Virus record (IMG/VR): IMGVR_UViG_3300045988_016800
Location: 1 to 40,420 of that record
DNA from: a virus
Reading direction: 5' to 3' (one strand)
Length of the DNA stretch: 40,420 bases
Position numbers and translations under genes: made by a program. This document shows, piece after piece, positions 1-40,420 of this stretch. The notes under the pieces are model-generated. The model made no database searches. It was not told where the DNA came from and was given only the letters and a program-made list of their open reading frames with translations. Position 1 is the stretch's first letter. Each line of letters starts with the position of its first letter.

Positions 1-55
1 CGTCATTTATCTGGTAATACTTAGATATTATCATCAAAACATAGCGGCTGCAACG
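1..55. repeat. Terminal direct repeat, copy 1 (identical to 40366-40420)
   Basis: Read directly: cgtcatttatctggtaatacttagatattatcatcaaaacatagcggctgcaacg occurs at both ends. Confidence 0.97.
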
Positions 56-182
56 TGAATACTGCATAAAAATAGACGTCGGAATTTGGAACTTTGGAGA
101 CAGGAACCTATGATGAATGAAAAGGAAAACGCTACACTGAAAGAACTGATTGAAACTCTGGCACGATTTACGCCTGAACAGC

Positions 183-638
183 TCAGCCTTTTTCTATCTG
201 CTTCGCAACAGCTAATAGAGCAGACGCTAATTCAGGATGATCCTTGCATATCCGAATGATTTGCTGGATATCCTCCGGCAGATCACTTATAAGCGCTTCG
301 CTATCGGCGGGGCGCTCTTTTTTTGCGCTCTTTTCCCGCTCCTGCTCGAACAGGTCGCGGACAAGCTCGATGTCGGCCCTTCGTTTTTCTGTGCCTTCTT
401 CTGTGGGACTTTCAAGCTGAAGAATATCTTCTGGGGCAACTTGAAGCATGACGCATATCCGAGCAGCTTCCTCAGGGGAGGGCATACTGCGCCCGCGCGC
501 AAGCTCACTTACCCAACGGTCATGCTTGCCAAACCTTCTGGAAAAAGCGGCCTTACTAATGTCTGCATTGTCGCAGTATTCAGTAATTAAACGCACACAA
601 TTCTCATTCACAAAAACATTGCTTGGTTTTTTTGGCAT
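183..638 (-). CDS. XRE-family helix-turn-helix DNA-binding protein (lysogeny-module regulator)
   Basis: 151-aa ORF. N-terminal HTH-like segment ISKAAFSRRFGKHDRWVSELARGRSMPSPEEAARICVML. SD agagga upstream of ATG 638. Lies 18 nt downstream of 657..1418 on the same strand. Confidence 0.75.
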   Translation of the reverse strand: MPKKPSNVFVNENCVRLITEYCDNADISKAAFSRRFGKHDRWVSELARGRSMPSPEEAARICVMLQVAPEDILQLESPTEEGTEKRRADIELVRDLFEQEREKSAKKERPADSEALISDLPEDIQQIIRICKDHPELASALLAVAKQIEKG

Positions 639-656
639 GGTTTTTATCCTCTTGAT

Positions 657-1418
657 CTATTCAGAATCTGCAAAATCCATATAGTCTGTAAGCAGCCATG
701 TACAATCGTATATCGGCTCAATTCGATGCGTGTTCTGGTTAATCATACGAATTGTTGAAATCATAAAAGTCCGACCAACGACTGCAAAATTAAACTCAGA
801 GAACTTGCCGTGCTTCCAACAATGAATAGTCGCTTTTGCAACCTCTCCGGTAATCGCATAATAGAGCTCGCCCGCATAATTTTCGCCGCCGTGATCTTTG
901 GGAGAATCCGCGATAGTGTTGAAATAAGCGACAAGTGGATATTGAGCTTTTTTCCCGGACTTAGTTTCTGGGGTATATAAAATATAACTCTGCGGTAGCG
1001 ATAAGGACGATGTGCCAGAGCGGTATTCAAAACAGATTGCATTGAAATCAATGAAGAAATCAACCGGTATTATTTGTTTAAGCATACCGTCCTCAAGATC
1101 TTTTACGGTCGCGAAAAAATGGTTGATTTCATCTATAGATGTACGCAGAACCGCTTTGTTGTTCCAGTTGTACCCTGTCCACGCTTTTGATTCTCCGATA
1201 TAAAAGCAGTCACATATCTGGTACGGAAGCGCGGCATAATACAGCATCTTTTCTGCAACAATTTTTGCCATCTGAATTTGCTGGCGCTTGCCAAGATTCT
1301 CTTTGACAATTCTTCCGGTCAAAAGTACGGCAATCTTTTCGGCCTGCGGGCGCTGATCGCTAAAAGTCGATTGCTGCGGGCGCTTTCCTTTTTGCAAAAA
1401 GCCATCAAACAATCCCAT
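657..1418 (-). CDS. Hypothetical protein, orphan (first gene of the leftward lysogeny operon)
   Basis: 253-aa ORF with SD gaggt upstream of ATG 1418. Low GC (24/60 in nt 661-720). No motif I recognise and no HExxH. Confidence 0.7.
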   Translation of the reverse strand: MGLFDGFLQKGKRPQQSTFSDQRPQAEKIAVLLTGRIVKENLGKRQQIQMAKIVAEKMLYYAALPYQICDCFYIGESKAWTGYNWNNKAVLRTSIDEINHFFATVKDLEDGMLKQIIPVDFFIDFNAICFEYRSGTSSLSLPQSYILYTPETKSGKKAQYPLVAYFNTIADSPKDHGGENYAGELYYAITGEVAKATIHCWKHGKFSEFNFAVVGRTFMISTIRMINQNTHRIEPIYDCTWLLTDYMDFADSE

Positions 1419-1503
1419 AGATCAACCTCATATAAAAAATGACCAAGACGAAAGAGGATGTTTTGTGAAAAATGTAAAATCCACAAAAACAGTGGAAGAT
1501 ATA

Positions 1504-1532
1504 TTGACAATCACAATAATGGTGGCTATAAT
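1504..1532 (+). promoter_or_regulatory. Consensus sigma-70/sigma-A type promoter for the rightward early operon
   Basis: TTGACA (1504-1509), 17-nt spacer, TATAAT (1527-1532). It sits in the divergent gap between 1418 (-) and 1697 (+). Confidence 0.7.
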
Positions 1533-1696
1533 ATGCTTACAGAGCTTAATCAAGGCAATAAAAAACCAAGCCCTCATCCAGATCTTCGTTTTGCGGGCGT
1601 ATGGACAATATTTTGTTGGCTGACACTTACATAATAACGGCTATACACGGTTTTGTCAAGTTAAAGCTCTTAATTTAAATAAGGAGGGTTGAACAC

Positions 1697-1906
1697 TTGA
1701 CATTAAAGGAGTTCCGGGCGCGCGCCGGGCTTCGGCAGGAAGATGTCGCAAAGAAAGTCGATGTCTCGATCATTGCCGTCTCGAACTGGGAACTCGGCAA
1801 AAACGGAATCGCCAGGAAGTACAAGAAAAAGCTCGCCCGTCTCTACGGCTGCACGCCGCAGGAGCTGGACGAGGCGATCGAGGAGAGCAGAAAGGAGAAC
1901 GCATGA
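1697..1906 (+). CDS. Cro-like XRE-family HTH regulator
   Basis: 69 aa. TTG start 9 nt after SD aaggaggg. HTH LRQEDVAKKVDVSIIAVSNWELGKN. First gene of the rightward operon. Confidence 0.8.
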   Translation: MTLKEFRARAGLRQEDVAKKVDVSIIAVSNWELGKNGIARKYKKKLARLYGCTPQELDEAIEESRKENA

Positions 1907-2193
1907 ACTACATCAACAATCACGCGACAATGCGCTGTTGTTCATTTGACAGCAGCGACATCATTTGCGTCGAGCCACAGCCAGTCTTTGTTGACACAGT
2001 AAGCGGTGAGGTCTGTGATTTCAACACCGTCAAGACGGGACATTGCTACAACTACGAAACGCACTGGGCGCTTTCCAAGAGCTACGTGGTCATCGCTTAC
2101 TACCCCACCGAAGCCACCGCACGAGCCGCGTATAACGACTTGATCGACAAGATCGCGGACACCAACAACGTGATCTCGGTTACGGAGGGATGA
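1903..2193 (+). CDS. Hypothetical protein
   Basis: 96-aa ORF. ATGA-type overlap with the upstream stop. SD aaggag. Confidence 0.65.
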   Translation: MNYINNHATMRCCSFDSSDIICVEPQPVFVDTVSGEVCDFNTVKTGHCYNYETHWALSKSYVVIAYYPTEATARAAYNDLIDKIADTNNVISVTEG

Positions 2194-2196
2194 CGG

Positions 2197-2397
2197 ATGT
2201 GTAAGTCATCTACGATCACCCCGCAGGAAGCCGTTGACCGGCTTCGGGAGGCGGGGATGAAAATTGGCCCGAAGACGCTTCGGGAAGGTATCCTGCAGCG
2301 CGTATTCCCTTTTGGCGACGCTGTAGAAATGGAGGATCCGGTCTTCTGGATCTACCCCCGTAAGCTGGAAGCGTGGATCGAAGAAAACCTGAGTTAG
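2197..2397 (+). CDS. Small DNA-binding protein, excisionase/MerR-like HTH (tentative)
   Basis: 66 aa. SD acggaggga. The pattern ITPQEAVDRLREAGMKIGPKTLREGILQ ... LEAWIEE resembles Xis-type winged HTH. Confidence 0.4.
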   Translation: MCKSSTITPQEAVDRLREAGMKIGPKTLREGILQRVFPFGDAVEMEDPVFWIYPRKLEAWIEENLS

Positions 2398-2408
2398 GAG
2401 AAAACCGT

Positions 2409-2636
2409 ATGAGAAACGCACTTGCGGTCGTAGAGACGACCGAGGAACGCAGACAGCGCATCAATGAGGAGCTGGAGCAGCAGCGGGCAATGGTACGGAT
2501 GGTCAAGCGGCTGTGCCTGTGGACCGGCGGGGCGGCGGCTGCGCTGGCCGTGCTGGCCTGCGGGGCGGAGATGGTCAACGAGGCCGTCGTGACCGGCGCG
2601 ATCGCGCTGGGGACAACGCTGTTCGGGCTGCTGTGA
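2409..2636 (+). CDS. Small membrane protein
   Basis: ATG 2409 lies 8 nt after SD aggag. C-terminal hydrophobic segment LCLWTGGAAAALAVLACG...AIALGTTLFGLL. Confidence 0.55.
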   Translation: MRNALAVVETTEERRQRINEELEQQRAMVRMVKRLCLWTGGAAAALAVLACGAEMVNEAVVTGAIALGTTLFGLL

Positions 2637-2815
2637 TGGACATCAAGGAAAAGGCGCTGCTGATGACGCCTTGCGAGGTCTGCGAGATGCTGGAATTCAA
2701 GCGCAGCAAATGCGTAGAAAACTCCTATAGGCACTGCGGCACTTATGCCGAGATCGTCTGTTCACAGTGGGACGAGACCTGCAGGCTCATCCGGGAGCGC
2801 ACGAAAAAGAAATGA
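2636..2815 (+). CDS. Hypothetical small Cys-containing protein
   Basis: 59 aa. The ATG overlaps the upstream TGA by 1 nt (tgatg). Contains CEVCEM...C...C...C. Confidence 0.5.
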   Translation: MDIKEKALLMTPCEVCEMLEFKRSKCVENSYRHCGTYAEIVCSQWDETCRLIRERTKKK

Positions 2816-2895
2816 CCCCTGCCGCGTTGCCGCGCGACAGAGGCCGAAATGAAAGGACATTATGTCGGCTTCTATTATAAGCCAGAAAGGAACCT

Positions 2896-3243
2896 ATGTC
2901 AAGTTTAACGGATTCCCGCGTCCGGCACGGCGCGAAAGCCTGTGTCGAGGCGGTTCGGGCCGACTACCCGAAGTTCAACAAATGCTTGCTTTCGCAGTGT
3001 GAAGCGCCGGAGAAATACGGCGTTCAGCTCGTGCCGGAGGCTGCGGCCTCCATCAAGGCGTTGGACGCGCCGAAGAACCGCGTTGAGCGGCGAAAGAAGA
3101 CGAACCGGTATTATTTCCGGCTGACGGACGAACAGGCGAAGATCCTCGACCGGCTGCTGAAAAAGAACGGCTACGCCACTGTTCAGAGCTTTTGTGAGGA
3201 GCTGATCCGGAGGGAGGCATTATGCAATGGCATTACCGCTTGA
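2896..3243 (+). CDS. Hypothetical protein, possible ribbon-helix-helix C-terminus
   Basis: 115 aa. SD gaaagga. C-terminal YYFRLTDEQAKILDRLLKKNGYATVQSFCEELIRRE resembles MobC/RHH-type modules. Confidence 0.5.
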   Translation: MSSLTDSRVRHGAKACVEAVRADYPKFNKCLLSQCEAPEKYGVQLVPEAAASIKALDAPKNRVERRKKTNRYYFRLTDEQAKILDRLLKKNGYATVQSFCEELIRREALCNGITA

Positions 3244-3454
3244 TAACCTCTACCTCGGCATTCAGGAGAAGGAACCGGCGGTCATCGGGACATGCGCGCA
3301 CTGCCAGGAGGAAGTCCGCGAGGGCGAGGAGGCTTTCGTCTGCGATACGGTCCTTGTACACGCGGAATGCATGCTGGAATACGTCTCCGATACCTACAGC
3401 GTAGACGAGATCGCGAACGCGCTGCTGTTTGAGAGGGTACGCCATGAAGGATGA
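3227..3454 (+). CDS. Hypothetical small protein with CxxC motif
   Basis: 75 aa. SD ggagggagg upstream. CAHCQEE...C...HAEC. Confidence 0.55.
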   Translation: MALPLDNLYLGIQEKEPAVIGTCAHCQEEVREGEEAFVCDTVLVHAECMLEYVSDTYSVDEIANALLFERVRHEG

Positions 3455-3689
3455 AGTTTATATCCCGTTTGAATGCCGGGTGTCGGTCTTCTTCCCGGCC
3501 GGGCATGTCGAATGCAATTTATGTCCGCTGCTGGAAACATACAGCCGCAGACAGTGCAGACGGACGGGGGAGTATCTGACGAGCGGGCAGCTCCGCGGGA
3601 TGTACTGCCCGTTGGAGATCCCGGGAGAACTGATCACAGACACGGCCACGGGAGCCGTGATCGAAAATAAGGAGGATAAGGATGGATAA
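3444..3689 (+). CDS. Hypothetical Cys-rich small protein
   Basis: ATG 3444 lies 7 nt after gagagg. 81 aa with 6 Cys. Overlaps neighbours on both sides. Confidence 0.55.
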   Translation: MKDEVYIPFECRVSVFFPAGHVECNLCPLLETYSRRQCRRTGEYLTSGQLRGMYCPLEIPGELITDTATGAVIENKEDKDG

Positions 3690-4446
3690 CGCGAAAGGTT
3701 ACAAGGCGTTTAAGCCCGGTATGATCTGCAAGGATAAGCAGTACGCCGAGAACACCGACTACGAAGAAGTGGGCGGAACGATCTGTGAGAAAGGCATGAT
3801 GCACTACTGCGTCAATCCTTTTGATGTTCTGAACTTTTACAATCTTGTTGACGAGAGCGGGAAGTTTTCGGATTTTGCAGAGGTCAAGGCACTTGACCAG
3901 CCGATATCCGGCTCTGATGGAAAATTTGCGACGAAAAAGCTGCATATCGGCGCGAAGCTGAGTTTTGCTGGGTTTATCAAGGCCTGCATCGACTACACGA
4001 AGGAGCAGACAATCGTCAATATGCCGAAGAGTGATGTTACCACCGGCTACTCCGCCCAGATCGGCAGCTCGGGCTACTACGCCAAGATCGGCAGCTCGGG
4101 CAACTCCGCCCAGATCGGCAGCTCGGGCAACTACGCCCAGATCGGCAGCTCGGGCTACTACGCCAAGATCGGCAGCTCGGGCAACTACGCCCAGATCGGC
4201 AGCTCGGGCGACTCCGCCCAGATCGATAGTACCGGCGTCGACTCCGTGATCTGCTGCGCAGGTCGTGGCTGTACGGTAAAAGCAAAAATCGGGAGTTGGA
4301 TCACGCTTGCGGAGTGGGAATATTCCGAAGAAAAGGGGCGATACGTTCCGCGCTGCGTGAAGACGGAATACGTCGACGGCGAGAATATCAAGCCCGATAC
4401 GTGGTATCAGTTGAAGAACGGTGAGTTTGTGGAGGTAAACAGATGA
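3682..4446 (+). CDS. Nonapeptide-repeat protein (possibly the phage DUF7666-like family)
   Basis: 254 aa. SD aaggagg. N-terminal KGYKAFKPGMICKDKQY...CEKGMMHYC. Central 7 x 9-aa repeats G(Y/N/D)(Y/S)A(Q/K)I(G/D)S(S/T). The family name is from memory only. Confidence 0.6.
   Translation: MDNAKGYKAFKPGMICKDKQYAENTDYEEVGGTICEKGMMHYCVNPFDVLNFYNLVDESGKFSDFAEVKALDQPISGSDGKFATKKLHIGAKLSFAGFIKACIDYTKEQTIVNMPKSDVTTGYSAQIGSSGYYAKIGSSGNSAQIGSSGNYAQIGSSGYYAKIGSSGNYAQIGSSGDSAQIDSTGVDSVICCAGRGCTVKAKIGSWITLAEWEYSEEKGRYVPRCVKTEYVDGENIKPDTWYQLKNGEFVEVNR
4045..4233 (+). repeat. Seven in-frame tandem copies of a 27-bp unit inside CDS 3682..4446
   Basis: Unit ggc tac tcc gcc cag atc ggc agc tcg and close variants, read directly. 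Encodes GYSAQIGSS/GYYAKIGSS/GNSAQIGSS/GNYAQIGSS/GYYAKIGSS/GNYAQIGSS/GDSAQIDST. Confidence 0.95.
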
Positions 4447-5063
4447 AGCTTACGGAAAAGCTGATCGCCATTCAGGCGCAGCTGAAAGCGCCAAAGGACA
4501 AGACCAACAACTTCGGCGGCTACAAATATCGCTCCTGCGAGAGCATTTTAGAGGCTGTAAAGCCCCTGCTGCAGGCGCAGGGCTGCATCCTGACGATCTC
4601 GGACGAGATTGTAGAGAGTGGGAACCGGATCTATGTCAAGGCAAAGGCGACTCTGTCCGACGGCGAGGGCGAATATACCACGTTCGGTTTCGCCCGGGAA
4701 CCGGAGAGCAAGAAGGGCATGGACGAACCGCAGGTGACCGGTACGGCCAGCTCTTACGCCAGAAAGTACGCATTGAACGGCTTGTTCGCCATCGACGACA
4801 CGAAGGATGCCGATACAGATGAATATGCCAGAGAAATCGGGAGAGCGTCCGGGCGGAAACCGCCCGCTGCTGCGAAGTCCACCGAGGCTGCAAAGAAGCC
4901 GGAGATGCTCTTTAAGTGTTCCGCATGCGGGAAAGAGATCACCGGCGAGACGATCAACGGGCATGCTTACTCTGCAATGAGCATTGCGGAGCAGACAACA
5001 AAAAAGTTTGGACGCTGCTTCTGCTGGGGCTGCGCACAGAAACAGGGAAAGGGGAATACATAA
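4443..5063 (+). CDS. erf: ERF-family single-strand annealing recombinase with C-terminal zinc ribbon
   Basis: 206 aa. KDKTNNFGGYKYRSCESILEAVKPLL and TGTASSYARKYALNGLFAIDDTKDAD are typical ERF motifs. C-terminus has CSACGK...CWGC. Confidence 0.85.
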   Translation: MKLTEKLIAIQAQLKAPKDKTNNFGGYKYRSCESILEAVKPLLQAQGCILTISDEIVESGNRIYVKAKATLSDGEGEYTTFGFAREPESKKGMDEPQVTGTASSYARKYALNGLFAIDDTKDADTDEYAREIGRASGRKPPAAAKSTEAAKKPEMLFKCSACGKEITGETINGHAYSAMSIAEQTTKKFGRCFCWGCAQKQGKGNT

Positions 5064-5504
5064 ATGCTGAACGAAGTGATCTTGATGGGCCGCCTGACGC
5101 GCGACCCGGACGTCCGTATGACGCAGAACGGAACCACCGCTGCGAACTTTGCACTGGCCTGTGAGCGCGACTATGCACCGCAGGGGCAGAACCGGGAGAC
5201 TGATTTCTTCGATATTGTCGCGTTCAGAAATACCGCCGATTTCGTCGGCCAGTATTTTGCCAAAGGGCAGCTTGTGGCAGTCAAAGGCCGTCTGCAGCAG
5301 CGCGACTGGACAGACAAGCAGGGCAATAAACGCCGCACGACGGAGATCCTTGCAGATCGGTGCTATTTTGCCGAGAAGCGGCAGACGCCCGCAGCAGTAC
5401 AGTCTGCGGATTTCTCGCAGATTCCCAGCACAACGCCAGTTCCGTTTTCCGAACCGGATATGCCGCAGATGGAGCTCGGCGACGTAAACGAGCTGCCGTT
5501 CTGA
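5064..5504 (+). CDS. ssb: Single-stranded DNA-binding protein
   Basis: 146 aa. OB-fold N-terminus MLNEVILMGRLTRDPDVR...FFDIVAFRNTAD. Acidic tail ending DVNELPF. Confidence 0.95.
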   Translation: MLNEVILMGRLTRDPDVRMTQNGTTAANFALACERDYAPQGQNRETDFFDIVAFRNTADFVGQYFAKGQLVAVKGRLQQRDWTDKQGNKRRTTEILADRCYFAEKRQTPAAVQSADFSQIPSTTPVPFSEPDMPQMELGDVNELPF

Positions 5505-5514
5505 GGGCTGAAAT

Positions 5515-6426
5515 ATGCCGAACAGAATCATTCGGGAAAGCATCTGCACAAGCGATAGCGTCGACAAACTCTCGTGGTTTGAAGAAGTTCTGTTTTATCG
5601 GCTCATTGTAAACTGTGATGATTTCGGACGCTTTGACGGGAGAGCGGCGGTAGTGAAAAACCGCCTCTTCCCGCTGAAAGAAAACCTCACGCTCAAAACT
5701 GTAGAAAATGCTCTTCATGGGCTGGCGAGTGCTGGATTGATTGCTCTGTATGTGTTTGAGGGCAAGCGCTTCCTTTACCTACCAACATGGGGCAAGTATC
5801 AGACGCAGCGTGCGAAGGTAAGCAAATTCCCGTCGCCTGATGATGGGAAACAAGCGGATGAAATCATTTGCAAGCAAATGCGTGCAGATGTTCCCGTATT
5901 CGAGAATCGAGAATCGAGAATCGAATTCGCTATTCGAGATGCGGAAGATAGCGCGGAGCCGCAAGCGGCATCCACGCCGCCAGCAATCTCTCTGCCGCTG
6001 AATGATGGAACGGGATATTCCGTTTCCGTGGAGCAATGCCAGGAATGGGCGGGCTTGTACCCTGCTGTCGACGTGATACAGCAGCTGCGGAACATGAGGG
6101 GCTGGTTGGACGCAAATCCGGCCAAACGGAAAACAAAGCGCGGGATCAATGCGTTTATTGTCCGCTGGCTGGCAAAAGAACAGGACAAGGGCGGAACACA
6201 GCCTGCACAGTACAGCCGCGCTGCAAAGCCAGGCTACGGTGTGCAGGGGCACCATGACCCGCTGAATCCGCTGGAAGAGGCTGCTGTCAACCGGCTGTTC
6301 GAGAAACCGCCGAAGGGCGCGGAGAAAATGCGGCACGGCGTGCAGAACCACGGAGACGACCTGACGGCGTTCCAGATGGCAGCGGTCGAACGGATGCTTG
6401 CGGAAAACGAGGAGGATAAGACATGA
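5515..6426 (+). CDS. Putative replisome organiser / replication initiation protein
   Basis: 303 aa, immediately after erf-ssb. N-terminal IRESICTSDSVDKLSWFEEVLFYRLIVNCDDFGRFDG and C-terminal NMRGWLDANPAKRKTKRGINAFIVRWL resemble phage replication-organiser proteins. An internal repeat tract lies in the linker. Confidence 0.55.
   Translation: MPNRIIRESICTSDSVDKLSWFEEVLFYRLIVNCDDFGRFDGRAAVVKNRLFPLKENLTLKTVENALHGLASAGLIALYVFEGKRFLYLPTWGKYQTQRAKVSKFPSPDDGKQADEIICKQMRADVPVFENRESRIEFAIRDAEDSAEPQAASTPPAISLPLNDGTGYSVSVEQCQEWAGLYPAVDVIQQLRNMRGWLDANPAKRKTKRGINAFIVRWLAKEQDKGGTQPAQYSRAAKPGYGVQGHHDPLNPLEEAAVNRLFEKPPKGAEKMRHGVQNHGDDLTAFQMAAVERMLAENEEDKT
5897..5939. repeat. Iteron-like heptamer tandem repeats inside the replication gene (candidate ori)
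   Basis: attcgag aatcgag aatcgag aatcgaa ttcgcta ttcgaga, including the palindrome cgaattcg. Confidence 0.5.
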
Positions 6427-6692
6427 AAATGCTTGGAAAACTGGCGAGATCATTGGCAACGCGCTATGTCTGCCAGAACTGCGAGAAGGAAAAAGAACGA
6501 AGGGCCGTGGCGCATAATGCCACGAAATGTCTGGAACGCAACAGCCTTTTGGCCGAAAGCAATCAGGCCGCGTCCATCGAGATCCACCGCCTCGAAAAAG
6601 CGCTGGCGAAAGCAGAGCTGGAACGCGATGTTGCACGGGAAATGCTGCTCGAGAGAAGCACGCCGGACACTCGGCCGGGGGCGCTGAGATGA
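6423..6692 (+). CDS. Hypothetical protein, coiled-coil-like
   Basis: 89 aa. SD gaggagga. ATGA overlap with the upstream stop. Confidence 0.6.
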   Translation: MKMLGKLARSLATRYVCQNCEKEKERRAVAHNATKCLERNSLLAESNQAASIEIHRLEKALAKAELERDVAREMLLERSTPDTRPGALR

Positions 6693-6880
6693 GGTTTGTG
6701 TGTGACGCCTGCCAGGATATCACGAACATCGAGGCCGACAGGATGGAGATCCAGGGCGAGAAGCTGATGGTGTACAGCCGCGGGCGGCTGGTCTACGTGG
6801 CGGATCTGGGGCAGATCATGCTGGCCAAGCTTACGCCGGGGAGGGAGGACGGCAATGGACTTAGAGCAAACCGCGATTGA
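6689..6880 (+). CDS. Hypothetical small protein
   Basis: ATG 6689 overlaps the TGA of the previous gene (atga). 63 aa: MRFVCDACQDITNIEADR... Confidence 0.5.
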   Translation: MRFVCDACQDITNIEADRMEIQGEKLMVYSRGRLVYVADLGQIMLAKLTPGREDGNGLRANRD

Positions 6881-7730
6881 GCGGCTGCGGTTTGCAGCTG
6901 AAATGTCCCTGCGGGCATACAAGCAGCCGCTTGTGATTACCTACTCGGGCGGCAAGGACTCGGACGTGCTTTTGCATCTGGCGGGCAAAGCCGGTATCCA
7001 GTATGAGGTTTTGCACTCGCTGACCACGGCGGACGCGCCGGAGACCGTCTGGCACGTCCGAGATACCTTCCGCCGCCTGGAGCTGGCTGGCGTAAAATGC
7101 GACATCGATACGCACCGGACGCCGGACGGCGGGAACGTGACGATGTGGAACCTGATCCCGCGCAAGCTGATGCCGCCGACACGGCTGGTGCGCTACTGCT
7201 GCGCGGCGCTCAAAGAGACCAGCGGACGTGGCAGGTGGATCGCGACCGGCGTCCGCTGGGCCGAATCGCAAAAGCGCAAGTCCAGAGGCGTCATGGAGGC
7301 CCTGCACAGGGATAAATCCAAGCGGCTGACACTGATGAACGACAATGACGAAAGCCGGATGCTGATAGAAAATTGCCAGCTCAAGGGGACCCGAACGGTC
7401 AATCCGATTATCGATTGGCCGACCGAAGCCATCTGGGATTACTGCGCAGCAGAAAAGATCTGTATAAATCCGCTTTACGCCTGCGGCGAAGATCGCGTGG
7501 GCTGCATCAATTGCCCGATGGCGGGCAAGCACCGGAAGGTGCAGCTCGCGCGCTACCCCGGATACCGGGATGCCTACACCCGGGCTTATGGCCGGATGAT
7601 CGAGGAGCGCCGCAGCCGCGGCCTGCCGTGCGATTGGCAGACCGGCGAAGACGTCCTGCACTGGAGTCTGGAGGACGGCGTGCTGCCGGGACAAATGGTT
7701 CTTGAAGGAATGGAGGAGGACACGCTATGA
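6855..7730 (+). CDS. PAPS-reductase / DndC-like PP-loop ATP-pyrophosphatase family protein with Fe-S-type Cys ligands
   Basis: 291 aa. PP-loop ITYSGGKDSDV. Cys pair RYCCAAL plus CGEDRVGCINCP (the CC...CxxC arrangement known from APS/PAPS reductases). Confidence 0.8.
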   Translation: MDLEQTAIERLRFAAEMSLRAYKQPLVITYSGGKDSDVLLHLAGKAGIQYEVLHSLTTADAPETVWHVRDTFRRLELAGVKCDIDTHRTPDGGNVTMWNLIPRKLMPPTRLVRYCCAALKETSGRGRWIATGVRWAESQKRKSRGVMEALHRDKSKRLTLMNDNDESRMLIENCQLKGTRTVNPIIDWPTEAIWDYCAAEKICINPLYACGEDRVGCINCPMAGKHRKVQLARYPGYRDAYTRAYGRMIEERRSRGLPCDWQTGEDVLHWSLEDGVLPGQMVLEGMEEDTL

Positions 7731-8578
7731 TCGCCCGCGTATTCCCGCGTAAAACGGCCATGTCGCCGACAGATGCGCTGGCGTTCTTCGGTCCGCCGAC
7801 AATCGAAAATATCGCCGACTGCATCAAGGCGGGCGTGATAGAGGTACATATCTCCGTAACGTTTACGTGGGATCTCGAAAAGGCCGAAGATCTGTACTAC
7901 GCATGGCAGATCCTCGGAGTTCCGGTGGAGGTCGGCGGCCCGGCGTTTGATGATCGCATGGGAGACTTTACGCCAGGGCTGTATCTGCGGGACGGAATGA
8001 TCTTCACCTCGCGCGGTTACACAAAGGATTGCTGGTTTTGCTCCGTGCCGCGCTGCGCACACGGAGAAATCAAAGAGCTGCCGATCGTGGACGGCTGGAA
8101 TATCCTCGACGACAACATCCTCGCCACGTCGGAGCAGCATTTCCGAGCTGTCTGCGCCATGCTCAAGCGGCAGAAGCACCCGGCAGTATTCTCAGGCGGA
8201 CTGGAACCGGCGCTGCTCCAGCAGTGGCAGGCGGATTTGCTGCACGAGGTAAACCCAGCACGGCTTTATACAGCCTATGACACAAAGGACGATCTGGAAC
8301 CGCTCATCGAAATGGGCAGGAAACTGCGGGCAGCCGGTTTCCGCCCGGCACGACACGCCATGTGCTGCTATGTGCTGTGCGGCTACGACGGAGATAGCTT
8401 TGAGGATGCTGAAAAGCGCCTGATGCAGACCATGCAAGCGGGATTTGTGCCGTATGCCATGCTGTTTCGCGGAGAGGACGGAAAGTATGATCCGGAATGG
8501 CGACGTTTCCAGCGCGAATGGTGCCGCCCGATTATCACTGGGAAAAAGTTCAACGAATTTTGGAAGGAGACGACATGA
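7727..8578 (+). CDS. Uncharacterised phage protein with a degenerate radical-SAM-like Cys motif
   Basis: 283 aa. ATGA overlap with the PAPS-reductase-like gene. FTSRGYTKDCWFCSVPRC resembles the SRGCxxxCxFC loop, with Tyr at the first Cys position. Confidence 0.4.
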   Translation: MIARVFPRKTAMSPTDALAFFGPPTIENIADCIKAGVIEVHISVTFTWDLEKAEDLYYAWQILGVPVEVGGPAFDDRMGDFTPGLYLRDGMIFTSRGYTKDCWFCSVPRCAHGEIKELPIVDGWNILDDNILATSEQHFRAVCAMLKRQKHPAVFSGGLEPALLQQWQADLLHEVNPARLYTAYDTKDDLEPLIEMGRKLRAAGFRPARHAMCCYVLCGYDGDSFEDAEKRLMQTMQAGFVPYAMLFRGEDGKYDPEWRRFQREWCRPIITGKKFNEFWKETT

Positions 8579-8931
8579 CAGAAAAGGAAATCGTGCAGGC
8601 GCTGCGGTGCTGTGCAGAGGGCGATTGCAAAGGCTGCGCCAGGCAGGAGGATAAGCAGCGCTGCCAAGAGAATTTATTGGCCAAAGCCGCTGAAACCATC
8701 GAGCGCCTGACCGCCGAGAACGCGGCGCTGAAAAAGGAGATTCGGAAAGCTGGCTGCATGTTTTGTGCGAGGTTTGGGGATTGCCCGGAAGGGTTTAAGC
8801 CGACCGGCCAAGAAGACTGCGATAATTGCGCGAAGAAACCGGATTGCGCGTGCATGACATGCTCCGGAATCGGGAGCAGCACAGACAACTGGGAATGGCG
8901 CGGCGCGCCGGAGGAAGTAGGCAAGGCATGA
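8575..8931 (+). CDS. Hypothetical Cys-rich protein
   Basis: ATG 8575 overlaps the upstream TGA. 118 aa with 14 Cys (CCAEGDCKGC, CMFC, CDNC, CACMTC) flanking a coiled-coil-like stretch. Confidence 0.6.
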   Translation: MTEKEIVQALRCCAEGDCKGCARQEDKQRCQENLLAKAAETIERLTAENAALKKEIRKAGCMFCARFGDCPEGFKPTGQEDCDNCAKKPDCACMTCSGIGSSTDNWEWRGAPEEVGKA

Positions 8932-9359
8932 GTAAAGCTGTCTTGATCAGCATTCGCCCGGAGTGGGCTCGGAAGATCCTGAACGGGAGTAAAACGGTCG
9001 AAATCCGCAAGACCGCGCCGAAGTGCGGTGTGCCGTTTAAGTGCTACATCTACAAACGCGGAAACGGCAAAGTCGTCGGGGAATTTCTGTGCGATGAGAT
9101 CATCAACATTAACGGCGCGGGAAGGATCCCGTCGGATGCTGCGTGGCCAACCTGCCTAGAGCCTGCGGAGCTGCACCAGTATCTCGGAGCTGCCACCGGC
9201 TTCGGCTGGCACATCTCAGATTTGCGCGTTTACGATCACCCGCGCAATCTGTGGGAGTTTACCGGCCTGCGGGAGACAAAATTCGGCCTTGCGCCCGGGC
9301 CAATCACCCGCCCGCCGCAGAGCTGGCGGTATGTGGAGGAAGAGACATGGAACGACTGA
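8928..9359 (+). CDS. ASCH (PUA-like) domain protein
   Basis: ATG 8928 overlaps the upstream TGA. N-terminus KAVLISIRPEWARKILNGSKTVEIRKT is typical of ASCH domains. Confidence 0.65.
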   Translation: MSKAVLISIRPEWARKILNGSKTVEIRKTAPKCGVPFKCYIYKRGNGKVVGEFLCDEIININGAGRIPSDAAWPTCLEPAELHQYLGAATGFGWHISDLRVYDHPRNLWEFTGLRETKFGLAPGPITRPPQSWRYVEEETWND

Positions 9360-10000
9360 CAAGTCCTAATATCAACGTAGACCCGGGCACCGACCGATTT
9401 CTGCACGCCGCGATCGGCGGCAAGGAAATCGACTGGAAGCAGAGCCGGGACAGCACGCTCAACGTGATGATCAACGGCCCAACGAGCAACGGCTTTGGCA
9501 AGGATATTTTCCGCAAGATGGCCCGCGATCTGTACGGACGGCTGAAAGCCTACGAGGACACAGGATGGACACCGGAGATGCTGCGTAAGATGGGCGAAAA
9601 TGCTGGGCATCTGTGGGATTTCGCGCAGGCTGCGGAAAACATGACGGTCGGACGGTTGAAAGAGCTTGCCGAGGCCGACAAGGACGGGCGCGTGGTGGTG
9701 CTGCCGCCTGAGGAAAGAACGTTAGATTTTCCATCAAAATACACTGAAATACGCGCATTGTACCATTTTTGCGTCGATCTTGGAATCAAATGCACGATAG
9801 AGCACCTGTACGACGGCTATGCAGTGCGTTTCCCGGACGGAAGTGACTTCGCACAGCATTATGGCACATATGGCGGGACGGAAGGATGCGTTGAACCGGC
9901 TATCGGGGACTCCGAATTTGACTATACTGCAGTCGGCTTGAACCTCGCGAAGGAGCTCGTGAAGAAGCACAAAGGAAAATTGGAGGCCGACCATGCATGA
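9347..10000 (+). CDS. Hypothetical protein
   Basis: ATG 9347. 217 aa. MERLT...YEDTGWTPEML...KDGRVVVLP resembles a common Firmicutes-phage N-terminal module of unknown function. Confidence 0.6.
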   Translation: MERLTSPNINVDPGTDRFLHAAIGGKEIDWKQSRDSTLNVMINGPTSNGFGKDIFRKMARDLYGRLKAYEDTGWTPEMLRKMGENAGHLWDFAQAAENMTVGRLKELAEADKDGRVVVLPPEERTLDFPSKYTEIRALYHFCVDLGIKCTIEHLYDGYAVRFPDGSDFAQHYGTYGGTEGCVEPAIGDSEFDYTAVGLNLAKELVKKHKGKLEADHA

Positions 10001-10313
10001 CGAATACATCAGCCGCGAGGCGGCGGTGAAAGCGGCCAATGAATGGGTAAGCGAGGCGTGCATGGCACCCGTGATGAGGGTAAGCCGATTGCTCGATAAA
10101 CTGCAAAAAGTGCCCGCTGCCGACGTTGCGGAGGTGGTGCGGTGTAAGGACTGCGAACACGCCGAACGGTATGAGCGGACAGATGGAACCGCAGGCTATT
10201 ACTGCGGACACCCGCAAAACACCTTCGCCTATGGTGAGTACTGGGATCGTGTATTCAAACCGGTAAAAGAGGCAGACGATTTTTGCAGCTACGGAGAACG
10301 GAGGGAAGAATGA
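9993..10313 (+). CDS. Hypothetical protein
   Basis: 106 aa. SD ggagg. ISREAAVKA...VPAADVAEVVRCKDCEH...FCSYGERRE. Confidence 0.6.
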   Translation: MHDEYISREAAVKAANEWVSEACMAPVMRVSRLLDKLQKVPAADVAEVVRCKDCEHAERYERTDGTAGYYCGHPQNTFAYGEYWDRVFKPVKEADDFCSYGERREE

Positions 10314-10864
10314 ACATTACACTTTTGAAATATCCCACCGATGAGGACTGGGCATTTGCAAAACAGTGCGCTTTAGTCACCATCGGCAAAGAGATGAAAA
10401 CAGCACCGGACATGGAGTGGAAACACGCCATTCTCCGGGCGCAGCACAGCCCTATTCGGACTCTGCAATTCGCGTTTTACTTGGAGGGTGTGCCGTACTG
10501 GGTAAGCACCCATTTAGCCCGCCACGTCCACGCACAGCCGTTTATCCGGTCACAGCGGAATGACCGGCAGGACGAATACGACCGGAACGCAGCGCGGCAG
10601 GACGCGCCTGTGAACATGATCTGGTACATGAACGCGGAAGAGCTGATGACGATCATGGAAAAGCGGTTGTGCCATCTGGCGGCGAAGGAGACACGCAAAG
10701 TCGCCAAAAAGATCCGCGAGCTAGTGATTGAGCAATGCCCGGAGTTTGTCGACCTTTTGGCCCCTCCGTGTGTGCAAACGCTCGTTTGCAGGGAAATGTA
10801 CCCGTGTAAATACGAAAACGTTCTGACATGGAGGGAACCATATGGGAACGATACTGGCGATTGA
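10310..10864 (+). CDS. Divergent ThyX-like (flavin-dependent thymidylate synthase fold) protein
   Basis: ATG 10310 overlaps the upstream TGA. HSPIRTLQFAFYLEGVPYWVSTHLARHVHAQPFIRSQR aligns by eye with the ThyX core, but the RHR signature reads RHV. Confidence 0.5.
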   Translation: MNITLLKYPTDEDWAFAKQCALVTIGKEMKTAPDMEWKHAILRAQHSPIRTLQFAFYLEGVPYWVSTHLARHVHAQPFIRSQRNDRQDEYDRNAARQDAPVNMIWYMNAEELMTIMEKRLCHLAAKETRKVAKKIRELVIEQCPEFVDLLAPPCVQTLVCREMYPCKYENVLTWREPYGNDTGD

Positions 10865-11351
10865 CCCCGGCAATATTCAATCCGGCTATGTAATCGTAGA
10901 GCATGACGGCGAGGAGATCCGCCGCGTGCTGGAGGTCGGGAAAATTGAGAACAATGTGCTGCTCCCGCTAATCGCGCAGAAGCTTTACGGGAACGGATAC
11001 GACGTGGCAATCGAAATGATTGCTGGCATGGGCATGACGGTAGGCCAAGAGGTTTTTGACACCTGCGTCTGGATCGGGCGGTTCTGGCAGACCGTATTGT
11101 GGCAGGCTGGATATGGGCCGACGCAGATATTCCGCCGGGAAGAAAAGCTTGATCTGTGCGGTTCACTATCGGCCAAAGATGCAAACATCCGGCAGGCCCT
11201 TGTCGACCGCTACGCGCTCGGCCAGCCGAACTTCGGAAAGGGAACGAAAAAGGATCCCGGTTTCTTCTACGGGTTCGCCGCCGACATGTGGGCGGCTATG
11301 GCCGTTGCAACCACATATTTCGATAAGTACATCAAGGGGGTAAAGCTGTAA
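10842..11351 (+). CDS. RuvC-like Holliday junction resolvase
   Basis: 169 aa. SD ggaggga. N-terminal ILAIDPGNIQSGYV (catalytic Asp motif) and central AIEMIAGMG. Confidence 0.75.
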   Translation: MGTILAIDPGNIQSGYVIVEHDGEEIRRVLEVGKIENNVLLPLIAQKLYGNGYDVAIEMIAGMGMTVGQEVFDTCVWIGRFWQTVLWQAGYGPTQIFRREEKLDLCGSLSAKDANIRQALVDRYALGQPNFGKGTKKDPGFFYGFAADMWAAMAVATTYFDKYIKGVKL

Positions 11352-11390
11352 TGGCAAATATCACGGCGGCCTGCCCCGGTTTGCGGGAAG

Positions 11391-11687
11391 GTGTTTACAC
11401 GGCCTTGCAAACCGCGCGCGGATGGCCGGTATCTCTGCAGCCGGGCGTGTGCCGGGGCATGGCGCAAGCTGCATCCCATCTGTACGGGCAAGCGGCGAGA
11501 TCGCGCATGGGATGAGGTACAAATCCAAATCACAGCAATCATTCCGGTCTATCCCGCCATGCGTCCGCGCATGGGCGAAGTGTACGACGCGGAAAAATAT
11601 GAATACGTCAGCAGCATGCCCGGCTATGTTGTGCGCGTCGGTGACAAACGGGTCTGTGTGAGGGTGGACGAATGCAGGGAGATTTAA
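11391..11687 (+). CDS. Zinc-ribbon-like small protein; N-terminus apparently displaced by a 1-nt frameshift (see findings)
   Basis: GTG 11391 ORF of 98 aa has no SD. The in-frame upstream codons read ...PVCGKVFTRPCKPRADGRYLCSRAC. A well-placed ATG at 11351 lies in the +1-shifted frame. Confidence 0.45.
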   Translation: MFTRPCKPRADGRYLCSRACAGAWRKLHPICTGKRRDRAWDEVQIQITAIIPVYPAMRPRMGEVYDAEKYEYVSSMPGYVVRVGDKRVCVRVDECREI

Positions 11688-11905
11688 GAATCAGCCCGTA
11701 TTCCGCTCCGTGTAAGGATTGCCCCGAAAAGGGCTGCGGACCGAAGCATGCCACGTGCGAGGCATACATAGCATACCGCAAGGCTGCGGACGAGTACAAA
11801 AAAAGCAAGGTAGAACGCACAGAGCGCGGGATGGAAACAAGCGGCAAGTCCGCCAGAGCGCGGAAATACGATAGGGCAAAACGCGAAGGGAGGGTACATT
11901 ATTGA
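11672..11905 (+). CDS. Hypothetical small Cys-containing protein
   Basis: 77 aa. SD gagggtgga. CKDCPEKGCGPKHATCEAY. Confidence 0.6.
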   Translation: MQGDLRISPYSAPCKDCPEKGCGPKHATCEAYIAYRKAADEYKKSKVERTERGMETSGKSARARKYDRAKREGRVHY

Positions 11906-12396
11906 TGGAACAGATTAAGGGGGCAAAGTACGACGAGGGCAAGCCTCGCCCGTCGCTCGTGCCGGTGGCGGCTATCGAGGCGATCATGCATGTTCGGGAG
12001 TTCGGCAAGGCAAAATACGCCGATGCGGAGGACTGGCGCAAGGTACCGCGTGAGAAGTGGCTGGACGCCCTTCTGCGCCACGTACTGCATATCTGGGATA
12101 ATCCGCTGGCGCTCGACGATGAGAGCGGCTTACCGGCTCTGTGGCATGTTATAACTAACGCTGCGTTTCTGTGCGCGGCGTACAAGGACGATTTATCCAA
12201 TGCACAGTTGAAGTGGGCAAAGGACGTGCTATATAAGGAGGCGACGCAATGCGAGGAACTGGATATGCCGGGACTGGTCTGCACGGAGGAGCTTTGTGAT
12301 TGCTTCTCGACGCGATGTGAAAACAACTGCACGAAATATTTGGACGTTCAGGACTGCAAACAGGTAGACCCGGACAGCCCGGAGGCGCGGCCATGA
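11905..12396 (+). CDS. dATP/dGTP-pyrophosphohydrolase-like (DUF5664-like) domain protein with Cys-rich C-terminus
   Basis: KYDEGKPRPSLVPVAAIEAIMHVREFGKAKY...WLDALLRHVLHIW...DESGLPALWHVITNAAFL matches my memory of this domain. TTG 11902 is an alternative start. Confidence 0.5.
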   Translation: MEQIKGAKYDEGKPRPSLVPVAAIEAIMHVREFGKAKYADAEDWRKVPREKWLDALLRHVLHIWDNPLALDDESGLPALWHVITNAAFLCAAYKDDLSNAQLKWAKDVLYKEATQCEELDMPGLVCTEELCDCFSTRCENNCTKYLDVQDCKQVDPDSPEARP

Positions 12397-12683
12397 GCAA
12401 GCCGCGCTACGGCTGGTGGCCCTATGCGAAATGGATGATCCGCAGCTACAAGGGCGGAGGTCTCATGACAAAGGACGAACGCGCCGCGGTCGAAGCTGCA
12501 GTCAAAGAGACAGAGCAGCTGGCCGACGGCGGCGAGCGCCTGCGGCTGATCGATCTCGTCCTCTGGAAGCGGACGCACACGCTGCAGGGGGCTGCGCTTG
12601 CGTGCTACGTCTCGGAGCGTACCGCGCAGGAGTGGCACAGGCAATTTATTCGGCTGGTGGGGCAAAAACGGGGGCTTTTGTAA
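12393..12683 (+). CDS. Putative late-gene transcriptional activator (sigma-70 region-4-like HTH, RinA/ArpU-like position)
   Basis: 96 aa. Last gene before the packaging module. RLRLIDLVLWKRTHTLQGAALACYVSERTAQEWHRQFIRLV. Confidence 0.5.
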   Translation: MSKPRYGWWPYAKWMIRSYKGGGLMTKDERAAVEAAVKETEQLADGGERLRLIDLVLWKRTHTLQGAALACYVSERTAQEWHRQFIRLVGQKRGLL

Positions 12684-12723
12684 AAAAGTCTGCGTCCCAG
12701 AGCCAAAAATATGGTTTACAGTT

Positions 12724-12750
12724 AGGAGCGTAGAGATATTCTACGCTCCT
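12724..12750 (+). terminator. Hairpin after the late regulator gene (weak intrinsic terminator candidate)
   Basis: 11-bp stem aggagcgtaga / tctacgctcct with a 5-nt loop, followed by the only moderately T-rich cgtttcattcctttcc. Confidence 0.4.
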
Positions 12751-12805
12751 CGTTTCATTCCTTTCCATCGGCTACGCAGCGTTCTGCGGATCTTTTCTCC
12801 TCCTT

Positions 12806-12863
12806 GTTCCTGTATTCTCCGGTATAAATAAATTTATTTATTTATACCAGGAGATACAGGAAC
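12806..12863. repeat. 58-bp imperfect palindrome upstream of the packaging genes
   Basis: gttcctgtat-t-ctcc-ggtataaataaat tt atttatttatacc-a-ggag-atacaggaac. 27 paired positions per arm, one bulge each. Confidence 0.9.
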
Positions 12864-12889
12864 GAAAGGGCGAAACAAAGGAGGCCAAT

Positions 12890-13126
12890 ATGGCGAGTTT
12901 ACGCGCCCTTGCTTACAAGCTGCAAACTGCGCTGATGCACAAGGGCATCAAGATAAAAATCAATCAAATGCAGGCATATTCCGAGAAAAGGGACAGGATG
13001 GTGACAAAATACGTGGTTTACGAGTACAGACCTGATGAAAAACCGAAGAATGTCACTTTGCTGGAGACCTACCAGATCGCGGATGTGGTAAAACTGCTGG
13101 CCAGCCGTTATAGCGATGGCGGATGA
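12890..13126 (+). CDS. Hypothetical small protein preceding terS
   Basis: 78 aa. SD aaggagg. Confidence 0.65.
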   Translation: MASLRALAYKLQTALMHKGIKIKINQMQAYSEKRDRMVTKYVVYEYRPDEKPKNVTLLETYQIADVVKLLASRYSDGG

Positions 13127-13499
13127 AAAGCTCACGCCGAAGCAGAAACGATTCTGCGAAGAATATTTAAAGTCTGGAAATGCAACAGAAGCCGCGAAAA
13201 AGGCAGGGTATAAAGAAAGCTCCGCATGCGAAATTGGGAATCAAAACTTAAGAAAACTACAGATTTCTTCCTATATTAAGCGAAGAATGGAAGAACAGGA
13301 CGCCGCGCTGGTCGCTGACGCAAACGAAGTGCTGCAATTTTATTCTGCTGTTATGCGCGGAGAGGTCAAAGACCAATTTGGCATTGATGCTTCGCTTTCC
13401 GACCGCCTGAAAGCCGCTGACAGTCTGTCAAAACGCCTGGCCGCAGCAGAGCTTAAACCAAATGCGGAAAATGCAGTGCGGGTGATTATCGATGTCTGA
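13116..13499 (+). CDS. terS: Terminase small subunit
   Basis: 127 aa. LTPKQKRFCEEYLKSGNATEAAKKAGY is the typical Terminase_2 HTH. Directly upstream of terL. Confidence 0.85.
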   Translation: MADEKLTPKQKRFCEEYLKSGNATEAAKKAGYKESSACEIGNQNLRKLQISSYIKRRMEEQDAALVADANEVLQFYSAVMRGEVKDQFGIDASLSDRLKAADSLSKRLAAAELKPNAENAVRVIIDV

Positions 13500-14736
13500 T
13501 GTTCGATTATCCGAAAAGATCGGGCCCGCCTTTTATGGCGTGGCACGTGACGTATTCCAGCATGGGCATACGCACTACGATGAGAGTGGCGGGCGAGGTT
13601 CGCTGAAATCCTCGTTTGTGTCCATCATCGTCCCAACCCTGCTTATGCAGGAGGAAAACAGGAACTGCCACGCTCTGGTGCTTCGCAAGGTCGCGAATAC
13701 CATTCGTGATAGCGTTTATGCACAGTATGTCTGGGCAATCGGGGAACTTGGCGCGGCAGAATATTGGGAGGCGAAAGTCTCTCCGATGGAGCTGATCTAT
13801 AAGCCTACAGGACAGAAGATCATGTTCCGAGGCGCGGACGACCCGATGAAGATCAAATCCATCAAGGTCCCGTTCGGCTATATTGCTGTTACGCACTTTG
13901 AGGAAAAAGACCAGTTTGCCGGGCGGGCGGAAATCCGAACGATTTTGCAGTCTACAATGCGCGGCGGGTCGAAGTTCTGGAATTTCGAGAGCTATAACCC
14001 GCCAATCAGCCGCGACAACTGGGCAAACAAAGATAGCCTGGAAGAGCGCGCTGATCGGCTGTGCCACAAATCTACATACTTGGAGGCCCCGCCCGAGTGG
14101 CTGGGCGAACAGTTTATTTCTGAGGCCGAACATCTGAAGGCCACGGACGAGCGGGCATATCAGCACGAATACCTCGGCATTCCGGTTGGCACAGGCGGCA
14201 ACGTTTTCGACAAGTTGGAGCTGCGGGAGATCACGGACGACGAGGTAAAAAGATTCGATAAGATCTACCAGGGCGTTGACTTCGGCTGGTTCCCGGATCC
14301 GTTTGCTTTTATCCGGCTGTATTATGACAAGGCACGGGAAACAATCTATCTGCTCGACGAGATATACCAGAATAAGCTATCCAACGAGCAGAGCGCAACG
14401 ATGATCAAGAAGCGCGGATATGGGAACGTGCGCATCGTCTGTGATAGCGCAGAGCCAAAGAGTGTCGCTGACCTTCGGGCTATGGGGCTTCCATCATACG
14501 AAGCTATCAAAGGTCCCGGGTCAGTCGAGTATGGAATGAAGTTTCTGCAGCGCAGAACGATTGTTATTGACAAAAAACGAACGCCGCACGCTTATGATGA
14601 GTTTGTCGGCTACGAATACGAAAGGAACAAAGACGGCGATATCATCAGCGGGTACCCAGACGCGAACAATCACCTGATCGACGCGACGCGGTATGCCCTA
14701 GAGCCCGTAAGCCGCAGAATGGGAGTTATTGCATGA
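13492..14736 (+). CDS. terL: Terminase large subunit (PBSX-type)
   Basis: 414 aa. Walker-like GGRGSLKS, then a C-terminal nuclease region with DFGW...DP and DANNHLIDATRYAL. Confidence 0.9.
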   Translation: MSDVRLSEKIGPAFYGVARDVFQHGHTHYDESGGRGSLKSSFVSIIVPTLLMQEENRNCHALVLRKVANTIRDSVYAQYVWAIGELGAAEYWEAKVSPMELIYKPTGQKIMFRGADDPMKIKSIKVPFGYIAVTHFEEKDQFAGRAEIRTILQSTMRGGSKFWNFESYNPPISRDNWANKDSLEERADRLCHKSTYLEAPPEWLGEQFISEAEHLKATDERAYQHEYLGIPVGTGGNVFDKLELREITDDEVKRFDKIYQGVDFGWFPDPFAFIRLYYDKARETIYLLDEIYQNKLSNEQSATMIKKRGYGNVRIVCDSAEPKSVADLRAMGLPSYEAIKGPGSVEYGMKFLQRRTIVIDKKRTPHAYDEFVGYEYERNKDGDIISGYPDANNHLIDATRYALEPVSRRMGVIA

Positions 14737-16157
14737 CGGTTATCGATAAGCTGAAAGAGCTTGGATATACAACGATCCCGGAGGATTTTTATACATACGT
14801 ATCCCTTTGGAAGTCGTGGTATGTTGGCAAAGTCAAGGGCTTCCATCAGTATCGACGCTATAACGGCCACAAGTGGACAAAATGCAACCGCGCAAGTCTC
14901 GGCATGGCGAAAAAGGTCTGCGAAGACTGGGCAAATCTTCTGATGAATGAGAAAGTCCAGATCACGCTCAAAGGCCGGAGAGAGCAGGAGTTTGTCGACA
15001 GAGTTCTGACGGCAAACAACTTTACGGTCAAGTCGAACGAGATGCAGGAAATGAAATCTGCACTCGGAACCGTGGCATACATCCCCCGCGTAGTAGGTCA
15101 AGCTGTCAACGAGAGCGGCGAGATCGTGCGGGGCGAAGCTTCTAGCATCGAGCTAGACTATGTGACGATCGAACATATTTTCCCGCTGGCTTGGCAAAAC
15201 GGAATTATTACGGAATGCGCGTTCGACAGCATGGTCACGCGGACAGGAAAGAATTACCTGTACTTGCAAATCCATCGGAAGGACGAAAACGGCCTTTACG
15301 TCATCGAGAACAGTATTTACCGCTACGAAAACGAGACGCTTTCTGACGCTCTGCTGACAGAGGTTCCGGGATTTGAGCGGATCCCTCCCGTGGTGCATAC
15401 GGGAAGCGACAAGCGGCAGTTTGTCATCGACCGGCCGAACATTGCAAATAACCTTGATTATCTGCTTCCGGTTGGCATTTCCGTGTATGCGAATGCAATC
15501 GATGTTCTGTGCGGTGTGGATTGCGCCTATGACTGTTACGTCAATGAGTTTGAAAACGGCCCAATGATGATGATGATCAAAATGCCCGCTACAAGGTGGG
15601 AGGACGACGAACCGACGCTTGATGACAATGATCGGCGCTTTTATCTGCTCCCGGAAGATACACAGCAAGGGAACGTTGTGGAGACGATTTCCCCGACCCT
15701 TCGGACGGAACAACTGAATGTGGGCCTGCAAGACCATCTGAACATGCTGTCCAGTAAGTGTGGCTTCGGAGAGACTTATTACCGTTTTAATGGCGGTAGC
15801 GTCGCGACAGCCACACAGGTCATCAGCGAGAACAGCACCATGTTCCGCACCATCAAAAAGCATGAAATTGTTCTCGAACAGGTGCTTGTAGAACTATGCC
15901 GGATCCTTCTCCGGCTTGGGAATACCGCGATGAACGCGGGGCTGAACGAGGATGTGGAGATCAGCATTGATTTCGACGATTCTATCATTGAGGATAAGGC
16001 CACTGACTTTTCTCGCGATATGCAGCTTCTTAATGCTGGGATTATGAACGACTGGGAGTTCCGCATGAAGTGGATGAACGAAGACGAGGAGACCGCAAAA
16101 GCAGCACTTCCCAAAATGCAGGATATGACGACCGATGGGCAGGATGAGGTCGAGTAA
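14733..16157 (+). CDS. Portal protein (SPP1 gp6-like)
   Basis: 474 aa. ATGA overlap with terL. WKSWYVGKVKGFHQYRRYNG...SLGMAKKVCEDWANLLMNEKV is typical of this portal family. Confidence 0.9.
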   Translation: MTVIDKLKELGYTTIPEDFYTYVSLWKSWYVGKVKGFHQYRRYNGHKWTKCNRASLGMAKKVCEDWANLLMNEKVQITLKGRREQEFVDRVLTANNFTVKSNEMQEMKSALGTVAYIPRVVGQAVNESGEIVRGEASSIELDYVTIEHIFPLAWQNGIITECAFDSMVTRTGKNYLYLQIHRKDENGLYVIENSIYRYENETLSDALLTEVPGFERIPPVVHTGSDKRQFVIDRPNIANNLDYLLPVGISVYANAIDVLCGVDCAYDCYVNEFENGPMMMMIKMPATRWEDDEPTLDDNDRRFYLLPEDTQQGNVVETISPTLRTEQLNVGLQDHLNMLSSKCGFGETYYRFNGGSVATATQVISENSTMFRTIKKHEIVLEQVLVELCRILLRLGNTAMNAGLNEDVEISIDFDDSIIEDKATDFSRDMQLLNAGIMNDWEFRMKWMNEDEETAKAALPKMQDMTTDGQDEVE

Positions 16158-17350
16158 TGGCGCACTATCCATTTACTCCGGAACTGCTTGATGCACTTCC
16201 CGAAGAACTCGCTGAACTCTTCCGAGGACTTGAAGATGCGCTGCTTGATGAGATTTGCAGCCGCCTTGCACTGAAAGATCAGCTGAACGAAGTGACGGTT
16301 CAGGCGATTCGGGCGCTGCGGTTGCATGGCATCGATACAAAAGACGTCGAAAAGGCCATCCAGAAAACATCTGGGATCAGTGAAAAGAAGCTCAACAAGC
16401 TTTTTGACGATGTAATAGCCAGAAACCAGAAGTATTATACCGACGTCATTGATATGGCGGGGCTGACGCAGCCAGAAATGCTGGTCGATGCGCCTGTGAT
16501 CGCCGCGATCCGGGCGCAGACACTTGATGAATTTCACAATATCACAGCTTCTATGGGCTTTCTGGTGGATAACGGCAGGACCATGCTGCGCCCGGCCAAA
16601 GCGTACCAATGGGCACTCGATTCTGCCGCCCTGCAGATCCAGACCGGCGCGGTCAGCTATAATCAGGCCATCAAGCCAGCGGTGCAGCAGCTTGCAAAGA
16701 GCGGCATAAAAACGGTCAATTATGAAAGCGGCCATGTTGACCAGATCGACGTCGCCGTGCGCCGCGCGGTGATGACCGGCGTCAACCAGATATGCGATCA
16801 ATATACAAAGCAGTCAGCAGAATACCTGCAGACGCGGTATTTTGAGATATCCGCACATTCCGGTGCCCGAGACAAGCCCGGCCATTCTCCGTGGTCGAGC
16901 CACAAGGACTGGCAAGGGAAAGTCTATTACCAAAGTGAAAACGGTGAGCCTGATCCGATGGGTCTTTACGATGACCTTGTAGCTACTACCGGCTATGGAT
17001 ACGTCGATGGTCTGACCGGCGCGAACTGCCGCCATCATAAATACCCCTTTATTCCCGGAGTTTCAGAGCGCACTTACACCGATGACCAGCTTAAGCATAT
17101 CGATGACGGGCTGGGGTGCGAATTCCAGGGGAAAAAGTATTCCGCATACGAGGCAACGCAGATGCAGCGCAAAATTGAGCGCACCATACGCAAATTAAAG
17201 CGCAAGAAAGCCGGTTATAACGCCGCTGGTCTGGCAAACGACGAACAGGCGGTAAGTATTCGCATCCAGAGGCAAAGACGCCAATACAAGGCGTTCAGCA
17301 AGGCCGCGGGGCTGCCGGAACAGCGAGAAAGGATGAAGGTGCTGTATTGA
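16157..17350 (+). CDS. Minor capsid / head morphogenesis protein (SPP1 gp7 / minor-capsid-2-like)
   Basis: 397 aa immediately after portal. ISAHSGARDKPGH...GANCRHHKYPFIPG. Confidence 0.7.
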   Translation: MAHYPFTPELLDALPEELAELFRGLEDALLDEICSRLALKDQLNEVTVQAIRALRLHGIDTKDVEKAIQKTSGISEKKLNKLFDDVIARNQKYYTDVIDMAGLTQPEMLVDAPVIAAIRAQTLDEFHNITASMGFLVDNGRTMLRPAKAYQWALDSAALQIQTGAVSYNQAIKPAVQQLAKSGIKTVNYESGHVDQIDVAVRRAVMTGVNQICDQYTKQSAEYLQTRYFEISAHSGARDKPGHSPWSSHKDWQGKVYYQSENGEPDPMGLYDDLVATTGYGYVDGLTGANCRHHKYPFIPGVSERTYTDDQLKHIDDGLGCEFQGKKYSAYEATQMQRKIERTIRKLKRKKAGYNAAGLANDEQAVSIRIQRQRRQYKAFSKAAGLPEQRERMKVLY

Positions 17351-17475
17351 TCGACGAAAAACTGAAAGCCGCCATTGAGCGGGCGCTTGCTGATGGCTGC
17401 CGTGTGCAGCTGAAGCGAATGAAAGACGGCACGATCAAAGCGCAGATCGTAAAAATGGAAGAGATCAAAAAATAA
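17347..17475 (+). CDS. Possible 42-aa ORF (not in the ORF track)
   Basis: TTG 17347 overlaps the upstream TGA. Translates to IDEKLKAAIERALADGCRVQLKRMKDGTIKAQIVKMEEIKK. Fills an otherwise non-coding gap. Confidence 0.3.
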   Translation: MIDEKLKAAIERALADGCRVQLKRMKDGTIKAQIVKMEEIKK

Positions 17476-17516
17476 ATACCTTCCCGCAGCGCAATGGAGC
17501 GCGCGGAAGTGGCACG

Positions 17517-17559
17517 AAGAGTCAGTTTGTAAGGGTTTCTTACAGGTTGGCTCTTTTTT
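17517..17559 (+). terminator. Intrinsic terminator-like hairpin between the minor-capsid and scaffold genes
   Basis: 15-bp stem gagtcagtttgtaag / cttacaggttggctc (includes G-U pairs), 5-nt loop, then tttttt. Confidence 0.45.
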
Positions 17560-17601
17560 CTTTGTAATCAATGGGCGACGGCCCTTAAACGGAGGCTTTT
17601 T

Positions 17602-18099
17602 ATGGCAGAAGAACCCAACGTGCAGGGCACGGGAATCACTGCTCCCGAGCAGGAAAAAACGTTCACGCAGGCTGATGTCGATAAACTCATCCAGACGAGG
17701 CTCGATCGCGAACGGAAAAAGTACCCCAGCGAGGAAGAAATCACCGCCTATCGGACTTGGAAGGACAGTCAGCAGACCGAACAGGAGCGTCAGGCCAAGC
17801 AGGCAAAAGACCTTGCGGACAGCAAAGCGGCTCTTTCTGCCTCACAGGCAGAGGTCGAGCAGCTGCGGCGCGATAAATACGTGCTGAGCAAGGGCCTGAC
17901 CGGCGAGGATGCCGAATTTGTTGCGTTTAAGGCTATGAAGATGGTCAACGACAAGACCACGTTTGAGCAGGCTGTCGACGCATTGACCGCAAACCGAAAG
18001 AAAGCAACATTCGACTGGACAGCCCCGACAGGAGGCGGCACAAAGGAAAACACAGCAAATCAGCAGATGAACGCCCTGATTCGTGGCGCTCTCAGATAA
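17602..18099 (+). CDS. Capsid scaffolding protein
   Basis: 165 aa directly upstream of the major capsid gene. FTQADVDKLIQTRLDRERKKY and a charged helical composition. Confidence 0.75.
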   Translation: MAEEPNVQGTGITAPEQEKTFTQADVDKLIQTRLDRERKKYPSEEEITAYRTWKDSQQTEQERQAKQAKDLADSKAALSASQAEVEQLRRDKYVLSKGLTGEDAEFVAFKAMKMVNDKTTFEQAVDALTANRKKATFDWTAPTGGGTKENTANQQMNALIRGALR

Positions 18100-18114
18100 G
18101 AAAAGGAGTTATAT

Positions 18115-19329
18115 ATGCCGACTATTGATCGCAATTCTCTTTCCGGTCTTATTCCGGAACCCGTAACCCGTGACATCATGCAGGGCGCTATCGCAGAGTC
18201 CGCAGTCCTGCGCATGGGCCGCAGACTGGCGAATATGTCCAGCAAGACCCAGACCATCAACGTGCTCGACGCCCTGCCGTCTGCATTCTTTGTCAATGGT
18301 GAAGCGACCGACACTGGCGCTGGCGAAGCATTCAAGCAGACCACCAAGATGGCGTGGGACAAGAAGAAACTGTACGCCGAGGAAATCGCCGTCATCGTTC
18401 CGATCCCTGAAGCTGCCCTGGACGATGCAGACTATGACATTTGGGGCGAGGTCCGCCCGAGACTGACCGAGGCTTTCGGCAAGGTTATTGATGCGGCTAT
18501 CCTGTTCGGCACGAACAAGCCGAGCACGTGGCGTGACGGCGTTGTTCCTTCGGCCATCGCTGCTGGCAACGGCGTGCCCGTCGGTACGAGCGTCTTTGAC
18601 GACATCATGGGCGAGGGCGGCCTGATCGCAAAGGTCGAACTCGACGGTTTCAACCCGAATGGCGTTATGTCCGCGATCCAGATGCGCGGCAAGCTTCGTG
18701 GCCTGAAGGACACGACCGGCCAGCCCATCTTCAAGTCCGACATGCAGGGCGCGACCCGCTATGGCCTTGACGGCATGGATATGTACTTCCCGATGAACGG
18801 CGCATTTGACCCGTCTCAGGCGCAGATGATCGTCGGCGACTGGTCGCAGCTGGTCTATGCAATCCGGCAGGACATGACCTTCAAGATCTTCACCGAGGGC
18901 GTCATTCAGGACCCGACCACGAAGGCGATCACTTACAACCTCATGCAAAACGATATGGTCGCGCTGCGTGCGGTCATGCGCCTCGGCTGGGAAATCGCCA
19001 ACCCGGTCAACGCTTACAACGCGGGCATTACCAACCCGTTCCCGTTCTCGGTCTACGGCAAGGCTGGCACGGTCTCCACTGTGACCGTCGCCCCGGCAAC
19101 CGCGACCGTGGCGAAGGGCGCAAGCAAAGCATTTTCCGCCTCCGTTGCGGGTGAAGGCATCGTAAGTGGCGACGTCGAGTGGAGCCAGAGCGGTGCAAAG
19201 TCGTCTATCACGGAAGGCGGCGTGCTGACGGTCGCGTCCAATGAGACGTCCGCGAGCATTACCGTCACTGCAAAGTCGAAGCAGGACAGCACTAAGACCG
19301 GCACGGCAACTGTTACGGTCGGTTCGTAA
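18115..19329 (+). CDS. Major capsid protein (HK97-fold family) with C-terminal Ig-like (Big_2-like) domain
   Basis: 404 aa with strong SD. Position after the scaffold gene. C-terminal VTVAPATATVAKGASKAFSASV...TGTATVTV looks Ig-like. Confidence 0.88.
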   Translation: MPTIDRNSLSGLIPEPVTRDIMQGAIAESAVLRMGRRLANMSSKTQTINVLDALPSAFFVNGEATDTGAGEAFKQTTKMAWDKKKLYAEEIAVIVPIPEAALDDADYDIWGEVRPRLTEAFGKVIDAAILFGTNKPSTWRDGVVPSAIAAGNGVPVGTSVFDDIMGEGGLIAKVELDGFNPNGVMSAIQMRGKLRGLKDTTGQPIFKSDMQGATRYGLDGMDMYFPMNGAFDPSQAQMIVGDWSQLVYAIRQDMTFKIFTEGVIQDPTTKAITYNLMQNDMVALRAVMRLGWEIANPVNAYNAGITNPFPFSVYGKAGTVSTVTVAPATATVAKGASKAFSASVAGEGIVSGDVEWSQSGAKSSITEGGVLTVASNETSASITVTAKSKQDSTKTGTATVTVGS

Positions 19330-19351
19330 AAAATGAAAGGAGCTGGTACGA

Positions 19352-19792
19352 ATGATCTATGCCGACTATGAATTTTACTCCGGCTGCTATTACGGCAACG
19401 TCAACGAGGAGGATTTTCATCGTCTGGCCGTTCGTGCCAGCTCCTTCCTCGATTATTACACGCAGAACCGGGTAAAGAACCGCGCGGATCTGCATGAGGT
19501 GAAAATGGCATGCTGCGCGCTGGTCGACAGGTACAAGACCATCGAAGCTGCACAGGATCTTGCACAGAAGAACCTTACCGCCGGGCTTGCATCTGATTTC
19601 GGTGAATTGCAGAGCGAGACTGTGGGCGGTTACTCCCGCACGTTCCGAAGCAGCGGCGATTCTTCCGTTTCGGCCATGAAAGCCGCGGACAATCTGAAAG
19701 CGACGCTTGCGGCCACGGCGCGCGAATACCTGGCGCATACCGGCCTGCTGTACAGAGGGAGGTGCTTTTCATGTACGCTCCCCACACTGTAA
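19352..19792 (+). CDS. Head-tail connector (gp6-like) protein
   Basis: 146 aa. First gene after the capsid gene. Call is mainly positional. Confidence 0.5.
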   Translation: MIYADYEFYSGCYYGNVNEEDFHRLAVRASSFLDYYTQNRVKNRADLHEVKMACCALVDRYKTIEAAQDLAQKNLTAGLASDFGELQSETVGGYSRTFRSSGDSSVSAMKAADNLKATLAATAREYLAHTGLLYRGRCFSCTLPTL

Positions 19793-20229
19793 CCATCTAC
19801 AACGTCACGCAGGAAACAGACCAGACCACGTTCAAAGACGTGCAAAAGTCTTATATCACAGTCCTCCGTGGCGTGATGCTGCAGGCGTCCAAAGCCGCAA
19901 ATGTCCGCCAAAGCGGGCTAGAGGGCGCGGACGCTGTCAACCTGTATATTCCATTCTCCACGCCCGCTGTGGATGGCGTGACGGGCGCTGCGAAGCGCTA
20001 CGTCGGGCCACAGGAATTCTGGCGAGCAGTCGATAAAAGCGGGCTCTGGACGCTCTCGACGGACGGCAACGGCGGCACGACCTTTTTTGTCAAGGGCGAA
20101 GTCGTTGAGCCGGAGAAGACCGAGGAAGCGATTGAAATGCTCTACGACGACGTTTACAAGGTCACGAAGGTAGACATGAAGGACCTCGGCAGCGCTGATA
20201 TGCAGCACTGGGAAGTCGGAGGATCCTGA
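19771..20229 (+). CDS. Head-tail joining / head closure protein
   Basis: ATG 19771 lies 8 nt after agagggagg. 152 aa. Positional call. Confidence 0.4.
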   Translation: MYAPHTVTIYNVTQETDQTTFKDVQKSYITVLRGVMLQASKAANVRQSGLEGADAVNLYIPFSTPAVDGVTGAAKRYVGPQEFWRAVDKSGLWTLSTDGNGGTTFFVKGEVVEPEKTEEAIEMLYDDVYKVTKVDMKDLGSADMQHWEVGGS

Positions 20230-20230
20230 T

Positions 20231-20641
20231 GTGCTGAAATTCTCCGTGGAAACGTCCGGGCTTAATGCAATCGCAGAAAAGCTGAAAGAGGTATGCAGCC
20301 GAGCGGAGCATATTGTTGCAGTTCAAGTTCGGAAGGACACAAGCCCATATGTTCCGTTTTTGACTGGCTCCCTCGATGAGAGAACGCGCGTGGACGGGAA
20401 TACAGTCACCTACCCCGGCCCATACGCGCGGTTCCTCTACCACGGGAAGGTCATGATCGACCCGGAGACCGGAAGCACATACGCGCCGAAGGGCGGGACG
20501 AAGGTGCTGACCGACAAGAATCTTGTGTTCAATACCTCTGGACATTCTCAGGCCCAATCGCACTGGTTCGAGGCATCGAAAGCTGAAAACCTTGATAAAT
20601 GGATCCGCGTTGCGGACAAGGCGGTGAAACATGGACTCTGA
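20231..20641 (+). CDS. Neck / tail-completion protein (HK97 gp10-like, tentative)
   Basis: GTG start. 136 aa. PYVPFLTGSL...YARFLYHGK resembles gp10-type minor head-tail proteins. Confidence 0.45.
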   Translation: MLKFSVETSGLNAIAEKLKEVCSRAEHIVAVQVRKDTSPYVPFLTGSLDERTRVDGNTVTYPGPYARFLYHGKVMIDPETGSTYAPKGGTKVLTDKNLVFNTSGHSQAQSHWFEASKAENLDKWIRVADKAVKHGL

Positions 20642-21086
20642 AAAACAGAAAAAGTTGGTATCAGCGGAAGAAGAACAGGATATCGCCCGAAAGATGATGG
20701 TCTGGGCGAACTCCTTTTCGGACGACGATATGCCAGCCGCGACGATCAACTATGAATTTCTCGCCGCAGATTCCGCAAGTATGGCGCTGTCCGCCATTCA
20801 GGGCGCGTACATCACGCGGAAATACCTGCTTGGCGGGCATGAAGCAGAATACCAATTTAAGATCATCGCCCGCATCATCCCCGGCAGCAGCAACGATAAG
20901 CGCCTGAAATGCGACGCCATGCTCAACCGCTTCGGAGACTGGGCTATGCAAAATTACCCGTCTTTGGGCGACGGGATGCGCGTCCGGCGCGTGGAAGCGT
21001 CCAGCCGTGCGGCTCTGTTCGCCCGGTACGATGACGGTACAGAAGACCATCAGATACTTATGAAACTGACATATGAGGTGATTTAA
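20631..21086 (+). CDS. Neck / tail terminator-like protein
   Basis: 151 aa. Last gene before the major tail protein. Positional call. Confidence 0.35.
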   Translation: MDSEKQKKLVSAEEEQDIARKMMVWANSFSDDDMPAATINYEFLAADSASMALSAIQGAYITRKYLLGGHEAEYQFKIIARIIPGSSNDKRLKCDAMLNRFGDWAMQNYPSLGDGMRVRRVEASSRAALFARYDDGTEDHQILMKLTYEVI

Positions 21087-21088
21087 CT

Positions 21089-21622
21089 ATGGCAGATATG
21101 ACCTTTAATACCACTTCCGGCCAGACCATTGACCGAGAATTGCTGATCGCATACCTGAACACCGGCGAGTCGGCGACGCCCGTCTGGTCTCCGTTCGGTA
21201 AGCGCGTCACCGACTCCAGTATGGAATATGACTGGCAGGAGGATTCCAGCAAGGATATCCTCGGCACGACCAGAACCACCATGAAGAAGCCCATCATCAC
21301 GCAGAGCTTTGACCCGTGCGAGCTGGATTCTGGCGACGCGGCGCTCGTCAAGCTGTGGAATCTGGCCGTCAAGGATCAGGACGCGGCTGCGCTGGCGAAC
21401 CGGGATGTTCTCATTGTCCACCACTACGCAGGTACGGCTAAGACGGCGGTTTTTGCGGAGCGCTACGACGGGACGATGGTCAAGCCCACGAGCCTCGGCG
21501 GCGAGGGCGGCGGTTTCGTCGGTATGCCGTTCGACGTGACGCTGGGCGGCACGCGCACGACCGGCACGGCTGCGATCGGCAGCAACGGCGCGATCACGTT
21601 TACGCCGGACTCCGCAGCCTGA
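21089..21622 (+). CDS. Major tail protein (non-contractile tail tube)
   Basis: 177 aa. SD gaggtga. Position immediately upstream of the chaperone pair and tape measure. Confidence 0.7.
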   Translation: MADMTFNTTSGQTIDRELLIAYLNTGESATPVWSPFGKRVTDSSMEYDWQEDSSKDILGTTRTTMKKPIITQSFDPCELDSGDAALVKLWNLAVKDQDAAALANRDVLIVHHYAGTAKTAVFAERYDGTMVKPTSLGGEGGGFVGMPFDVTLGGTRTTGTAAIGSNGAITFTPDSAA

Positions 21623-21636
21623 TGGAGGGACGATAA

Positions 21637-22056
21637 ATGGCAGATATCAGATTTGATACCGGCGTCGTTGCTTTCAACCTGAACGATAAGATCGAAGTTT
21701 CCTTCAATCCTACCGACAGCGCGGTTGTAGAGAAGATCTACAGCACGTTCGAGGAACTGGACAGAAAGCAGGAAGCATACAAAGCGGAGATCGAAAAGTG
21801 CGCCGACAAGAAGGAGATCTTCGAGATCGCACGCCGCCGTGACGCGGAAATGCGGGACATGATCGACGGTCTGTTTGAAAAGCCGGTCTGCGCAGCGCTG
21901 TTTGGCACTATGAATGTCTACGCGCTGGCCGACGGCTTGCCGGTCTGGTGCAATCTGATGCTGGCCGTGATCGACCAGATCGACACAACGTTCAGCCGCG
22001 AACAGAAGCGCACGAACCCCCGTATCGCAAAATACACAGATAGATGGAAAAAGTAA
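21637..22056 (+). CDS. Tail assembly chaperone
   Basis: 139 aa. Positional (gpG-like), acidic/helical. Confidence 0.6.
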   Translation: MADIRFDTGVVAFNLNDKIEVSFNPTDSAVVEKIYSTFEELDRKQEAYKAEIEKCADKKEIFEIARRRDAEMRDMIDGLFEKPVCAALFGTMNVYALADGLPVWCNLMLAVIDQIDTTFSREQKRTNPRIAKYTDRWKK

Positions 22057-22622
22057 TCTATTCCCTGCCGACTTCGGTTGAGGTCAACGGAACAGAATAC
22101 ACCATCCAGTCAGATTATCGGGCGGTGCTGGATATCCTCACCGCCCTTTCTGATGGTGATCTCGACGAACAGGACAAAGCCGAAGCTGCGTTGACTATCT
22201 TCTATCCGGAGTTCTCGTCAATGCCTGCGTCGGATTACCAAGAAGCGCTGAATCAGTGCTTCCGGTTTATCGACCACGGGCAGGGGGCAAAGACGCAGGG
22301 AAAACAGCCCGCCGTTATGTCGTGGGAGCAGGATTTTGACATGATCATTTCCCCGGTCAACCGGATCGCTGGCTGCGAAGTCCGCAGTCTCCCATATCTC
22401 CATTGGTGGTCGTTTTTGTCGTACTACATGGAGATTGGCGATTGCCTCTTTGCGCAGGTCGTTGCGATCCGGGACAAAAAGGCCCGCGGGAAGCCGCTGG
22501 ATAAGCAGGAGCGCGAATTCTACCGGCGGAACCGGAAAATGGTCGACCTGAAAACGACCTACACGGAGGCAGAGCAGAATCTACTTGCCGCGTGGGGGAT
22601 CGGGGCACCAAAGCAAACATAA
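22044..22622 (+). CDS. Gp15-like tail assembly protein (gpT-like position)
   Basis: 192 aa in the -1 frame relative to 21637..22056. SVEVNGTEYTIQSDYRAVLDILTAL...TIFYPE resembles the phage Gp15 family. No SD. Confidence 0.55.
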   Translation: MEKVIYSLPTSVEVNGTEYTIQSDYRAVLDILTALSDGDLDEQDKAEAALTIFYPEFSSMPASDYQEALNQCFRFIDHGQGAKTQGKQPAVMSWEQDFDMIISPVNRIAGCEVRSLPYLHWWSFLSYYMEIGDCLFAQVVAIRDKKARGKPLDKQEREFYRRNRKMVDLKTTYTEAEQNLLAAWGIGAPKQT

Positions 22623-22634
22623 GGTGGTGAAACT

Positions 22635-24917
22635 ATGGCGGACGGCAAGGTTGTTATTGCGGTCGATGCTGATGCAAAACAGGCTCAAAAAGAGCTGGAT
22701 AAGGTCACAAAATCCATCGAAAAGATCCAAGCTGACCTGAACAAAAGCACTGGAGAACAGAGCGGGATCAAAGCAGAGCTGGACGCGGCAAAAGCATCCG
22801 CGAAGCAAACCGAAGATGCAATTCGGTCTCTGAAAACCGAGGCATCGCAGCTGACGCAAATAACGTCCGGCACTGTTTCTGTTGACCCAGCTCAATTTAT
22901 CGCTGCGCAGGAGCGGCAGGCTGCCGTTACCGCGCAGCTGAAAGAGCAAGAGGCGGCTCTTGCCAAGCAGGACAAGGCGGTCGAGGCGCTTGATGCAAAA
23001 TATGCCCGCGTGACCGACAAGGTGATCCAGCAAACAGCGGCACTTGACGATGCAAAAGAAAAGGCCGGAGCGCTCACGAAACAGATCACAAATGCGGGCG
23101 GTGCGTCCGAACGCATGGCCGAGGCGGCGTCGCGCGTTGAAAAGAGTATGTCCAAGTTTGGGAACCGGATCAGCGGACTTTTTAAGCGCGCGTTGGTATT
23201 TACGCTCATTTCCCGTGGCCTCTCTCAGCTGCGCAGCTGGCTTGGCGAGACGATCATGCAGAATGATGCAGCCCGTGCGTCTATCGCTCGGCTGAAAGCC
23301 GCCCTTTTGACGCTGGCACAGCCGATTCTTGAAGTTGTGATCCCGGTTTTTGTGAAGCTGGTCAACATTCTTACTCAGGTTGTGACGGCAATTGCAAAAT
23401 TTTTCGGTATGCTGTCCGGTAAAAGCTGGGGCACGCAAGTATCTGCGGCAAAGGGCCTGACCGAAGAGAAGGAAGCACTCGAGGGCGTAGGTTCTGCCGC
23501 TGAGGATGCGAGCAAGAGCATGGCGAGCTTCGACGAGATCAACCAGATCACAAGCAATCAGGCGTCGGATGCTGGCGGCGGTGGCGGCGGCTCTTCCGGC
23601 ACGGAGGGCATCACCCCGGATTTCTCGAATCTTGATATGGCAGAAGACAAACTGCATGATATTCTCGGGATTGTCGGTGCGATTGCGGCCGGTTTGCTTG
23701 CGTGGAAAATCGCGAGTATGTTTACAGATGATCTCAGCAAGATCGGTGGCATTGCACTTGCCGCGGCGGGCGCGTTTGCGCTTATCTATTTCTGGCTGGA
23801 CGCATGGAAAAACGGAATCGATTTGCAGAACTTCGCCGGTATGCTGGCTGGACTCGTGGCGTTGGCTGGTGGCCTTGCGATTGCATTTGGCGCAACTGCT
23901 GCGGGCATTGCCCTTGTAGTAGGCGGTCTTGCAATGCTGATTGTCGGCATTAAAGATGTGATTGAAAACGGCCTGACGTTAGAAAATACGTTGACGATTA
24001 TCGCCGGGCTTCTTGCCGCTGGCATTGGTATCGGTCTTCTGACTGGAAACTGGATCCCGCTACTCATTGCGGCAATTGCGTCCGTTCTGCTGGCCCTTGT
24101 GTACTTCACCGGGCACGGTGAAGAGCTTATCAGCGGCCTGAAAGATGTTGTTGAGGGTTTCGGCAAGTTTTTCAAAGGCGTTTTCTCAGGCGATTTGAAG
24201 CTCGCAGCAGAGGGCGCAAAGCAGATCTGGGAAGGTATGAAAAAAACGTGGAACGCCATTGTAAGCTCCATCCGCGATGCGTGGAATGCGTTCATCACGT
24301 GGATGCAGTCTAAGAACCCAGCGCTGGCCGCGATCTTTCAGACTATCGGGAAATTGTTTTCCGACCAGTACAACGCATGGGTAAAAATCCTGAAAGGTTT
24401 GATCACGTTCCTGACCGGCATTTTCACAGGCGACTGGAAAAAGGCTTGGAACGGTGTGCTCGAAATTTTGAAGGGTATCTGGAATCTAATTGTCGGCACG
24501 GTTGAGGGCGCAATCAATTTCATCATTGACGGTATCAATCTCCTAATTTCCGCGCTGAATAAAATTCAGGTCAACATTCCCGAGTGGGTCCCGTTGTTGG
24601 GCGGCAAGACCTTCGGCATCAACATTGCGCCGGTCAGTAGAATCGAGCTTCCCCGTCTCGCCTCCGGCGCGGTCATCCCGCCGAACCGGGAATTCCTCGC
24701 GGTGCTGGGAGACCAGAAGAGCGGGACGAATATTGAGACGCCGCTGGAAACCATGCTGCAGGCGTTCCGGCAGGCACTCAACGAGAATGGAGGCAGCGGC
24801 CGGAGCATCACGGTCGTGCTCGAGATGGACAAGCGGGAGTTCGCCCGCGCCGTCTACAAGGCAAACAATGATGAGACGCAGCGTGTCGGCGTGAAGCTCG
24901 CGGGGGTGAAAGCATGA
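22635..24917 (+). CDS. Tape measure protein
   Basis: 760 aa. Long coiled-coil N-terminus, a Gly run, and several hydrophobic segments. Position before the distal tail genes. Confidence 0.9.
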   Translation: MADGKVVIAVDADAKQAQKELDKVTKSIEKIQADLNKSTGEQSGIKAELDAAKASAKQTEDAIRSLKTEASQLTQITSGTVSVDPAQFIAAQERQAAVTAQLKEQEAALAKQDKAVEALDAKYARVTDKVIQQTAALDDAKEKAGALTKQITNAGGASERMAEAASRVEKSMSKFGNRISGLFKRALVFTLISRGLSQLRSWLGETIMQNDAARASIARLKAALLTLAQPILEVVIPVFVKLVNILTQVVTAIAKFFGMLSGKSWGTQVSAAKGLTEEKEALEGVGSAAEDASKSMASFDEINQITSNQASDAGGGGGGSSGTEGITPDFSNLDMAEDKLHDILGIVGAIAAGLLAWKIASMFTDDLSKIGGIALAAAGAFALIYFWLDAWKNGIDLQNFAGMLAGLVALAGGLAIAFGATAAGIALVVGGLAMLIVGIKDVIENGLTLENTLTIIAGLLAAGIGIGLLTGNWIPLLIAAIASVLLALVYFTGHGEELISGLKDVVEGFGKFFKGVFSGDLKLAAEGAKQIWEGMKKTWNAIVSSIRDAWNAFITWMQSKNPALAAIFQTIGKLFSDQYNAWVKILKGLITFLTGIFTGDWKKAWNGVLEILKGIWNLIVGTVEGAINFIIDGINLLISALNKIQVNIPEWVPLLGGKTFGINIAPVSRIELPRLASGAVIPPNREFLAVLGDQKSGTNIETPLETMLQAFRQALNENGGSGRSITVVLEMDKREFARAVYKANNDETQRVGVKLAGVKA

Positions 24918-25306
24918 ATAGTGTATTGAGCCTTGACGGAAAAGCGTATCCGAATCTGCACGTCGTGAGTCTGAAACGTTCGTTCTCCGTGCTTGATGGC
25001 GACAATGCCGGGCGCGTGATGACCGGCGCAATGACGCGCGACATCATCGGCACCTATTACAATTACAGTCTGGAAATTGATTCCGTGACATCGAACCCCG
25101 AGGAATACGACGAGTTTTATGAAACGATCTCCGCACCGGCAGACAGCCACGTACTGACAGTCCCCTATGCGCAGACGACCATGACGTTCGACGCGTATGT
25201 TGCAAATGGCGACGATGAACTGGCGTCCAGCTATGCCGGGAAAAACAGCTGGCAGAACCTGACCGTCAATTTTGTTGCCATGAAGCCCAAGAGGACCCCG
25301 GCATGA
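24914..25306 (+). CDS. Distal tail protein (Dit-like, short)
   Basis: 130 aa. ATGA overlap with the TMP gene. Positional call. Confidence 0.5.
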   Translation: MNSVLSLDGKAYPNLHVVSLKRSFSVLDGDNAGRVMTGAMTRDIIGTYYNYSLEIDSVTSNPEEYDEFYETISAPADSHVLTVPYAQTTMTFDAYVANGDDELASSYAGKNSWQNLTVNFVAMKPKRTPA

Positions 25307-26766
25307 GCGTGAGAGTAGTATATGAGGACGTCGCGGTCGGCGCTGCAGCTGCGTCGACAGTAACGACGACGGCGAGAAAAGACTTTGCCAACCCTGCTCT
25401 GATCCCCTACGGTACAGACGCCGGGCTGCTGGCGTCATTCGAGCAGAATCAGTGGGTTCTTGACGGGACGCGCGTCTTGCTCGGGAGCCAGCGGGCCGCA
25501 TTCTGGTCCGCGGTGCAAAGCAACGACGACTGCACGTTTGACGCAGCGCCGACGATCACGATCTCCCTGAATGGTCAGTTCTCCTCCCCGGGCATTTTCT
25601 TCTACTTCGACGGCTCGGAGGGTGACTACTGCAGCGAGATTGTCCTGATGTGGTACAACGGCGAAGAACAGCTTGCGAGCAAGACCTTCACGCCGAACTC
25701 GTACAAGTATTTCTGCGAGCAGCAGGTCGACTTATACAACAAGCTCGTCGTGCAGATCAATAAGACCCACCTGCCGAACCACTACGCGAAGATCTCGCAG
25801 ATCTTCTTCGGAATCGTCCGGGAGTTCGAGCGGGGAGAGCTGCGCTCCGTCCGAGTCACGGAGGGCCTGAACATCATTTCAGACGATCTGGAGATCAACA
25901 CGCTCGACTTCTCGCTGGACAGCGCGGACGATATCGACTACGTCTTCCAGCAGAAGCAGCCCGTCAGCGCGTATGACTCAGACCACCTGATCGGCGTGTT
26001 TTATATCGAATCGTCCTCCCGCAAGAGCGTCAGCGTCTATGATATTTCCTGCATCGACGCCCTCGGCGTCATGGATAGCGAGCCGTTTGCGGCTGCGATC
26101 TATTCCGGCGCGTCCGCAAAGACGCTGATACAGACGATCCTTGCCGGGCACTTCACACTGGAATACGACTCCGCGCTGGATGACGCGAAGGTCACGGGCT
26201 ACATCCCGGACTGCACGAAGCGCGAGGCGCTGCAGCAGATCGCATTTGCCATCTGCGCCACCATCGACACCAGCGGCACGCGCGGGATCAAGGTGCGCAA
26301 GCTCGCGGCGGACGAGGCGGCGGAGATCCCGCTTGACCGGCTCTATACCGGCGGCAGCGTGGAAACATCTTCCCCAGTGACGGAGGTGCGCGTGACGGCG
26401 CATGCGTACAAAACGACCGGCAGCGGCGACAGCGTGGAGGTCGACGGCACGACGTATTACCACACGACCACTGTCACGACGAAGGCCAATCCGAAGGTCA
26501 CGGCCACGACGAAGCCAAACGTCGTCGAGGTCAGGGACGCCACACTGGTCAACAGCAGCAACGTCGCCGCGGTTACCCAGCACGTCTACGACTATTACAT
26601 GCGCCGTCAGACCCACAGCGTGCGGATCGTCATGGACGGCGAGACCCCCGGCGATTACGTCAAAACGACGACGCCGTGGGGCAGCACGATCACCGGCACG
26701 ATTACCAGCATGGGTATCTTGCTCAGCGGGATCGCGGCGGCGGAGTGTGAAATTGTAGGATCCTGA
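25303..26766 (+). CDS. Tail tip / baseplate hub protein (Tal-like)
   Basis: 487 aa. ATGA overlap with the upstream gene. Positional call. Confidence 0.5.
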   Translation: MSVRVVYEDVAVGAAAASTVTTTARKDFANPALIPYGTDAGLLASFEQNQWVLDGTRVLLGSQRAAFWSAVQSNDDCTFDAAPTITISLNGQFSSPGIFFYFDGSEGDYCSEIVLMWYNGEEQLASKTFTPNSYKYFCEQQVDLYNKLVVQINKTHLPNHYAKISQIFFGIVREFERGELRSVRVTEGLNIISDDLEINTLDFSLDSADDIDYVFQQKQPVSAYDSDHLIGVFYIESSSRKSVSVYDISCIDALGVMDSEPFAAAIYSGASAKTLIQTILAGHFTLEYDSALDDAKVTGYIPDCTKREALQQIAFAICATIDTSGTRGIKVRKLAADEAAEIPLDRLYTGGSVETSSPVTEVRVTAHAYKTTGSGDSVEVDGTTYYHTTTVTTKANPKVTATTKPNVVEVRDATLVNSSNVAAVTQHVYDYYMRRQTHSVRIVMDGETPGDYVKTTTPWGSTITGTITSMGILLSGIAAAECEIVGS

Positions 26767-26784
26767 GAAACGGAGGTGCATCCT

Positions 26785-27081
26785 ATGGTTCAGGGTGATG
26801 CCTATAACATCGATATTTCCATCACGAACAACGGCGAAGCGCTCGAGATCAACGATATCGAGACCGTCGAGGTCTCGCTTCTGTACCTGCAGAAGAAATA
26901 CCCAGGCGAAGTCGAATACAAGGACGGGAAGTTCCGCTTCCCGCTGACGCAGCAGGAGACATTCAAGCTCCCGAAGACCTGCCAGATGCAGGTGCGTGTG
27001 AAATTTACCTCGGGGGACGTCATCGGCTCCCCGATCCAGCAGATCGACGTTCTGCACGCGCTGTCAAAGGTGGTGCTGTAA
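26785..27081 (+). CDS. Hypothetical tail/baseplate-associated protein
   Basis: ATG 26785 lies 8 nt after ggagg. 98 aa. Confidence 0.5.
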   Translation: MVQGDAYNIDISITNNGEALEINDIETVEVSLLYLQKKYPGEVEYKDGKFRFPLTQQETFKLPKTCQMQVRVKFTSGDVIGSPIQQIDVLHALSKVVL

Positions 27082-27374
27082 TGGTTCCAGTGACGCCGGT
27101 CACGTTTGAGCTGGCCGGAAATCGCGCGCTGCGCTTTGACACCGGCGGAGGCAGCGACGTCTCCTTCGGCTTCTCGGCCTCCATATCCGCCGGGGGTGCC
27201 AAACCTTACACCGGGGCATACGAGGTCACGCCCAAGATCTATGAGGCGGTCTCGCTGGAAACGAAGGACCGCTTCCTGAAAGACAATGTAACCGTCAAGA
27301 AGATCCCCCAGTATATCGTCTCGAACGATGCGGGGGGTGCAACACTCATTATGGGAGATGAATATTATGGCTAA
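27081..27374 (+). CDS. Hypothetical tail-fibre-associated protein
   Basis: 97 aa. TAATG overlap with the upstream gene. Confidence 0.5.
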   Translation: MVPVTPVTFELAGNRALRFDTGGGSDVSFGFSASISAGGAKPYTGAYEVTPKIYEAVSLETKDRFLKDNVTVKKIPQYIVSNDAGGATLIMGDEYYG

Positions 27375-27957
27375 TCAATATGTAAACAAGGTTATCGTTG
27401 GTACTGAAGTTAAGCTTGATCTTACTCAGGACGATATCACTCCTGATAAGCTGGCTGAGGGCATTAAAGCCCATGACAAATCTGGCGCACCTATCGTTGG
27501 TACCAGTACAAAGGATGCTGACACCAGCGATGCAACTGCCGTTGCTGCAGAAATTCTGAAGGATAAGACAGCATATGTGGCAGGCTCCAAGCTGACTGGT
27601 ACAATGCCCAACAATGGTGCAAAGCACTTGAAAATTACCAATAAAGACACTCCTGTGCCTATTCCGATGGGCTTCCATGACGGTTCTGGTGATGCTGCTA
27701 TCGACGCTGATGAGGCTGCAAAGCTGATTCCGGCCAACATTCGTGAGGGTATTACAGTGCTCGGTGTTGAAGGCACTATGTCTGGTTCTGAAGGTGTAAA
27801 GCCTCAGGCGAAGACAGTTACTCCGACATTTGTACAGCAGGAAGTTACACCTGACAGTCCTGATTACAATTATCTGTCTTCGGTTACTGTTGCTGCAATT
27901 CCTGTCACCTATACGGATAACGCTCAGGGAGGCCAGACACTGAAAGTAGGTGCTTAA
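27367..27957 (+). CDS. Tail fibre / receptor-binding protein 1 (low-GC)
   Basis: 196 aa. The N-terminal about 45 aa are homologous to the next gene. A/T-ending codon bias unlike its neighbours. Confidence 0.55.
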   Translation: MANQYVNKVIVGTEVKLDLTQDDITPDKLAEGIKAHDKSGAPIVGTSTKDADTSDATAVAAEILKDKTAYVAGSKLTGTMPNNGAKHLKITNKDTPVPIPMGFHDGSGDAAIDADEAAKLIPANIREGITVLGVEGTMSGSEGVKPQAKTVTPTFVQQEVTPDSPDYNYLSSVTVAAIPVTYTDNAQGGQTLKVGA

Positions 27958-27959
27958 TT

Positions 27960-29093
27960 GTGGCAGTCAACAAGGTTGAGATCAACGGTGTGGTCAAGCT
28001 CGATCTGACAGCGGATACCGTTACGGCAGCGAAGCTTGCACAAGGCGAGACTGCGCACGACGCGAGTGGTGAGCTTATCATCGGTACCATGACCGCCCCG
28101 CAGCTGCATATTGTCGTTACGACTAGCGCGGGTGCAACAGTTACAGCTACAAAGGGAAGCAAAAAGGTTTCCGGGACGGCAGATGCGAGCGGGAATTGCA
28201 CACTGACGGTCGACGAAGCTGGTACGTGGTCGGTCGTAGCTACTTTGGGTGCAACGACAAAGCAGCAAGATGTAGTAGTTGGAACTTCGTCCGTGGTGAT
28301 TGAATTTGTATCGGCTGTGCTTAACGACAATGCCTGGGAGACTATCAGATCGGTGTCCGACCGAGGCGAAGGTGCGAACTATTGGAGCATCGGTGACAGA
28401 AAGGCGGTCACGCTGAACGGAACAGTGGGCCATCTCTCATTATCGAATTACACAACCTACGCTTTCATTATCGGCTTTAACCATAACGCAAGTGTCGAGG
28501 GATCTAACCGTATCCATTTCCAGCTTGCAAAGACCGCGCTCTCCGGCGGTAAGGACGTGTCTTTCTGCGACAGCAAATATAACGCGAACGTTTCGGCAAC
28601 CGGCTATTTCTCCATGAACAGCAGTAAAACGAACTCCGGCGGGTGGAAAAGCTCGCAAATGCGTACAAAAATTTGCGGGACGAGCCTCTCGAGCTATTCC
28701 GGGACGATTATTGCGGTCATCCCGGCAGCACTCCGTTCCGTCCTCAAGTCCGTTACCAAGTACACGGACAACACCGGCGGCGGAAGTACGGCGGCGAGCG
28801 CAGTCACGGCGACAACGGATTACTTTTTCCTCCTCTCGGAGTACGAGGTTTTCAGAAGCATTTCCGACGCAAATAGCAACGAGAAGAGCAAGCAAGCACA
28901 GTACGCCTATTATTCCGCAGGGAATAGCAAAAAAAAGTACAAGCACGACGGCACGAGTACCGCCGCTTATTGGTGGCTCCGTTCCCCGCTTGCGGGCTAC
29001 TCCACCAGCTTCGTGTTTGTAGACGACGGCGGCACAGTCTACGACAGCTACGCGTACTTTTCCCTCGGCTTCGCGCCCGGCTTTTGCGTATAA
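27960..29093 (+). CDS. Tail fibre / receptor-binding protein 2 (C-terminal WWLRSP-type domain, possibly DUF6273-like)
   Basis: GTG start. 377 aa. N-terminus paralogous to 27367 (NKV..G..VKLDLT...KLA.G..AHD.SG..I.GT). C-terminus AAYWWLRSP...SLGFAPGFCV. Confidence 0.55.
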   Translation: MAVNKVEINGVVKLDLTADTVTAAKLAQGETAHDASGELIIGTMTAPQLHIVVTTSAGATVTATKGSKKVSGTADASGNCTLTVDEAGTWSVVATLGATTKQQDVVVGTSSVVIEFVSAVLNDNAWETIRSVSDRGEGANYWSIGDRKAVTLNGTVGHLSLSNYTTYAFIIGFNHNASVEGSNRIHFQLAKTALSGGKDVSFCDSKYNANVSATGYFSMNSSKTNSGGWKSSQMRTKICGTSLSSYSGTIIAVIPAALRSVLKSVTKYTDNTGGGSTAASAVTATTDYFFLLSEYEVFRSISDANSNEKSKQAQYAYYSAGNSKKKYKHDGTSTAAYWWLRSPLAGYSTSFVFVDDGGTVYDSYAYFSLGFAPGFCV

Positions 29094-29147
29094 TTCAGAA
29101 ATCGAGACTTGCACCCTCAATGGGCGCGTAGTCGGCGAGGAGAAGAA

Positions 29148-29510
29148 ATGGAGTATATCACTTATAAGCGGTTCAAGACTAGAGCGATCTGCGGAGATGT
29201 TAATATACCATTCGGCACGATCCTGCACGAGCAAGACGGTATGCTCTACTGGAATGGAAATCCAGTATGCAGCGCTACGAGCGAGAATGGCTGGAATTAT
29301 TTTAGGCCAAACACGCTTGAGGGTATGCATCGATGGGAGCTGCTCGAGAAGCTATACAAATGGTATGAGAAAAACGGCTGCGCAGACGATTTTGCAGATG
29401 AGAGGTGGCCAAATCAGGAGAATGGCTACTGGAAGAATCGCTTGAGAACAGCAAGTACTGAGAGACTTGAGCAAATCTATGCTGAGAAGTTTGCAGTTGT
29501 TGTATGCTAG
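29148..29510 (+). CDS. Hypothetical protein, low-GC orphan inside the fibre module
   Basis: ATG 29148. 120 aa, Trp/Tyr-rich. No recognisable motif. Confidence 0.55.
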   Translation: MEYITYKRFKTRAICGDVNIPFGTILHEQDGMLYWNGNPVCSATSENGWNYFRPNTLEGMHRWELLEKLYKWYEKNGCADDFADERWPNQENGYWKNRLRTASTERLEQIYAEKFAVVVC

Positions 29511-29558
29511 CACTAAGTGCTTGCCATAGATAAAGCCGACGGGCGTTAAGGAGCTTCT

Positions 29559-30047
29559 ATGAGTACGATTATTGACACCCTAATCACCGACCGAACGGCA
29601 GCGGACGTCGCAAGCGTGCACGAGTTGGCTGTGAAGGGCTACGCGGGCATGACGGCGGCGGAGCTGGCGGAGTGGCTGGCGGGGATGAAGGGCGCATACA
29701 ACGCCGTTGACCTCAACCGCGTCGGGACTGCGCTGAACTACCTCCGCGACCGCCTGACCGGCGTCTGCGGCAGGGATATCACGTGGCAGGCGAAGACAGA
29801 TTGGGCTATGACGGACGTTATAACAGCCGCACAGGGCAGCGCATACCACGACCAGATCGGCGACGTCCGCGCCGCGCTCACCTACCCCGCAAATGCCCCG
29901 GATGTGCCGGAGATCGCGTTGCTGACGTATGCGGGCGCAAACGATATCGAACGCATCCTGACCATCTGCGAGACGCTGGTCGACAATGTGATAAATGCGT
30001 TTCGCTACACCGGCGCGGCGGAGTGCGCCGCGGGAGGATTACTATGA
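29559..30047 (+). CDS. Hypothetical tail-fibre-module protein
   Basis: 162 aa. DRTAADVASV...KGAYNAVDLNRVGTAL resembles a module recurrent in Clostridia phage fibre regions (from memory). Confidence 0.5.
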   Translation: MSTIIDTLITDRTAADVASVHELAVKGYAGMTAAELAEWLAGMKGAYNAVDLNRVGTALNYLRDRLTGVCGRDITWQAKTDWAMTDVITAAQGSAYHDQIGDVRAALTYPANAPDVPEIALLTYAGANDIERILTICETLVDNVINAFRYTGAAECAAGGLL

Positions 30048-31549
30048 CAGACAGACAACCGACACAGGTACTGGCGAACGGGGCCATCCGCTATGGCATC
30101 TACCGCGCGGATGGCACGCTCGACCACTATGAATATCTCCGGCGCGAGGACGCGCCGACCGTCGAGGGAACGCCTCTCAGCAAGGCAAATCTTCTCTCGG
30201 ACGCCACAGCTTCGAAGCTCTGGCCCGGCAGCAACAAACCGGAGGACCCAACTGTCAACCAGGCATTTGAAAAGCTATCGAAGGGTATGCACCTCATCGG
30301 CGATATCGAGCTGACGTCCCGTGAAGCACCGTCTTCCGCGTGGTTGCCCTGTGATGGACGCTACATTTCGCAAGCTGATTACCCTGAGCTGTTCAGCATT
30401 TTGCGTGTGACTGCAAGTCAAGGCAACTGGGACACACAGGTTATGGACACTAATAGCAAGCCTGACGCTGCGGGAGATATTATTTCGTACGCAAATAGTA
30501 CTTGGTTTCGAACAAGAGTGCAGTACGTAAGTCAGAAGGAGTTCTATACTGCTAAAATGTGGTACTCAAGTGATGGCATGAATTCGTGGCATGCGATATC
30601 TGTTGCGAATAATGTACATCAACTTACGCCTGTACACTACTACGAGAATAAATATGTATGCATCGCTATTAAGTATATTCCATACAGTGGTGGTATTAGG
30701 GCACACTACACAGGCTATATCTATTATGCAAGCCAGCCTGCTGGACCATGGACTATCGGAGGTGAGGTACAGCAGGAGATAGACTCCTTTGTACCTGGTG
30801 ATAGTGCTGAGGATATTATTACAGATGGCACGAGATACTATCTGGTAGAGAAAGAGCAGTATGGTATGACCTCGTCTTTAAGCTTATTTCCTCCAGCATG
30901 GCAGACAAGCGATTTCGGAGGTGGAACATCTTCGGGCTCTGATTCAAACACTGTAGAAAATATTGCATATAACGAGGCCGACGGTTACTTCTACGGCGCA
31001 AAGGGCACACACAAATATTCGAGTGCCAATCAGTTAGCTCGAACACGTACTCCAGACGACTATGACTCCTGGCAGGTGATATATTCAAATCAAGGAGACT
31101 ATAGCGGTATTGTAGTCGAAGGTGACCTAATCGTAGCTCTCGGCAGAGGTACAGACTCACGAAACTACGCATACTCAATCGATGGAGGTCAAACCTTCGT
31201 TGCTGCAACTCTTCCGACCTATCCTGTAATAGGCTCGCAGCGCGACTGGGTAAAACTGATTGGTGGAATTATTGTAGTAGCTGCACGCACTGCTGCGACC
31301 GAAGCTAGCAGTGGTACTCCTAAATTACTGTACACCGATGACGTAGCTCAGGGCTTCCTGACCAGTGATGTACCAGCAACTGTCAATACTTTTGCAGGTA
31401 ACGGTTCTGGCTTAATCGTTGGTGCATTAAAATCGCAAGGAGCCTCTAGCGTCAACATCTATAGAGATTTTACTTATGATGCTAAGAAAATCCCAACGAT
31501 CACCCCGGATAGCCGCAGTCATGCCTACATCAAGGCCGTGGAGGAATGA
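30044..31549 (+). CDS. Tail fibre with phage tail-collar motif and a low-GC C-terminal domain carrying Asp-box-like motifs
   Basis: ATG 30044 (SD gggagga). 501 aa. Collar motif WLPCDGRYISQADYPELFSIL. SSDGMNSW (30566-30589) and SIDGGQTF (31175-31198). Confidence 0.65.
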   Translation: MTDRQPTQVLANGAIRYGIYRADGTLDHYEYLRREDAPTVEGTPLSKANLLSDATASKLWPGSNKPEDPTVNQAFEKLSKGMHLIGDIELTSREAPSSAWLPCDGRYISQADYPELFSILRVTASQGNWDTQVMDTNSKPDAAGDIISYANSTWFRTRVQYVSQKEFYTAKMWYSSDGMNSWHAISVANNVHQLTPVHYYENKYVCIAIKYIPYSGGIRAHYTGYIYYASQPAGPWTIGGEVQQEIDSFVPGDSAEDIITDGTRYYLVEKEQYGMTSSLSLFPPAWQTSDFGGGTSSGSDSNTVENIAYNEADGYFYGAKGTHKYSSANQLARTRTPDDYDSWQVIYSNQGDYSGIVVEGDLIVALGRGTDSRNYAYSIDGGQTFVAATLPTYPVIGSQRDWVKLIGGIIVVAARTAATEASSGTPKLLYTDDVAQGFLTSDVPATVNTFAGNGSGLIVGALKSQGASSVNIYRDFTYDAKKIPTITPDSRSHAYIKAVEE

Positions 31550-31552
31550 GCC

Positions 31553-31981
31553 ATGCGGGACAGAAAAGGGACGAACGATCTGGCGAACGGCGCGGTCTGC
31601 TACGGGGCCTATGACGCGGCGGGGAATCCGCTGCGTCAGGTCTGGCTCCGGCTGGAAGACGAACCGCTGGCCGAGGAAACGCCGCTTGTCAAGGCGAATC
31701 TGCTGACCGACGAAACTGCCGCCCTCCTCTGGACGGTGGGCGACGCTCCGGCCGACCCGACCATCAACGACGCGCTGGACAAGCTCTCCACGCCGCAATA
31801 CAAGATTGGCGATTTACTCGTCACCGTGCGGGAGCTGGCCGCCCCGTGGCACGCCTGCGACGGCTCGGCCTTCTCGCAGACGGAATACCCAGAGCTTTAT
31901 AACCAGCTCGGCGGCAATGCGCTTCCGAACGTCAGCTATTCCGACGACACGGTTACCTACATCAAAATGGCCAACGACTGA
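31553..31981 (+). CDS. Short tail-collar fibre paralogue
   Basis: 142 aa. Collinear homology with the first about 120 aa of 30044..31549, including WHACDGSAFSQTEYPELYNQLG. Ends shortly after the collar motif. Confidence 0.6.
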   Translation: MRDRKGTNDLANGAVCYGAYDAAGNPLRQVWLRLEDEPLAEETPLVKANLLTDETAALLWTVGDAPADPTINDALDKLSTPQYKIGDLLVTVRELAAPWHACDGSAFSQTEYPELYNQLGGNALPNVSYSDDTVTYIKMAND

Positions 31982-32012
31982 CCGCCGGGAAATACATAAA
32001 AGAGGTAAAAAC

Positions 32013-32342
32013 ATGGATGCTGGAACCATCACGATCATCTGCGCCGTCCTCGGCTCGTCCGCGCTGACGACTGTCATTCAGGCCATCGTCGGCGCGGCGC
32101 AGAAAAAGAAAACACAGGCAGACTCCCAGGGCGACCACCTGACTGAGATCGACAAAAAGCTCGACCAGATGCAGAAGCACCAGGAAGAGCAATATCTGTC
32201 TATTCTGCGTCTGACGATCATGTCAGAGGAAATGCCAATGTCGGAGCGATTGATCGCGGGCAAAAAATACGTAGATCTGGGAGGAAACGGGGACGTCAAG
32301 CAATTCCTGCATCAGCTGGAAGTGCAGTGTGAAAGGAAGTGA
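32013..32342 (+). CDS. Small membrane protein (one N-terminal TM plus coiled coil), lysis-module associated
   Basis: ATG 32013. 109 aa. ITIICAVLGSSALTTVIQAIV. Confidence 0.5.
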   Translation: MDAGTITIICAVLGSSALTTVIQAIVGAAQKKKTQADSQGDHLTEIDKKLDQMQKHQEEQYLSILRLTIMSEEMPMSERLIAGKKYVDLGGNGDVKQFLHQLEVQCERK

Positions 32343-32346
32343 CGAT

Positions 32347-32583
32347 GTGAGATTCAAACTCCGCTGGACAAAGGGTGAAATGTCCAAGACCATTGTGTTT
32401 TACTGCATCCGCGTGTTGACCCTCACGCTTGTGTGGGCAGTGCTGCTGGAGACGATCGCCGTCCTGTTCCAGCTGGACATCGATCTTTCCGCCGTGCTGA
32501 CGTTCACCGCCGCGGCGTTCGGCGGGGAGCTGCTTCTGCTCGCATTCAAGCGGGTCTTCGCGAAAAAAAGCGAAGACGAATAA
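32347..32583 (+). CDS. Small two-TM membrane protein (holin-like)
   Basis: GTG 32347 after aaaggaag; the start is uncertain (ORF opens at 32329). Two hydrophobic segments. Confidence 0.4.
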   Translation: MRFKLRWTKGEMSKTIVFYCIRVLTLTLVWAVLLETIAVLFQLDIDLSAVLTFTAAAFGGELLLLAFKRVFAKKSEDE

Positions 32584-32606
32584 CCAGAACCACGAAAGGG
32601 GTACAT

Positions 32607-32831
32607 ATGGAAAACATCATCAAGCGGCTCGGGAATCTCCTGAGCGTCAAATCCATCGTTACACTTGGCCTGACCATCATCTTCGCCGTTCTCTCCCTGC
32701 GGGGCGATATCTCCGGCAAGGACTTCCTGACGATCTTCCTGACGGTCATCACCTTCTACTTCGGCATCCAGAGCCAGAAGGTGCAGGACGCCATCGAGGG
32801 CGGCAGCACGAAGGAGGATACGCAGAAATGA
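32607..32831 (+). CDS. Holin (two TM segments)
   Basis: 74 aa. Overlaps the endolysin start. VKSIVTLGLTIIFAVLSL and FLTIFLTVITFYFGI, with a charged C-terminus. Confidence 0.6.
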   Translation: MENIIKRLGNLLSVKSIVTLGLTIIFAVLSLRGDISGKDFLTIFLTVITFYFGIQSQKVQDAIEGGSTKEDTQK

Positions 32832-33526
32832 GTGTCATGAAAGCGTCTGAACTCGTCAAAAAGCATATCGACGTCGCGAAAAACTACAAGACCGTTTACA
32901 TGTGGGGCTGCTTCGGCTCGCCGGTGTCTGAGGGGATCATTTCCGAGAAGGCGAAGAAGTATCCGGACTGGTACACTGCGGCGAAGCAGGCCAGATATCG
33001 CGGCCTCATCGGCAAAGGCTACTTCGGTTTCGACTGCGTGAACCTGACGAAGGGCATTCTCTGGGGCTGGAACGGCAATAAGAACGCCTACCACGGCGGC
33101 GCGCGCCATGCTGGCAACGCCGTCCCGGACGTCTCCGCCGACGGCATGATCGCCAAGTGCAAGGACGTATCGTCGACCGGCTGGGACAAGCTCGTTCCCG
33201 GCGAAGGACTCTGGATGCCTGGGCACTGGGGCCTGTACATCGGCGACGGTCTAGCCGTCGAGTGTACGCCCATCTGGGAGGACGGCGTGCAGATCACGTG
33301 TGTTGGCAACATCGGCCTAAAGGGCGGCTACAACAGCCGCAAGTGGCAGAAACACGGGAAACTCCCGTGGGTCGACTACGACACCGAGACGGTCGACAAG
33401 ACCGTCGAGGATGCCAAGAAGACCATCAAGGCAAAGGCCGGTCTCGCGGACAACACCATCAAGTATCTCGCCGATTATAAGTACGGCGACGATCTGCTGA
33501 AAAAACTGGCTGCAGCCATGAAGTAA
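32828..33526 (+). CDS. Endolysin, NlpC/P60-like cysteine peptidase
   Basis: 232 aa. GFDCVNLTKG (Cys) and GHWGLYIGDGLAVE (His) match the NlpC/P60 catalytic arrangement. Position after the holin. Confidence 0.7.
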   Translation: MSVMKASELVKKHIDVAKNYKTVYMWGCFGSPVSEGIISEKAKKYPDWYTAAKQARYRGLIGKGYFGFDCVNLTKGILWGWNGNKNAYHGGARHAGNAVPDVSADGMIAKCKDVSSTGWDKLVPGEGLWMPGHWGLYIGDGLAVECTPIWEDGVQITCVGNIGLKGGYNSRKWQKHGKLPWVDYDTETVDKTVEDAKKTIKAKAGLADNTIKYLADYKYGDDLLKKLAAAMK

Positions 33527-33539
33527 GGGGGGCGGGTCT

Positions 33540-33788
33540 ATGTCACCGCAGGCGCGCGCCAAGCTGCCGCCGGAGCTGGGCGGCCTGACGCGGAAGGACA
33601 TGGAAGCCGTGATCTATCAGGCCAATCTCGGCCGCGAGAACGCGCAGATCGCGCAGCTCTATTTCGTGGACAAGCTTCCGCAGGTCGATGTTGCGACAGA
33701 ACTGTATCTCGGCAGGGCCACCGTGCAGCGGCGATTGCCGGAGATCATGGAGAGGATGAAAGCCGCGTCCGGCAATCTCCCGAGCTGA
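33540..33788 (+). CDS. Small sigma-70 region-4/LuxR-like HTH protein
   Basis: 82 aa. AQIAQLYFVDKLPQVDVATELYLGRATVQRRLPEIMERM. Confidence 0.55.
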   Translation: MSPQARAKLPPELGGLTRKDMEAVIYQANLGRENAQIAQLYFVDKLPQVDVATELYLGRATVQRRLPEIMERMKAASGNLPS

Positions 33789-33834
33789 ACAAAAGTGATG
33801 CCGGTCTGATGCACAACTGAGGCACAAGGAACCG

Positions 33835-33884
33835 AAAAAAAGCCCATACTGAACACATCAAAGGAGTGTTCGGTATGGGCTTTT
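33835..33884. terminator. Long hairpin with A-tract/T-tract flanks (bidirectional terminator-like) overlapping the SD and start of 33875 CDS
   Basis: 16-bp stem 33841-33856 / 33866-33881 (one G-U pair). Loop atcaaagga. Flanked by aaaaaa and tttt. Confidence 0.6.
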
Positions 33885-34258
33885 CTTATTTTAATCCGAA
33901 CCCGGCCGGGCGTCAGGTCGGAGACTGCACGGTCCGGGCGATCTCCAAAGCGACAGGGCAGAGCTGGGATGAGACGTACATGGGCCTGTGCCTGCAGGGG
34001 CTTATCATGGGCGATATGCCGTCCGCAAACAGCGTATGGGGCGCATACCTCCGGCAGCATGGCTTTGCCCGGAACGTGATCCCGAACACATGCCCGGACT
34101 GCTATACGGTCGCGGAGTTCGCGGCAGACCATCCGCGCGGCGTGTATGTGCTGGCCTTATCCAGCCACGTCGTGTGCGTGGAGGACGGAAGCTATTTTGA
34201 CACGTGGGACAGCGGCAGTGAGATCCCGCTGTTCTATTGGGCAAAGGAGGAAACCTGA
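33875..34258 (+). CDS. Papain-fold-like Cys/His protein of unknown function
   Basis: ATG 33875 lies 8 nt after aaggag. 127 aa. VGDCTVRAISKATG (Cys) and ALSSHVVCVEDGSYFDTWDSG (His). Confidence 0.4.
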   Translation: MGFSYFNPNPAGRQVGDCTVRAISKATGQSWDETYMGLCLQGLIMGDMPSANSVWGAYLRQHGFARNVIPNTCPDCYTVAEFAADHPRGVYVLALSSHVVCVEDGSYFDTWDSGSEIPLFYWAKEET

Positions 34259-34728
34259 TGTTTGGACAACAGCCGTACAACGTATATCAGCAGCCGATCT
34301 ACAATCAGCCGCCCATGCCGCCGATGCAGGAACCGCAGATGCAAATGCGCCCACAATATCAGCCCGCACCGCAGATGCAGTATCCGCAGCAGCCGCAGCA
34401 GAACCAAGCGATCATCTGGGTCCCGAACGAGAAGTCGGCGAATGATTTTATTGTCGCACCCAACAATGCGGTTACCCTCTGGGATATGAACGCGCCGGTT
34501 GTGTACGTCAAAAAGGCCGATGCAAGCGGCAAACCTACTATGACAACGTACGATCTTGTAGAGCGCACACAGGCTGTTATAACGCCCACGGCGCCGCGAA
34601 AAGACCAGAGCGAGGAATACGTGACCCGCAGAGAGTTTGACGAGCTGGTGGCCAAGCTGACGGCTCCCAGCGTCAGGCCGACAAGAAAGGTAAAGGAGGC
34701 AGAACCCAATGGCGAATCCGCTGTTTAA
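34258..34728 (+). CDS. Q/P-rich N-terminus protein, unknown function
   Basis: ATG 34258 after aaggagg. 156 aa. The first 55 aa are mostly Q/P/M/Y, followed by a globular segment IIWVPNEKSANDFIVAPNNAVTLWDM. Confidence 0.6.
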   Translation: MFGQQPYNVYQQPIYNQPPMPPMQEPQMQMRPQYQPAPQMQYPQQPQQNQAIIWVPNEKSANDFIVAPNNAVTLWDMNAPVVYVKKADASGKPTMTTYDLVERTQAVITPTAPRKDQSEEYVTRREFDELVAKLTAPSVRPTRKVKEAEPNGESAV

Positions 34729-34927
34729 TGCCCTCGGCGGCGCGCAAATGCCCGGTACGGTCGGGCAGTTCCAAAACATGGTGCAGCAGTTCCGACAGTT
34801 TCAGCAGACATTTCAGGGCGACCCGAAAGCCGAGGTTGAAAAACTGGTGCAGTCCGGGAAGATCTCGCAGCAGCAGCTGAATCAAATGCAGCAGATGGCT
34901 GTGCAGTTCCGGCAACTGCTCGGATAA
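34709..34927 (+). CDS. Q-rich 72-aa protein, unknown function
   Basis: SD aaaggagg. FQNMVQQFRQFQQTFQGDP...QQQLNQMQQMAVQFRQLLG. Confidence 0.55.
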   Translation: MANPLFNALGGAQMPGTVGQFQNMVQQFRQFQQTFQGDPKAEVEKLVQSGKISQQQLNQMQQMAVQFRQLLG

Positions 34928-34988
34928 CTTAATTTCAATTCGTGGCCACGATTGAGATAAATCAAAAATCTACGAAAGGAGAATTTGT

Positions 34989-35774
34989 ATGAGTCTTACT
35001 GATGGAGGCATCCAGACGACTATGCCTGTTCAGCCCGCGAACAACTACGGCGGCGGCATGGGAATGTGGGGCGACAACTGGATCTGGATCATTGTGCTCT
35101 TCCTCTTCGGCTGGGGCCGAAACGGTTGGGGTGGCAATGGTAACGGTAACGGCGGCGTGATGGATGGCTATGTGCTTACGTCCGATTTCGCGAACCTCGA
35201 ACGCAAGCTGGACAGCGTGAACTCCGGGCTGTGCGACGGCTTCTACGCCATGAACACCGGCATGCTCAATGGCTTTGCTGGCGTAACGCAGGCTGTGACA
35301 AACGGCTTCTCGCAGGCCGAGGTCGCACGCTGCAACGCGCAGATGGCGTTCATGCAGCAGCTCAATGCACTGCAGGCGCAGATCGCAAGCTGCTGCTGCG
35401 AAACCAGAGAGGCGATTCAGGGCGTGAACTACAACCTCGCCACGCAGGCTTGCGATACGCGGAACCTTGTGCAGAACACCACCCGCGATATCATCGACGC
35501 TATGAACTGCGGCTTCCGCAGCATCGACCAGCGTCTGACCGCGCAGGAGCTTGCTGCGAAGGATGCGAAAATCGCTGAACAGAGTCAGCAGCTCTTCGCT
35601 GCACAGCTGGCAGCGTCTCAGGCCGCGCAGAACGATACGTTGAAATCCTACGTGAGCGGGCAGCTGGCGTATTACAACCCGCGCCCGGTCCCCTCGTTTG
35701 CGGTCCCGGCTCCGTACCAGTACGCAGGTTGCAACAGCAGCTACAACTATGGCTGCGGCGGCTGCGCTGCGTAA
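34989..35774 (+). CDS. Gly/Trp-rich, Cys-rich membrane protein, unknown function
   Basis: 261 aa. SD aaaggag. GGGMGMWGDNWIWIIVLFLFGWGRNGWGGNGNGNGG. 10 Cys including a CCC triplet and C-terminal GCNSSYNYGCGGCAA. Confidence 0.65.
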   Translation: MSLTDGGIQTTMPVQPANNYGGGMGMWGDNWIWIIVLFLFGWGRNGWGGNGNGNGGVMDGYVLTSDFANLERKLDSVNSGLCDGFYAMNTGMLNGFAGVTQAVTNGFSQAEVARCNAQMAFMQQLNALQAQIASCCCETREAIQGVNYNLATQACDTRNLVQNTTRDIIDAMNCGFRSIDQRLTAQELAAKDAKIAEQSQQLFAAQLAASQAAQNDTLKSYVSGQLAYYNPRPVPSFAVPAPYQYAGCNSSYNYGCGGCAA

Positions 35775-35847
35775 CAACTCCATACCGTAGAGCTTTTTCG
35801 TGGCCTCACGAAAATGATCGGCCCCATTGCCGATACTCGATAGCAAT

Positions 35848-35880
35848 GCGGCGGGGCGACTACCCCGCCGCTATATTTTT
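35848..35880 (+). terminator. Rho-independent terminator
   Basis: gcggcgggg cgacta ccccgccgc followed by tatattttt. Confidence 0.75.
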
Positions 35881-35897
35881 ACGAAAGGACTGATTTT

Positions 35898-36320
35898 ATG
35901 GCCGAATTCACCAACTCCAATATCGTCAACGTCGCCGCTGGGCAGAATGTCCCGCTGACGGAAACCGCAGTCAGCAGCAAACCGTGTATCGTGCACCGCA
36001 GGGGCAGCGGGCAGGTAACGCTCCACGGACTGACCAATCAGTGCAGGGCGATTTTCAAGGTCTCTTATGGCGGCAATATCGCTATCCCGACCGGCGGCAC
36101 AGTCGAGGCGATCACCGCCGCGCTTGCGATCAACGGCGAAGCTTTGACCAGCGCGACTGCAACCGTTACTCCGGCTGCTGTCGAAAACTACTTTAATGTT
36201 TATGTCTCCGCGCAGGTAAGCGTGCCGAAGGGCTGCTGCGTGACGGTAGGCATGCGCAACACCAGCACGCAGGCGGTCAATTTTGCGAACAGCAACCTGA
36301 CCGTCGAGCGTGTGGCTTGA
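35898..36320 (+). CDS. BclA-C-terminal-domain / C1q-TNF-like beta-sandwich protein (tentative)
   Basis: 140 aa. By-eye collinearity with the BclA C-terminal domain, including the C-terminal LTVERVA (BclA ends IIIEKVA). No collagen repeats. Confidence 0.45.
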   Translation: MAEFTNSNIVNVAAGQNVPLTETAVSSKPCIVHRRGSGQVTLHGLTNQCRAIFKVSYGGNIAIPTGGTVEAITAALAINGEALTSATATVTPAAVENYFNVYVSAQVSVPKGCCVTVGMRNTSTQAVNFANSNLTVERVA

Positions 36321-36334
36321 AAGGAGGACGCAAT

Positions 36335-36706
36335 ATGTATGATCTGAGAAATCTCCGTGAAATGCTCTGCAAGGAGCTTGACGATATCGCGGATAAGCGT
36401 GAAATGTCTGCTGGAGACCTCGACGCGATCCAGAAGCTTACCAGCTCCATCAAGAACACCTATAAAATTGAAATGCTCGAGGATGGCGGCTATTCTCGTG
36501 ATGGAGAGTGGGAAGCGGACATGCGTGGCACGTACGGCCGCGGCAGCTCATATCGCGGTCGCCGACGTGATGCGATGGGCCGCTACAGCCGTGCTGACGC
36601 CCGCGAGCATATGCGTACGAAACTAGAGGATATGATGCGCGACGCGGACGACGATACGACCCGTGAAGCGATCCGCCGCTGCATGGAGCAGATCGAGCGG
36701 GCATAG
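36335..36706 (+). CDS. Charged Arg/Asp-rich protein, unknown function
   Basis: ATG 36335 after aaaggagg. 123 aa. GSSYRGRRRDAMGRYSRADAREHM...REAIRRCMEQIERA. Confidence 0.6.
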   Translation: MYDLRNLREMLCKELDDIADKREMSAGDLDAIQKLTSSIKNTYKIEMLEDGGYSRDGEWEADMRGTYGRGSSYRGRRRDAMGRYSRADAREHMRTKLEDMMRDADDDTTREAIRRCMEQIERA

Positions 36707-36718
36707 GGAGGGACGCGC

Positions 36719-37072
36719 ATGCTGGATGAAGCCGAGATCCGAAAGGAGATTGCACGGCTGGAATATGAAGAATCCAGCTATCCCAACTATGCCAAGCTGG
36801 CAGACCTTTATGTGATACGCAATAAAATGCAAGAGGATGAGCGTGGAGGTCGGAGTATGCGCGTATCAACTTACTCCGGGGACCCAGCGCCAGCGATTCA
36901 GACGGAAGCCCCGCAGACAGTAGGCAGCTACGGCGACAGCGACTTCCTGCGTGCGGTCGCAGGGAAATATCCGTCCAGAGTATGGCCAATCATTGACGAA
37001 CTAATGGATACACTTGCAATTGTCAACGCGAAAGTATATAATTCTGTTATGCAGAAAATACAACGCATGTGA
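36719..37072 (+). CDS. Hypothetical protein
   Basis: 117 aa. SD gggaggga. Last gene before attP. Confidence 0.6.
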   Translation: MLDEAEIRKEIARLEYEESSYPNYAKLADLYVIRNKMQEDERGGRSMRVSTYSGDPAPAIQTEAPQTVGSYGDSDFLRAVAGKYPSRVWPIIDELMDTLAIVNAKVYNSVMQKIQRM

Positions 37073-37085
37073 TATGTTAGTTATT

Positions 37086-37095
37086 TGTTAGCAAC
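37086..37095 (+). repeat. tgttagcaac repeat, copy 1 (candidate integrase arm-type site)
   Basis: Exact 10-mer is repeated at 37310-37319 and 37321-37330 in the same orientation, flanking the tRNA-like core. Confidence 0.5.
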
Positions 37096-37114
37096 CGAAA
37101 AAAACTATAAGTGC

Positions 37115-37193
37115 CTGAAAATGTTTTTTGCTTTTGGATTTGCCGATAAAGACTTAAAGATGCCCGAAAATGTCTGAAAATAGTCCGGAAAAT
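37115..37193 (+). repeat. Four copies of CNGAAAAT in the attP left arm
   Basis: ctgaaaat 37115, ccgaaaat 37164, ctgaaaat 37174, cggaaaat 37186. Confidence 0.5.
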
Positions 37194-37201
37194 TAAGACG
37201 G

Positions 37202-37251
37202 CATGCCTTTTAAGCAGGGTGTCCGGAGTTCGAATCTCCGGCGGGTCACCA
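37202..37251 (+). other. attP core: 3' half of a tRNA-Lys(UUU) (anticodon arm to CCA), not a complete tRNA
   Basis: Anticodon loop cttttaa, variable gtgtc, T-arm cggag-ttcgaat-ctccg, acceptor 3' strand gcgggtc, discriminator a, cca. No matching 5' acceptor strand or D-arm upstream. Confidence 0.7.
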
Positions 37252-37253
37252 AG

Positions 37254-37294
37254 AAATCCTTGAAATCTCAATGGTTTCAAGGATTTTTGTTTTT
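37254..37294 (+). terminator. Rho-independent terminator immediately after the tRNA-like segment
   Basis: aaatccttgaaa / tttcaaggattt 12-bp stem, 9-nt loop, then ttgttttt. Overlaps the integrase stop codon. Confidence 0.7.
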
Positions 37295-38404
37295 GACTGC
37301 TTTTTGATTTGTTAGCAACGTGTTAGCAACCGGCGCGTCAATTGCTTCTACGAGCTGGTCGATATCAAAGTGCTCATAAATGTTTGCAGTCGTAGAATAG
37401 TCGGCGTGTCCAAGCATCTTCTGCAGCAATTCTGGTTTGATATTGTTTGCAACTGCCCAGCTTGCGAACGTATGCCGTGTAGCGTGTGGTGTTTTCTTTG
37501 GGATCCCGAGCCGCTCTAAAAGCGGGTAGTAGTCACGGTTCCGGAAATTCGCGGCTACCTTTTGACCTTCATAGCCGGAAATTAAAAGCTCCCCCTTCGC
37601 GCGTTCTTTGAATTCGGCAAAGTATTTCCGCCCTTCTGAGCGGATAGGGATTATCCGGTTCCGCCCCGCTTTGGTTTTTTCGCCGCCGATTACATAGGTT
37701 TCGTGCACGTTCTCTGTGCGAAGCCCAAACAGTTCGCCGATTCGCATGCCGGTATAAATCATCATGAGAACGAGCCTGGCCTCCTGCGAGCCGTCTTTCT
37801 CGATCTTCTTTATTTCATCGGCGGAAAAGATCTCTTTCTCTTTCTTGACGTTCTCCGGAAGCTTGACGAACGACGCAAAATTGGTAGTTATGAGCTCCTG
37901 CCGAATCCCCCATTGAGACATTTGTGTTACGAGCTGTTTGAATTTTGAAAGGGTCGAGTAAGATTTCGCACTGTATTGATCGATTACCGCCTGATAGTCG
38001 GCGGTTCGAAGCTCCCGGAACTTCCTTTCATGCAGCGGCTCAAAAATATCATAGGCCCTTTCGTAGGATTCGGTTCCTTTTGCTCCAATATCGCGAAAGT
38101 GTTCATCCTTCCAAGCTTCATAGACTTCTTTAAATGTCCAGTTATATATTTCATCAAGACTTCTGCCCTGCAGGCGCGCCAGCGCCTCCAGGGCGGAAGT
38201 CTTTTTATCGTAGTATCCGACGATAACGCCGGACTTGGCAGCGACCCACGGCCGCTTCCGACGGCCCTGCAGCTTATATACGGTTCCTGTCCCGTTCGCG
38301 CGCTTTAGTGATTTCTTCTGTGTGTCTTGCTGCCTCCGGCCGCACCAACAGCAAAAAAGAGACCCATCCGGGATTTCCTTTTTACATTTTACGCATTGCG
38401 TCAT
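37277..38404 (-). CDS. int: Tyrosine recombinase / phage integrase with N-terminal zinc ribbon
   Basis: 375 aa. CVKCKKEIPDGSLFCCWCG. Catalytic-domain motifs MRIGEL, HATRHTFAS, LGHADYSTTANIYEH. Adjacent to the tRNA-like attP. Confidence 0.95.
   Translation of the reverse strand: MTQCVKCKKEIPDGSLFCCWCGRRQQDTQKKSLKRANGTGTVYKLQGRRKRPWVAAKSGVIVGYYDKKTSALEALARLQGRSLDEIYNWTFKEVYEAWKDEHFRDIGAKGTESYERAYDIFEPLHERKFRELRTADYQAVIDQYSAKSYSTLSKFKQLVTQMSQWGIRQELITTNFASFVKLPENVKKEKEIFSADEIKKIEKDGSQEARLVLMMIYTGMRIGELFGLRTENVHETYVIGGEKTKAGRNRIIPIRSEGRKYFAEFKERAKGELLISGYEGQKVAANFRNRDYYPLLERLGIPKKTPHATRHTFASWAVANNIKPELLQKMLGHADYSTTANIYEHFDIDQLVEAIDAPVANTLLTNQKAVKNKNP
37310..37330 (+). repeat. tgttagcaac repeat, copies 2 and 3 (tandem, 1-nt spacer)
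   Basis: tgttagcaac g tgttagcaac. Lies within the 3' end of the integrase gene. Confidence 0.5.
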
Positions 38405-38967
38405 GTAGAGTCCTCCCTGTTTTCACGCCGGATGATGCGTAGGATCACGATGCCGCCGAAGATGACGGAGGCAGCGATCAGAGCGATAAATGCCCAGGCG
38501 AGCGCGGAGAGCGTTCCGCCCTGGATGAGACCGGCCTTTTTTATCTGGGCGTCAATGACAAGGTAAGCCACCAGAGAGACCGCCAGCATGGCCGAGATGA
38601 ACAGCAGCACGTAGCATATCGTGTGCGTAGACTTGATCTGCGCCCGCTGGGCGCCATTCGTTGCAAGCAATCTGGCGTTCTCGATTTCCAGCTCATTGTT
38701 TCGCTCCTTCAGTTTGCCAGAATCAGCTACGGGCCTCGGCAGGCCGCACAGCTCGTCCAGCGAGAGGCCAAGCGTGTCGGCAGTTGCAGCAGCGTTATAA
38801 AGCAGAGGGTTCGCCTGCGTGCCGGAATCGACTCTGCAGATGTTGGAGTACGGGACGCCGGACTTTTCGGATAATGTCTTTGCGGTCATGCCGAGATCAT
38901 TTCTTCGCTGCCGGATCTTCTGCGAATACGCATCAAAAAACGGCTGCAATTTTTCCATTGATGTCAA
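38401..38967 (-). CDS. Membrane-anchored XRE-family HTH regulator
   Basis: 188 aa. TTG start 8 nt after ggagg. HTH LGMTAKTLSEKSGVPYSNICRVDSG. Two C-terminal hydrophobic segments. 4-nt overlap with int. Confidence 0.7.
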   Translation of the reverse strand: MTSMEKLQPFFDAYSQKIRQRRNDLGMTAKTLSEKSGVPYSNICRVDSGTQANPLLYNAAATADTLGLSLDELCGLPRPVADSGKLKERNNELEIENARLLATNGAQRAQIKSTHTICYVLLFISAMLAVSLVAYLVIDAQIKKAGLIQGGTLSALAWAFIALIAASVIFGGIVILRIIRRENREDST

Positions 38968-39096
38968 AATAAACGCCTCCAGTAGCAGATTTGCAGAATT
39001 TTAAAAACAGGATAAGAAATTTGCACTTCAGACTACGGGTTTTGCAAAACAGGGTAGCGATACGCAATCCGGAGTATGGACTTTCCCGGATAAACT

Positions 39097-39181
39097 CTGC
39101 TACGATATAGACGTAGCAGATAGCTGCTTCAATGGATATCTGCTGCAAGGCCCCATCGTATGTTCCAGATACGATGGGGCC
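39097..39181. other. Cluster of three hairpins in a 365-bp non-coding gap
   Basis: ctgctacg/cgtagcag (39097-39119). agcagata/tatctgct (39115-39144, shares bases with the first). ggccccatcgtat/atacgatggggcc (39149-39181, 13 bp). Confidence 0.6.
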
Positions 39182-39283
39182 GATCAGACGACAGTATGGA
39201 ATCAAGAGGTCAGTCCCAAAACGTGGATATTCATTCTCCGGCTTTGCCGAAAAATCGATGAATAGTTTGTGCGGAATGCCAAG

Positions 39284-39311
39284 TTGATTTTTAGAACAAA
39301 CGTTCTATAAT
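39284..39311 (+). promoter_or_regulatory. Sigma-70-type promoter with palindrome in the spacer
   Basis: TTGATT, 16-nt spacer, TATAAT. tagaac-aaac-gttcta (39292-39307) overlaps the -10. SD gggagg and ATG 39333 lie downstream. Confidence 0.55.
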
Positions 39312-39332
39312 ATGATATACGGGAGGAAAAAC

Positions 39333-39515
39333 ATGGAGAGCATCAACATCCGGTTCGACCACGGGAAGGTCAACGTAATTGTCGATGGAGCGCTGTTTAA
39401 GGATGTGCATAGCCTGAGCCTGGACTACATCAAGGGCGTCCCGCTCCTTTTCGCCTGCGTCGCCGATGTAAGCCAGGAGCAGAACGACCGCAGGGAACCG
39501 CGGATATTGAACTGA
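39333..39515 (+). CDS. Hypothetical 60-aa protein
   Basis: ATG 39333 after gggagga. Confidence 0.5.
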   Translation: MESINIRFDHGKVNVIVDGALFKDVHSLSLDYIKGVPLLFACVADVSQEQNDRREPRILN

Positions 39516-39523
39516 TAGAAAGG

Positions 39524-39727
39524 ATGGGTATTACAATGCTGCAGAAAGTCATGACGTATTTGCTGGCCGTCGCGCTCGTGGCACTGATCGGATTTCTTGT
39601 CACGTTCGTCATCATGGAAGTCAAGATGACAAAAGCAATGAGGGAATCAGAAGAAAGATATCGCCAATGTCTCGAGGAGATCGAGCGGGAATACAAGAAG
39701 AAGCGAGAAAATCAGCCGCGGTCGTAA
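39524..39727 (+). CDS. Small single-pass membrane protein (BhlA/UviB-like architecture, tentative)
   Basis: 67 aa. TM LLAVALVALIGFLVTFVIM, then a charged tail KMTKAMRESEERYRQCLEEIEREYKKK. Confidence 0.5.
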   Translation: MGITMLQKVMTYLLAVALVALIGFLVTFVIMEVKMTKAMRESEERYRQCLEEIEREYKKKRENQPRS

Positions 39728-40371
39728 TATTTCATGGTCATGCTGGGGACCGTAACTGAGTTTCCGAGGATAGCAATGTAGGTCGCAACACCGTTGCATT
39801 CGCCGTAGCATGTGATCCAGTCGTTTTCTAGGATCCTGCTTTCACCTTCGCCTCTTGTATAGGCGACGTACCAGATCCCGTAATCCGTCTGGACTCTGTA
39901 AACAGCGGAGTCCAGAATCCCCTCTTGAACCTGAATGACGGTCCCGCTGATCACGGTCTTCCGGCCTTTGTACTCGTCCGGTGTTCTTGAGATCCCGGAA
40001 TAGGAAAGATCCTCGCATTCTGCGATATACTCGGCCCGAAGTTCATCGGGCGTCTTCGAGGCATCGGATACGGTGGAGTCGGAAGACCCACCCTGAGAGA
40101 GCAGCGCAACGCAGAGAATAAAGAAGAGCGCGATACAGAGGATGACAATCACCTGCTCTGCAGTGCTCATTCGTTTCCTGTGACGCGCGCCGCAGGCTGG
40201 GCACTTCTTGGCCTTCGCACTGATCTGCGCGCCGCAGGTGCGGCATACAGCCTTCCTGTTTGGTGCTCCGCAGCTTGGGCATTTCTTCGATTTTTCGTTA
40301 AATTCTTCCCCACATCTGGGGCAGACGACTTTATATATTTGCTTCTGCATGATTACATCGCTCTCCGTCAT
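39712..40371 (-). CDS. Double zinc-ribbon, single-TM protein with extracytoplasmic domain
   Basis: 219 aa. CPRCG...CPSCG...CRTCG...CPACG, then TM VIVILCIALFFILCVALL. Alternative start ATG at 40350. The ATG at 40371 lies inside the terminal repeat. Confidence 0.7.
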   Translation of the reverse strand: MTESDVIMQKQIYKVVCPRCGEEFNEKSKKCPSCGAPNRKAVCRTCGAQISAKAKKCPACGARHRKRMSTAEQVIVILCIALFFILCVALLSQGGSSDSTVSDASKTPDELRAEYIAECEDLSYSGISRTPDEYKGRKTVISGTVIQVQEGILDSAVYRVQTDYGIWYVAYTRGEGESRILENDWITCYGECNGVATYIAILGNSVTVPSMTMKYYDRG

Positions 40372-40420
40372 TTATCTGGTAATACTTAGATATTATCATC
40401 AAAACATAGCGGCTGCAACG
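40366..40420. repeat. Terminal direct repeat, copy 2 (identical to 1-55)
   Basis: Read directly. Confidence 0.97.

Follow-up and report, generated by a model that had tools for sequence, protein, structure and literature searches.

An uncharacterised, fixed-order seven-gene module carried by phages of gut and rumen Firmicutes

What are the small genes that follow the endolysin in this phage genome, and do they belong together? In the window—the whole 40,420-nucleotide stretch of viral DNA that was analysed—a sequence-only reading had placed eight plus-strand genes, each equipped with a Shine-Dalgarno (SD) site, between the endolysin and attP, and had taken them for an eight-gene cargo cassette forming one coherent, long-resident set. 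The eight genes (g1-g8) are indeed there, each with a purine-rich SD site 6-9 nt 5' of its start, and starts are close or overlapping inside g2-g3-g4 and inside g6-g7-g8. The 232-aa protein encoded 5' of g1 matches an endolysin PHROG (E 2e-12). At the other end, the cassette is bounded by the attP region (37070-37332), which contains a CCA-terminated tRNA 3' fragment (about 37203-37251) flanked by arm-type repeats TTGTTAGCAAC (repeat family D1), and a terminator-like hairpin (37252-37288); a tyrosine integrase is encoded on the minus strand (37277-38404; Pfam PF00589, E 5e-21). No complete tRNA was found.

Four public contigs with independent gene calls yield the same eight products at the same lengths. 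Median dN/dS, measured against 7-25 relatives, is 0.04-0.16 for each gene, far past what is expected of chance ORFs, which argues that g1-g8 are real coding genes, all of them under purifying selection. The GC content of the region (0.55-0.60) is that of the phage backbone, as had been proposed, and the idea of a coherent, long-resident set is supported. Searches against known virion, lysis, replication and defence families (Pfam, PHROG and PADLOC among them) gave no match for any of the eight, which bears out the earlier failure to recognise such a component. The region falls into three parts, namely g1 with a variable slot, the g2-g8 module, and conserved RNA hairpins.

A seven-gene module in many phage settings

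By comparison of loci, g2-g8 make up a fixed-order seven-gene module, uncharacterised and matching no described system, which is found in thousands of Firmicutes phages from gut and rumen. Over 230 loci from phages and prophages keep the same order, with g6 identity falling as low as 37%. In 148-157 of 161 viral loci g2-g8 occur together and in this order, while the genes around them are exchanged: an endolysin is present in 49 and an integrase, from several families, in 73. The order also holds in 80 genome-derived loci from several Bacillota families, and the carriers' hosts include Oscillospiraceae, Lachnospiraceae, Selenomonadaceae and Bacilli. Two carrier phages have major capsid proteins (MCPs) without detectable sequence similarity to each other. 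These comparisons show a module that, judged from gene order, moves as a unit among unrelated phages rather than families scattered singly. The original notion of an eight-gene cargo thus survives as regards its accessory nature, but the fixed unit across host families and phage types is g2-g8, from which g1 is separable.

The module is missing from 6 of 40 relatives that have homologous lysis genes, and relatives whose endolysin is 84-93% identical lack the gene set, which is therefore accessory; on this genomic evidence it is dispensable for phage production. Its position between endolysin and attP, next to a tRNA 3' fragment, is real in the window but not intrinsic to the module. Most loci have it 3' of an endolysin (ELLD or CHAP lysins), and many prophage-trimmed IMG/VR contigs stop 0.5-2.3 kb past g5/g6. 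In the virulent Butyrivibrio phage Ceridwen, as in a virulent-type phage that encodes DNA polymerase III, the module instead follows the tail genes; in other phages it lies inside a head gene cluster, or between the tail tube and tape measure protein. It is always co-oriented with late genes.

g1, the conserved box and the RNA hairpins

The product of g1 (33540-33788, 82 aa; dN/dS 0.09) had been described as a sigma-r4/LuxR-like helix-turn-helix protein. The resemblance to sigma region 4 is there, but the Pfam Sigma70_r4 score of 17.8 bits falls under the 24.1 cut-off; a PHROG transcription regulator/sigma factor family is matched at E 2e-4, and source annotations name it 'specialized sigma subunit / FocB HTH'. 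We regard g1 as a small helix-turn-helix protein and a putative dedicated regulator of the module. It is carried by 98 of 161 loci (~60%), and in relatives the g1-g2 interval holds small unrelated genes, this interval being the truly variable slot.

Just 5' of the g2 leader hairpin lies a conserved 20-nt box, TGATGCACAACTGAGGCACA (33807-33826, plus strand), present once in the window against 0.01 copies expected by chance. Where g1 is present, the box stays 5' of g2 even with 0-2 kb of variable genes in between, and box and hairpin are found together in 74 of 75 loci with g1 versus 1 of 39 without it, an association that could stem from the shared ancestry of one clade. The hairpin in question (33835-33887, plus strand; -32.9 kcal/mol, z = -7.8) has 22-nt arms with 91% complementarity, an A-run on its 5' side and a T-run on its 3' side. 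It holds the g2 SD site in its loop and the g2 start codon in its 3' arm, and may work as a terminator, as a translational operator or by stabilising the 5' end. Relatives keep it, with compensatory arm changes in three loci (L002, L074 and L086).

A second conserved element, of three hairpins, fills the g5-g6 intergenic region (35795-35880, plus strand). Hairpins A (35795-35814) and B (35818-35833) show 13 and 5 double compensatory changes, respectively, across 33 distinct sequences. In the same set, changes in the GC-rich hairpin C (35848-35871) are only of the G-U wobble type, which fits an RNA of plus-strand sense; with its T-run (-22.5 kcal/mol, z = -3.4), C is scored as a terminator in a terminator scan. 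An Rfam search of 35795-35880 returned no family match. Both strong hairpins noticed at the outset are hence confirmed by folding energy and by their upkeep in relatives, and the three-hairpin terminator element divides the module into g2-g5 and g6-g8. No sigma-70-like promoter was found 5' of g2, g5 or g6.

Predicted products of g2-g8

Two products have interpretable folds. g2 (33875-34258, 127 aa; phrog_3754) is predicted by triad and fold to be a minimal papain-like cysteine enzyme, in keeping with the first description of a papain-like Cys/His protein. Its triad is Cys18-His98-Asp109, and D17, C18, H98, D109 and W111 are invariant in 58 diverse homologues. The best PDB neighbours of its AF2 model (pLDDT 94) are all papain-like, led by Josephin-2 (E 0.18, TM 0.48) and followed by a tegument-like deubiquitinase (DUB), FMDV Lpro, PaTox and MCF, although a match at this E value is weak. 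Some module copies are without g2 yet retain g3-g7.

g6 (35898-36320, 140 aa) is confidently predicted to be a stand-alone TNF/C1q-type jelly-roll, and the BclA-CTD/C1q-like fold suggested earlier is reproduced by its AF2 model (pLDDT 92.4, pTM 0.85). The nearest solved structures are exosporium proteins, ExsFA/BxpB and the BclA C-terminal domain; the top Foldseek matches in the PDB are F-BclA CTD, ExsF, BxpB, ExsFA and BclA (E 1e-6 to 2e-5, TM 0.65-0.74), with the phi812 central spike, the cyanophage A-1(L) short tail fibre and the A4 tail complex lower down. In BFVD, it matches uncharacterised gut-phage proteins of 130-143 aa (TM up to 0.89). Relatives of g6 form 911 clusters at 50% identity; those in the 150 clusters listed are 100-196 aa long and span the profile once. 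The protein has an invariant GCC motif and, at dN/dS 0.055, is with g7 (0.04) one of the two most constrained of the set.

The Cys-rich membrane protein proposed for g5 (34989-35774, 261 aa; phrog_16490, E 1e-47) is upheld: the product has 10 cysteines and one hydrophobic segment. An acidic 25-aa N-tail precedes the segment, which is rich in Trp and Gly; after it come a helical Cys-rich body, where CCC at 135-137 is invariant, and a Pro-rich tail with a cluster of cysteines at its end. The alignment shows invariant prolines as well as cysteines. g5 is mosaic, its segments recombining independently, and the fastest-evolving gene of the module (dN/dS 0.16). Pfam and PDB searches found no relatives of g5, and a distance-matrix analysis found no specific g5-g6 co-variation, alleles reassorting freely. 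No signal peptide-like hydrophobic stretch is seen in g2-g4 or g6-g8.

The remaining four are low-complexity proteins without known relatives. g3 (34258-34728, 156 aa; phrog_21718, E 2e-31; dN/dS 0.09), whose start overlaps the g2 stop (ATGA), begins with a low-complexity region rich in Gln, Pro and Tyr, followed by a small beta-rich domain and a conserved EYVTRxEFD helix. g4 (34709-34927, 72 aa; phrog_22984, E 6e-22), which begins 20 nt inside the g3 end, is Gln-rich and helical with conserved NPLFxxLGG (N-terminal) and GDPKAEV (central) motifs. It is labelled DUF2680 in source annotations; a weak match to TMP_2 is not supported (23.3 bits against a cut-off of 30.2, and an hhalign probability of 0.3% against the window's tape measure protein). 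g7 (36335-36706, 123 aa; phrog_28802, E 5e-9) has an Arg/Gly/Tyr/Ser-rich (YSRDG-type) disordered centre between N- and C-terminal helices and is inherited together with g2/g3. g8 (36719-37072, 117 aa; dN/dS 0.12), found in 148 of 161 loci, consists of an N-terminal helix, a disordered linker and a conserved C-terminal helical domain (GDSDFLxAV...DELMDTL); across the assembly collection, 697 blocks carry exactly this sequence. PDB searches returned no relatives of g3, g7 or g8, nor did Pfam searches for g3 and g8.

What the module might do

The reading that we favour, tentatively and at rather less than even chances, is that g2-g8 specify a late-expressed, membrane-anchored accessory complex that stays outside the virion and targets the infected cell's envelope. 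The module would be turned on late, g1 being made with the lysis genes and acting at the conserved box and hairpin 5' of g2. g5 would sit in the cytoplasmic membrane with its acidic N-tail outside and its Cys-rich body inside, a topology predicted from charge bias only. g6 would form a TNF-like trimer and, by analogy with ExsF/BxpB in the exosporium, could serve as a docking adaptor for a Pro-rich peptide; the conserved Pro-rich C-tail of g5, its constant neighbour, is the obvious candidate. The clefts of the ExsF trimer dock Pro-rich leader peptides, and BclA loses its first 19 residues by cleavage (PMC12357932). g3, g4, g7 and g8 might be recruited as clients or matrix, one of them being matured by g2, with LGG near the g4 N-terminus as a candidate cleavage site. 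The membrane-tethered, non-virion complex would then work on the envelope at the lysis/egress stage, for example in lysis tuning or in masking the envelope against incoming phage.

The membrane-associated exclusion role raised by the sequence-only reading is possible, if unlikely in our estimate. Here the module would be expressed from the prophage as a superinfection exclusion or defence system (lysogenic conversion), g5 and its partners blocking adsorption or DNA entry with a specificity set by the shuffled g5, g6 and g8 alleles. Terminator-insulated units beside attP are the classic layout of prophage-expressed genes, and the module does adjoin attP at the prophage end in most temperate carriers, with terminator-like hairpins insulating g2-g5 on both sides. 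It can be done without by close relatives, its membrane-anchored g5 is mosaic and the fastest-evolving, and its insertion points in head/tail operons recall those of known morons. However, PADLOC/defence family searches gave no match, a promoter of its own is not recognisable, the GC content equals that of the backbone, seven tightly kept genes are far above known exclusion systems, and the module occurs in virulent Ceridwen and in the virulent-type DNA polymerase III phage. We hold a virion-associated role to be a little less likely again, with the g6 trimer decorating the capsid or fibre tip and the g2 protease maturing g3, g4, g5 and g7 into internal, ejected or fibre proteins. Phage fibres and spikes often carry TNF-like knobs, as among the lower g6 matches, a small protease beside low-complexity proteins recalls head-internal protein processing in phages, and in some genomes the module lies within head/tail clusters or directly 3' of tail genes. 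Yet carrier MCPs are dissimilar in sequence and tails very different, relatives with an 84-93% identical lysin manage without it, the g5 hydrophobic segment is of membrane type, and the seven families have no PHROG structural annotation; g6 ranks with the best-conserved genes of the module, unlike variable receptor-binding tips, and its relatives in the 150 of 911 clusters listed are all too short to hold a fibre shaft.

Least probable is the spore-surface remodelling that had also been suggested, in which ExsF/BclA-like and Cys-, Gln- and Tyr-rich proteins would be added to the coat or exosporium. The nearest folds to g6 are from ExsFA/BxpB and BclA, and spore coat proteins have compositions comparable to the Cys clusters, Gln-rich N-terminus and Arg/Tyr/Ser repeats seen here; many hosts are Clostridia. 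But the lone cultured carrier, Ceridwen, is virulent and infects the non-sporulating Butyrivibrio fibrisolvens, and other carriers are assigned to Faecalibacterium (probably), Subdoligranulum, Selenomonadaceae and Solobacterium, none of which is known to sporulate. Searches of g1-g8 with exosporium leader (TIGR03720), collagen-repeat, BclA_C and coat families gave no match at E up to 1, so that neither an exosporium leader nor a collagen-like partner is matched, and association with late lytic operons suits mother-cell expression poorly. Counter-defence, with g2 as a DUB-like or other protease removing or cleaving an immune factor of the host, and the remaining products as decoys or inhibitors, is improbable too, if less so. 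It would draw on the deubiquitinase-type folds nearest to g2 (Josephin-2, tegument-like DUBs), and mosaic allele shuffling would suit an arms race; but the structural matches, at E 0.18 or above, are weak, placement in late operons is unusual for such genes, g2 is lost from some copies that keep g3-g7, and the membrane anchor and TNF-like protein are left unexplained. Tsamsa-like phages of Bacillus, Geobacillus GBK2 and Lak phages carry stand-alone homologues of g2; in the Bacillus phages these lie alone in early regions, with a Ser/Thr kinase and an ocr-like gene for anti-restriction beside them, a context that hints at an anti-defence role separate from the rest of the module.

Gene set and conserved module

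The eight plus-strand open reading frames that the sequence-only reading had described between the endolysin stop codon (33526) and position 37072 were all found at the coordinates it gave them: g1 (33540-33788), g2 (33875-34258), g3 (34258-34728), g4 (34709-34927), g5 (34989-35774), g6 (35898-36320), g7 (36335-36706) and g8 (36719-37072). All eight have a purine-rich ribosome-binding site in front of them, and the products of 82, 127, 156, 72, 261, 140, 123 and 117 aa are the same as those returned by independent gene callers for four public contigs encoding identical proteins. Median dN/dS is 0.04-0.16 across all eight genes (measured against 7-25 relatives), and each of them is therefore protein-coding and under purifying selection. 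Their GC content (0.55-0.60) is backbone-like, as had been described. The flanks also proved to be correctly named. Upstream, a 232-aa protein (32828-33526) matches an endolysin PHROG (E 2e-12); it has no Pfam match at E 0.01, and its close homologs in relatives match the Pfam family ELLD ("endolysin-like domain," PF25309, E 3e-58). One member of the endolysin cluster is named "Lecithin retinol acyltransferase" by one source, the name of an NlpC/P60-type family. Downstream of g8, the region 37070-37332 has the composition of a normal attP: a tRNA 3' fragment ending in CCA (~37203-37251), a terminator-like hairpin (37252-37288), a minus-strand tyrosine integrase gene after the tRNA fragment, and three TTGTTAGCAAC-type repeats on the flanks of the core, probably arm sites for the integrase. 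A tRNA scan found no complete tRNA; the fragment contains a possible anticodon loop, CTTTTAA, which would point to tRNA-Lys(UUU).

The main finding of this analysis is that seven of these genes, g2-g8, form a module of fixed order, to which the HTH protein g1 is a separable neighbor. The seven were present in 148-157 of the 161 loci fetched, always in identical order; in the same set, the endolysin of the type seen in the window occurred in 49 loci, relatives of the integrase (several families) in 73, and g1 in 98. Another set of 80 loci, taken from genome bins of bacteria, had the identical order at g6 identities as low as 37%, the bins being titled Oscillospiraceae, Subdoligranulum, Ruminococcus, Lachnospiraceae, Acutalibacteraceae, Christensenellaceae, Selenomonadaceae, Bacilli and others. 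For g5 and for g6 alike, relatives are encoded on more than 500 IMG/VR contigs, and with clustering at 90% identity the g6 and g2 families each comprise 7,700 or more clusters. Exact copies of the window's proteins are found on hundreds of assemblies, one g1 copy having been deposited from Faecalibacterium sp. The exact g5 was seen on 38 contigs and the exact g6 on 122, compared with 327-503 for the other six proteins. In the close clade, g2, g3 and g7 are inherited together, and g6, g8 and the individual segments of g5 reassort freely.

Placement varies. In most temperate carriers the module is preceded by an endolysin gene, of ELLD type in 134 loci and of CHAP type in others, and is followed by a gene for a tyrosine integrase (98 loci) or for a serine recombinase (30 loci). 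Ceridwen, a cultured and apparently virulent Butyrivibrio phage, has the module 3' of its lysis genes and of a predicted terminator; Dulem virus 35 has it between the genes for the minor and major capsid proteins, and the major capsid proteins of this virus and of the window phage show no detectable similarity. A large phage (loci L249 and L250, ENA scaffold XIEF21-1..._850) carries it between the tail tube gene and that of a 3,597-aa tape measure protein, in a phage encoding DNA polymerase III it closes the tail operon and lacks g2, and in Dulem virus 39, g5 and g6 come after the integrase. The module, which is always co-oriented with late genes, is tied neither to the attP slot nor to one phage type. 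Genes of the L249/L250 phage fragment under genetic code 11 and their stored products mismatch the code-11 translation, which suggests that this phage uses stop-codon reassignment.

The module is dispensable. When presence was counted from lysis genes and not from the 10 kb around the tail gene (it lies 16-19 kb downstream of that gene in at least two contigs, L295/L092 and L303/L114), the module was found in 34 of 40 relatives with recognizably homologous lysis genes and was missing from the remaining six, two of which have lysins 84% and 93% identical to that of the window. Some module-less relatives carry a smaller, unrelated cassette instead, with a protein of ~211 aa in the same slot (L268:16293-16928, L297:16034-16675 and L288:6733-7373). 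This protein, whose L288 copy appears frameshifted, has a Gly-rich hydrophobic N terminus, a coiled coil, a CC pair and a C-terminal CGGCC cluster. Its coiled coil has an LAAKDxxIA motif in common with g5, of which it is an analog and not detectably a homolog (hhalign probability 1.2%).

The true variable slot is the g1|g2 interval, which is empty in the window and elsewhere spans 0-2 kb with many unrelated small gene families, including zinc-ribbon proteins and acidic small proteins (for example L171:4566-6155, L046:7604-8422 and L109:7323-7718). One further family, probably a homing endonuclease of HNH type, has inserted on either strand at four intergenic positions (g1|g2, g4|g5, g5|g6 and g6|g7), as at L162:12449-13312 in Ceridwen, at L001:10041-10592 and in others. 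The 265-aa Ceridwen gene between g6 and g7, considered as a possible module member, belongs to this multi-slot family (compare the annotation of Dulem virus 33) and so probably encodes a homing endonuclease that does not count among the module's own genes. The earlier description of a cargo cassette thus holds in that the genes are a coherent and dispensable set, and fails in that g2-g8 are a conserved module and not variable cargo. Genes between lysis genes and attP are familiar as morons or lysogenic-conversion genes, such as the toxin genes of Staphylococcus aureus phages, gp15 of HK97 or bor and lom of lambda, and typically come singly or in pairs, are variable, have a promoter of their own and deviate in GC. 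The module resembles these in its place at the end of the late region by attP, in its flanking terminator-like hairpins, in being dispensable among close relatives, and in that it is also found inserted in head or tail operons. Unlike morons, it consists of seven genes kept in fixed order from one host family to another, its GC is that of the backbone, no promoter is detectable, and it is present in virulent phages.

Module proteins and their closest analogs

Searches of all eight proteins against Pfam, NCBIfam, PADLOC and PHROG returned only PHROGs of unknown function and subthreshold HTH or tape measure matches; the seven module families exist only as such PHROGs, with no Pfam model. PDB profile searches with g2-g8 gave nothing significant. 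The best matches of the eight proteins to PADLOC defense models had E values of at least 0.0096 and were to unrelated CARF and Csm2 fragments, in agreement with the earlier statement that no defense component can be recognized.

The AlphaFold2 model of g6 (pLDDT 92.4, from a 45-sequence alignment) is an all-beta sandwich whose top Foldseek matches in the PDB are the F-BclA C-terminal domain, ExsF, BxpB, ExsFA and BclA (E 1e-6 to 2e-5, TM 0.65-0.74), which confirms, at the level of predicted structure, the BclA-CTD/C1q-like fold proposed from sequence. Next come other TNF/C1q domains and some phage fiber or spike knobs (E 1e-6 to 1e-4 among the matches listed), and the best viral structural matches are uncharacterized gut-phage proteins of 130-143 aa. 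No match to BclA_C (PF18573) or a related Pfam or NCBIfam model was found at E values up to 1, and the best E in the PDB profile search was 0.4. The g6 family comprises 911 clusters at 50% identity, the 150 listed all being short stand-alone proteins; it shows a GCC motif and numerous polar residues that are invariant. The closest analog, by fold only, is the ExsFA/BxpB-BclA anchoring complex of the Bacillus cereus-group exosporium (PDB 7R1M, 8D02, 9H3D and 1WCK). Like ExsF, g6 is a stand-alone protein of ~140 aa with what is predicted to be the same TNF/C1q jelly-roll, and its gene lies beside those of partners rich in cysteine and in proline and not far from that of a protease-type enzyme. 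In the exosporium, clefts of the ExsF trimer dock Pro-rich leader peptides, and BclA is N-terminally clipped (PMC12357932). Unlike this complex, g6 aligns structurally with the ExsF/BclA-type proteins at only 10-16% identity, and the module has no collagen-like protein, exosporium leader or ExsY/CotY homolog (none of the eight proteins matches the TIGR03720 leader or collagen). Furthermore, it is phage-encoded, in one case by a virulent phage, and its hosts are mostly non-sporulating; it was met in a virulent phage that infects Butyrivibrio fibrisolvens, in a copy assigned to Faecalibacterium and in Selenomonadaceae.

The protein g2 had been read as a papain-like Cys/His protein. Residues D17, C18, H98 and D109 are invariant both in 12 and in 58 diverse homologs, in the canonical Cys-His-Asp order, with triad spacings of 80 and 11 residues that are presumably close to those of papain-type enzymes and of the C39 peptidases, which act on bacteriocin leaders. 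The model (pLDDT 94) has a predicted alpha+beta papain-like topology, and all its structural neighbors are papain-like proteases. The best, Josephin-2, is weak (E 0.18, probability 0.6, TM 0.48), as are a tegument-like DUB, FMDV Lpro, PaTox and MCF (E 0.9-3), and g2 has no Pfam, NCBIfam or PDB sequence match. The proposed assignment thus gained an invariant triad, the same as in clan CA papain-like proteases such as Josephin, tegument-like DUBs and FMDV Lpro, and lacks a strong fold match or a curated family; at 127 aa, g2 is much smaller than these proteases and is best called a putative enzyme. Homologs of g2 stand alone in Tsamsa-like Bacillus phages (NC_071045.1, 9583-9978, in Bacillus phage Izhevsk), in Geobacillus phage GBK2 (NC_023612.1, 26471-26860) and in Lak megaphages. 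In the Tsamsa-like phages, the gene lies in the early region, beside a Ser/Thr kinase gene and an ocr-like anti-restriction gene.

Among the module proteins, only g5 has a membrane segment, and the others have no export signals. An acidic N-tail of ~25 aa is followed by a single hydrophobic, Trp/Gly-rich segment, a helical body in which a CCC is invariant, and a tail that has invariant prolines and a terminal Cys cluster. The short N-tail, single hydrophobic segment, long helical domain and conserved cysteines recall T4 holin T and i-spanins, as does the usual location near lysis genes. Unlike holins and spanins, g5 has no sequence relation to any such family: its only matches are to phrog_16490 and phrog_9288, both of unknown function, with none to a lysis-category PHROG or to Pfam. 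The phage, moreover, already has upstream holin-like small membrane proteins and an endolysin, the hosts are mostly monoderm, and the predicted topology of g5 would put its large domain in the cytoplasm. In close relatives g5 is a recombination mosaic, the distances of its N-terminal, two central and C-terminal segments being largely uncorrelated. A suspected co-evolution of g5 with g6 was not upheld: cluster-based AMI was 0.85, but the threshold-free distance correlation in the close clade gave a rho of 0.04-0.12.

The remaining proteins, g3, g4, g7 and g8, have no Pfam or PDB relative, and scans of every diverse family member of g5 and g3 against Pfam gave no match. In g3, an N terminus rich in Gln, Pro and Tyr precedes a small beta domain; g4 is Gln-rich with an LGG motif conserved near its N terminus; g7 has an Arg/Gly/Tyr/Ser-rich center of YSRDG type between helices; and g8 has a conserved C-terminal helical domain. 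Two candidate relationships were rejected, g4 as a tape measure fragment (TMP_2 at 23.3 bits, below the 30.2 cut-off, and an hhalign probability of 0.3% against the 760-aa tape measure protein of the window) and g7 and g8 as paralogs (hhalign probability 1.4%).

Possible role of the module

No curated family or described system covers the module, and we rate it as lying outside the known kinds of system, whatever its function. Its order is kept across host families and unrelated head and tail types much as in a morphogenesis module, yet it is absent from some close relatives; taken together, the two facts point to a function in the life cycle of gut phages that is discrete and transferable. 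The reading that we tentatively favor is that the module specifies a late-expressed complex on the cytoplasmic face of the membrane that may be accessory to the lysis/egress stage or to envelope masking, and that its product is possibly neither a virion nor a core lysis component. The late, membrane-face part is suggested by the co-orientation with late genes, the absence of a detectable promoter of its own, the position of g1 in the lysis operon, the sole membrane segment in g5 and the lack of export signals in the other proteins, and the accessory part by the fact that close relatives do without the module. In such a complex, g5 would be the membrane anchor, in a predicted inside/outside orientation, and g6, by analogy with ExsF, might be a trimeric adaptor for which the Pro-rich tail of g5 is a candidate ligand; g3, g4, g7 and g8 would be low-complexity clients and g2 a maturation enzyme.

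The sequence-only reading was borne out in its observation of the gene set and is supported in part in its interpretation, which included an exclusion system and the remodeling of spore surfaces. An exclusion system expressed from the prophage would fit a module that adjoins attP, is insulated by terminators and has a mosaic g5, but we consider it unlikely given that the module is also found in virulent phages, matches no defense family, and has no sigma-70-type promoter predicted upstream of g2, g5 or g6. It is doubtful that these are accessory proteins of the virion, even though phages commonly have TNF-like knobs and the module can be embedded in structural operons, for it is dispensable, its carriers have unrelated capsids and tails, g6 is highly conserved and g5 has a membrane segment. 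Counter-defense centered on the DUB-like g2 seems improbable. Spore-surface remodeling is very improbable: the hosts contradict it, as does the lack of a match to any exosporium leader, collagen or coat family.

A bolder version of the membrane-face complex, which taken with all its parts we regard as rather unlikely, is a self-assembling, coat- or exosporium-like scaffold built during infection on the membrane of gut Firmicutes that are vegetative and for the most part non-sporulating, an unrecognized late phage function. Here g6 would be an ExsF-type trimeric adaptor, g5 a membrane-anchored, cysteine-rich stalk, g2 a maturation protease, and g3, g4, g7 and g8 Gln/Pro- and Arg/Tyr-rich matrix proteins, under control of g1, as the HTH regulator belonging to the module, and of a structured RNA acting as attenuator. 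If this were true, the module would be among the commonest uncharacterized multi-gene systems of human-gut phages; if it is a plain exclusion system or lysis accessory, the gain would be the annotation of several thousand "hypothetical" gut-phage protein clusters. The one paper that we found on a cultured carrier, the Ceridwen genome paper, gives the module genes no function and contains no virion proteomics, and this phage makes deletion, proteomics and timing experiments feasible.

Putative regulation by g1 and structured RNA

The two strong hairpins noticed in the sequence are real by folding energies and z-scores (33835-33887, and 35848-35871 with its T-run); no Rfam family matches them, and together with their surroundings they add uncharacterized regulatory RNA to the module. 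The first is the leader of g2 (-32.9 kcal/mol, z -7.8). It holds the Shine-Dalgarno sequence of g2 in its loop and the AUG in the stem, in the 3' arm, and is kept in relatives with compensatory arm changes. Directly upstream lies a 20-nt box (33807-33826). Box and hairpin are present in 74 of 75 loci with g1 versus 1 of 39 without it, an association that holds with up to 2 kb of variable genes between g1 and the box and therefore suggests that g1 regulates the module there, as a putative regulator-operator pair. The earlier description of g1 as a sigma-r4/LuxR-like HTH protein stands as a resemblance to sigma-70 region 4, with matches to PHROG transcription regulators (E 2e-4 to 5e-4), and falls short of the curated models, its scores being below the cut-offs for both Sigma70_r4 (17.8 versus 24.1 bits) and TIGR02937 (19.5 versus 42.9).

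The second hairpin is part of a conserved element of three hairpins, A, B and C, in the g5-g6 spacer (35795-35880), which is also found in loci L001, L002 and L166 and in ~55 others. Pairing in hairpin A is kept through complete sequence turnover, with 13 double changes, and hairpin B (TCGGCCCC...GCCGA) is nearly invariant, with five. Pairing is possible between the GGCCCC of B and the GGGGC of C and would create an alternative, attenuator-type structure. Hairpin C (35848-35871 plus the T-run, -22.5 kcal/mol, z -3.4) is called a terminator by scan. Its 5' arm (GCGGCGGGGC) is nearly invariant and its 3' arm changes by G-U wobble only, which fits hairpin C acting as plus-strand RNA.
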